64,000 bases of DNA from Octopus sinensis (taxonomy: Eukaryota). The translations under genes were made by a program, and so were the position numbers. Shown here one piece after another: positions 1-64,000 of this stretch. Location of the stretch: NCBI RefSeq assembly GCF_006345805.1, contig NC_042997.1, positions 37,944,001-38,008,000 of the forward strand, in the 5' to 3' direction. Within the stretch, counting starts at the first letter, position 1. Each line of letters starts with the position of its first letter. The notes under the pieces are model-generated. The model was not told the DNA's origin and searched no databases. It was given only the letters and a program-made list of their open reading frames with translations.

Positions 1-949
1 ATCGCAAATCTAAACCGTCTAAATTTACGAACTATAGTGGGGTGGAATCCAGAGTTAATCCCCGTCACCAGAATTTTAGCAAAAGCAAATTAAAGATGAT
101 TCATTAATACAAAACTCAATATCCACTAAATAATCATAGTATTTCCCATTTTGTCCCCGCTAAAACCTTCCAGATTACCTCCTTCGTAATCCTGAAAAAC
201 ATCATGGCCTATGGTCGAACCGTTTGACAATGAAGAGGGAACAGACAAATAGAAGGAGAGATGGAAAGACAGACGGACAAACGGACAGACAGACGGGCAT
301 AACGCCCATTATAATAAGATTATGCACCAAATATAACTGCGCATTATGTGATAGAGAAAAATGCCGAAGGAGATCGGCATGTAAAGTACTTTAACAGCGT
401 AATATATTTTATGAACATTGTTGCTTTGAAGCCTTAGAAATATATTTTATATTGAGTTTTGTATAAAATATAAGATAAGGCATTTCAAAATATTGATAGA
501 TTGAAATGCATTTTTATATTACCTTTATACAATTGTGTTCCTTACTTGTCTTCACTAATCCATTACAGAAGCTTTTAAAATTCAATTTTAAAACATCCTG
601 TCTTCATATTATATAAATATCAATTACATACAGTATAGGAATACACCAGATATTTGTTTTATATATTTCAATAATATACTAATGGATATTATATTTGTGT
701 GTATGAGTATGTATTGAATTGAGTGGTAGATTATAAATGCATGTTTTACACTAGTGTATATATGTTTGTGTATGTGTGTGTGCATGTGGTTTTAGATAGA
801 TTAATCAACGCAGTAAATTCTGCGTACCCTTTCGTGTTGATGCAGCCATTTGTGACTTCAAATCCGAAAAATACACTTTCAAGTTTATATATTCAGCATC
901 CTGAAATAAAATTCAAGGTTCTAGTAGAATATAATTGCTCATGATGTGA

Positions 950-1040
950 CCGCGTGGTATTTTGGGCAAACGTTTTCTCCTGCAGCCTCGGAGGCGACCA
1001 AAGCTTTGCGAGTGGATTTGGTGGGAGGAAGCTGAAAGCA
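950..1040 (+). mobile_element. SINE family C fragment (degenerate)
   Basis: Resembles the head/body of the copies at 57161 and 50010 (..gaccaaagctttgcgagtggatttggt..gaa.ctgaaag). Confidence 0.45.
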
Positions 1041-1073
1041 TTACCGGTTCGCTCGTTGAGTATCAATATATTA

Positions 1074-1452
1074 GTGGATGCGCAATGGCTCAGTGGTTAG
1101 GGTAGCGGACTCGCGGTCATAGGATCGCGGTTTCGATTCTCAGACCGGGCGTTGTGTGTGTTTATTGAGCGAAAACACCTAAAGCTCCACGATGCTCCGG
1201 CAGGGGATGGTGGTGATCCTTGCTGTACTCTTTCACCACAACTTCCTCTCACTCTTACTTCCTGTTTCTGTTGTACCTGTATTTCAAAGGGCCGGCCTTG
1301 TCACTCTCTGTGTCACGCTGAATATCCCCGAGAACTACGTTAAGGGAACACGTGTCTGTGGAGTGCTCAGCCACTTACACGTTAATTTCACGAGCAGGCT
1401 GTTCCGTTGATTCGGATCAACCGGAACCCTCGTCGTCGTAACCGACGGAGTG
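1074..1452 (+). mobile_element. tRNA-derived SINE family A (tRNA-Arg-like head), tail type 1
   Basis: A-box TGGCTCAGTGG, B-box-like GTTTCGATTCT and anticodon-like TCG; head shared with copies at 12330-12600, 52237 and 63012; 3' ~190 bp shared with the SINE at 8940-9263. Confidence 0.8.
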
Positions 1453-1494
1453 CTTCCCCATTCCATCCATCAATATATGTTAAGTTAGTTTTCT

Positions 1495-1507
1495 TCAGTA
1501 GTAGTAG

Positions 1508-1549
<42 letters not shown>

Positions 1550-1570
1550 CAGTAGCAGCAGCAGCAGCGG
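1495..1570. repeat. (TAG)n/(CAG)n microsatellite
   Basis: Direct reading. Confidence 0.95.
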
Positions 1571-2079
1571 CAACAGCTGCTGTTGTTTTTGTTGTGCAGT
1601 TTCTTGATTTGTTGGGGCTGTAAAAATGTATTTTCCTTTCCAGTTTCTGTTTCTTGTTTATTCGTTCATTCATATAAATTCTTACAACTTGTTTACTTTA
1701 GCTGGTGGTTCTTTCGTTTTGTGTTCTTTATTTATGCCGAGAGGTGGATCCGAGGAAAAGTGGAAGACGTATTTTGCATTAGATATAAGCGGCAGAATAA
1801 AATTAAAATATGTTAGGAAATCGATACTAAGGTCTGGCCCAAGTAGATATGAATATTCCAAAGTGCTCGTTAAGTGTTCAAGACTAATGTATAAATCAAA
1901 ATCTAATTTACTTTTTTACGCTTCCACATGTAAAGCTCCGTGAAAAGATTGGGGAAGATTTTTCTCCCGTCCGTCGAAATCCGCAGTAAAATGATATTGA
2001 TGTAAACGATTAGAATATTTTCAAAATTTGACACAAGGCAACCACTTTTGGTGATGAGGAACAGTCGATTGTATAACTG

Positions 2080-2395
2080 TTATTTATTTATCGACCTCCG
2101 AAAGGACGGAAGGCAAGGTCAACCTCGACGAAATTTGAACTCAGAAGGTAACCACTGACGAAATACCTATTTCTTTACTACCCACAAGGGGCTAAACACA
2201 GAGGGGACAAACAAGGACAGACATAGGTATTAAGTCGATTACATCGACCCCAGTGCGTAACTGGTACTTAATTTATCGACCCCGAAAGTATGAAAGGCAA
2301 AGTCGACCACGGCGGAATTTGAACTCACAACGTAACGCAGTCGAAATACCGCTAAGCGTTTTGCCCGGTGTACTAGAGAGTCTGCCTGCTCGCCA
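2080..2395 (-). mobile_element. SINE family B, head-to-tail partial dimer
   Basis: Homologous to 44426-44872. The body segment starting GGTATTTCG (minus strand) occurs twice, separated by the tail ..gtagtaaagaaata. Confidence 0.75.
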
Positions 2396-2903
2396 CTTTA
2401 ATGATGGTAATTATAATAAAAAATGAAAATAAGTAATATTAATGATATTAATAGCAACAAGGTGTAGTCGAATACATCGATCCCATGATGTATCATTTAA
2501 CATCTTATATTTATTCTATCCGCCTCTTTCGCCGAACTACCACAATACAAAACGAACCCAAACCGATTTTCTAATGGTGGTGGGTTACAAAGAAAAACAT
2601 AAAGACAAACATGTATAGATATCTATACATATAAATATACGACAGATGTCTCTCAGTGTCCGCCTGCCAAATTCACTTACAACACAAAAGTCAGCACAAT
2701 GCTGCTGTAAAAGACAATTCGTAATATACCACGTAAGGAACTCAACCCACAACCATCGTTTACGAAACGGACTTCTTACAATACAGCCGCGCCTATGCAT
2801 TTTACGCTTTACACAAAGCAAACAATTTCAAGGCATGGGAGCAGTCTACAACAACTACGGCAATATTTTACTGGTACGTAATAATATCGATCTTGCTTAT
2901 ACA

Positions 2904-2904
<1 letters not shown>

Positions 2905-2984
<80 letters not shown>

Positions 2985-3140
2985 AAAACCAAATATATGG
3001 CACACTAGGCATAACAACACGAACTTCCAACCTGTTGTCTCTTGAGGTCTCTGGGTGAGACTTGGAGCCAACTTGTACAAATTTAAAGCAAAAGTCAAAC
3101 ATAGAATAATAATAATTAAACTAATAATAATATAATAATA

Positions 3141-3184
<44 letters not shown>

Positions 3185-3275
3185 GAAATAATAATAGTAA
3201 TAATATTAATAATAATAATAATAATGATAATAATAATAATAAAAATTAAAATAATAATAATAAAGTAATATTAAT
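2905..3275. repeat. (AAT)n microsatellite interrupted by a ~120 bp insert (2984-3104)
   Basis: Pure AAT run 2905-2983, degenerate AAT run 3105-3275. Confidence 0.95.
2984..3104 (+). mobile_element. Probable 3' UTR end of an R4/Dong-like LINE, heavily 5'-truncated
   Basis: Non-repetitive insert with (AAT)n on both sides, next to a Dong-like element; no coding motif visible, so identity is inferred. Confidence 0.4.
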
Positions 3276-3289
3276 CATAATTTAAGAAA

Positions 3290-4590
3290 CATGTACCTGG
3301 GGACTTTAGAAATGGATAAATTGGTGGAGAAAGAAATGACAGAAAAATTTAAAGTGGTGTACTTGCGCAGACTGAGATTGAACCTTATGTCGAAATTAAA
3401 CGGACGGAATAAGGTCGAAACTAACAACACCTGGGCGGTTTCACGCCTTAGATATGGAGCAGAGGTAAATAAATGGACAGTAGACGAACTAAACATTTTA
3501 GACAGAAAGACAAGTGGCTGACTAGATGTGGGATACTCCACCCAAAAAGTGACACAGACGGACTGCATGTACCAAGAAAAAGAAGGGGAAGAGGACTGAT
3601 TGGATGCGAACACAACATTAGCGCAAGAGAAAACAAAATAGAACGGTATATAAAAATGCCACAGAACTGCTATTATTAGAAGTACGAATGTCAGGCTTGT
3701 GTAGAATGAAAGATTGCAAAGATAAAGCACTATACAAGAAATTGAAAACGAATGAAAGTGAAAATAGGTTGGTAAAGAATAGAATGCATGGCCAATTTCA
3801 TAGAGACAGAAAAAAGGATGGCTGTGGATAACTAAAAGTGATTTAAAATCGGAAATGGAGGCTCTAATATGTGCTGCCCAAGATCAAGCACTAAGTACAA
3901 ACTATATAAAATACACAGTAGACTACACACCAGAAAGTGATAAGTGCAGAATCTGTGGACAAAATGGTAAAAACGTATGGCATATTACTAGCAAATGTAC
4001 GCGACTATCACAGAAGGAATGTAAGAGACACCTCGACAATATAGCAAGGCTTGTCCATTGGACACTCTGCAACAAGTATGACTTGAGAGAGAAAAATTTG
4101 GTACGACTACAAGCCTGATGACATCGTCGTAAATGGAAATGCAAAGATCCTATGGGATTTTATGATTCAGTGCGACCATGAGATAAATAGGAAGCCGGAC
4201 ATAGTCTTAATTGAAAAAGAAAAGAAACTATGCTGGATCATAGATATAGCATGCCCAGCTGACAAAAAAGGTATGCGATAAGAAAGAAAGAAAAGTTGAG
4301 AGATATGACAGGTTAGCTTGGGATGTTAAGCAGTTGTGCTCGATGAAAAAGCTAGCAGTATTACCAATAATTGTCGGAGCCCTGGGAACAGTGAGCAAAA
4401 ATCTCGAGAAGTACGTGGAAGAAATAGGGGATGCAGTAAGGGTGGAGCACTTGCAGAAAACAGCACTGCTTGGAACCGCTCGAATACTCAGGAAGGTGCT
4501 TGAACAATAAGAGGTGTTACCTTAGTTCACTGGCACTGAAGAGCTGACACTCTAGTACATCTCCAGCATTAGAAGCTGTGCAAAGGCAAT
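3290..4590 (+). mobile_element. 5'-truncated, degenerate R4/Dong-clade non-LTR retrotransposon (RT C-terminus, CCHC finger, restriction-like endonuclease)
   Basis: Frameshifted peptides YLGTLE..YLRRLRL..SKLNGRNK..NTWAVSRLRYGA; HPKSD..PRKRRGRGL; EALICAAQDQAL; CRICGQNGKNVWHITSKC; KILWDFMIQCD..RKPDIV..IIDIACP; PIIVGALG..LQKTALLGTARILRKVL. Flanked by (AAT)n. Confidence 0.9.
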
Positions 4591-4594
4591 GATA

Positions 4595-4621
4595 GCAGTA
4601 GTAGTAGTAGTTGTAGTAGTA

Positions 4622-4700
<79 letters not shown>
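4595..4700. repeat. (TAG)n/(TAA)n microsatellite at the 3' end of the Dong-like element
   Basis: Direct reading. Confidence 0.95.
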
Positions 4701-4702
<2 letters not shown>

Positions 4703-5082
4703 CGGAAAAAAGCTCTCAAAGTACAAATACCTTAAATAGAGATAACCTGAATGTGGAGCCTAAAATAATATGTGCATTATGTATGATTAAAAAAGCATTG
4801 AAACAAATACGTAACCAAAACACCTGGACTTGCAAATGTATAAAACATACAGAAAATAGCACTACTAGGTACCGTGCATATTGTACGTAAAGTACTTCCA
4901 ATACAGTGTAACTGAGAGCACGAAAAGAAACCATAGCGAAATGAAACCAAGATACAGAAGGCTTCGCTCGGTACTACAATGGAAGCTTATGATAGAAATA
5001 AGATAATGATAATAAAATAATAAACAACAGCTACTACTAATACAACCACTACAACTATTACCTCTACTACTAATACTACCAA

Positions 5083-5126
<44 letters not shown>

Positions 5127-5329
5127 AAACATGATAATAATAATCATGATGATCATGTTCATAATCACGTTGATATTCGTTATGATGATGATGATCATGT
5201 TGACGATGATAATCATACGAAAGAAGAAAATAATGCTTCTGCTAGCCTATTTGTGTATGCATATTTGTGCGTGCAATTTTGCCTGCATGTTTCTGTTAGT
5301 TAGATAGTGTGTGTGTGTGTGTGTGTGTG

Positions 5330-5360
<31 letters not shown>

Positions 5361-5940
5361 CATGTTTTTGAGTGCCTTCGTGAAAATCTTTTCCGGAAGA
5401 GCATTGTAAATATGTTTTACAACAAATGTTTCGTATTTACCATTCTTCTTTTTTTTTTCCAGTTTTTTTTTTGGGGCATGGGGATGTCGGGTCGTTAAGT
5501 CTTGCGCTCTTTAGCGAACTTCTACACTGTTGGAATTCCGGTTTGATTATAATGATATCGGTGATTTGTACATTGTACTAAAAAGCCAAACGTGTTGCGT
5601 TTCTTACCAATTTATATTCACATTGTAATCTCGTAAATAAATGCACAAATGCATATTAATGCAATGATCTGAATGCAATTATACAAACATGGATCAGAAT
5701 CTCAGAAAAGGTGAGGAAGTATGTAGGTAGGTAGGTATATACACATCGTAAAATAAATTGAACCATGGAGTTAATGGATATACATCATGACTTGCTGAAA
5801 AATTCATCCCAATATACAGTTAAAATATTGAACTTCCTGATATTTTCGTAAGAAAATTCTGAAAATTCGAACTAAAAATATGTTGTCAGATATAAGCAAC
5901 CTTTATTCCTCTGGCACCAAAGTAAATCTTCTCTTTTCCT

Positions 5941-5942
<2 letters not shown>

Positions 5943-5997
<55 letters not shown>

Positions 5998-6048
5998 ACA
6001 CTCTCTACCTCTCTCTTTCTGACTACGTATATTATACATATATAATTG

Positions 6049-6099
<51 letters not shown>

Positions 6100-6425
6100 A
6101 TATATATATGTATGTATATATATATACATACATATGTTTATATATATATATGCAGGTACGTGAATATTCGAATCTACATACGTTATTTAACATGCATATC
6201 TATCTATCTGTATATATATATATATATATATATATAGATAGATATACATATACATAGATACATACAAACATTCATACATACATACATACATAGATACATA
6301 CATACATATATACAAACATTCATACATACATACATACAATCATACATACATACATACATGCATACATACATACATACATACATACATACATACATACATA
6401 CATACATACATACATACATACATGT
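5943..6425. repeat. Compound microsatellite (CT)n/(TA)n/(CATA)n
   Basis: Direct reading. Confidence 0.9.
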
Positions 6426-7284
6426 AGACACACATAGACATACGAGCTTGCATATATACATACATTATAGGCTTCAGAGAAAATTCAGAAAAATAAACAA
6501 TACTTGTTTTCCATTTGTTTTTTGGGGTTTTTTTCGGTTTTATAGTTTTTGATGTTTTTCTATGCATGTCTTTTGAATATTTCTTTGAATGAGTGAAAAC
6601 CGACAAACGCATATTCATAAAGACAAATATCTATCTATAAGATTTTAATGATCAATGAAATATGCAATATACAAATTTACATATAATTTGCATACCTTTA
6701 ATGACATAGGTATGGTTTATAGATTATGCTGTGAAAAGAAATAATATACCAGTGGATTGTAAGAAAAGGAAACCTTTAATATCGCACAAAATTAATTCAG
6801 TAGCATGTAACTTAAAACCGTGTCGGCCAAACGGGGATTATTATTAATATACACGTATTCTGTTCACTACTGTCATATTAATACTGTTCTCTTATATTAT
6901 TCATTATGTATAATTATCTTGCGATGTGCGCTATCTTTACAAATTGAGATATCTCAAACTGAATATATGACTCAAGTATTAGAAATAATATATATTTTCA
7001 AGAAAAATACATACAGAATATGATTGTGTACTTATGAATATTCTATTAGGAAAATGAGATGGACGTAATTGTGTGACATGTTTTTTTTTTAAAAAGTAAA
7101 TGTAATTTCTCTGAGCTGGAAGACACGCACTGGCAACTTATTTGATTCTATGTGATGTTAGTTAAAGTGTTATTACAAAATCCCGGTGTGTTTCCTACAT
7201 TAACTTTTGAAATAATCATATGGAGATAAACAATAATTCATTTCTACATTTTATCTTTTTTTAATTTTGTATTTTAATATATTT

Positions 7285-7449
7285 TATCTTTTACTTGTTT
7301 CAACCATTTAACTTCGGTCATGCCGTGGCACCGCCTTCAAAGGATTTTTAGTGGGAGAAATCCACCCCATGACTTATTTTTGTAAACCCTGGTACTTATT
7401 AACAACGGTAGGAGACAAACACAGACACAAATACACACACACACAACGA

Positions 7450-7480
<31 letters not shown>

Positions 7481-7655
7481 GCACATATATACAACAGGTT
7501 TCTTTTAGTTCGCGTTTACCAATCCATTACCAAGGACTTGGTCGACCCGAGGCTATCGTAAAAGAAACCTAACCAAGGTGCCACACATGGGACTGATACC
7601 GGAACGGTGTGGCTAGGAAGCAAGCTTCTTATCACACAGCCACGCCTACGTCAGT
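7285..7655 (-). mobile_element. SINE family C, diverged copy with internal (CA)n
   Basis: Collinear with 50010-50410 (ttacttgtttca..ggtcgacccgaggctat..ccaaggtgccac..acacagccac). Confidence 0.75.
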
Positions 7656-8264
7656 GGACACACCTGCGCCTCTATATATCTGTGGATTTCAACAAGGGAA
7701 TGGGAATTAACGAGAAATATAGCTACTAAATTTACCGTACAGAGCAGTAGCTGCTCATATATGCATACATACATAGTTATATGCATAAATATATACAATT
7801 CAATTGTTAACTGTTCTTGCTGGCCAGTAGATTCATAACCAAAACCAATGTGTTGTTGACAATAATATCGTTCATGTTTTTATGTATATAACACCAAATT
7901 CTATGTATGAAGCAGTCGAGATAGTCACAATGTAAGGGATTGTGTCATTTGAACAGCTGTTAAAGATATTCCAGGTGATAGGAAGGAACTCATGTGAAGA
8001 TCAAAGACGGACAAAGAGAAACACATAGCTTTAAATTCTGTATTTGCATGCATAGAATAAGCAGGTATGAATGTATACATTCTTTGTATCAAAAGCTTCT
8101 ATATATGAAAACTCATATATTCTATTCAGATTTTGAATTACAATTTAAATATGAATAAAATACAAAAATTATCAAATCAACAAGAGAATAAAATTTTCGT
8201 CTATCTTATAAAAAATTCATATGGGATATTATTTGTTTCGAATTTTGAAGCAAGCCAGCAATTT

Positions 8265-8410
8265 AGCGGGAGGGTCGATTACAGCAGTTCAAGTTCTATA
8301 CTGGTACTTATTGAATCGACTCCGAAGAGACGAAAGGCAAAGTCAGCCACGTCGGAATTTGAACTTAGAATATACAGACGAACGAAATGCTACGAAGCAT
8401 TTTATTCTGC
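8265..8410 (-). mobile_element. SINE family B, degenerate
   Basis: gtcgatt..ctggtacttat..tcgac.ccgaa..gaaaggcaaagtc..ggaatttgaact motif string shared with 2240-2350. Confidence 0.65.
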
Positions 8411-8939
8411 TATATCGCCGCCTTCATATCAAATAATATTTAATATGTCAAAAAATATATTATGGCTGCTAGAACATAAGTGATAAGTATTAATATGCTG
8501 ACATAACGATACATTTCGAAAGCTCGATCCGAATCATTTAACTCCATATTAAACGTTAATACTTCATTAGAAATGTATGAAAACTATTAGAATCAGTTTT
8601 TTTCCCTTATGTCAAAAGTCACATGTTACGATTCAAGTAATTCAAATATGATTTTTCAATTCATATCAAGCAACGGATTACGGTTTGTATAAACGCTAGT
8701 TTTCCTAAATGTTTTGAAAAAGTAATGCTTTAAATGAATTTTACTTATATTAATTTTCCTTAATTATGCATGTTAATTGGGTAATTATAGAATTAATTAT
8801 GGTTATTACGAATAATGCACATTCTGAAAGTAATTTAAACGCGTCCACTCTTCACTACACTTGATACATCATTTATATTTTATACATCATTTTTTAAAGA
8901 TTCCATCTTCTGTCTTATATATGTGTATATAAAAAAAAA

Positions 8940-9263
8940 AGACTCCGCCGGTTACGACGTCGAGGGTCCCAGCTGATACGATCAACGGAACAGCTTGCTC
9001 GTGAAATTAACGTGCAAATGGCTGAGCATTCCACAGACACGTGTACCCTAACGTAATTCTCGGGGATAATCAGCGTGACACACAGAGAGTGACAAGGCTG
9101 ACCCTTTGAAGTACAAGTACAACTCATTTTGCCAGCTGAGTGGGGACTGGAGCAACGTGAAATAAAGTGTCTTGCTCAAGGACACAACGCGTCGCCGGGA
9201 ATCGAACTCACAACCTTACGATCATGAGCCGAATGCCCTAACCACTAAGCCACGCGCCCTCAC
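8940..9263 (-). mobile_element. tRNA-derived SINE family D with CORE-like central motif and tail type 1
   Basis: Minus strand: A-box TGGCTTAGTGG, B-box GAGTTCGATTCC, GTCCTTGAGCAAGACACTT motif; 3' part homologous to 1270-1452. Confidence 0.8.
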
Positions 9264-9341
9264 TTATATGTGTATATATATATATGCTGACACACACACA
9301 CATATATATATATGCATATATGTAATATATATATATATATA

Positions 9342-9393
<52 letters not shown>

Positions 9394-10141
9394 GTAGGTA
9401 TATATATATATGCATATATACATACGTATATGTATATACATACATTTAAACGTATATATATATACTCATATTTGGGCAGAGGACGTCACGAAACATGTAC
9501 AACGAAAAAACGAAGTACCAGTACTTGGAATGTGAACTGTTTTTTCAAACAACGAAAGGCACACATGGAAAACAAGACAAAAAACACAAAAAACGACCCT
9601 TCGTCATTTGTTGGCTGTTTTTCTACTCTCGTATTTCGAGTATTTAACAATAAGATATGCTTTTGATAAAACAGTTGCTCCCACAAAGCAAATTAAATAA
9701 TATTTGGGATTTTGCAGACGGTCAACATTGGTAGCACAAACGGGACAGTAAAAACAAACAGGAAGGACTGCTAAGCCTAAACGATGCTGTGGTGACGAAC
9801 GCGTAAATCAAGCTTGGACGTGAGACAGACATGAACACGTGTTCCTTGAACCAGCTACACCGGAGGGAAAACAGAAAGACAGTTAGGAAGAAAAGGATGG
9901 CCGATGGTCACGTGGGAGACACATGAGCAAGGGAGGGAGAGCGAGGGAGAGAGAATGACAGAGAAAGAACTGTGAAGGTGAGAGGAAAAAATTGGAGGTA
10001 GTATAAGTGAGAAAATACAGGATGGGAGAAGGGGAGAAAGAAAGAGAGAGAAATGAAAGAGTAATAGGATAGAATAATAGAAGCGAAGGTAAAAGAATGA
10101 GAGAAAGTAAGAAAAACGAAAGAGTAATATATATATATATT

Positions 10142-10180
<39 letters not shown>

Positions 10181-10776
10181 TTCTAGTTTAGTCTACATTC
10201 TCCATTTAGATATATAATTTTTCTCATTAACTTTCATGCAGATTTATATATTTGATTCTTATTTTGATATTACAACAAAAGGTCATTGACTCCAGTCACA
10301 CTGAACTGTTGTTTTCGATTTATAAATATTGAATCCCTAGTACAAACACACTGGCCACTTGGCTTGGACAACGTTATGAACCTGTTTGGTATATAAATAG
10401 TATACTAGCACACGAGTATGTAAGCTGATTAAAGACTTCCGATTAGTGATCTAAATCCATATCGTCTAAATTTTAAACTATATTGGGATAAAATGCTTGA
10501 TTTATGTCGTTTAAGCGAGTTATAAATTCTGATATCTACATCAATAAATGTCAACACTTTTATTTCCTCGTTGAATAGAAATCAATATTTCAGAAAAACT
10601 GCAGCTAGTCTTTTCATTAGATATTTACGCTTCATTTTGAGCAATCGATTATGTCTGTAGTGTCAATCTATCTTAAGCATTCTATGCTGCTGTTCTCGAA
10701 GGAAACTATAAATTTAAGAAATCTAGGATATTATAAAGTCCTATCATATATGTACATATATATATATGTGTGTATA

Positions 10777-10807
<31 letters not shown>

Positions 10808-10839
10808 CATATATGTATATATATATGTATATATGTATG

Positions 10840-10882
<43 letters not shown>

Positions 10883-11087
10883 AAAGGAGAGATGTACTTA
10901 CATATCTACATATACATATAGATCTATATACAGATAAACATATGCATATATATGTGTGTATATATATATACATACATACGTACGTACATACATATATAAA
11001 TACGTACGTACATACATACAAACATACGTATATAACAACATACGTACATACATACATACATACATATATACATACATATATACATAC

Positions 11088-11648
11088 AAGTATATCCCAT
11101 GTTACCTAAAATTGATTTCTAATCAGACAAAATCATACATACGTACGTACATACATATATACACACGTACGTACATACATACAAACATACGTATATAACT
11201 ACATACGTACATACATACGTACATACATACATAATACATACATACATACATACATACATACATACAAGTATATCCCATGTTACCTAAAATTGATTTCTAA
11301 TCAGACAAAATCATACATACGTACGTACATACATATATACACACGTACGTACATACATACAAATATACGTATATAACTACATACATACATACATACATAC
11401 ATACATACATACATACAAGTATATCCCATGTTACCTAAAATTGATTTCTAATCACACAAAATCATACATACGTACGTACATACATATATACACACGTACG
11501 TACATACATACAAACATACGTATATAACAACATACGTACATACATACATACATACATACATACATACATACATACATACATACATACATACATACATACA
11601 AGTATATCCCATGTTACCTAAAATTGATTTCTAATCAGACAAAATCAA
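11088..11648. repeat. Minisatellite: four copies of a 48-bp core separated by variable (TACA)n/(TACG)n spacers
   Basis: Core aagtatatcccatgttacctaaaattgatttctaatcagacaaaatca starts at ~11088, 11266, 11417 and 11600. Confidence 0.9.
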
Positions 11649-12052
11649 ATTTGTAGAAAAAAAAAAATTGTAAAAGACGAATAATTGTAAGCATTTTGAG
11701 ATATACCGATAATACGGCTTTTAGTAATATTTCGATAAATTTCCTGTTGCATGGACCGCTTTCAACACAGAAAAGAAGTTCAGAATATAACGATATTCCT
11801 TGGTGTGCAAGAATCAGCAACATACGAACCATAAGCACAGTGGAATTAATGACAGCCTGACGTACTTCACATCTCGCTATAAAATATTGGAAAAAAGTTT
11901 TATAAAAATAGGTGGAAAAAAAATCGACGGAAAAAGACAGTAGACAGTTCGTAGTAACAAAGCAGATACTTTTCATTACTATACTTACATAAATACATAC
12001 ATATATATACATACATTTATACACACACTCACACACACATATGTATATATAT

Positions 12053-12098
<46 letters not shown>

Positions 12099-12184
12099 TA
12101 CACACATATACATATATACATACATTTGTATATATATGCATATCTATCTCTCTCTCTCACTCACTTCTCTCCTCTCTCTCTCTA

Positions 12185-12239
<55 letters not shown>

Positions 12240-12329
12240 TGCTGTAGTTTCAGATCGCAGCTGCGGCCATGATAAAATACCACCATTTAATATGCTTTAG
12301 CGTTTGCTCCTTCTTGCGCCATGCCCGGC

Positions 12330-12600
12330 TCATAAGTGCCGGTTTCCCGGTTTCCTTAGCGGTATAGATTCCCCACCTACACGCCGGTCCGTCGCAGTCC
12401 GTCGCAGGTGAGATGCAAGGTGCAAGAGGAAAGAAAGTTGTGGCGAAAGAATCAGCAGAAGTTCGTCATTACCTTCTGCCGGAGCCGCGTGGAGCTTAGG
12501 TGTTTCGCTCATAAACACTCACATCGCCCGGTCAGCGTTTCGAACCCGCGATCCCTGGAACGCGAGCCCGCTGCTCTAACCACTAGGCCATGTGCTTACA
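12330..12600 (-). mobile_element. SINE family A head with tail type 2
   Basis: Minus strand TGGCCTAGTGG..GGGTTCGAAAC..gaccgggcgatgtg; homologous to 52237-52428. Confidence 0.8.
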
Positions 12601-12638
12601 GACACCACACACACACGCAGATATATATATACATATAT

Positions 12639-12735
<97 letters not shown>

Positions 12736-12832
12736 GGAGTAAACACATAAATGTGAAACAAGGTGGAAAAAAGAGTACTCAAATACCAGTGGTAGAGTAA
12801 TATGCTTTATTTTAAGCAGCAAAAAATTCAAG

Positions 12833-12879
12833 AAAATCTGTTACTCTGAGTTTCTCGTTGCCGTTCAACAGACAGTTTT
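12833..12879 (-). ncRNA. Minimal type I hammerhead-ribozyme-like motif (degenerate, CUGUUGA core)
   Basis: AAAACTGT-CTGTTGA-ACG(GCAA)CGA-GAAA-CTCAGA-GTA-ACAGATTTT; stem I pairs. Confidence 0.5.
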
Positions 12880-12906
12880 TGCTAGAATATAAGTTCCATT
12901 CTAGCA

Positions 12907-12952
12907 AAAACTGTCTGATGAACGGCAACGAGAACTCAGAGTAACAGATTTT
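12907..12952 (+). ncRNA. Minimal type I hammerhead-ribozyme-like motif (degenerate, GAA instead of GAAA)
   Basis: AAAACTGT-CTGATGA-ACG(GCAA)CGA-GAA-CTCAGA-GTA-ACAGATTTT. Confidence 0.5.
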
Positions 12953-12972
12953 GTTGAATTTTCTGCTGCTTA

Positions 12973-13025
<53 letters not shown>

Positions 13026-13035
13026 ATATATATAT

Positions 13036-13206
13036 GTAATAAAATATGTGACAATAATATGGTTGCCATAATAAAATTCCGAGTTTCTGATGTCGGGGCG
13101 GAAATCTGCTCCGAGATCTCGTCAGTTATTAAGACAAACAAAAAGATAATATTTTGTTTGTTTTAATAAATAACGAGATACCGGAGCAGATTTCCGCCCC
13201 AGCATC
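13036..13206 (-). mobile_element. Second Penelope-like terminal fragment with fold-back, abutting (TA)n
   Basis: ~55-bp imperfect inverted repeat 13089-13143/13152-13206; homologous to 37195-37400; hammerhead-like core. Confidence 0.55.
13069..13131 (-). ncRNA. Type I hammerhead-ribozyme-like motif
   Basis: TAATAA-CTGACGA-GATCTCGG..CCGACATC-a-GAAA-CTCGGA-ATT-TTATTA; 6-bp perfect stem I; one extra nt before GAAA. Confidence 0.55.
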
Positions 13207-14994
13207 CACATTCAGGTGATTAGGCTAGTTTAGTCCATCTGATTTGGGATCGAATAGAAGATCATGAAACGGAGAGTATCGCTTGAAAATCTCAAAGCTG
13301 ACTCGTAGCTTTGCTTCTCATCACGAGGTTAATGCATTGCTCTTTGCTACTATTCTTGAGCAAGTACTGTCTTAGAGATACTGTACGACATTCGAAAGCT
13401 GCCCACCGGGAACTGAAGACTACCTCATATATCTATTTCTAGATAATAAAGCTCAAGATATAATTGTTTCTGTGGATGTTACCACTTGATATCAGGATCC
13501 TGTGTGACTCAGTATCTATAGAGTGGGTATCCTCTACAGAGCATTCATAGATCGCAAACTAGTCTATTCGGTGACTATGTATTAGGAACGGAGTCAAAAG
13601 CTTTCTATAATCTAATCGTGTTGTTGCAAGGTTTACATAGCGTTCTCTTAGTTTGGTGAGGAGAACTTTGTTGTTTAGCACTCTTCCACACGACCTTTTT
13701 TCCACTTGCATACTCATCAGTCACTATATGGTCGGGTTTATGTAAAGTTTGTACTTGATGTTGTTGCAAGCAGTGAGACTATGGTTTCGAGCCAAATCGC
13801 TGATCCTGTCCTTGGCTACACGTTTCGCCCATGCTCTAGCAATCCATTTTGATTTGTCAATATGGATTTCCATAGTTCTTATGAATATATATGAATATAT
13901 ATATTCTTATGAATATATATATTAATAGTTTTCTGTAGAAAGGCAGTATTAATATCCATCTATTACGTATCTTTCAGTGCCTTACAATTATTTAGTTTGC
14001 CTACCGATGTGGTGAAAGACCCAGAGGCGATTATATGTTTTACTGTCGATGTTAGCACAGTATTCTCTCTTAAATTTATTTGGCGAAATCCTTTCTTCAT
14101 TCCAAATCTAAGAGCAGAATAATTGAAGATCTTCCAGACGAGGAGACTGTCTTAATAGTACATTTTTTTCTTCTTCTCTGGTATAATACCTATAGACAGG
14201 AAGCGAGTTTGTGATTTATACTGTGTCGCTGAAAAATCTCTCTACGATATCGTTTTTCGGTAACCGTTATGAGTTCGTACATTAAAGCAATCAGTTTTCC
14301 CTGGTTGCTGCTGTTTGATAATAATGTCCTCGCGTGGAGTGCAAGTTTCTCTTTGTTAGGCTATATAGCTATAGTAGTTGTACATAGGAAAGTGTTAATT
14401 GTCTAGTAACTAATATCACTTGATTCCCTGTCAGCTCCATGAACATCATTGATAATATTCAAGATTAAAGCGGGTGATGTGTTCTTTTATAACGGTAAAA
14501 ATCGCCTGTCGCTGGACGGCAGCTTACAAAATCTGATAACAAAAATATTTATGAACTGACTTCAAAATCTTTTAAGACCTGTGTATTCCTCAGTGGTCTT
14601 TATCGAATCGGTCAGATGTTGAGATAAACAAGAGTTTAGTTATGTTGGCAGTTGTATATATGTACTTACATATGAATATATAGAGTGATGTTATACGTAT
14701 ATATTTTACCATTGTGTAGTGAAGGAGAATTTGAAAGTCAATAAATCATCAGTTTTTTGAAGAGAAATTGATGCAAAATATTTATAATTCTTAAGATTCA
14801 CGGGGGAGGTTTTTTTTAATATACTAAATAAAGTTTGTAGAAAATGTGTGATATACACATTAAATCCTTGTTTCCAATATCAGCAATACACAACAAATGC
14901 AATAAAATATATAAATACTTGACAGAATATCAGGTCACAGAGTGTCAGCGGGGGCAGATATCAAAAGAGCGTTAAATGGTAACGGGTATAGATA

Positions 14995-15340
14995 TGTGTG
15001 TGTGTGTGTGTGCCTCTGTGTGTATATATGTTTACACAAACGCATGCACGCACGCACACACACGCATACATAGACACATATATACATACATACATGCATA
15101 CATACATGCATACATACATACATACATACACACACATACATACATACATACATAAATACATACATACATACATACATTCATACATACATACATACATACA
15201 TACATTCATACATACATACACACATACATTCATACATACATATATTCATACATACATTCATACATACATACATACATACATACATACATACATACATACA
15301 TACATACATACATACATACATACATACGTAGGTACATACA
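14995..15340. repeat. (GT)n/(CA)n/(CATA)n compound microsatellite
   Basis: Direct reading. Confidence 0.95.
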
Positions 15341-15411
15341 GGAGTAAGTACATACATGCAGAACTAGGTGGGGAAAATAGTACCCGAATAGGGAAGGTAG
15401 AGTAATATGCT
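15341..15411 (-). mobile_element. Diverged terminal fragment related to 12734-12806
   Basis: ggagtaa..cata.atg..aac.aggtgg.gaaa..agtac.c.aata...ggtagagtaatatgct shared with 12736-12806; abuts a microsatellite. Confidence 0.55.
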
Positions 15412-15568
15412 CAATTCTTCTATAAAACTGATCTTGCTTGATATTACTATCAAACTGCTCTTAATTCGGGTGAAACTTTACGGATGTCATTCGGTCTTTG
15501 GCACAGAGAACATACTATTCTGTATTTCCTTAACATCATCTATTTAACTTTTTCTTCACATAGCTTGA

Positions 15569-15611
<43 letters not shown>

Positions 15612-17774
15612 TCTCTCTATCTTGCTTTTGGAACGTTTCACTCAATGCGGTGTTATAATCATCCCGAGAAAGTGACTGCTTTGGGCTGTTTCCCAAAATA
15701 TTTGTTGGTTATATTATTCCCAATAGAGGATTTGCTCCCTCTCTCGTTTCACGTAACGTCCGTTCTGGAGTGTTCAATCCCTACAGTACTAAGGAAAGAT
15801 ACCGAATTTCTTGCGTTGGGTAAATTTTATCAGTATGAGGCTTTATCACAATTTTCTTAAATGATTCTGGGATAAGTTACCTTTCCACCACAGAAAAATA
15901 TAATTGGGCAACAAATATGCTTTTTAACAGACGAGAAATGATGATATTATCTTTCAGTCACCGAACTCTATTCGCTTTTAAATGTCGGCTCTAATTTCAT
16001 AAACGATAATCGATGAAGTTCTTGTGCTTCTGAGAACGCATTAGAAGCGCAACGATGCTAACATCGAACAACTTTACCAACAAAAAGGTGATAATTTAGC
16101 CACTGCAGCTATAAAATGCAAACATTAAAGCCTCTTAAAACACCTAATATCGATAGAACTTCAACATTCGCAAAATTGAATATGAATGCGCTCCTCAACA
16201 GACACTGATCAGCTACTAAAACAACCGAAGTGAACTGTAAGGGGATATACAAGTTTAGCAAAACACGATGCAGCTCAACGCTTTGAGATTTTATTAACTC
16301 GCACAGAAACAGAAGTACAATGTCTATTGAATTGGAAAAGGAAGCATGATATGCAAACGAAACGCATTGAAGCCTTGTTATGAAACACAAGTTTCGCGAG
16401 ACCATGGGTCAGCAACTACACAGTTAGGTTCCAAGTTACAGAGATTGCTATGTTATTTTTATAGCTGACCAGCTGTTGTCCATAAATGCAAGATTCGTTT
16501 ATCCAGGTCAATCAGTTTGGCAAAGAGAAACCCAAAGCCTCTTAGGCCTAGTAGTAACTTTATTGCAGGCGTTGCCTGAAGTGTATTTTACAGCAGTTCG
16601 TCTAAAAATTCTAACAATATGCTATCCTATATTGTACTTTATTGAATTCGAAGATGGTAAAGTAAATTTGATCAAGCATCTGCGGATGAAATAATTATTC
16701 GAGTGTTTGTTTTTATTGGAATAATTAGATGATGGTATGTTTCTAGGAGTAGGAATGAACCTTCATTTAGTTCATTTAAAGGAATTATATATGAATCAAA
16801 TTCAATGTTTATCTGAATCCAGTACGCAATAAATAAGTAAAAATGTTACAAGTCATTCTACCTGTTACTTCATAAATTTTGTTACATTGCCTACATAAGT
16901 CGACCATTCACAACGTTACTGTATAATAAAATAACTGTAAAAACAAATCAATAAAAATAATACTTTATACACAAAACAATGTGGATGATGTTTATAAATG
17001 CGAAAATGGAGTCTCATTGAAACTTGCGTTACAAGGGAAAATAATTCAGATTTTATGCCTTCTTTGAATGTTGTTTGTGTGTGTTGAACGCGCGGACGTG
17101 TCTCTACGTTTTGTTTCCTAGTGAATTATAAGAGCTTCCTACTGTCTTATCAACATAAAGGGACGTTAGGAATATACTTGATGGACGCTGTATATTTCAC
17201 TATAAATGCAAATTTTGTTTTTAAACTCTGATAATGAACTTAAGACGTTTTAAGGTGATAATACCATTTCTTCCAAACAAACTATGTTGATGCTATATAT
17301 AATAGGAGTTGTAAATGCACTGTGAATTTTGTTTTTAATTATATTTAAATATTTAACCGGTTTCATAGTTTATACTGATTTTCAAAAGTTGAGATGGAAA
17401 GACGTGGGTTATTCTATAACTGTCTTGCTACTGACGAATATTTGAAACTTGTCCTAATATAATAGGGATCTTATAATGGTATATGTTTTGTATAAGAATT
17501 GATCTTAAAAATTTTTGTGGGTTCCCTGCTACATCCGTGTGTTAATGTCAAGTGGCAACTTTTGTCTTCGTAAGTTAAGGTTGACACGGTTGGGTGAACA
17601 TGTCTAGTGACACTACCAAACAATCAATGCTCTGAATATTTTCTGCCAAGTGTTATAGAGAATGATCACGGGATTAAGTTTAGAAACTTTTATTCGTTTC
17701 TCGCTGCATCCGTACTTTAGTGTCATGTGACAGTATATTTTATGTCGGAAATTAAGACTCAAAATATGTGTATG

Positions 17775-17819
<45 letters not shown>

Positions 17820-17832
17820 TAACAAATCTCTC

Positions 17833-18599
17833 TTTTTTTTATGGGCGCATGTAAGTATTTCAATTATTTCTTTTCGTTTTTCTACTGAAGGGGAAACAAT
17901 CTGAGATTAATTCCGAAATTGATTCAATATAGAAATAACGAACATTTTTATTTAAAAAATTCTGTTGACTAGCTTCCCGATTTCAGTACAACGTATTTCT
18001 GTAGTGGGTATATAATATGTAGAAATTGATGATTTAATAGTCTGTTATCTGCATATTGGCATAGAGATAATTTTCATTTGCCCTTGTTTATAAGTTGTTA
18101 ATAATTTTAACCTTTAAAGCTATTTTACTTTGCTGCCACTTTTTGATGAAATTTTTTCTGTAAAAAAATTCATCCTATATTAGTAGTAGATTTATTAGTA
18201 TTCGCTATAGGGACTGGTAACCACCATAAGCTGTGGTGGGGAACAGTTCACACGTATACTGAGGCTAGCCAAAGGATTTTATATTTAGATATAACTGGGG
18301 TACTTACATGCACTCATGACTTTTGCTTCGGCTTTTTTTCCATGGGCACATGTAAGTATTTCATTTATTTCTTATCGTATTTTCTATTGAAGAGGAAAAA
18401 CTTATGAGATTAATTCCGAAATAGATTCAGTATAGAAATAACGAACTTTCTTTTTTTAAATTCTGTTGACTAGCTTCCCGATTTCAGTACAACATATTTC
18501 TGTAGTGGGTATATAATATGTGGAAATTGACGATTTAAAAGTCTGTTATCAGCATATTGACATAGAAATAATTTTCTTTTGCCCTTGTTTATAAGTTGT
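17833..18599. repeat. ~265-bp direct duplication (17833-18098 and 18333-18599)
   Basis: Collinear match from atgggc.catgtaagtatttc to gcccttgtttataagttgt. Confidence 0.9.
18211..18351 (+). CDS. Candidate 141-nt internal coding exon, product unrecognised
   Basis: TAG|GG acceptor, CAT|GTAAGT donor, length divisible by 3, one open frame (TGNHHKLWWGTVHTYTEASQRILYLDITGVLTCTHDFCFGFFSMGT). No recognised domain. Confidence 0.25.
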
Positions 18600-18615
18600 G
18601 TATATATATATTTAT

Positions 18616-18764
<149 letters not shown>

Positions 18765-20385
18765 ATTATGTATGTATGTATATAAGTGTACCTGAAATTA
18801 GGTATTCGTCATACAGTATTATGTTCATTGAGTTGAATTTGTAATTATCTATGTGTCCAGCAACCTACGGTCCAGTACAATGTGTATGTAGATCCCTAAT
18901 CAGATCAGCAGGAAGCACCATCATTGAAACCGAATGATGATCTGCTTAGGTGTGTATCCATATACGTTGGAAACATTCTCTAATGCAAGAGAGTTTCAGT
19001 GCGCATTTTTTCTCATTAAACTTTATTTCTTATCTATGGAAAATGAAAAATAAAGGTAATTAGGTTACTAGACGAAGTGTACATGTCTTACACAAGAACA
19101 CATCCTCTCAAATACTCATTCAAATATAATTAAGAGTATTTCATACATATGCGTAACATATTTCTGTTGCATTCATATTCTCCCTAGGTCTTCTCTAAAT
19201 TACGATTTCAGGTTATGTTAACTAAAGTTGCTCTAATTATTGAGGGAAAACGTGAATGATCTATACTATATTTAATTCCAAATTTCAGTTCCATTCATTT
19301 GTATAAGCAACACATGTCAAAGATAAGTAAAGCTACAGCATATTTCTTATGATTCAATATATATAAATTGACACAGCAGAATTACTCAAGATTGCCAGTC
19401 CTTTACAAAGATCAAAAATAGTAAAATGCCATCATGGATCCCTTGTTGTTGATATAACTGAAGCACGTTGGTGGAGCTTCAGTTTGGTAGAGATAATAAC
19501 TGTGATTTTCAATGTTAGAGATATATGAAATTTCCATAAACATAGCTATGATCCCTACTAATTAGCGAACTATGTAAAAATAATAAATAAGTATTTATAT
19601 AGCAATATTTATACAACTGAAGAAATCAAGAAACATGAAATGTTAGTGTATGCTCTGAAATCGAAATGTTTAGATAACCTGCAGTACATAATTTCTTTCA
19701 CCTGAATTTTAAATTGTTTCTCTTTCGATATTACGTGTAGTAATACCTCTGTTCCTGAGTACCACATGAAATAGCATTCACATTCAGGTCTACCTTTTTC
19801 GGAAAATGCCTGTGAGCTGGGAAGTCAAGAATGCTACTGTAGATTTCACAACTTTCCGCCAGTGTAATGCATCCATTTCAGCGTTACTCATTTTGATCCA
19901 CGCAAGTTATCCTAGAACATTCGTGTACACGATAGCAATTCTTCGTATCCAAAGATCATGAGGATGAATGATCGCCTATACAAGTAGTAGATACTGCAAC
20001 TATCAATACCATCTGGTACCTGTCGTTTTCGTCACTTCACCATCATTGAAAATTATTTTTCCATATTGAGTTTCTGTCGACGTAAATGGGTTCCTCTCTT
20101 TGGCACATACGCTTATCCACATAACAAAAATTGGCGTCAACAAAATGTTTTTTCTATAATGTTAATAAAACGTACATGCAAATAATTTTGAGTCGTGTTT
20201 CGGTTTCTGATGTCTCAAGGTTGCATGAACAATAACTTTATTGCATGTGCTGCACATATTGCATTTATTGCTTGATTTTTCATTGGTTTGGAATAAAGAG
20301 CGTTCGTTTATGGAAACGATCGTAATGTCGAATCGAATTTCTCTTTTCTATAATTAGATTATTATTATTATTGTTGTTGTTGTTG

Positions 20386-20922
20386 TTTCTATTTCTCATT
20401 ATCTCAGATTTTGTTGGAGTTCCTGGTGACTTACATGCGTAGCGAACTTGCTACCTGCAGCCTCCATACCATGCTATACGCTCTTTTACGCTTCTTGATT
20501 ATTCTGGCCGTATCAAGGAGACAAACTTTTGTAAAAGTTCTCTTGGGTATTCTATTCCAATTTCTTTTATATTCCTCTTGATGCCTTCTGATACACAAGG
20601 AACCAAAACTAATTGGCACTATCTTCACCTTCTTCATTTTCCATGGCTGGGCTATTTTGTACTTAAGAGTGTTGTATCTATTTATCATTCCGCCTTCTTT
20701 CTTGACTATTTTGTGGGTCAAATGGGCATGCATTATCAACTACATAGCATATGTGGTGTACTTTGTCCACCACCACTAGGTACGGTCTGTTAATCTCTAG
20801 CACCTGATCTGTTTGGAGTAGGAAAGCCAGATGCGGCTCAGCGGAGATACTTGCTTATTCCTATGGCTGACCTTCCAGCTGGTGGCCAAAAAGTGGTCTT
20901 GCGCTGCCAGTATAGTGTATTT
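20386..20922 (-). mobile_element. 5'-truncated degenerate R4/Dong-clade LINE (RLE C-terminus and 3' UTR)
   Basis: NRPYLVVDK..CYVVDNACPFD..KKEGGMINRYNTLKYKI..WKMKKVKIVPI..LLDTARIIKK; (TAA)n/(GAA)n at the 5' side and (CAA)n(TAA)n at the 3' side. Confidence 0.75.
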
Positions 20923-20924
20923 TC

Positions 20925-21002
<78 letters not shown>

Positions 21003-21129
21003 TATTATTATCCATTGTTCGCATAATAAAGTTCGTATTCCATGTTTTCCTATTTATTATTTCATGTTGTTTACGTTTTATGATGTCTTGTACCCATATA
21101 TGCATATGCATATACATACATACATACAT

Positions 21130-21175
<46 letters not shown>

Positions 21176-21865
21176 ATATATTAAATATACATATATATAT
21201 ATAAATATACATATATGTATGTGTATATGCATATACAGATATATACTTTATATATTATATATATATATGTATAAATATATATATTATATATATATATATA
21301 TAATGCGTACGCACATACATATACTGTATGTGTGTGTGTGAGCGAGTGTGAATATGCATGGAAGTATTGCATACATATACCCCGCAGTTATGCCAAATAA
21401 AAAAAAATGATAATTACTAGTATTATTGTTGTGCTATTTTATTACTCCCATGCAGCGTCACTTGTACTTTTATGGTGGGGAGAGTAGTCCTTTTTGTTGG
21501 TTTTTTGTTTTCTTTGTTTTTTATGCGGGATTTGGTAATTCTCAGCTGGGAAATGTAAACAATTACTGTTTACATTTTTTCACTTCGGCAAATGAGATAA
21601 TAAACACACATTTAATGCAAAGTATAAAAGGGAAACGAAAATTAATATTAAAATTCCGACAAAATTGTATACTTTATTTTTTATGTATGTAGATGCTTCT
21701 TTCCATCATCTGAAGACTCGTTTGTGTTTCCATTATCTGAATACTTGTATATTTCATTAATATATATAATGGACATGTAATGCTATTTTATGTGTATGCG
21801 CACACACACACACACACACACACTATTATATATATATATATATATACATTTATTTATATATATAC

Positions 21866-21938
<73 letters not shown>

Positions 21939-22098
21939 ATATTATACATATGTTTTCTCTCTCTAGTTCCAGCTCAGTGCTGCAGCCAGGCTGTTATACA
22001 TAAATATACATATTATACATGTATATCATACATTTTTATTATACATACACACATACATACACACACACATATATATATATATTATACATATATATTTT

Positions 22099-22148
<50 letters not shown>

Positions 22149-22719
22149 TATATATATGAGTAGCGTACGCAGTCAATAATTATGAATCGATTTTTCAAAT
22201 ATCATGACGTATATTTATTGTACATGTAACTATATAATCCACTTACATACATAAATGTTAGTGTCGTTTTAAAGATATTTATGTTACTTTAAATTTTCTT
22301 TCATATTTCATTTGTTTCCCTGAAGTTAATGAGAGAGGACGTTTGAAAAACTATTCTAAATATGATAGTAATGATGCTAAACAAAAATGATGTTGTGAGT
22401 ATTGCCTACACAAAAGGGAAATGTGGAAAATTGGAATGAAGGACAAATCGTTTATTTGTTATTTTTATCCCCATAGTACTTGGTAATTTATATATTAATG
22501 TCCATTAAACTTTATTTTTTTTTGGTATATACCTATTCTTTATCCGTGTGTGCGTTTTCTGAATTAATGCCATTTGTTTGCTATATACCCATAGTTAAAT
22601 ATGTGAGAGTGCATGATTGTGTTCATATGTATGTGACTTTGGGAGCTTTGGGTAAGACGAATATATAGACGAAGAGGTAAATTGATAGATATAGACACAT
22701 ATACAGACGCATCGAATGA

Positions 22720-23193
<474 letters not shown>

Positions 23194-25361
23194 CTGAAAC
23201 TACACCATGTTTACGTTACTTCAATATATTTCCGTTGAAAATAAGAAATTGAAAATCTTATGTTATCAAACAGTTCATATTCAATATTTACATTATAATG
23301 TATACATATATATAATTTTGTCAAACAGTTTCGTCACATAAAACAATGAAACTTTTTCCTTCTTTTGCTGCTTCGTTTGTTTGCCACACTTTTCAAACCA
23401 TTTGATATTTTAAGTGACGATGTGCTGCTACGATTCTAAAGCAAAACGTGAACATTATTCGTATGTTTGTGAAAGCGACATTAGCTATATTTCCATTCTT
23501 TTGATCATAAAACAATTAACTCTGAAAGTTTGCCTTTCCTTCTATTGAAATGTATAATATCCGTGATCAATGCCAGAACAAAGAGTGTGTAGATTTGCAT
23601 CTTCTTTTCGTAAGTACGCTTATTGATGTGAAATTAACTTTGTTACTTATATTGCTTTTATATTTTCAACATTATGCACAACTTTAAATGGAGCGGATCT
23701 TCAGACAATTAACATTAAATGGACCATATTTGGTATAATTTTCTCATTAAATTGCGTAAAAGAGCAATCTGCGACAAACAAACTGAAATCAGTTGTAAAA
23801 CATTTTGATCGATCGCTGAAACATTGTCTATAATTAACCTGATAGCGGTTGTTTTCTTACATTCGTGATAACGAAAACATTTGTTGCCAATGATATGATC
23901 AAGCTTTGTAAATATTTGTATATTTAGTTATCATTAAAAATAGGTATCAATACTTCCAGATGAAGTAGCGATCAAAAGCATAGTTAACGTTGTGTTACCA
24001 AAGTATAGATATGTTTACATTTATGGCGGAATGTCAACAGTACATCGAAAATTAATTACTTTTTATTTGCCAAACTAGTATGAAATGTCAAGCATACTAC
24101 ATAGCCTGAGAATAAAACTATAAATAATTGTGGTTTGCAATTCCCTATCGATAAAAGGAATCATTTGAGACTCAGGGAACGCGAATAGCATCGAAATAAA
24201 AAAGGCTAGTGTGTTTGGCCTTCATAGAAATATGTTAGTATCCGTACCACAGAATCTTACGTTAGTGAGTGTTTCTGTTTAAAGCGGGGTGTAAGCTAGT
24301 CTTCTTTGCCCCAGAGATACCGGCTGAAACTACCGGGAATTGAATCTGAATATTTATTTGCTCCGAACTCTTGACGTTCCTGTTGATTTCCCTATAAATA
24401 GTTTTCAGCATCTGCAGTTAATATCAAAGTAACCACATCGCAGTCTGCACCGCAGTATTTGACTGCTTCAGGTCGCGTGTTAACACTTTATTCAGTTTCT
24501 GAGTTTCTACATATATATATATATATATATATGTGCATGTACGAGTGTGTACATGTGATTTGCTTGTGTGCGACTGTGTGTACGAGTACATGTGTGAGTC
24601 TGTAAGTGTGTGAGTGTATGTACTTGTGTGACACAAACACAAACAGAGAGTAAGAAGAATTGAGTCTCTCTCTCTGGCTCTCTCTTACTCTCTCTCCCCT
24701 ATCTCTCTCTCTCTTTATTTCTCTCTCACTTTCTGTGCATATCTGTTTGTTTTTAATGATCAATTATTCCAACACTTCTAATAGTAATAGAGTTTATAGA
24801 TTAAAACGCTTTCTGTGTACAACACCTCCGAAAAATCATTATTTCATAATGTAAAATTTTTAAACCTGTATTTAACAGTTTAAAATGTAAACTTCACATA
24901 TCACTGCAGTTGGTTATTTATACATTGGCGTGGTATTTTTGAATGTATACCTTTACAGTAAACACATTATGTGTGGAAAGTAATTATATAAAAAGCTTTT
25001 AAAATCTCTTTTATCTTTTCTCTTTTACACACATTCACAGAATGGTAAAATTATTTTTGTGATATTTCGCTAGAATCCGATGGTTAAAAAGAAATAATGC
25101 TTTAGTTAAATAAAAGTTCGCATACAAAGACATTTTTTCAATATTATATTTTGTATGTATATAGTAACCCGTGGTACGTAAGCATGTATATATGTACTTG
25201 TGTATGTGCGTGTGTATGTGTGTGCGTGCGTGTGTATGTGTGTTTATAAATATAAATATATATATAGAGAGAAAGAGAGACATGTAGATGATAGGTAGAT
25301 AGATAGATAGGTAGATATATTGATAGACAGACAGACATATAGATAAATAGATAGATAGATA

Positions 25362-26184
25362 TGTTTGTTTATTAGCCACACAGGGCTGCACACAGACAGG
25401 ACAAATTACAAGGTAGAGCTTTTCTTTTGGCGGTAAAAAAAGGTGGTTTGGTTTTCGATCAAAAAGGATCGTAAAAGGAAAGAAAGAGGACAAAAAAGGG
25501 GGGAATAAATTTTTTAAAAAGTGGGGGAAGGGAAAGGAAAAAAATTGATCAATAGGGATTGTTATCACAGAAATGTCAATATGAAGTGTAAAGGGGAGGA
25601 CAGGTGAGGTTTACCCGTGGAAAGAGAAGGCTACGGAAAAGACCACGGTAACCTCGGTCAATGAAGTCACATGTTATAAATCTTTCTTTTTTTTTGCAAA
25701 TAAGCAACTCTCTGTATTAATTTTTACGGTTCATAGAATCATAGTCAAAGTGGCTTCGTCATTCATACGTGCCATCCTTGCTACATTCACCCATCTTTTT
25801 TTAAAACATTCACTAGACAAAACTTGCCTCTCTACTCTCACTTTCCTCTTCAAGTGATATTTGAAGAAGTTGATGAGAGATTGACCAGAGAGGAAAGTGT
25901 TTGTCTCTAATCCTTTCAGGCGCGTCCACCAGATACATTCTTTCGCCATAGCCACAAGTATGATAAAAATAGCTCTTTCTTCTCGTTTGAAGGAAGGAGG
26001 CGTGATGATATTAACGATAGACTCGGCTGATAAACCGATATGTCCCACACGTGACAGCAGTCGTTTGACATAAGCCCATAGGTCGGAAATTGTTGGACAC
26101 TGCAGGATTGCGTGCAGAGTGGTTTCGTCGCTCTGCCCGCATCTCGGGCAGGTCGGCCCCGTGTTTCTCGAGCCATGCCTATAG
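25362..26184 (-). mobile_element. 5'-truncated Tx1-clade LINE copy (ORF2 C-terminus and 3' UTR)
   Basis: YRHGSRNTGPTCPRCGQSDETTLHAILQC..ATLTMIL*, nearly identical to 26945-27390; 3' end AATAAACAAACA|TATCTATC; 5' junction inside (TATC)3. Confidence 0.92.
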
Positions 26185-26195
26185 ATAGATAGATA

Positions 26196-26442
26196 AATTT
26201 CTTTATTGGCCACACAGATGGGACAAGTTACAAGGTAGAGCTTTTCTTTTAGGGGATGAAAAAAAGGGGGTGGCGTAGGTTTTCGATCAAGAGGGATCGT
26301 AAAAGGGAAGAAAAGAACCAAAAATATAATAAAAAAGGAAAAAAAAATAAATAGAATAAAAAATAAAAAGAATAAAAGAAAAAAAGAAAGGGAAAAGGAA
26401 CAAAAGAAAAGAGAAATGAAAAAAGAAGAAAAAGTGGAAAAA

Positions 26443-26443
<1 letters not shown>
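26196..26443 (-). mobile_element. Very short Tx1-clade copy (3' UTR end only)
   Basis: Homologous to 26562-26720; 3' end AATAAAGAAATT|TATCTATC; 5' side abuts (TATC)n. Confidence 0.8.
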
Positions 26444-26499
<56 letters not shown>

Positions 26500-26561
26500 C
26501 AGATAGACAAACAGGCAGATAGATAGATAGATATATAGATAGATATATATATATATAGATA
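26444..26561. repeat. (GATA)n between Tx1 copies
   Basis: Direct reading. Confidence 0.95.
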
Positions 26562-26944
26562 TGTTTCTTTATTAGCCACACAGGGCTGCACACAGAACAA
26601 ATTACAAGGTAGAGCTTTTCTTTTGAAGGTTTAAAAAATAAAAAAAAATAAAAGGTAAAAAATAAAATAAAAATAAAATAAAAGAGGGGGGGTCGATCAA
26701 AAGGGATCGTAAAAGGAGAGAAAGAGGACAAAAAAAAGGGGGGAGAGGAAAAAATTGATCAATAGGGATCGTTATCACAGAAATGTCAATATGAAGTGTA
26801 AAGGGGAGGACAGGTGAGGTTTACCCGTGGAAAGAAAAGCCTACGGAAAAGACCACGGTAACCTCGGTCAATGAAGTCACATGTTATATTTCTTTTTATT
26901 TTTTTTTTTGCAAATAAGCAACTCTCTGTATTAATTTTTACGGT

Positions 26945-29900
26945 TCATAGAATCATAGTCAAGGTGGCTTCGTCATTCATACGTGCCATCCTTGCTACAT
27001 TCACCCATCTTTTTTTAAAACATTCACTAGACAAAACTTGCCTCTCTACTCTCACTTTTTTCTTCAAGTGATACTTGAAGATGTTGATGAGAGATTGACC
27101 AGAGAGGAAAGTGTTTGTCTCTAATCCTTTCAGACGCGTCCACCAGATACATTCTTTCGCCATAGCCACAAGTATGATAAAAATAGCTCTTCCTTCCCGT
27201 TTGAAGGAAGGAGGCGTGACGATATTAACGATAGACTCGGCTGATAAACCGACACGTCCCACACGTGACAGCAGTCGTTCGACATAAGCCCACAGGTGGG
27301 AAATTGCTGGACACTGCACGATTGCGTGCAGAGCGGTTTCGTCGCTCTGCCCGCATCTCGGGCAGGTCGGCCCCGTGTTTCTCGAGCCATGCCTATAGAG
27401 CTTATCCCGAACGGGTAGCGCTTCTCGGTAGCACCGCCAGGCCAGGGATCTCTGGAAGTTGTCCATAGGTCCCTGGCCGAAAGTCGTTTGAAACAGGCGG
27501 GTCAGGTATTCCTCGTCGACGCCCAGGTTTGCCCCGAGCTCGTCGTCGTACCTCCCCCCACTAATCCCCTATAGAATGCTTTGGTTGTGTTGAAGTCACT
27601 CAAGGTCGACCCGGGACGGCAGAGTTGCTTGAGAGCAACGCGACACTCGCGGTGCCATTCGCCCTTCTTCGGCCTCTTTTTGATCCACGACTGTAGTTCG
27701 GTCATGGAGACGAGTTGCGGGAATGCGTGCCTCACAAACGGCGACCACACCTGTTCACCGTCGTCTACATAGAGCCGGAGATGTCGCAGTCTCAGCGCGT
27801 GTCTGCGCATCATCAACCACGGCATGCCCAGCCCTCCTTTTAACGGGTGTTGACAGCAAATGGATCGCCTGACCATCGGGACGCATCCTTTCCACAAGAA
27901 GCGGAAGAGGATGCGTTCTAGTTTGGTGATGGTAGGGTCGGGACAAGGTACGACGGTCAGGCGGTAGTAGATGATGGACGCGATGTACGCGTTCACCACC
28001 TCCGCCCGACCTTTTAGGGACAGTTTCCTCTCGGCCCATTGCTGGGCGAGAGTGACCACCCTACTCGTTATCTCGTTCCAGTTCTTCACCATTTGGAGGT
28101 CCGGACCGAACCAGACCCCGAGCAACTCAACCGGGCCGTCTGTCCAGCGTCCCACGACGGAGGTACTGGTGGACGGCATGGGCTTGCTTCTCCAGGTGCC
28201 GAGCCGCAAGCCCACTGACTTTTCCCGGTTGATTTTTGCTCCTGTCACCGCTTCGTAGTCTTTCAGTGTCTCGCCGACCCGCTCGATGTGCTCGTGGCTT
28301 GACACTATGACGGTGACGTCGTCCGCGTATGCAGACACGCTCGTCCCGCATCCTAATTCTCGCGGGATGCCCCTCAGAGTCGCCAGCTTTCGCAGTAGTG
28401 GCTCAAGAGTCAATACGTATAGAAGCGCCGAGAGGGGACATCCCTGACGGACCGAACGTGCAATGTCGAAGGGTCTCGATAGATATCCATTTACGCGAAT
28501 TACCGAACGGATGCCTCTGTACAAGGCAGCTATCCAGCCGCGGAAGACGGGACCGAAACCAGCCGCTCTCAGGACTGCCTCCAAGTATCGATGGTCTACC
28601 CTATCAAAGGCTTTCGATTGATCCAAGTTGATCAGGGCCCCACCCATGCCAGGTTCGTTAACTACCCTGTCTATGATGTAGCGCATCAGATGGAGGTTGT
28701 CATGGATGCTCCGGCCCGGCACGGCGCACGTTTGTGCGTTGTCGACCAGTTTCTCCATGACAAGCGCCAACCTCTTGGCTAACACCTTTGTCAAAATTTT
28801 CAGGTCTGCATTGAGCAGAGTGATTGGCCTAAAGTTATCTATAATGTTTCCCTTGTTTGGATCTTTCTTCAGCAGAGTTACAGCTCCTCGACTCACAAAA
28901 CCGGGTATGCTCCCGTTTTGCTGCCAGTTGCAGTATACCGCTGCCAAGACGTCTCCAAACAAGTCTGGCATACAATAGTAAAATTCGTAGGGTAGACCAT
29001 CCAAACCCGGTGATTTGTCCCTCGAGCATTCTGCCATCGCTTCCCGCACTTCCGCCGCCGTGATGGCACCTTCGCAGCACCCTGCCTTTCTTGTCGAGAG
29101 TCGTGGCAGGCTATGTAGGTAGGCACTGAAGTCTACCCTACGTTCTTGCCCTCCACTCGTCCCGAACAGTCGGGCAAAATGCTGCTGAAAGGCCTAACAC
29201 ATTTTACTTGGCTCGAGCAATTCGCGCCCCTGTTCATCTACCAGTGACCGAATGGTGGATTTGTTGCCCTGTTGCGCCTCTGCCACCCGGGCCTCTCTCG
29301 CGGCTCCAACACCTTCGTTCCTTAGAGCACGCATCCTAGCTCTGACAGCACATCCTTCGTGTTTGGCGTTGAAGTGTTGGTCGAGGGCCAACCTCGGCGC
29401 CAAAACGTCGGATGCGATGCCGCTTCTAATTGCCTCTTCTAGCTTCTTAACTAGCTCACCCTCTACTCTATTTCTATCTAATCGCTTCTGTTTTTACTGC
29501 TCTCTTGAGGGCAAACCACCATTTGTTGTTGATGATGGCTCCCGTCAAAGCCCTCTTTACTAGTGTGCTAATCCGGTCTCTGAAAACTTGTCTGGACGGG
29601 AATGATGCGTTCAGTTTCCAGTACCCAGGACCCTGTCTATGTGCCTTATCTAAGTCTAGCGTACACGTCACCAATTTGTGATCCGTGTAGCTGACTGTGT
29701 GGAATTGTGGACATCCTAAGTTATACTTGTCTACTGTCCTACACAATATCCTATCTAGATACGATCTCGACGACCCACTGCGGTTGCTCCATGTCCACGT
29801 TGGTGCATTTGGGTGGTCGAGTCGGTACCTGTCAGACAGTTGGAATCGTCTGAGCAGGTCTCTGAGGCATTTGCATCCCCTTCTGTTTCTGTCTCTACCC

Positions 29901-30359
29901 ACGTAGTCTACATGCGTGTCCAAGGTAGCATTCCAATCCCCCACTAAGAGTAAAGGACGAGACGTTCCCAAGAATACTTCTAGACGTCGAAAGAAATCCG
30001 CCCGACCTGTTAAGGGCGGTGCGTAGACTGATACGAGTCGAAAAGCGCACCCATTGCCGCCGTCAACACGTCCAGAACGATCAGTCTACCCTCGGGTCTA
30101 CGAATATCGTCTTGACTTCGAGATCCAGGCTCTTGTGAAAAAGTACCGCGGTGCCACTACCGCCCATCCTCGGCAGACAGGGAGCGAAATAAATGTTAAA
30201 CTGTCCGCCAAACATGGACTTTAGGGCCCGTGGCTCGTGGAGTCTGGTCTCACTTATGGCTATGATTCCCAAATCATGTGACTTGATGTCATTTAGGAGG
30301 TATCCTTGTTTCCAAGGAGACCCCAAGCCACGCGCATTCACACAACCAATCTTGACCAT
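26945..30359 (-). pseudogene. ORF2: AP endonuclease, reverse transcriptase and C-terminal zinc finger, disrupted in this assembly
   Basis: APE: CVNARGL, IAISETRL, LVGDWNA, SYLDRILC, YTDHKLV. RT: KSPGLDGLPYEFY, FRPITLLNADLKILTK, LDQSKAFDRVDH, VRQGCPLS, AYADDVT, LLGVWF. C-term: CPRCGQSDETALHAIVQC. Frameshifts near 30095, 30065, 29478 and 27555; in-frame stop at 29194. Confidence 0.95.
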
Positions 30360-30409
30360 GATTCTATTGGGGTGTGTGCTTTAAAACACACAAATGAAAG
30401 TACAGAGAG

Positions 30410-32514
30410 TTACTTACTTGTGTCGAAAGTTTTGGCTTCCTCGTTCTTTGATGTGTCTTCGAGGAGGTTTCTATATAGTTTTTGGGACAGATATTTCTGG
30501 AAACCCCCTACAGCATTTGGGAAGAGGGCTTTGAGTTTGTGGTGTTGTGTTTGTGTGATGTGTAGTATTTTGATGTGTTTGGGTGGTGTAGTGCGTGGAT
30601 GATTGCTATTTTTAAAGTCATCTTCACAAATGTTTGTGTATCCTGTGATGTACTCCATTAGTTGGGAGTCTTTTGTGTCTATCGCTGATAGCATTGTTTT
30701 TGTGGTGTTGGTGCTTGTTTTGTTGTGTATGGAGTTTTCAGGGTTCAGGTATCTCCCTGCTTTGGTTGCGATTTCTTGTTTGGTTTTTCTTGATCTTTTT
30801 CTTTTACCCCCTGTGGCTATTTGCCATTCTGTCGAACTTTCATCGTTAGATGAAAAGTCTGACGAATCAGCAGGGGGCAAGGGTAAAGCGTCTGGGTGTG
30901 TTTGTGCGGTTGTAGATATTGTTGTGGTGCGCAGGGAGGGTGTTGCTGGGGGGTTTGTTGTAGTTATTGTCTCTCCTACATCCTTGGTGCTTGTCTTCTT
31001 CGTTGTTATTCTTGGTGTTGGAATTGGTTTATTTGTTGTTGGTGGTGATGATTCTGTTCTTGGCGCTGGTGTTGGTGTTGTTTGGTTGGGTTGGCTTGTT
31101 CTTTGTTGTTTTTCCTGCATTTCCGCATACAGCTTCTTGACTAGCTGTCCATATTGTGGTGTGGGCAATAATCCTGGCTTTTGTGATTTTTCTGTGGCTG
31201 TTGTTGTTGTTGTAATTTTGCGGCAGATTTGCACTCCTTTTTGAGGTGTGCCTCACTGCCACATGTATAGCATCGTGGCCTTCTGCCCTCGACTACTACG
31301 TATAACTTGCGGCCATCCTCAAGATGTACGTGGGTGGGGATTTTATTTATGTCCTCTTGACTTATGTGGAAGAGGAACTCTATTCTCTTTCCCAGCCAGT
31401 CCTTGTTTTCCGAAACACCGATATCTAGGATGTTTAAGTCCTCCATTTCGGATGTTAAGGCGGATGTAATCCACAGTGTTGTAGTCACTTGGGGGACACC
31501 ACTGATAATGACTTTCGTCACCTTCTGGCCGAGGTAACTCGGTGTCAACGTTAGTTCATCAGAATGAAGGGTTATCGTTGAGAATTTCTTCGCCAACTCT
31601 TCATTCTGAAAAACCACCTGTACGTGTGCGAACTTGTTCGCCCAAGTCACACAATCCTTGTATCCCCAGATGGGGCGTAAGCACTTTTCGACTTTGTCTG
31701 TGCTTGCCTTTTCTGGACTTTTTGTTTTTTTATTTGTGATTTTATATACAATTGTCTTTTTTTTTTCCTCATTCAGTATGTGCTGAGGTATGTGTAAGAG
31801 TATTTTTCCGTTTTGATTTGTAATAAGGTTTCTGCAATCTTTAATCTGTTGTGTAGTAAACGAAACTTTTGTTACCTTTTCTTTTATCGCCTCGGCGAAG
31901 TTTGTTGTTGTTTTGTTATTGTTGTTACTGCCGGTGGTGTTGGTGTTGATGGCAGGGGTGTGGGTTGTAGGTTTGTGGTTGCTGATTATGCAACTAGCAA
32001 GGGGTGGAAAATTGCCTGCGTAATTTAGTCCTGCATTAGCGCAAATTTCGGCATTTCGTTTGCTTGTCGTCGTTATTTTTTCACTTGTTGGTGATGGAGT
32101 GAGCAGTGGTTGAAGGGAAATGTTGTTGTCGTCGTCGTTGTTGTTGTTGTTGTTGTTATTGTCGTTCTTGGTGACGGCGGTGGTGTTAGTAGTATTAGTA
32201 GCATTGACGGCACGGTCTTTGGTGGCGGTGATGGTGATGTTTGTATTGTTATTGGTGGCGACGTCTTTAGTAGGGATAGCAGTTTTAGTAGCAGATTCTG
32301 CCATGGTGTTGTTGTCGGTGTTGGTGGTGGTGGTGGACTCACTGATGGTGTTGACGGTGCTTGGCCTTGCGACCTTTGTTTTGTATTTGTTGCTGTTGTC
32401 GATGTTGATGGTGGCGGAGTTGTCAGGGTCAGCGTAAGGTAACAGAGCATCCTGTTTTTCTGCCTCTGCGTCACGCTTGACTTGCACCTCAGCCTCGTGG
32501 TGACCAGTGGCCAT
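30410..32514 (-). pseudogene. ORF1: nucleic-acid-binding/chaperone protein with a CCHC knuckle, split by one frameshift (~31185)
   Basis: ATG at 32514; Thr/Asn-rich N-terminus; RRM-like region (VQVVFQN..KVIISGVP); CYTCGSEAHLKKEC (CX2CX4HX4C); continues in the 30410-31234 frame. Confidence 0.85.
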
Positions 32515-32728
32515 TTTGGAAATAAAATGGCTAAATGAAACCACGAAGGCTATGAGAATTTTTTCTTTTAAATTTTGCCCACAAGGGGCAAAATTTTGTG
32601 TAGATATTAATCAAGGTTTGCAGTGGATGTTGTTGCACAACTTTTAAACACAAAATATTTCACAATAAACAATTTTCAACGTACAAAATGACCAACTTAC
32701 GTGGAGCCCATTTGACTAGCGTCCGTCC

Positions 32729-32754
32729 AGATAGATAGATAGATAGATAGATAG

Positions 32755-32850
<96 letters not shown>
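32729..32850. repeat. (GATA)n at the 5' junction of the Tx1 element
   Basis: Direct reading. Confidence 0.97.
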
Positions 32851-33419
32851 CCGTCATGTGTATGTATGGAAATGACATGGGCACTAGATTTACTATTTTT
32901 TATTAGATTTTATCTTTAACCCAAATTTATAAGACGGTTTCCAATTCAGGAAAGTAATTTTGTACAGAGTAACAATCAGAGGCTAATGGGAAATATGGTT
33001 AATTACCTTTGATACTATTGCTCACGAAAATTTTACTTTAGATACATCGAAAAACAAATAGTGGAAATAATCCTACTTCATATATGTAATTTTATATTTC
33101 TTCAAAGATTATCCATATATTCTTCATTACGCGCACATATACAAGACATATGTACACGCGCTCCACACTTGCACACACTTATACATACATGAGGAAGGCC
33201 CCTGTTAGGGGCTTTGGAGCTTTAAGTAGCACGGAATTCGAATAAAACTCTTTATGTATATGTTTATATATATATATATATATATATATTACGGATATTT
33301 GTCGATTCTGTTGTTTGATGATTCTGGAATTGTGGTTTATATAAACAAATTGTTTGCTTGTTTCAGTGGGACGTAAACATTCCTGATGAAAAATATTAAG
33401 TTCCGAAAATCGATTAAAG

Positions 33420-33480
<61 letters not shown>

Positions 33481-34927
33481 CGTAGGGGCTTTCAGTAAAG
33501 TTCCCGATTTCGCAGACGTGATTACAATTTACTTTGCATGGACGCACTTGATATTTTAAGAAGTAAATTTCGATAAAGTATAAAAAGTATAAATCGATTG
33601 AGTTGCTAATTCGTTGACCTCACCCGGTTGACAAACCGTTTTTGAGGATTCCGTTTTTGTCACTTATGTATTGCACTATACTATAGTGTAAGATTGCATA
33701 TGTGTTTCTTTCAATAGCGCATAATTTCTTACCTCTACTATCATCTTCCTATTTTTATCCAATATAATGATCTTAACCACTCTCTAGAACTCTAATTATA
33801 TATCAATTATTTATTAATTACTCATTAATTATACGGATATTTATTCATTTAATTATTGCCCGGTTCTTAACTGACGTATCATTTCCCATTACAAAGTTAC
33901 ATTTCCCTATTTCACTATTTTATAGTTCCGTTTAATGAAAGATTATTTTTATCGTTATTATTCACTATTTATATTATTTTATGCTATGTTATTTTAGTAC
34001 TGAATCATGATATTTGGGCTTTCATTTCTCTTGCCGTTCTCCATATAAAGCAAAATTAATCAATCCCTTTAATTTTACGTCTTTATATCTTTCAATAATT
34101 TTCTATCTTTCTATTATTCATGATCATCTTCAATTTATCTATCTCAGCTTTCAAATTTCCTTAACCTTTCTCATGTTATCTAACACATATTGAGGTTAAT
34201 CCTGATGTAGTCACGTTTACTACTGAGTTTTGTAGATGCCATTGTGTTTACTACTACCCAAATTGAAATACCATCGTCTTTACTTTAAAAAGAACTAGCT
34301 ACATTATATGTTCCTTGTCTCACCTAACGTTTTATGTCTGACATCCGATTTCATTTATGAAGTAGTCCTTCCTTTGGTCAATTATTCAAGTACCTTTCTA
34401 TAGGCTTCTCCGTATAATAAATTACACACAGCAACATCTTAAGTCATTCCCATACATTGTATTTAGAAAGATATTCATGATAACGCAAAAGTATTGTATC
34501 TTTTGGAAGGTCGTAATGGGATAACAAAACTGTAGCATTTAATATCTAATGAAATTACATAATCATCGTTTGTTTTATTTTCTACTCTAGGCACAAGGCC
34601 CGAATTATTGTTTATAATGGTTCCAGCATATATGTTTTATATAATCCATTATCTACAATCGAGGACGGGTAATAAATTTGATACCAATGCTGTCATATAC
34701 GTATTCACTATATATATATATATATATATATAAACATTATCGATATAGGGTGAAAGATAATTAATCACCTAGTAGTTTTTTTGCGATGTGTGAGTTACAT
34801 TGTTGTCTGTGGGGACATATTTTAGTAGAAAAAGGAAATAGTAGTATTTTGGCTGCTATTTCTAAAATTTTCGGTATGTGGTCAAGCAAAGTGTTCCAAA
34901 ACCCTTATTGTCATAATTATATATATA

Positions 34928-34928
34928 T

Positions 34929-35019
<91 letters not shown>

Positions 35020-35020
35020 T
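34928..35020. repeat. (GATA)n without an insertion
   Basis: Direct reading. Confidence 0.95.
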
Positions 35021-35074
35021 ACACACAGACGGACGTACACACACATACGCACGCACACACACATGTATATAGGT

Positions 35075-35641
35075 ATAAATATAAGGACAAGCAAAGTAGG
35101 TAAGTTGATATAACAAAAATATTAAATACATTTAATAGAAAAATGTAGATATGTGTACATTAAGGAAGTCTGACATACGCAGAATAGCGACGGTATCAGG
35201 AATTAATGGGATCAAGTAAGAGTTTTACGAGTCCAACACCTGTTTCTGGGAGCTTGATGGTCCAAAGTAATGATTGTAACTTATTTTCCATCATTAGATA
35301 ACACCAGGTTCTCTCTTCAGGTGTTGAGAGCTCTCCACAAAATCATTCCATCTTTAAACTCCATTATGTCAACACCTCAAATGTTAACTCTTTCCTGAAG
35401 ATGTAGGTTGATGATCCAATGATGGAATCAAGTTACGATCATCATTATTTGGGACCACCAAGCCCCAAAAAACAAGTGTTGGACTAGTAAAACTCTTACT
35501 GAACACTTTTAATTCCTGATATCATCACTACTCTGTGGAAGTCAGACTTTCTTATATGTATACATATGTACATATTTCATATTAAATGCATTTAATATTT
35601 TTTGTATATCGACTTACCTAACTTGCTTGTCCTTACATTTA
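35075..35641. mobile_element. Fold-back element (MITE-like or PLE-like), ~245-bp imperfect arms
   Basis: 35075-35320 is the reverse complement of 35405-35641 (e.g. aagtaagagttttacgagtccaacac / gtgttggactagtaaaactcttact). Confidence 0.7.
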
Positions 35642-35748
35642 CTCCTCTACCTCCTCAAAACTCTTGAGCACTACGAGGTGTATTCTATACAGAGAATGCC
35701 TGTCTCTAATCTATAAACAATATGCATTTATATATATATATATTATAT

Positions 35749-35836
<88 letters not shown>

Positions 35837-35842
35837 CTATAT

Positions 35843-35875
<33 letters not shown>

Positions 35876-37163
35876 AATAAATATACATATATATAACTCC
35901 CCTTATATACATTTATGCACCTACATATATACTAGTACAAACACATACATATACTCACAGTCACACACACATATACGAGATGCATGCAACTATATGCAAC
36001 CGCAATTATATGCAACATAATGAGTGGGAGGAAATGAGTGGGAGAAAAACAAAGAGAGAGTGAGAGAGTGCATTAGAGGAGGGAATAATGAGTACAAAGA
36101 GGGCTAGAACAAAAACTAGATGATATAGTTAAGCATCAATATCTTTGTATGCTCGTACATTTCTATGCTTTAACATCCTCCCAAGTTTATGTTTGTTCAG
36201 GGTGTCTGTGAGTCTGAAGTATATATCGTATTTTATTTGATCGATTATTTTACGAACAATACTGATTATGTTATGTTCATATCCCCTTGAGAAATTTGTA
36301 ATAAAAAAATACTTACACTATGTCACAGAACTCAAAGCAGTCAGTGGGATATATTCTTGCAAACATAGAATCATGTATTCAGATAATGTGCATATTCATC
36401 AAAGTACTTTTCATATCAATATTATATTTACATTAATGTTTCAAAAATCTTCAAACAATTGGCGTCCACATTTGAGTGATTTTTATTTTGATCGATTTAT
36501 TTTTCTGTTGGAAATACTCCTATTGATGTTTTCGGTTTAGCGTTTCCCTTTTGCAAGGAAATTGTAAACATATTTTTGCTATTGATAAAGAATTTCTATG
36601 TAAATTTTATATTTTCATTTCTGAAGTAACAATATTTGCTCGACTCTATGCGATATATTAAATTTTCCATTATATTGATATTATACTAGAGACGATATCA
36701 TCAATGAACAATGCAGAAGACTGAAAATAAATGATGAAGCACAATAGTACATCGCCACCTGCATTATTACCCATATAGAAATCTCTAAAAAGCTTTTAAT
36801 AGTAATATTTAAATCTCAAATATATATTCCATAATATAAATCTTACGCCAAATGTTTAGTAAATATACCAAACAAGTTGTCTCACTGTATGCTAGAATCC
36901 GCTGAAATTAGCTCAGGAAATTCAATAAATTGAAAAGTTGCTTGGAAATTTTTCTCTCCGTATTTATTGAAAGCAGAAAAAAAGAATTGAATTTTCTTCA
37001 AAATTTACCAATATGATAGTCAACAGAAACAATGCAATGTGAAATTTATGCATTCATGTAATATCCTGTAAAATATTATAGATATCAAAGTAAAACATTA
37101 GTATTATGTAAGAAAATATTGCGGATATAGAGAAAAATAGAAAAAACTATACGTTTATATATA

Positions 37164-37194
<31 letters not shown>

Positions 37195-37400
37195 TGATAA
37201 AAATGGTAAGACAACAAAAGAATGAGAGACCTCGATATTATGTAAATAGAGGAATTTATCTGTAAATGTAATATGTGACAAGTATTCGGTAGCCATGATA
37301 AAACCCCAAGCTCCGGATGTCGAGGTGGAAATCCATGCCGCCATCTCTTCAGTTATCCGGCCATCGGAAAAATGCCATGAAAAATTATCGTTATACAAAG
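37195..37400 (-). mobile_element. Penelope-like terminal fragment homologous to 13036-13140, ending at (TA)n, with a degenerate hammerhead motif (37296-37358)
   Basis: GGATAA-CTGAAGA-GATG..CATC-c-GGAG-CTTGGG-GTT-TTATCA followed by tggc.acc..ttgtcacatatt, as in the 13036 copy. Confidence 0.6.
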
Positions 37401-40104
37401 AGAAATTTCTGTGTGATTGACTATTATTAAGACAAAAGAACTGTTTGAATGACCGCTAAGTGAGGGGAGGGAGCAAAAGTAAGGGGGTAAAAAAGTTCAT
37501 AGTATTCGCGTAAGTGCGCATGTTAATACCTACTCATGCGCGCCCGTACACTCACGTGCATGCGCCTAAAAGTATACATTCATCCACCATCACTTGAAAA
37601 CGTACACATCCTCAACTGCACCATTCGCTAAATGTATATGTATATACATACAAACCCACACACACGCACACATAAAGTTTCATACACACCTCTATACGCA
37701 CAAGCCCAAGAAAAAACAGGTATAAGGGTAACAATACAGAAAAAAGGTATAAAGGAGTATATAAGGTCAAAATATTTTTTTAAATTATATCAATACCTTA
37801 GCATGGAGTACCGAAAAGGTTATGACATCCCGGATTGAAGGATCGTGCAATGCATTTTGAAATGCTTAAAGGCAACAGATATATTTGAGAAAGAATATAT
37901 GTTTGTAACAGAATTTTTTTTTTTTACTTTATATTCTATGGATATTTTGGAAGTAACAGAAATATTTTTATATCAATGCTAGGATACTTGAAAATGTATG
38001 TGGTTATATTTTAGAAAATAAAATAAATATTTTTCTTGGCCGTGGGACTACGAAATTCGACATCGGTATGCATTACATTCGGCAAATATCTTACATATTA
38101 GAATCAAATTGACGAAGAAATGTGGAATAAAGCCATCATGTAAGCAGTGTATTTTTATTGATAGACTTCAACTTACATTTTTTCAGTTATGGTGAGTTGC
38201 ATACATTTAATTATGTTCAGTACATTTGAACAATTATCGAGATCATGCGTTTCAATCCCTATTTATAATATATATCAATATGTAATTTATAAGATCGAGG
38301 CAATCTAAGTGTAGGAAGTTTGTAAGCTTCGAGCAGTCCGTGGTGTGTATAAAAAAACAACATTCAGGAGCACTAATAATCTGTCGTTGAGGCTTGTAGG
38401 CTTTTCCCATATTGAAGTTTGATAAGCTTAATAAAAATAATTACGTAGTCCACGGTTAGCAAATTAAATTGCTATGAAAGCGGAGGGAGTTCGACGTTGC
38501 TGCCCTCTTTCAAGCTTTATGCTGTGATGCAGGTTCATTTGGGACTTTCAACAGCAGGAAATGAAGTTGTATAATGTGTGTGTGTATTTGTGTGAGTGTG
38601 AGTGTGTGTGTGTGTGTGTGACAGATCTCTCACAGTTTTCATTAACCATATTTACTCACAAAGTACTGGTGGATCAGAAGTTAATAATGACACTTTCCCA
38701 ATGTACTAAACATTGGCACTAAACCAAAAACACATTCTTGCAAAAAGTGCTTCTTAACCAGGCAGCCATGCATTTAACATATATATATGTGTGTGTGAGT
38801 GTGTGTGTGTATGTGCGTGTGTGTGTGTGTATGTTTGTGTGTGTATGTATGTATGCATGTATGTATATGTGCCTGTGCGTGCCTGCGCGCGTTTGTGTTT
38901 AAATGCATCATTTATATATGTATTTTAAAATTGGTTTCATTATGCATTGAATAGTATCATTAGTTTTATATCTCTTCTGAAATTTTTATTTCATATTTGT
39001 AAATTTATTTTTTAGATTTTAGCATTTATTGTAATAAATTTGCGTATACAATTTTATACTAGGTTATCTATTATTTTTATTTGATTGACGTAATGATCTA
39101 TCCCATGCAATTCCGTTGTACAATACTTGAGGCAACAGACGTTTTTAATACATTTAATACATAGATTACCTATACTTTGCAACTTATCTGAATCTATATT
39201 GAAGCGTTTTAATACCTTTCAGCATTTTATAGGACTTCGTTTAGTTCTTTAAATACATAATTCATGTCTAACAAAACTGAAGCAAGTCATCATTAAAATC
39301 ATTATATAAAACGTGTAAATTACCGTTGTGTTGTCCATAGAAATTGTTCTGGTTGTTTCGTTTATCACAATTGAATCTGTAAGAATTTTATACACGAAAA
39401 TATTTCTTGAAATAATTGTAATCACTATATGTAATAGTTAGTGTTTCTATGTAATCGAAACTTGATTGCATCATTTGTAAGAAAGCGAGTATCTGAAACA
39501 ATTTTAATACCACAAACTTCAATTTTTAAATGTGTATAGGCAAAAGCTCCATGATTACTGAAAAAGTAATATTTGACGTATAATGTGCTGAATTGTTAAC
39601 ATTTATGCAAGAAATCTATCTGTACACTAACATACTTGACTGATGTAGATATTTAACTAGCGAATGTTTATGTTATGAAATGAAGTAATTCTAGTTCCAA
39701 TGATTCTAAATGGTAGGATCGTTCACTCGTAAATCAATAAATCTAATATAGAACTAATACAATTCTTAAATTTCCGAATAAAGAAGGTTGTTAGACGTTA
39801 TGTTGGATTAAGAAAATTATGTAAAATATAGTGAATATTTTGATAATAGACTGAACACAGCGTGAAAACTTCCCTATCGTAAATATCTGATTGTGATCAG
39901 AGATATAATTTTACAGACTCTTCTGATTATGTACGTAAAGTTAATAATACAAATTACTCCCTTTATATCCTCTTTAAATGTCGTTCTTTGATTACTTACC
40001 CATAGAAGAAGTACTAAGATTCTTCAAAGCTCACTAATAATGATCAGAAAAATTGTTAAATTAGTAGATAAATAGCCCTCTGGTATCGCGTAATATTTTC
40101 CATT

Positions 40105-40378
40105 ACACTGCGTGCATAAGCGAAAGCAAGATATTGTAATCACTCGTTTGTCTGTGTGTTTGCAAAATTACCTGAAAACGTCTGAACGGATTTTCACCAA
40201 ATTTGGTGAAAATACTCATTGAGTGAGTGGCCCGAAAAGATGAACATTTGGTATGATTATCTTAAAAAGCAAAAGAATTAAATCGAACTTACAACTTTCC
40301 CGATAAGCACTTCTTTTTCATATGAGTCGACCCTCGTCTGCATGTGCACAGATCATGGTGCACCTATGCGAGTAGACA
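40105..40378 (+). mobile_element. Possible non-autonomous Helentron-associated (HINE/DINE-like) element
   Basis: ttgtaatcactcgtttgtctgtgtgtttgc..gaacggattttcaccaaatttggt motif typical of such elements; imperfect terminal hairpin. Confidence 0.35.
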
Positions 40379-42199
40379 AGTGTGTGTGCATACATACATA
40401 CATACATACATACATACATGCATACATACATACATACATATACAGCTGTGTGTATGTGTCTGTGTGCGTTTGTGTGTGTGTACCAGGCTTAAGAATATAA
40501 GTCCTGGGATTGATTTATTAAAGGCAGTCACCCAGCCTGGCCATAGTCTGAAGATTCAAACAAAAAAATAAATAAAGGATAAAAGATTTGCTTACAATAC
40601 AATTTACCAACGTTGTGTACGCTGTTCATTGATATACGCTTTTACGTATTAAGTTCTTTTGTGATACAGAAGATCTCCGATATATTTGGCTAATTTATGG
40701 AAGGAACTGACATGTATATCTGAATGTTTTCTCTTGATGGATTGAGATTTAAATTATTTAAGATCCCATCTGCAATGTTACCTCAACAAGATGCTGCTAT
40801 ATATATATATAGACATTAAGTATTAGATAAAAGAAACTGATTAAGCATTTTGGAAACTTTATAAACATCGTATTTAATCATTCCAAATAGTTCTAATTCC
40901 GTACCACTCGTATTGAAAATTCACCTTAATGAATAAAACATTTGTTTTCTTCCACGAACTATTAATCTAATCTATGCAAACCAATTCTGAGCTTCATATA
41001 ATATAACTCAATGATTTTTTTTCAATGAATACAATATTATAACATTACCAAAGAATGTTTCGTGTCAAAACTATTTACAATAATTGAACTTAAACTGAAT
41101 AAAACTGGTTTTGTACAAGCTAAACTGGCAAATACAGTCGTTATCTAATCCGAACCAGCAACGTAATCTTTATATGGTCGTTTGACCTGCTAAAACAAAA
41201 CTAGCAATCAAATCCCATTCAAATTGCATTCAAATATATGTATTAAATTGACCAGCTCATTGGGTGATGAGTTTGCGATATATATATGAAGGGCCATTTG
41301 TGGCTGGAATGGTTTAAGCTTAGTTATTCTTGATCAAGAAAATATGGGATAAATAAGGAAACATACGCAGCTCAAGTTAGAGGAAATTGGCAAGGCCAAT
41401 TTAATTTGGTTTCTTCATAATTACATACGCTATGGGATATGACCTAATGATATAAGAATTCCGTCCATGTCACAAATGTATTAAGATCTAGATAATGTTA
41501 TTTATGAGAAATATGCATTGGGAAAAGAAAGAACCGCATCTTATTTTGTAATGCGCACCTGCGGATCATTAGCTGACCACACAACGAACGGTCTCTGTTG
41601 GAAATTTGTAAATATTCAGTGATTAACAGCTGTATCGTATGATACATATTTATATACATTCAGCACCGAATGGAAACGATATATGTGCGCTATTTACATT
41701 TTAGGCATTAATTCATGAAAATGTTGATACGGTGAATTTATACAAAATAGAGTATTTATGATCATCCACCAGATACAATCACCGTTCTTTTTCTAATTCG
41801 ATAATTTCTGCCAACAATGCATTTACTGGAGCGACAAATACCTTTCAAATTTCTATTTAAAAGCAAATCATAACACTAATAATATCACTTTTGTTATAAA
41901 ATATTCAAATTAATATTGTTGCAAATGTTTATAATCCCAAAGGTACGTTTCTACATACCTAGCAAAACTAATTTCTGTATAGAATTAATCCAGGGTGTTA
42001 TTATTTTTAAAAACGCAGTACAACATTTAAATAAAACTTAATCTCACAAGTAATATGCGTACTACTGTGAAGTATGACAATGTTTTGTCAAAAGAGACCG
42101 ACACTTATTCTTTCATTCTCTTAATGGCTTCAGTCGTGCGGCCATGCTGGAGCACTGCCTTAATTTAATTTCTTTCAATTTTGTTGTCATTTTTGGTTG

Positions 42200-42830
42200 A
42201 AAGTTCGTTTCTGATTGAAATCGTAGATGCTGATCTTCCCCGTGCGTATCCTTGGATGGTTGGCTGGCCCAGTATCATCCTTAAGATTTCTTCAATGCTC
42301 GTTTAATGTTTCAGTAGAGGTCATTTTTATATTTCTGATTTCTTTAGGTAAGCAGTTGAAAAGTTAGAAACTTCTAAATACCATATTGATATAATTGGGT
42401 GATTTGTTCCTTCTTTCGAAGGTCGTATATTTCAAAGCTGACAGCATCTACCAGTTCGTGCATTATAATTCTTTCTAATCTCGAACTTTGGCACATTCCC
42501 CTCCAGGGTGATTTTCTATACTAATATGATAGTATATATATCTCTCTCTTCAGCTTTCAACAGGGTAGAGACGCAGAACTTTCAGCCGTTACCATTGATT
42601 AAGGCTTTTAACCGAACTTATTTTACTGGCGAAAGTTCTTTCTAGTCCTTCAGTTTCATCTATGAGACCATGTAACCTTGGAAACAAAAACTGTGAGCAA
42701 TAATCGTATCTACTCAGAACTAAAGCTTTCCGTAGGTTCAACAAAACTACCGGTTCCTTTGTCTCGAATGTTTGCAGGATCTATCCTATGAAATGTCGGC
42801 ATTTAGAGGTACATTTAATGATGTGGATGA
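42200..42830 (-). mobile_element. Degenerate CR1-type LINE 3' region
   Basis: Minus-strand remnants resembling RRRERY..WKILEGNVP..RTGRCC..LFNCLPKEIRNI. Confidence 0.55.
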
Positions 42831-43199
42831 TAACAGTTACATCATTTGATATGATTCAGCCTAAGTCTCGTATGTCATTAACATTGTAAATCATTGTTTT
42901 ATCTCATGTCAAATAATGTGATTTGTATGCATTGCCTATGCAATAAAGAAGTGAAAAACTGATACATTGAATACCATATTATTTTTTTTTATGCCCATCG
43001 ATGAATGAGAATTAACTCATTTTGAAGTGACTGCGTTTTATAGAGTTTAGAATAGTCAGCGATAATTTTGTGTTATTGGCATAACACGTTAAGTTGGAAA
43101 AGGACAACAAAACAGTAGCAGTGAATTACCTACCGATCTCAGTTATCTCTCACAACAGGAAATCTTTTGAGCGGTGAGATCTCGGCTAACTCAATTACT

Positions 43200-44340
43200 A
43201 GGAAGTAAGAGTCTACTTATTCCCAACAATCATGATTTCCGCAATGGTAAAACTGCGTAACCCAGCTCTTTCATCACTTTGTTGACATCTAAGAGACGGG
43301 CCCGAGGCAAATATCATCCATTTCAACTTCAGCAAGGCTTTCCACAAGACTAACAAAAGGTAAACTATTAAATTAGATTGAATGTTTTCTGGGCAAAAAA
43401 GAACCCAGTGTGTGTTCGATGAAGCTTGGCAAAAGTTATTACTGGAGTTTCGCAAAGCACTCTATTGGCCGCACTACTTTTCATTATTCACATCAATGAT
43501 ATTATTGACGTCATCAATACAGATACATTGACTTTTTCACGGTTGACTCTAAGCTTCTGAAGGTTGTCAACAGGGTGGGCCACTGGACTAATCTCCAATC
43601 AGATTTGCTTGCTGTTATCCGATGGGTGAAATATGAAAATATGCAGCTAAACTTGTACAACTTTGAATTAACCCAATTTGGTAAAGAGATTTCCCATGAG
43701 CTACCATTACACTCTTCCCCCAGGCAAAAATGTTGTGGCATCAAACACCTCTAGAGACTTCGGGTTAACTGTCAACAACCCTTTAAACTGAAGTACCTAC
43801 ATAAAGATCAAAGGTGATATCGCCCCCAGGGCATACTCCTGGATCCTCGGTGCTTTTCTGTCTATATCCACTTCTCCACCTTCGCCTGTCCTCGCCTTTA
43901 CTAGTTCTTGATTATCAGGATCGTCTCGAGAAACTCAAACTTTATCCCCTCCAATGCGCCGTGAGCGCTATATCATATATATGATTTGGAAATTATTCTA
44001 AGACTATTACCCAAATTATGATGGTATCAACTTGAAAGTTCATCCAAGCCTTGCACCCCACCCTCGTGCCATCTCTCTTCTACAAAAGTCATGCGCGCAT
44101 CACATTACAACAGTAAGGCAGAGAAATTTCACCTCAACTTTCCCTGCGCTCTTTAAAATCATGGCAAAGCACATAACAGAATATTTCATAACATTCAACA
44201 GGACGAATAACTTCAAGAAATTCTAGATAAACTACCTACACCCGAATATATCTCTGCAAGCAATAACTCATTACTCGAATAGGCTATAGTGTTCAAAGAA
44301 TGAGTATAGTATGAAAAGTCCTTAAATGCCATTTCAAGGT
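43200..44340 (+). mobile_element. Degenerate CR1-type LINE RT region
   Basis: Remnants HDFRNGK, NIIHFNFSKAFHK, VITGVSQSTLLAALLFIIHINDI, RDFGLTVNN, FSTFA.P, RRERYIIY..WKLF. Confidence 0.7.
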
Positions 44341-44410
44341 GGTGCTGTTTAGTTAGGTACGTCCTGAGCTAATTCTGATCGAAACTGATCTCTGTATCTA
44401 GGTATCAAAC

Positions 44411-44887
44411 GGTATATATTTAAGGCTACCTGGCAGAAACGTTAGCACAACGGGTGAAATGCTTAGCGGTATTTCGTCTGCCGTTACGTACTGAGTTCAA
44501 ATTCCGCCGAGGTCGACTTTGCCTTTCATATATATCTTCTTTCATTATTTTCTCTATTCTTTTATTTGTTTCAGTCATTTGACTGCGGCTATGCTGGGGC
44601 ACCGCCTTTAGTCGAGCAAATCGACCTCAGGACTTATTCTTTGTAAGCCTAGTACTTATTCTATCGGTATAAGTCAATGAATGAATATTAAACAGATTCT
44701 ATGTAATCTTTCCTGATTCTATGTAATCTTTGCAAGACTTTGCCTTTCATCCTTTCGGGGTCGATAAATTAAGTAGTAGTTACGCACTGGGGTCGATGTA
44801 ATCGACTTAATCCGTTTGTCTGTCCTCGTTTGTCCCTTCTGTGTTTAGCCCCTTGTGGGTAGTAAAGAAATAGGTATATATTTAAGG
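44411..44887 (+). mobile_element. SINE family B with a 15-bp TSD (GGTATATATTTAAGG, 44411-44425 and 44873-44887), interrupted by a 206-bp insert
   Basis: Exact direct repeats read from the sequence; the two SINE halves rejoin across the insert. Confidence 0.88.
44530..44735 (-). other. TSD-flanked insert that is an inverted copy of 49818-50008
   Basis: Flanked by GACTTTGCCTTTCAT (44515-44529 and 44736-44750); matches the reverse complement of 49818-50008, including its non-SINE flank. Confidence 0.85.
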
Positions 44888-45494
44888 ATTTAATGTAATG
44901 AGGTTTCTTATTTATGGCTTTGAAAAATCTATTAGCGAAACTGAGTGTAATGAACCACATTAAGACACCCAACAATTCTATTCTCTTGTACCAAGGTACA
45001 TGGTTTCACTACATTGTGTCATCAGGCATGTAATTCTTACACTTATCTATAACGAATCATACCAAACTATAATTCAACATTACACACCACATTGTATAAT
45101 AATCAACTGCAATTCAATATATAAAACGCATCTGTACTTCTGTGGTATACTAGACTATTATGCACCTTTTATCAACATGCAGAGGGGAACATGACAGTGT
45201 TTATGATTTCCCTAGACCTGTAAGAAGTATCAACAAAACAACACTTAAAATTAAGAAATACTGGACCATCTTGTACGTTATAGGGAAGGCTGGAATGCCT
45301 TCGAACATATATTCCTGATCGTGGACAAACTGGTTCTAAAGAAAAGTCATTACAGTTTTACAGCATTTAACATGAATCCTACACAGCATAGTGACTGTTT
45401 CGATTTAGTGCAGTTTCCTTTACTTCATTTTCTTTATTTCCTGCTCTGCTTTTCCTGTTGTATACAAACACATACATAAACACACATACACACT

Positions 45495-45534
<40 letters not shown>

Positions 45535-46059
45535 TATATGTGTGCGTGCGTAGATGTGAGGGTGTGTGCTCGCGATAATATCGAAAAATGAGAGTGATTT
45601 CACAAAATACCTTTAATATACTTAACATATACATACACACAGACACACACAAAGCGATATGTGTATGTATCTCGTGTGTGTGTCTGTGTTTTTGTGTGCG
45701 TGCGTATGTATGTATATTCGTGTGGTTACGATTTTAGAATACTATTAACGAATATAATCAAGTTTTCTCCTCATAGCTCACCAATATTTATTGCAAATGC
45801 TATTAATAAAATTCTGTATAGAATTCATGCCATCAATATTTATCAAATAAACAAATCCCCAGTAAAATATATTAACTACGACTTCACAAAAGCAGTAGAA
45901 GGCTCAGTAGGTTAATATTGTACGAAAATGCATAATAAAAATGTTGGAAACGTCTGTTCCGTTTCACTTCCATGTGAAGTCTCATACATCTAAAATCTAA
46001 TCGGATAAAGAGGATTCCTTTCCTTTCATGTTCCGGAGTAGATTAAATCTGTAGTTAAG

Positions 46060-46155
<96 letters not shown>

Positions 46156-49100
46156 AAATGTATGTATATATGTAATATGTGTGCGTGTGTGTGTGCATGT
46201 GTGTGTGTATTTCAAATGATGAAAGATAAAATAACCCTAACTCATTTTAGAAAATATCTATTCTATAGTTAATACCTAGATGTATGCACGTGCATGCATG
46301 TATGTATGTAAGTGCGTACATACATGCATATGTGTGTGTGTGTGTGTGTGTTTCTGTTAGTTGAGAATGAAAGATAGGTACTCAAGTAGGCAAGGTATAC
46401 ACAAGTAGGCAGAGTGAAAATATTATACAGAACGATATAAAGTGAAGAACATAAGGAGTAACACATTTAGCGGTAAATGGATTCGTTTTAGCTGAAAGCT
46501 TCTCTCTCGCATTTTCAAATTAGTTTCAAGGAATACTTTGGAATTCATGTGTTTAAGTAATTATAATATAATTCAAATTTTCCTGTCCGAAATATATATT
46601 AAATTCTGTTGCGATATGTGACAGAAAATTCTGGTTTACGTTTATCGTTAGATGATGGCGTCTAGCTTATGATTCATTGCGAAATATACTTTAAACCTAT
46701 TAACTCGAAGCCTCTTTCACATGTTTACATTAATAATATGAATCTGAATACAATTGCTTTTATCTATTATTATCCAGTTGTCATAGAGACTGATTATTAT
46801 GTAATTTCTATATATTTATGACATTTTCCAGGATTGTATGAATTATGATTAATGAATTAAAAATATACATATCTGCAGTATATTTCCTATACATGCTTCG
46901 TGTTTGAAATGTAATCCAGTATATTAGCCGTACATACATAAGTACACATAAACGTATTCTAATATAATTGCGAAGTATGATGAGTTCAAAATTTATACTT
47001 TGTTATTCGGGTACGTCTGTTCCCTTAGTCGCGTAAAATACCTTTATTTTCTCTGAACACTAAGGTTGCAATTTCCATTACTATTAGTCTTTTTCCCACA
47101 CTTTGCATATTTTCTCGGAGAAAAGTTACTCCAACACTATCTTCGTCTGAGGGTTCTTCATGTGCAATTTTCCATATTTCAGTATACTTTACTATACATT
47201 TGTATAGTCTGGTAGGTTTTGTTGTGTCCTTATTGTGCATATATGAATCAATTTGTGTATAGCTTGCACATGAAAAGGGTTCTCAGACTTACAAACATTA
47301 TTTGTCTGTAACTTATTGATTACGTGGTGAAACACATACAAAGTTTAATGTAATACTAATAATGATAAAGTCTATATAAATATTATAAGTTAAATGGAAA
47401 CATACTGCCATTCCACAGCGTTGGCACGAAATAACTTCAAAGGAAGGAATGGCTTAGAATGCATTGAAAGTGATATAATGAGCTAAAGAAATTTGTCTTT
47501 CAAACTGGAATTTGACATTTCTCTCCACATCCAAACATATCACTTATCTTTCCGGATGAAAATCAATGATATTAGACGACAATAAATGTTATTGTTGATT
47601 TCAACTAATCTTTTTCCAGTTGCGTCCCATCCTCTTTTATTGTAGATGACAATGCTCACAACCACTCAACCACTTCCTATGGTGAAGATGCTCACACCCA
47701 CTTACAATGATTTCTTATGCAGTTGGAACATGCGAATTATTTTATGTATCAAAACTTCTCTGCCAACCATTATAAACGATTCAGCGTGCATCGTGAAATT
47801 AGACTTCTGCTAAAAATCAAACTGGATGATGAAACATATGGAAATACATCTTGTAGTGAAAGAATTGTAACAGGATAAAACATAATACCCAAGAACAAAG
47901 TTATTTTACACACTTTTACCAACTAGAAACCGTAGCAAACTCTACATTAAATCGCACTCTATTTTTAAAAAAAAATTAAAGTCCCATTCGACAATGCAAT
48001 GTAGATGTGAATATAAAGCTTTATGAATGTAACTGATTTATCTTTGGGCATAGGTCTACTTCATTAGTTAGCTCTGAAGTATACAAAAGCAATAACATTC
48101 TGAATTTTGTTACAAGCATTTAAAATTATTTTAACCATTTTATCAGTATTTTCCCTCCAATACCTGTTCTAAGTTAAGCCTGCTTCAGCATACCCTATAC
48201 AAATACAGTTGTAATGTTAACATATAGCATGTTAGTTGTTTCCAATATTACATAGAAACTATTATTTTATAATAGTTGAAAATTTTATGTAAAATCGTAT
48301 GGTAGTTTAACTATTCCTAAAGTCTAAAACTAATTGAGGCAAATATCAGTTATATAATTAGTGCAATCGTAAATTTCACTTTACAAAACAATATTTTTTC
48401 CATAAAATATACGCACTCGTAAAATGATGTCTCTTTCACAAGGGAAACATAATCAATATATTTATCAACAGTTTCAATGCAGGAATATTTTAATTCGCAA
48501 GTTCAATGAATATTTAAACTTAATTAAATTCGACAATCGACCTTATAGTTAGAGGAGGAACGGCAACGTCTGTGATCGCCGCGAGACCAATGCAGGTGGA
48601 AGAAACAATGATTTATGAGTTATCTTCAGACCAGAGTCTCAGTGAATCTGCTAACAGAAAAATATACTTCACTAGCAGTATTAAGACTATGAAAGAAGAC
48701 CTGGTGTGAACGCAGTTTATATTTACACAGTATGGCTCAAAATACACGAGGCGACTGAAACTATAGTACTGGTGATGTCACGCAGCGGATTTGTACGCAA
48801 ATCATGTGAATGAGTGGAATGTGCGGGATACCTTCTATCTTATGGTCATCCATAATCCATTAGTGTTATTTCATTTTAATACATTATCTTCAAGAGTTTC
48901 ATTTACTTGCACAGAAAGAAGTAATTCTTTACATACACACATAAAGACAAACACACACACACTCGTATATATATATACAGGAAAACAAATGCAACGTCCA
49001 TTCCAGTTGTTTCATCTGTAACAAAATGAATATATATATATATATATTTATTTATTTATATTTATATTTATATTTATAATCAAAATAAACAACTAGATGT

Positions 49101-49862
49101 CAAGTTGTGATGCGGTACGACCGTTTCAAGCGGCTCCATTTAATTAAACAATGTAATCATTACATCAAGTTCAATGCAGTGCCATCTTCAGCTGCAAAAA
49201 TTATTAAATAGAATTTTAACCAAAAGGACACATTAATATAATTTTTGTCAAATATTTTAACAGACCAAGAAGGTGGAAGTAATTCATGTTGTCGCTATTG
49301 TACCTAAGAATAGACTACACTTCCAAGAATCGCATGAAGCCTATTGGGGTCATAGTGTTGAAAGGTATTGTAATTCTTTTACAATTCATTTATCTCTTAT
49401 CAACTACTAAATCTAAGTCTAGAAGACTGTGTCTATTTTGAATAAGGGACGACAGTAAGTTGACAGCTCATGCCTAGGTATGGTCATAAATGTTATCAAT
49501 GTATCTCTTTTCCTCAGATACGAAAGAAGAGATAAGAAGTAGTCAATTGGATAGAAGTGACTGTCTATAAAATTCGACTGGGTAGGGGAAGACTTTAAAT
49601 CATGATGTTAATTACCAGTTAAATGGTAAGACGCTAAGAAACCTGAAATGTTAATACAGGAGAAATATTATAATGGGTTGCTAAGGGTGATTGTTTATAA
49701 GCAATATTGTTATGCTGTATTGTTATGCTGTATAAAAATAAATTTTAAGATTTTCATAACCGATATCATAACCAAAATAGGTCAAATGTGTGTATATATC
49801 AATTATAAACATTAAAAAGGAAAGATTACATAGAATCAGTTTAATATTCATTCATTGACTTA

Positions 49863-49990
49863 TACCGATAGAATAAGTACTAGGCTTACAAAGAATAAGT
49901 GAATAAGTCCTGAGGTCGATTTGCTCGACTAAAGGCAGTGCCCCAACATGGCCGCAGTCGAATGACTGAAGCAAATAAAAGAATAAAGAA
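49863..49990 (+). mobile_element. SINE family C 3' fragment
   Basis: ccgatagaataagtactaggcttacaaagaataag..gaatgactgaagcaaataaaaga. Confidence 0.8.
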
Positions 49991-50009
49991 AATAATGAAA
50001 GAAGATATT

Positions 50010-50221
50010 TACTCTTTTACTTGTTTCAGTCATTTGACTGCGACCATGCTGCAGCACCGCCTTTAATCGAGCAACTCGACCCGGGACTTATTCTTTTATA
50101 AGCCCAGTACTTATTCTATCAGTCTCTTTTGCCGAACCGCTACGTAACGGGGACATAAACACACCAGCATCGGTTGTCAAGCAATGCTAGGGGGACAAAC
50201 ACAGACACACAAACACACACA

Positions 50222-50255
<34 letters not shown>

Positions 50256-50410
50256 ACGGGCTTCTTTCAGTTTCCGTCTCCCAAATCCACTCACAAGGCT
50301 TTGGTCGGCCCGAGGCTATAGTAGAAGACACTTGCCCAAGTTGCCACGCAGTGGGACTGAACCCGGAACCACGTGGTTGGTAAACAAGCTATTTACCACA
50401 CAGCCACTCT
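50010..50410 (-). mobile_element. Full-length SINE family C with internal (CA)n(TA)n
   Basis: Minus-strand head TGGCTGTGTGG..GGGTTCAGTCC; CTTGGGCAAGTGTC CORE-like motif; collinear with 57161-57585. Confidence 0.85.
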
Positions 50411-51399
50411 TGATATATATATATAAACATATATCATCAATGGAACTGATCATACCAAAAATCCGTGAAACACAAAGTTAAATTAAATAAGGTTCCCTAA
50501 AGCAAAACTTCTTAAAGTACAATGTACCAGCACACACATTCAAAGAACTCTGCTCTTAAATGCTTGCGCTAAAACAAAACAAACATAACATATTCTCAAT
50601 ACTCACACGAAGATACGCATACACGAGTAATAACAAACTAGATTTTGTCAACCACATAACTCCGCAAAATATTGCTAAATAGAGCACCAAATTTAGAACT
50701 CATTAGTACAAGAAAATATTGTGGTTAATGTTCTTAATTAAAGTTTAAAAACCATCACATTGAATTCCGCATTCGGTCGTGTTTCACCATTCATTGTTTT
50801 AAATAAAATATTGTTATATACGTTGCGCAGAGTAGAGCATGTAGTAAAGCTCAGGTTCCCAAACATTCAGTGCCTAATTTGGCCAATTCTAATTTATTTA
50901 TGTAGCCAATCTAGGTACGAATGTCAAACATCTCATTTACACTTTCCTGTTTTTTTTCTTTAATATTGAATTTTATATTAGGCAGATTGCCTTAAAGAAA
51001 CATAACTCGCAAGAAGCATTGTGTACGTAGCTCTACTGATTGTACCAATAAATTACCATCAGAAAATCGAAAATTAGAATGGAGTAAAACAATTTAACAA
51101 TGGTCGTTTGTTTATGATTTATTAAAAGATTGAATACCTTCTCCCCTTTTTCGTCTAATTTCTGTGTCTTCATACTCTCTAGCTTCTCTCTTTTCTCACT
51201 TTATTAAATTGTACATATCACACAGTATGGTAACTGCAATGCATTTTACAGGGTATTTCTCTAATATTAAAAATAAATTACATTTTTTTATGTATTAATG
51301 TGCAATTACCAAGCAGAAAATCATTATTGTGTTAGGTTAAACTCTTTTGAGATTATGAAGCAATAACAACATTGGTATTTCGATGTAATGCCGAGATGT

Positions 51400-51615
51400 A
51401 AGGCGGCAAGCTGATGGAATCGTAACTGCGCTAGACTAAATGCTTAGCAGCATTTCTTATGTCTTTACGTTTTAAGTTCAAATTCCACCGAGGTCAGCGT
51501 TGCCTTTCATTTTATCAAGGTTAATGAAATAAGCACTAGTTGAGCACTACTGCTAATGTAATTAACTTACTCGTACCCGAAATTGCTGGCCTTGTGCCAA
51601 AATTTGAAACCGATA
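51400..51615 (+). mobile_element. SINE family B, diverged
   Basis: gtaaggcggcaagctg..aaatgcttagc..gttcaaattccaccgaggtc..gcctttcat. Confidence 0.7.
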
Positions 51616-51967
51616 TAATGCTGCAAGTTAAATAACTAAGCAGTTCAAAGTAAGCTAATGTTAACTTTTTCCCCTTTCGGGGTTATACATTAAAAGTTGG
51701 TACTACCAAATCCTAAAATAATCTTCTCTTATCAATCGATAGCTTCGTACCAACGTGAGGGATTACTAATTAAGGGCAACATATGGTAAAATGTTATCTA
51801 TAATTTAGTGTTCAGTACGTGTATGTAATCCCAACATTTATTTGTCATGTTGCCAAGCCGAACGAGTTCATTTTTATAGATTGTAATTAAGAGAAAATTG
51901 GCAACAGTGATTAGAGTTTCCAGTGTCTACTGTTTCATTGTATATTTAGTAGCAATATACCGGCTTT

Positions 51968-52195
51968 CGTAAGGCGTCGATCTGGCAGAACCGTTAGCAC
52001 GCCTGACAAAATTCTTAGCGGCATTTTGTCCATCTTTATATTATAAGTTCATATTCCCCACGAGGTTGACTTCGCATTTCAACATTTCGGGGTCGATAAA
52101 AGAAGTCCCAATTGAACACTGAGGTCGATGTTATCGACTTAATACTCACCCGAAATTGCTTGCCTCGTGCCAAAAATTTTAAACCAATATATCGG
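51968..52195 (+). mobile_element. SINE family B, diverged
   Basis: gtaaggcg..tggcagaaccgttagcac..cttagcggcattt..ttcggggtcgataaaa. Confidence 0.75.
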
Positions 52196-52236
52196 CTTCC
52201 GAAATTCCACGGAGATATATAGTTGACTTTATCGCC

Positions 52237-52428
52237 GAGGGATCCCGGGTTCGAATCTCAGACCGGGCGATGTGTGTGTTTATGAGCGAAACACCTAAGC
52301 TCCACGCGGCTCCGGCAGAAGGTAATGGCGAAACTTCAGCTGACTCTTTCGCCACAACTTTCTCTCACTCTTTCTTCCTGCATCTTGAGGCTCACCTCCG
52401 ACGGACCGGCCCTTATGAGCCAGGCATG
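52237..52428 (+). mobile_element. 5'-truncated SINE family A, tail type 2
   Basis: Homologous to 12330-12600. Confidence 0.78.
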
Positions 52429-52724
52429 GCTCAAGAAGGAACAGACAACAAGACCTATCTCAGCTGTACAATCTTTTATCGATTCTAGAAGAATGGAAAA
52501 CAAAGTTGGCTTCAGAAGGACTTAAACTCAGACTCTGAAGAGCGGGATGTCATATTGTGAATTAATGTTTCCACGCTCTGATTATTTTGTCAAACCAACA
52601 GTAATATTGTGATTCGTATAATTACAAAAAATAGAATTGTTTTCAGTTTAGAAACAAGAACAGCGATTTGGATAGGAGGCATAAAATCAATAGCATTGAC
52701 CTCAGTACTTGACTGGTACAATAT

Positions 52725-52945
52725 CGATGGTGAGCTGGCAGAAACGTTAGCACGTTGGGTGAAATGCTGAGCGGTATTTCTTCTTTACGATCTGAGTTCA
52801 ATTTCCGCCGAGGTCGAAAGGATGAAGGGCAAACCTTCATCCTTTCGAGGTCAATAGATTAAATACCAGGTGCGTAGCGGGGTCGATCTAATCGAGTGGC
52901 CCCCTCACCAAATGTTTCGGGCCTTATGCCTAGAGTAGAAAAGAA
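52725..52945 (+). mobile_element. SINE family B with an internal inversion hairpin
   Basis: gagctggcagaaacgttagcac..ccgccgaggtc; 15-bp perfect stem at 52814-52848. Confidence 0.78.
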
Positions 52946-54368
52946 TATCTGATCGATTCTGGAGTGATGAAAAGAAAAGGTGACCTTAGAGGAACTTGAA
53001 ATTGGAATATGAAAAGTCGCTAGAAACACAGCAAGGTTCTCTGATGATTTAGCCTGTCATACACATTTATATATAATATAACGTGTAATATTATGACTAA
53101 TATAATTATCACCACATACTGGAGTTGTTTATTTCGATGTGTAATAATAGTAATCCATAATTTGAATTGTTTCCTGCACTTATTCATACAAGAATAACAG
53201 ATTATAACCTTTCAGTGTAATAACTAGAAAGTGCTTGAGATATCAAACATGATTTGGAAAGCATTATTATTGATTTGTTTATTTTTTATATCATAACCTG
53301 CTCTTTCCCAGAATGTCATTTGTATGTAATTGACAGAAAAGGAATTTTAAATTGAAGTCGTTTGCCCTCCGATATAAATGTATATTAATCCTTAAAATTA
53401 ATCTACAATATTCAATTCATATTGCTTGAAACACCAAATCTGTAGAGTTTGCGTTCTGTTGTAAAATAATACGTTGTTTCCACATTCATTTATAAAGGTA
53501 TTTTTCTTTTCATTTCCTTTTCCGAATCATTGCATCATTCCTTCATGCAATTACAATTTTTGTTCATGTTATCATTTTACATTCCTCCAAGTGAGTGGCA
53601 ACATAAATGAAAGTTTTACTAACATCGCAGACATAATTTCTGTACGTTCTTTCTCCAACTTCTGTTTTGCAACTTCGATTCTTCTTCTCTTATTTACTTT
53701 AACTCCCTATGATATCCAAACATAGATTATTTTTATATTCATTTCCATGTCTACAATTTTACCTTATTTTATATATTATTGATATGTCATCTCAGCAGTT
53801 AAATATACACATCTATATCTATAATTCTAACAATTTTATGTTTGCAAAAACTGAGTCTTGCTTTTCCTTCATAACAGAAATTCAAATAGATGACATACTT
53901 AATTTCAAGTAGTGAGATATTTTTAAAGCCTATGTTCCTTTTAAGTGAATGTATGTATTGAAAAGCTTCTCCACATTTTCATTCTATCTTAGTTCCTGCA
54001 TTTGAAAGATTCTTGTTAGTGGCGAAACTAATTCTTAGTAATGTGTTCGTAACAAGGTTACTCGTAGATCGCGGTTCCCATACACCAATAAAATTAATGA
54101 CAAGAACAACATGAAAGACTGACAAAATTTAAATGATACCTTGAAATTACAATATCGTAAAAAATCTAAATGGATTTCCATTTAACTACTTTCGAGCGGT
54201 TAAACTGAAGATTTGCTAAGAAAGGAATGAATTTCAAAAAAGCAATTTAACAATTACACCAAAATAATGTTGATTTTAATGTAAAATCAAATTCTTATAA
54301 ACGATACATTAGTGAATTATCTTTGCATCATATATACATAAACTTCTTCTGTGAAACTGTAGGTGTGT

Positions 54369-54403
<35 letters not shown>

Positions 54404-54445
54404 TACATGCATACATACATATATATATATATAAAAACATATATA

Positions 54446-55688
54446 TTGGGTCATCCCATAAATAATGCGGTTTTTCTATACTACCTATATTTTTCAAAAT
54501 TAAGATAAACAAAGTTCTTTTCTAATCTAAAATATAATCTCCTTTATTTTCTATAAAGCTATTCCGTCTGGTAGACTCACAAGGCCCCTCTTCCAAAGTT
54601 CACCTGTTCGTGACGAAAAATACTCCTCCAGTACTCTTCTCACCTTGTTTACAGAATTCATATATTTTGCATCCCAATGATTTTGAAGACTGCGGAATAA
54701 ATGATAACCTTAAGGGGCTATATCCGGTGAATATTGTGGGTGGGGCATCATTTCCCATTGAAACTGCTCCAGCTTTTGGAATGTCATCCTTGCTCTATAT
54801 GGTCGAGCATTATCGTGATGGAAGAACACATTTCGTCTTGAAACCAAAGATGGTCGTTTTTCATCTAGCGCTGACTGAAGCCACACAAGCTGCTCGCAGA
54901 TCTCCTTTGTTATCGTTTGGTTTGGTTTTAAAATTTATGGACTAAACATTTCATATCCCATCAAATAGATAACAACTCTTTGCGTGGTTGAAGGCCTTCT
55001 TTAGCCTAGGGTGCCGATATTTCTCCTTTCCCTACCCACTGTTTTCGGCGCTTGATATTTTAATAGAGAACCCATTTCTGCTTACAAGTCACTATTCTGT
55101 CCAGAAGAAAATTCATTCTTGAGACGTGACAGCTAAAAAGAGCACACATTCACTCCCTGTGCGCGATTAGCCTCGGAAAATTTGTGAGGAATCTATTGAC
55201 CCAATTTGCTGACTTTTCCGATGGCAGGCAGACGTCGATGAATGGTCGAATGACCAAATCCAAGCTTCTGTTCTAGTTCCTCAACGGTTACGATTGGATT
55301 TTGTTCCACCTAGGTTTGCAGCACGTCCTCGTCGAGCTCTACAGATATTCCAGGTCGAGGCTCGTCTTATAGGCTGTAGTTTCTGGCTCGGAATTTCTGG
55401 AACGACCGTTGACATTGGCTTACGCTTAGAGTCCGATCCTTATATACTAAATTAATATTCTTTGCACTTTCCCTTGCGTTGTTACCTTTATTGAACTCAT
55501 AAATCAAAATATACAGAATATGTTCCGTTGTCACTTCCATTATAGCTTTGCAAAATAATTGTTCATATCATGCTGCACTCCTCAAAACTTGCTTTTATAG
55601 CAAGGTGAAGTAGGTAATTTATTCCGTCCCCCTCTGAGTTTTACATCATGCAATTGAAAAAATACGCATTGTTTATGGGTTGACCCAA
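54446..55688 (-). mobile_element. Full-length degenerate mariner (Tc1/mariner) DNA transposon, ~1.24 kb
   Basis: TIRs TTGGGTCATCCCATAAATAATGCG / TTGGGTCAACCCATAAACAATGCG; TA at the left junction. Confidence 0.92.
54522..55540 (-). pseudogene. Mariner transposase with stops and frameshifts
   Basis: MEVTTEHI..YEFNKGNNA..FQKFRA..DEPRPG; LDRIVTCKQKWVLY; FHHDNARPY; PHPQYSPDIAP*GYHLFRSLQNHL. Confidence 0.92.
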
Positions 55689-55947
55689 GATATATGTGTG
55701 CTTGTGTGTGTCTGTAATTGAAACTATTAGGTGAAAATCACTCGGTTCTTGGAGCTTTGCCTAAATAATATGTATCCACTGTGCAAATTCATTCGCTTTG
55801 AATTTAAAAGGAATTAATTGCTTCAAATGTCGCTATTATTTTCTAAATTAGATTTATTTAAAACAAAATTGCTTTATATAAGCATTCAATTATCAAAAAC
55901 ATTTTAATAGAATATTTTCCCAAGTTTTGAAATAATATAAACATTTA

Positions 55948-55986
<39 letters not shown>

Positions 55987-56120
55987 AATTTGATTACACA
56001 CCAAAGCTAACGGCATAAAGATCGGGTAGAATTTGCCTTAGGGTTCTGTGTTACACATTGCTTTTATATTCATATTAAAACACATAAGACACATGTATGT
56101 ATGTCAGTGTTCTTAAGCAA

Positions 56121-56168
<48 letters not shown>

Positions 56169-56489
56169 GTGTTTATGCATGTATATATATATATATGTAT
56201 ACGTGCGTTTGTGTGTGTGTGTGTGTATGTGTAGAAGGTTGAAAAGGAATACACGATTTGATATGTATAAGGAAAATGTATCAAGATAGGAAATGCTAAA
56301 ATAATTTTATCCTAAAAACTTTTTAGTACCAGTTTCAATCCTTGAGACTTTTTCAATTCTAAGTATGAAAAGCAATTAAATTTTGGAAAACTTAAATGAC
56401 TAGTTTTTAAAAGAGTATTTGCATAGTATTCAAATACAAGGGGCATTTTCCTTGTTTCTGCCTGTCTCTGTCTATAGAGAGACTCTCAT

Positions 56490-57086
56490 ATCATTATCCT
56501 TCTCCTCTCCACCTTCGCCCGTCCTCATCTTGAATACTGTTCGTGGTCTCCTTACCTGAAACAGAACATTGCCAGAATTGAAGCAACCCAAGGAAAATAC
56601 ACGGCATGACAAGTCTTGGTTAACGGAAACGTTAACGGAATCGTTTCGAGAAACACAAACGTCATTACCACCTACTTCACCGCGAGCACTATATCATTTG
56701 CACGATGAGAAAAATATTCCAACAGCACTACACAAATGATGTTGGCATCTTCTTTAAAATTCTCCGGGGCTTCTTCTCCTTGCTATCGTTCTTTTACAAA
56801 AGTCATAATCACATTATACCACAACACTAAGAGAAACCTATTTGACCACAATTAGTCCTGCTCTATTTAACATTATACCAAGACAGATAAGAGGAGAAAA
56901 AGTTCTCTTCATATTTAAACGATTCCAGGACGAATATCTTCAAGGAAATCTTCACAAACTACTTACATCCAGATACATCTCTGAAAACAATATCTCTTTA
57001 ATCGAATGATCAATCGTACCCAAAGCATGACTAATGTGGACAGTCTCTGAATGTCTTTTCAAGCTGGGCTATTAACTAGGCATGAC

Positions 57087-57088
<2 letters not shown>
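56490..57088 (+). mobile_element. CR1-type LINE 3' fragment, related to 43800-44340
   Basis: LLSTFARPHLEYCS..WSPYLKQNIARIEATQ; collinear with 43860-44280. Confidence 0.7.
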
Positions 57089-57155
<67 letters not shown>

Positions 57156-57160
57156 ATATA

Positions 57161-57326
57161 TAGCGCAGGTGTGGTTGTGTAGTAAGTAACTTGCTTAACG
57201 TCCAGATGGCTCCGGGTTCAGTACCACTGCGTGGCACCTTGGGCAAGTGTTTTCTATTATATCCTCGGGTCGACCAAAGCCTTGTGAGTGGATTTGGTAG
57301 ACGGAAACTGAAATAAGCCCGTCGTA

Positions 57327-57404
<78 letters not shown>

Positions 57405-57585
57405 TTGTGTGTGTGTTTGCGTGTGTTTGTCCCTACCATCGCTTGACAGCTGATGTTGGTGTGGTTACGTCCTCTAAACTAGCTGTTCGGCAAAAGAGCC
57501 CGATAGAATAAGTACTAGGCTTACAAAGAATATGTCCTGAGGTCGATTAGTGCGACTATATGACTGAAACAATTAAAAGAGTAAA
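57161..57585 (+). mobile_element. SINE family C with internal (TA)n(GT)n, flanked by (TA)n
   Basis: Collinear with the reverse complement of 50010-50410. Confidence 0.85.
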
Positions 57586-60500
57586 TGATTATATATATAT
57601 ATATATATATACATATATTGTCGGTTTTCAACCGTTTTATATGTATTACGCTAAGCTTGGTGGTGAAGCTTTATGGTTGTAATATTAATCCAATATAAAG
57701 GCTTATGTTCGCGACACATTTTTTTAATAGATTGTTGATGGGATGAAGAGAAATAAAACTTCATTATAATTAGTGTTGTTAGTATATTGAATTGCAGTTA
57801 ATTTTTCTAGGAGGGGGAGTTTACAAGGGATTAAAATAAAGCAAGGAATCTATGAGTTCTAATTTCGCAGATGCAGTCGACTTTATTATGTTGTCATGTG
57901 GGGTATATTTGACGTGAGAAGTAAGGAGTTGGTTTTATCTACTACTATTTGTAATCATGAACCATTTAAATAATAAAGGCAACAGAGAGGTCGGATAGCT
58001 TTGCGGCTTGATTTTATATGTCACGTGGAAACATATGTTAAAACATATCGTAAATCATGTTAAAGTAAACAAGTTATTTAATTTAAAACATGCACCGACA
58101 TGGATTTTTTAACTGATAATATATGTGAAATGTTTTAAACTTCCATAAAATCTAACATTTAGGTCTTCTGCCTTGATATAATTGCTTAAATGTTTCCAAA
58201 CTTATAACAAACAAAACCCCAATAACTCAACGCTAAGTGTAATGAAGGAAAGTCAATGATCTAAACTAGAATTTAGTGTTTCCTTGTCTTCTAGATCCTT
58301 TTGTCTGCCATATTATATCTTCCTATTTCTTCATCCTTTTATTTGTCTACATTTAGTCTTCTTCTCTCCTTGTTCCCTCTTCACTTCGATTCCCTACACA
58401 CGTCTATTGAATACACTTATTTGTAATTTAATATATAATAACAATCTAGGCTTCTTAAAATTAATAAGCTAGTATGGCTACCTGATACTTAGAAAGTGAT
58501 TATGGTGACGTGAAGAGAATTAGTGACATTATAAACATTAGCTGTATGAAAAGCATAATGAAGAGATAGGTAATCCTAGAAGATACATAATGAGAATTCA
58601 GTACTGATAATTAAATATGATGATTAAAATTTAAATTCAAATTTAAAATTAAAAACTTAAGTAAAATAACGTGAAAGAGAATTATTTAAGGAAAAGAGCT
58701 AGAAAACTTTAAAGTTGACGATTCGCAGGCGTGTAATGCTATGTGTGTACCAAATAAAACATGAACATAAGAGATGCTATGCCTGAGGAATGTAAGACGG
58801 ATTTCTATGTGAAGGATTTCTATATATAGAAATGCAAAAAGTTATACAAAATATACTGATATATATATGGATATAAATATATAGACAAGTGTGTTTGTGA
58901 GTGTGTGTGTGTGTGTGTGTGTGTTCAAAGGATAATATACCAACGAAACTATGTAATACAAGGTAATGCATCCGGTTGTGCTGCACTGTATTGGTAAGAA
59001 GGGGTAAAATATCAGTAATTGGGAAATCATATGACGGAAGATCACAGCTATAGTATGTTGCAGTGGCACAGCTTTGAACTTTGAATAGAAGCTTCTGTAG
59101 AAATTGTTATGGCTGTCAACAATATCAATTTGCGTATGACTGAAGCACGTAAAGTGTCTTTCGTTACTTGCCCACTGCAACATACAACCTCAGACCTGAC
59201 AATCTCATGTAAGCTGAATACCCCAAAATAATTTTCAATAACTTTTACTTTAACTGACCTTTAATGTTTCCATATACTTTTCACTGGCGTCAGAGAGAAA
59301 ACGTTTCACTACCATGAGCCGTTATAGTCTGAATGTTATACTTTCATCTATTAATTCAACTTCGGAGGTTGTCTTATATCTAGTTCCATTAATATTATTT
59401 GAAATCCCCCTGTATATAAACTGTGAGCTATTGTACTATTGATATTCCCCTACGTATTGAAAATGAAATCCCCCTCTACAATTCCTTACTTATTATCTCT
59501 CTTATCTTTGTGTTCTTCTCTAATTTATTGCAATTTACACTTATTAGCACACTTAATTACCGTTACCTAACTTCCTTTTGTCTTTTATCATCTTTGTTTA
59601 ACACTAAGTTAACTTTCTCCTTTCCCGATTTCGACTTCTCATTTTCATTTTCAATTCTAGCCTCTAATTTATTAGCCTTCATTTTAAATTGTATCACTCA
59701 ATCATTAATAAGGTATCCTCACACTATCAACAGCCCAGATATCATTTGCTCTGGACGCATTTTAAAAGATTCAGCATTAGATGAAAAGTGAATTTAGCAA
59801 TTAGTTATTGTGCTTTTATGACTTATGATTCAGATTAACACACGGGTTCAGATCATATAGGCGTAGGGTTTATCAGTAAGAAAGAAAATAATTAATATTA
59901 GAAAAAATGAATTTGTTTTCAGAGGAGTGTTTTGTGCAGAGTTAGCTTCAGTCTCTTCTACCACCCCCAGCAATTGAATCGCATCTACTAGTACCGTGTA
60001 TTATGTGGTAGCGAGAAAAGAACATAAGCTAGAAAATTTAAGACAAAATCTAAACAAAGGGATATTCACTTTCAAAGTACATCATACGTGAAGTTTTGTT
60101 GTTTATCTTATAACACCAAACATACATTTAACATATATCTAACACCTACGGATATCCTATACAAATCGGAGGATAGTAAAATAAGATACATATCTACAAT
60201 ATGATACATGAAGTCATGACTAAGGTTTAAAGTTTTGAAATGTTTTACTTTTTCCGTGATGTTATATGAAATAGTAGTATTATGCTGGAAATATTTAAAT
60301 GTGATCGCGAAAACTTAGTTGTTTGGCAGTGCCCGACCGTATGTTGGGCTCATTTATCTATTTGACAGGACTTGCTGTTTTGCTGGGTTTTTCACATACT
60401 CAGAATACTAGGCTGGAGGGTGCAGGTTTAGTTGCCCCCAGACTCACCGTGTAACTTGTAATATTTTACAACAGATTTTATCCAAAAACGACAAAAAAAT

Positions 60501-62862
60501 TAGATGAATTTTTAAAACAGTTATTTTCTAGTTATTTGTCATCATGTTGTAAAACCATAATTTTCAAAAATGGTTTTTACTTTCCATTTACAGCTCTACC
60601 TTTTGCAAAATTGAAAAGGCTCGATTGTGTTCTGGAAAAAAGAAACATTTTTTTAAATAATTTGATCCTGAAAGTCAGGTAGAATTGATATCTCGTAGAA
60701 AAGAAGAACATGATATTTACACATAACTCTTCTTAATCTTAGTGATCTCATTTACTATATTAGGATTAGCGGCTCTTTCATCAAACTCTTCTGATCTAAA
60801 TTTATGTCATTTTCACTGTCTGCTCTTCTATAGAATATAGATACACCGAGTGGTATCTACCACCCTCGGATTTATTCCAAAGCGCACTGTGTCGTCTGCT
60901 CTATGACATTCAAGTGTTCTTCCACAGTCAGTGCTATGTATGGAGGCCTTCCCTAGATGCCCACAACGAATTCGGTGCATAAACGAAACACACACCCCCT
61001 GTGTATGCGATGGATAATGTTTATATTACTAGAGATTCTTTTTATTTATAATTTAATTGACTTCCACACCTGCTACATGTAGTAGTTTTCATACAACTTT
61101 CATATAAATCATAGGCCAGGGATTTTATTCGTTTCAGAATTCTTCGATTGACAATAATAGCGAAATATCACATTTCCATTCATTCTAAGGCGAGTTGTCT
61201 CACCTATACTATGATACACAGGTGATTTTTAGCACTCATCGTTATGTAGGGAGCATTCCCCAGACGCCAACCTTCAGCAAATTCAATATGCAAACAAAAC
61301 ACATACTATGTGTATGTGCGCTAGATAATGTTTACTTTAAGAGGGTTGCTTATAATTCGCAATTTAATAAGGGTAAATTTTTTTAACGTAATATCTCAGG
61401 TTGCATCGATTCTAGCCACAAACTTGAGAAATGAACTTTTGTTTTTTATATGTGATAGCATTATTAGTAAATGAGAGTTGTATTTTTTTTAATTTCGACT
61501 TTTACATTTAAATTAGTTCCTTTCAATTATGATATTGCTATGACGGTACTAGTGATAATTTCTAATTTAGGCACTAGAAATTTGGAAGTAAGGTACAGTC
61601 GTCTGCATCAACCTTAGTGATGAGGTTTGCTGTGTTTTAAAGAACCTAGATGAATTAAGACAACGTTGACCATGTTGCAGTAAGAACTTTAAGAATATTT
61701 TAACAAAGTTCGAACAACTGTACTTCTTCACCATCTTAAACGGTCACCAATACGCATTAGCAGATTCTCATGATTAAAAAATATATAAGTATAAATCGCA
61801 TCTACGAAACAACGAAAGCAAAGTACATGCAAAATCCACGTAATTTGTGGTGTCAAAATATTGATAATTGTACTTTTCTACAAAGCGAGCTATCAAAATT
61901 GTTAGTAAGCCAAATGAATGAGTCCATTCGTCTTTACGTCTTAAGCTCATATTCCGTCGATGTTGACTTTGACTTGCATCCTTTCAGGGTCAATAACATA
62001 AGTAATTGACCAACCCGTGTCCCCACGGAATTCCAGGCCTTGTGCCTATAGTGGTAAGGATGGTTTAACGGGATAATAACAGCTCTAATCATAGTATAGA
62101 TGAGGTTTCGGAAAGTAAGTTAGGAACCGCTATTTCCAAAATACCCACAGAACATACATGCGTGGGTTTGTATTCTAAATAATAAATATCGCAAAATTGT
62201 TTCAAAAGTATAGTTTATATATTTTTATATTTTTTTATTTCCTAATTTACTATAAAATGCATATAAAATTTAATAGGTATTATAAATTCTAAAGTTAATC
62301 TACGCCAAATCAATATTATCAATATTTGCAAAATGTTGCTATATTAAATGAAAGATATATGATGGCTGTTTTCCTTAAATGTTTGTACATAAGTTTTAAA
62401 ATGCAGTTATATAGTTAGTGAAATCAGTATTTCGAAGTAAATTTAAAAAGCTATAATGATAATAGCATATACTAATGTTTTATATGCAAACTAATTACGT
62501 CACACAAAATAGAAGGAATCAAATGCTACAAGGATAAAATAGAATTCAAAACAGAAAAAATTTGCAGATGTAAAACGAGTATATATTAAGTTTTGTAAAC
62601 TGTTACAAGGTATAAATTACCATTAATATGGCAAGCTTAGAATTTAAAAAAAAAAAACACATAGAACATAATGGAATGCTTTGCTGAGAATAAAAAATAC
62701 TTAAGAATTTGAAATTTATATAGGATTAATTTGATAGTGAGAGAAAATTCGTCTTTGAAATATTTTATTGGTCCAGTTGTGCAGCAACATATCAAGCGCA
62801 ATAAAGAGTTTATTGAGTAAACATTTAACAAACTTAAATGAGTACTGATGTAATTTATATGC

Positions 62863-62894
<32 letters not shown>

Positions 62895-63011
62895 TTAGAG
62901 ACAAAACCACTATTTTGTAAATCAAACAAGGAAAGACTTAATCAATACATAAAAAATTTTAATATAAAGTAAATAAATCGCCACTACAATTGTTTCCTGT
63001 CTTATATATAT

Positions 63012-63305
63012 GTGGAGGCGCAATGGCCCAGTGGTTAGGGCAGCGGACTCGCGGTCGGAGGATCGCAGTTTCGATTCCCAGACCGGGCGTTGTGTGTGTT
63101 TATTGAGCGAAAACACCTAAAAGCTCCACGATGCTCCGGCAGGGGGTGGTGATCCCTGCTGTACTCTTTCACCACTCTTTCTCCCACTTTCTTCTGTTGG
63201 CCTGCTCGCTTAGCTAGCGGGGTGGCGTCGATCGAAGGCTAAAACAAAGCGAACGCATTGTGACCAGCGATGTGTAGCAACATCTGATGGTCTGGTCGGT
63301 CACGT
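63012..63305 (+). mobile_element. SINE family A head with tail type 3
   Basis: TGGCCCAGTGG A-box and GTTTCGATTCC B-box; ~170 bp shared with 1074-1250, then an unrelated 3' sequence. Confidence 0.8.
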
Positions 63306-63346
<41 letters not shown>

Positions 63347-64000
63347 AGAGGTGCGTGTGTGTATGCGTGTATATGTAGACGGATGTGTATATGTATGTAT
63401 AGACCCATATGTATATATTCATTTTTATATATCTATATATAAATAGTTACATGTATACTCATACCTATATACACATACTCACACACAAAAACATATGCAA
63501 ATCATATATATATATATGAACATTTATATTATTATTAATGGATCTACTAAAGAATTTAGAGCATTTCCATTAACCATAACTGAAGTGTTAGCATATTGAA
63601 TTCTCATAGGAAAAGTAGTTATTACTTCGCTTGAAGATTTTAATGGATAAGATATTGGTTGTGTATAGAAAGATGATTTGGGCGAAATAGAATTGAAAAA
63701 CAAGTGTTTTGCAAATTATTATTTTTTTTGAAAACCTTTTTTTTTCTGCAGTATTTGTTACTACCCAGTCATGTAAAAATCTACCTTCTGTTGGACTAAC
63801 CGTTACCACACTATAATTTTTTCTTGCATTCTCCTTGTTTATTATTATCTCTAGGCTACGAAACTGTCACATGCAAAGAAGTGTAAGATATATTTTTTTT
63901 AATACACAGGAATATTGGTTGTAAGAGTAAGAATTCTCTACACAAATGACTGCACAACAATGTTTATCAATATTCGCTTATGTGTAACCTACTTTGAATG

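What the first reader, a model, noticed from the sequence alone, without database searches (positions are those of the whole stretch)
25362..32850. Candidate (GATA)n/(TATC)n-specific Tx1-clade retrotransposon: three same-strand copies stacked in one array
Seen, on the minus strand: (TATC)n - 6.2-kb element - (TATC)n - 250-bp copy - (TATC)3 - 820-bp copy - (TATC)n. All three 3' ends are AATAAA plus 6 nt joined directly to TATCTA, with no poly(A). The three 5' ends differ but each abuts TATC, and the 820-bp copy starts at a TCTAT microhomology with the repeat. The copies differ by scattered substitutions, favouring separate insertions. Established: Tx1-group LINEs include sequence-specific families (Kibi at TC, Koshi at TTC, Keno at U2 snRNA, Dewa at tRNA arrays, Mutsu at 5S). 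I do not know of a GATA/Bkm-repeat-specific family, but could not check Repbase. Inference: an APE with GATA-repeat specificity, and re-insertion into regenerated target.
Basis: partly seen in the sequence, partly recalled or inferred. Interest (0 to 1): 0.85.

Follow-up and report, generated by a model that had tools for sequence, protein, structure and literature searches.

The report
Octopod LINE copies stacked in (ATCT)n array
A dead full-length copy and two truncated copies of an octopus-type L1/Tx1-like jumping gene sit head-to-tail inside one (TATC)n microsatellite, which hints at, but from a single locus does not prove, a preference for landing in that repeat.

Summary
The described anatomy is real and accurate to a few bases. 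On the minus strand it reads: (ATCT)31, a 6,168-bp LINE, a 118-bp (ATCT)n array, a 248-bp 3' fragment, 14 bp of ATCT, an 820-bp 5'-truncated copy, then degenerate (ATCT)n. The element is an APE+RT+zf-RVT LINE of the L1 group. Its closest relative is in the octopod Argonauta hians (67% aa), and copy A is dead (frameshifts and a stop).

The (GATA)n-specific reading is only partly supported. In favour: the same repeat, in the same orientation, abuts all six element ends, while such arrays cover only about 1% of the rest of the window.

Against:
- There is only one locus.
- The Argonauta relative ends in ...GAAATCTAT and lies in ordinary DNA with a 17-bp target duplication.
- Another relative carries an (ATT)n tail.
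- Head-to-tail stacking occurs in 4 of 7 other long loci of this LINE group without any microsatellite, once inside a single target duplication. Stacking therefore does not show three re-insertions.

Best reading: the element's RNA tail pairs with the nicked target, which favours (ATCT)n arrays. APE sequence specificity is untested. If confirmed, this would be a new member of a known kind (Kibi/Koshi-like). Interest is modest.

The parts
32729..32850 (-). (ATCT)31 array directly upstream of the 5' end of the full-length copy. Its far side abuts unique DNA.
   Evidence: TRF period 4, 31 copies, 96% matches.
26561..32728 (-). Copy A: a full-length (6,168 bp) but dead L1-group/Tx1-like LINE. It has a ~200-bp 5' UTR, ORF1, ORF2 (APE-RT-zf-RVT) and a ~380-bp 3' UTR ending AATAAAGAAACAT.
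   Evidence: The 5' UTR length is similar to that of the Argonauta copy, which is bounded by a TSD.
31141..32544 (-). ORF1 of copy A (467 aa, T/N-rich N-terminal part, one CCHC knuckle). Its C-terminal continuation is frameshifted into the 30410-31234 ORF.
   Evidence: One search gives zf-CCHC at E=0.006, below Pfam's cut-off. In one search, Argonauta ORF1 matches in frame 1 and then frame 3.
29474..30359 (-). APE (endonuclease) domain of ORF2, split over two frames.
   Evidence: Exo_endo_phos E=2e-6 and 0.0025.
27502..29049 (-). Reverse transcriptase part of ORF2. There is an in-frame stop just upstream, near 29196.
   Evidence: RVT_1 E=3e-32; 67% identity to an Argonauta hians protein.
26945..27466 (-). 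C-terminal zinc-binding (zf-RVT, CX2CX8HX4C) part of ORF2, frameshifted relative to the RT.
   Evidence: E=1.4e-8.
26443..26560 (-). (ATCT)n array between copy A and copy B. It is degenerate (ATAT, GCCT, GTTT, GTCT variants) next to A and pure next to B.
26195..26442 (-). Copy B: a 248-bp 3'-UTR-only fragment ending AATAAAGAAATTT. It carries a 12-nt deletion and an expanded T/C-rich stretch.
26181..26194 (-). ATCTATCTATCTAT spacer between copies B and C.
25361..26180 (-). Copy C: an 820-bp 5'-truncated copy (end of ORF2 plus 3' UTR), 94% identical to copy A. Its 5' junction shows TCTAT microhomology.
25252..25360 (-). Degenerate (ATCT)n downstream of copy C, running into a compound TA / CA-rich microsatellite.
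   Evidence: TRF 25252-25361, 74% matches.

Best explanation
The locus holds one decayed full-length copy and two 5'-truncated copies of an octopod L1-group (probably Tx1-clade) LINE. Its transcripts end in a conserved ~35-nt 3' block (…CTGTGT..GCCC.TGTGGCTAATAAAGAAAN) followed by an (AUCU)n tail instead of poly(A).

Integration is by target-primed reverse transcription. The nicked target strand pairs with the last bases of the RNA. In this species those bases are (AUCU)n, so pairing is best in (ATCT)n·(AGAT)n arrays, whether native arrays or the tails of resident copies. Such arrays therefore become preferred, orientation-specific landing sites. Each insertion leaves ATCT on both sides, and no target duplication is visible.

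The head-to-tail stack arose in one of two ways. Either later copies re-inserted into the array or tail, or the reverse transcriptase switched from the 5' end of one RNA onto the (AUCU)n tail of another during a single event. Copy C's TCTAT junction fits either route.

Shown: the anatomy, the LINE identity, the tail, and the behaviour of relatives. Inferred: tail-guided target choice. Untested: any sequence specificity of the APE itself.
For: - All six element ends abut ATCT in the sense orientation. Native (ATCT)n arrays with no LINE end beside them exist nearby, cover about 1% of the window, and carry the same GTCT/TATA variants as the flanking arrays.
- Copy A's 5' end abuts a 122-bp array whose other side is unique DNA, so no upstream copy is there to supply a tail.
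- The tail is lineage-specific while the 3' block is conserved: TCTAT in Argonauta, (ATT)n in JGI contig L003, (ATCT)n here.
- In Argonauta, the three TSDs read (LINE composite 17 bp, SINEs 15 and 8 bp) each overlap the element's terminal TAT or AT. That is 2-3 nt of pairing between the RNA end and the target.
- Head-to-tail stacks are common in this LINE group. L001 has a LINE plus a second 3' UTR unit inside one TSD. L002, L023 and L024 are spacer-less tandems. SINE-SINE stacks occur at L001 12827-13323 and window 2400-2074.
- Known Tx1 families target microsatellites identical to their tails.
Against: - There is one locus only. No second copy of this family from the same genome could be obtained.
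- The closest relative integrates into non-repeat DNA, so array preference would have to be recent.
- The upstream (ATCT)31 could in principle be a tail-only product of one more template switch.
- Stacking occurs in relatives without microsatellites, so it is not itself evidence for a microsatellite preference.
- No consensus 3' RNA structure was found.
Confidence: 0.5

Rival explanations
1. This is the first reader's model in its strict form: a Kibi/Koshi-type site-specific family. The APE nicks (GATA)n·(TATC)n sequence-specifically, and three independent insertions went into the array and into target regenerated by earlier tails.
For: - The same repeat lies on both sides of a full-length copy and of two truncated copies, all in one orientation.
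- There is precedent for microsatellite-specific Tx1 families: TC, TTC, TTCC and TTTC.
- In relative L024, a second element sits exactly at the first one's 3' junction, with the 8-bp TCAAAATC repeated. This shows that sequential re-use of one nick site occurs in this group.
- The APE is much more diverged from the Argonauta relative (29-53% aa) than the RT (67%).
Against: - The APE specificity is untested.
- The Argonauta relative and its SINE partners use ordinary AT-rich targets with TSDs.
- The independence of the three copies is not shown, because copy A is as decayed as the A-C divergence would allow.
- Some of the low APE identity reflects frameshift damage in copy A.
Confidence: 0.2
2. 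This is a non-targeted LINE that merely carries an (ATCT)n 3' tail. One integration event, or one read-through transcript of an already stacked source, produced the concatemer C-B-A by template switching onto RNA tails. The upstream array is then either a tail-only fourth segment or a chance neighbour.
For: - The Argonauta composite (a full-length LINE plus a second, 77%-identical 3' UTR unit) is enclosed by one 17-bp TSD at a non-repeat site.
- Spacer-less tandems occur in L002, L023 and L024.
- Many LINEs with microsatellite tails are not target-specific (general knowledge, e.g. the I factor with its (TAA)n tail).
Against: - It needs RNA tails of 120 nt or more. That in turn implies source copies lying upstream of long ATCT arrays.
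- The chance of a native array at the 5' junction is only about 1%.
- The arrays flanking the copies carry the same degenerate variants as native arrays.
Confidence: 0.2
3. The stack is a post-insertion rearrangement or an assembly artefact. A single insertion was partly duplicated, by unequal exchange or replication slippage between ATCT arrays or by mis-assembly of a repeat-rich region.
For: The region is extremely microsatellite-rich (93 TRF rows in 64 kb). The array at 22718-23193 shows a higher-order internal duplication.
Against: - The three copies have three different 5' end points, each joined cleanly to ATCT.
- They differ by substitutions and indels (94% A-C identity; B has a 12-nt deletion and a different T-rich stretch).
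- Unequal exchange between the flanking arrays would duplicate whole units, not nested 3' fragments.
Confidence: 0.07

Closest known systems
Kibi ((TC)n) and Koshi ((TTC)n) of teleosts, and crocodilian Tx1 families that prefer (TTCC)n/(TTTC)n (Kojima & Fujiwara 2004; PMC4494074)
   Same: These are APE-type, L1-group LINEs with two ORFs. They have a microsatellite instead of poly(A) at the 3' end, and the same microsatellite on the 5' side. Copies sit inside arrays in one orientation.
   Different: The repeat unit here is ATCT/TATC (= GATA on the other strand), which is not in the target lists I could read. The evidence here is one locus, not a genome-wide flank census. Clade membership is untested. 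The nearest relative is not microsatellite-bound.
Dong (R4 clade, (TAA)n), Waldo ((ACAY)n) and Mino ((AC)n) (R1 clade)
   Same: They insert into microsatellites, and the tail matches the target.
   Different: They belong to different clades. Dong uses a restriction-like endonuclease, and Waldo and Mino are R1-clade. Here the RT is closest to L1 ORF2p.
LINEs with short-repeat tails but no target specificity (e.g. the Drosophila I factor with (TAA)n; CR1/L2/RTE-type tails), and the seeding of microsatellites by retrotransposon tails (PMC3812793)
   Same: They have a simple-repeat 3' terminus in place of poly(A). The tail can grow into, or merge with, a microsatellite.
   Different: Those elements do not normally have the same repeat abutting their 5' ends, nor several copies nested in one array.
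Template jumping or switching by non-LTR reverse transcriptases (R2, L1), which produces chimeric or tandem insertions (from my own knowledge, not checked here)
   Same: The joins are head-to-tail, from the 5'-truncated end of one copy to the 3' end of another, with a few bases of microhomology (TCTAT here, GGT in the window's SINE stack). The Argonauta composite lies inside one TSD.
   Different: This is a mechanism, not a family. It does not by itself explain the array at copy A's 5' end.
L1-Tx1 LINEs annotated in octopus genomes (13 recently active families in O. vulgaris, PMC13282606)
   Same: They occur in the same host group and have the same broad class. This family is very likely already present in such repeat libraries.
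   Different: Those annotations say nothing about a 3' (ATCT)n tail, target preference, stacking or SINE partnership.

Membership tests
APE-type non-LTR retrotransposon, L1 group | ORF2 has an N-terminal apurinic-like endonuclease, a central reverse transcriptase and a C-terminal Cys/His zinc-binding motif. | tested here: met
   Pfam finds Exo_endo_phos, RVT_1 and zf-RVT in that order along copy A and along the near-intact Argonauta copy. The CX2CX8HX4C motif is conserved in alignment A1.
APE-type non-LTR retrotransposon, L1 group | The RT is closer to L1 than to other LINE groups. | tested here: met
   phmmer against PDB, using the RT-containing ORF2 part of the Argonauta relative (L001) as query, gives human LINE-1 ORF2p at E 3e-51 to 1e-50, with the next-best R2 proteins at 1e-26. 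The APE of the same copy matches only an L1-EN variant, 2v0s. Only solved structures were compared.
Tx1 clade | The RT groups with Tx1/Keno/Kibi/Koshi, rather than with L1 proper, in an RT phylogeny. | not testable with these tools
   No Tx1 reference sequences (Repbase/Dfam) were available. Indirect support only: in mollusc and octopus surveys the only L1-group category reported is L1-Tx1.
Tx1 clade | There is a separate ORF1 with CCHC zinc knuckle(s). | tested here: inconclusive
   There is one CCHC knuckle in ORF1 of copy A (E=0.006) and of the Argonauta copy (E=0.0037). Both are below Pfam's gathering score. No other ORF1 domain was recognised.
Microsatellite-specific LINE (Kibi/Koshi type) | The same microsatellite abuts both the 5' and 3' ends of copies, in a fixed orientation. 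| tested here: met
   This holds at the one available locus. All six ends of three copies abut ATCT.
Microsatellite-specific LINE (Kibi/Koshi type) | The target is seen in a large share of copies genome-wide (over 20% of flanks, the criterion of PMC4494074). | not testable with these tools
   The source genome is not in any searchable collection. There were no further copies in the window, no exact-protein record, and no hits in the metagenome, viral or prokaryote scans.
Microsatellite-specific LINE (Kibi/Koshi type) | The endonuclease cleaves the repeat specifically. | not testable with these tools
   This needs biochemistry. Copy A's APE is frameshifted.
Microsatellite-specific LINE (Kibi/Koshi type) | Close relatives share the behaviour, so that there is a lineage of specific elements. 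| tested here: not met
   The Argonauta relative (67% aa) and three SINE copies with the same tail lie in ordinary DNA; TSDs were read for the LINE composite and two of the SINEs. Relative L003 has an (ATT)n tail. This lowers the case for an old specific lineage, but not for a recent, species-level preference.
LINE-SINE partnership through a shared 3' tail | SINEs of the same hosts end in the LINE's 3'-terminal block. | tested here: met
   Alignment A2 shows that the last ~35 nt are shared by the LINE copies (window, Argonauta, L003) and by SINE copies in the window and in Argonauta.

The most novel reading that the evidence does not exclude
This octopod family may be a true (ATCT)n/(GATA)n-targeting LINE, which would add a target motif not yet recorded for site-specific non-LTR elements. 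It would also belong to a cephalopod L1/Tx1-like lineage whose members habitually integrate at the 3' terminus or tail of resident copies. On that reading, target choice is set by pairing between the RNA's last bases and the target, so a change of tail (TAT to (ATCT)n, or to (ATT)n) re-programs the target.
Probability: 0.3. Interest if true: 0.5.

Novelty: new member of a known kind. Interest (0 to 1): 0.33.

Why it matters
If a genome-wide census confirms the preference, the element would add a tetranucleotide (GATA/TATC) target to the short list of microsatellite-targeting LINEs. It would also provide a natural series of relatives that share one 3' recognition block but differ in tail: TAT, (ATT)n and (ATCT)n. 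That series could test whether target choice follows the RNA tail or the endonuclease. The lineage also appears to be the autonomous partner of very abundant octopod SINEs, which bears on how octopus genomes were shaped. As it stands, this is one decayed locus of a known class of element.

Tried and rejected
- More copies from the same genome. None of these searches found a copy of this family:
  - The window self-BLAST found none.
  - The exact-protein look-up was not on record.
  - An exact 22-mer scan of the JGI metagenomes gave 0 hits.
  - The protein-guided metagenome scan gave only 32-38% relatives, L005-L018, which were of no use.
  - A degenerate 3'-end pattern gave 0 hits in IMG/VR and 0 in GTDB genomes.
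- The look-up of P0110, a 57% relative from a contaminated MAG, was not on record.
- The Rfam scan of the window, L001 and L002 found nothing. There is therefore no snRNA, tRNA or rRNA target between stacked copies.
- ARAGORN on the window and on L001 found no tRNA. I dropped the idea that the 130-bp spacer in the Argonauta composite is tRNA-like.
- RNAalifold on the 3' ends predicted no consensus structure. I therefore make no claim of a 3' hairpin for this family.
- The literature search for a GATA/TATC/TCTA/TAGA-targeting LINE found nothing. The supplement of PMC4494074, which lists Tx1 targets, is not held. Absence from this library is not proof of novelty, and Repbase/Dfam could not be consulted.
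- I considered and rejected the view that A-C divergence proves separate insertions (see the report).
Full report
**1. Observation**

Reading the minus strand of 25000-33300 and running TRF confirm the reported anatomy almost to the base:

| Feature | Coordinates | Notes |
|---|---|---|
| Unique DNA | upstream of 32850 | ends ...catgacgg |
| (ATCT)31 | 32850-32729 | 96% matches |
| Copy A | 32728-26561 | 6,168 bp, ends AATAAAGAAACAT |
| (ATCT)n | 26560-26443 | degenerate next to A, pure next to B |
| Copy B | 26442-26195 | 248 bp, 3' UTR only, ends AATAAAGAAATTT |
| ATCTATCTATCTAT | 26194-26181 | 14 bp |
| Copy C | 26180-25361 | 820 bp, ends AATAAACAAACAT |
| Degenerate (ATCT)n | 25360-25252 | merges into TA- and CA-rich simple sequence |

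- None of the three copies has poly(A).
- A 22-mer from the 3' UTR occurs exactly three times in the window, against 0 expected. BLAST finds no other copy in the 64 kb.
- A and C are 94% identical over 796 aligned nt. B aligns well only over its last ~110 nt. It also has a 12-nt deletion between two CTGTGTG repeats and a longer T/C-rich stretch.
- Copy C begins at AGGCATGG. In copy A that sequence is preceded by CTCTAT, and in the locus by ATCTAT, so the 5-nt microhomology is real.

**2. What the element is**

- Pfam finds Exo_endo_phos (two pieces), RVT_1 (E=3e-32) and zf-RVT along ORF2, and a weak CCHC knuckle in ORF1.
- The best protein match is a hypothetical protein of the octopod Argonauta hians (67% identity). 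Next come two JGI metagenome proteins (71-73% over shorter spans) and many 45-53% matches, one of which is named as coming from a cuttlefish. The window is therefore most likely from an octopod.
- Against solved structures, the RT-containing ORF2 part of the Argonauta relative is closest to human LINE-1 ORF2p (E about 3e-51), with R2 proteins far behind at 1e-26. This places the family in the L1 group.
- Whether it falls in the Tx1 clade could not be tested, because no reference Tx1 sequences were available. The indirect argument is that surveys of molluscs and octopus report L1-Tx1 as the L1-group representative.
- Copy A is dead. Using the Argonauta ORFs as a guide, ORF1 changes frame once and ORF2 runs through frames 2, 3, 1, 1, 3. 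There is also an in-frame stop near 29196.

**3. Relatives change the picture**

*(a) Argonauta locus L001*
- It carries a nearly intact copy. ORF1 is whole and ORF2 is broken by a single in-frame stop.
- The outermost 3' end is ...GGCTAATAAAGAAATCTAT.
- The insertion is bounded by a perfect 17-bp target-site duplication, TATTTTTAAAATTTGTA, in ordinary AT-rich DNA rather than in an ATCT array.
- Inside that single TSD, the full-length element is followed by ~130 bp and then a second complete 3' UTR unit that is only 77% identical to the first. This is a head-to-tail composite made in one integration, or copied from an already composite source.

*(b) JGI contig L003 (71% aa)*
- It ends ...GGCCAATAAAAGAAATC and is followed by (ATT)n to the contig end.

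*(c) More distant relatives (about 50% aa)*

| Locus | Structure |
|---|---|
| L002 | two copies, period 7,547 bp, no spacer |
| L023 | three copies, period 6,432 bp, 99% identical |
| L024 | the 3' part of one copy abutting a full-length copy, which is followed by a short element with the same tail; the 8-mer TCAAAATC is repeated on both sides of that short element |

Stacking therefore occurs in 4 of the 7 other long loci examined, as well as in this window, and none of those cases involves a microsatellite.

*(d) SINEs*
- SINE copies in the window (2165-2400, 44736-44875) and in Argonauta share the last ~35 nt with the LINE (alignment A2).
- They also stack head-to-tail (L001 12827-13323; window 2400-2165 onto 2167-2074, with a GGT overlap).
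- The three Argonauta TSDs I could read (17, 15 and 8 bp) all overlap the element's terminal TAT or AT. That is 2-3 nt of complementarity between the end of the RNA and the target.

**4. Interpretation**

- The conserved part of the 3' end is the ~35-nt block. The last few bases differ by lineage: TAT, (ATT)n or (ATCT)n.
- The microhomologies at Argonauta targets suggest that priming uses pairing between the nicked target and the RNA's terminal bases. With an (AUCU)n terminus, pairing would be strongest in (ATCT)n arrays, so these become preferred, orientation-specific sites.
- Such arrays are native and common here. Arrays at 22718-23193 and 34921-35019 have no LINE end beside them. Outside the locus they cover about 1% of the window.
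- Copy A's 5' end abuts a 122-bp array whose far side is unique DNA. This is hard to explain by chance and is the strongest single argument for array preference.

- The locus cannot show that the APE itself recognises GATA.
- It cannot show that there were three separate insertions. Copy A's own decay means 6% A-C divergence is compatible with a common date, and the Argonauta composite shows that single-event stacking occurs. L024's repeated 8-mer shows that sequential re-use of a nick site occurs too.
- It cannot show that the behaviour is family-wide.

I give about 0.5 to tail-guided preference for ATCT arrays, 0.2 to a strictly APE-specific Kibi/Koshi-like family, 0.2 to a non-targeted element with an ATCT tail plus template switching, and under 0.1 to rearrangement or artefact.

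**5. Comparison with known systems**

- It works like the microsatellite-targeting Tx1 families: Kibi (TC), Koshi (TTC), and the crocodilian Tx1 families on TTCC/TTTC.
- The ATCT/GATA unit is not among the targets I could find in the searchable literature.
- Membership in a specific-targeting family is not established. The census criterion and the endonuclease test were not testable, and the test on relatives failed.

**6. Verdict**

This is a real and accurately described locus. The element is an ordinary class of LINE and is inactive here. The target-specificity claim is plausible but rests on a single locus. It would be a new member of a known kind if confirmed. Interest is modest, at 0.33.

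The side observations may be as useful as the original claim. These are the shared LINE/SINE tail, the habitual head-to-tail stacking across this cephalopod LINE group, and the fact that the tail varies between lineages.

Noticed in passing
window 2165-2400 (-), 2074-2167 (-), 44424-44530 (+), 44736-44875 (+); weaker matches at 8274-8365 and 51438-52895; L001 799-1030 (-), 1132-1640 (-), 12827-13323 (+): Octopod SINE copies end in the same ~35-nt block as the LINE (TCTGTGT..GCCC(T)TGTGG[C/G]TA[A/G]TA[A/G]AGAAAT). This LINE lineage therefore looks like the autonomous partner, or a close relative of the partner, of these abundant SINEs.
   Followed up: partly
L001 4870-4886 and 10651-10667; L001 780-800 and 1030-1060; L001 1120-1135 and 1640-1660: Argonauta insertions with this tail have ordinary TSDs (17, 15 and 8 bp) at non-repeat sites. 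Each TSD overlaps the element's terminal TAT or AT, giving 2-3 nt of microhomology between RNA end and target. One SINE also has a run of extra G's at its 5' junction.
   Followed up: partly
L001 10014-10653: Inside one TSD, the Argonauta full-length LINE is followed by ~130 bp of unidentified sequence and then a second complete 3' UTR unit. That unit is only 77% identical to the first.
   Followed up: partly
L002 (period 7,547 bp), L023 (period 6,432 bp, three copies, 99% identical), L024 1-2672 versus 6281-8818: Related LINE families (about 50% aa) in ENA assemblies of unknown organisms form spacer-less head-to-tail tandems. Their 3' ends share GGCCTTGTGCC, a short inverted repeat and AATAAA. 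In L024 a ~330-bp element with the same tail sits exactly at the LINE's 3' junction, with TCAAAATC repeated on both sides.
   Followed up: partly
L003 2019-2105: A 71%-identical relative from a JGI metagenome has the conserved 3' block followed by at least 85 bp of (ATT)n. This is a different microsatellite tail on the same type of 3' end.
   Followed up: no
window 22718-23193, 25252-25361, 26443-26561, 32729-32850, 34921-35019: All five (ATCT)n arrays in the window have the same strand orientation. The 476-bp array at 22718-23193 contains a ~120-bp higher-order duplication (the block ATCTGTCTGT[T/C]TGTGTGACTGTCTG... occurs twice).
   Followed up: no
window, whole: Simple-repeat density is extreme: 93 TRF rows in 64 kb. 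These include long ATAC/CATA arrays (10960-11600, 15065-15340) and a 151-bp-period repeat at 11159-11568.
   Followed up: no
window 31900-32440 (-): The N-terminal ~200 aa of copy A's ORF1 is T/N-rich low-complexity sequence (ACC/AAC codon runs). It has no counterpart in the Argonauta ORF1, whose match begins at about residue 18 against window 31899.
   Followed up: no
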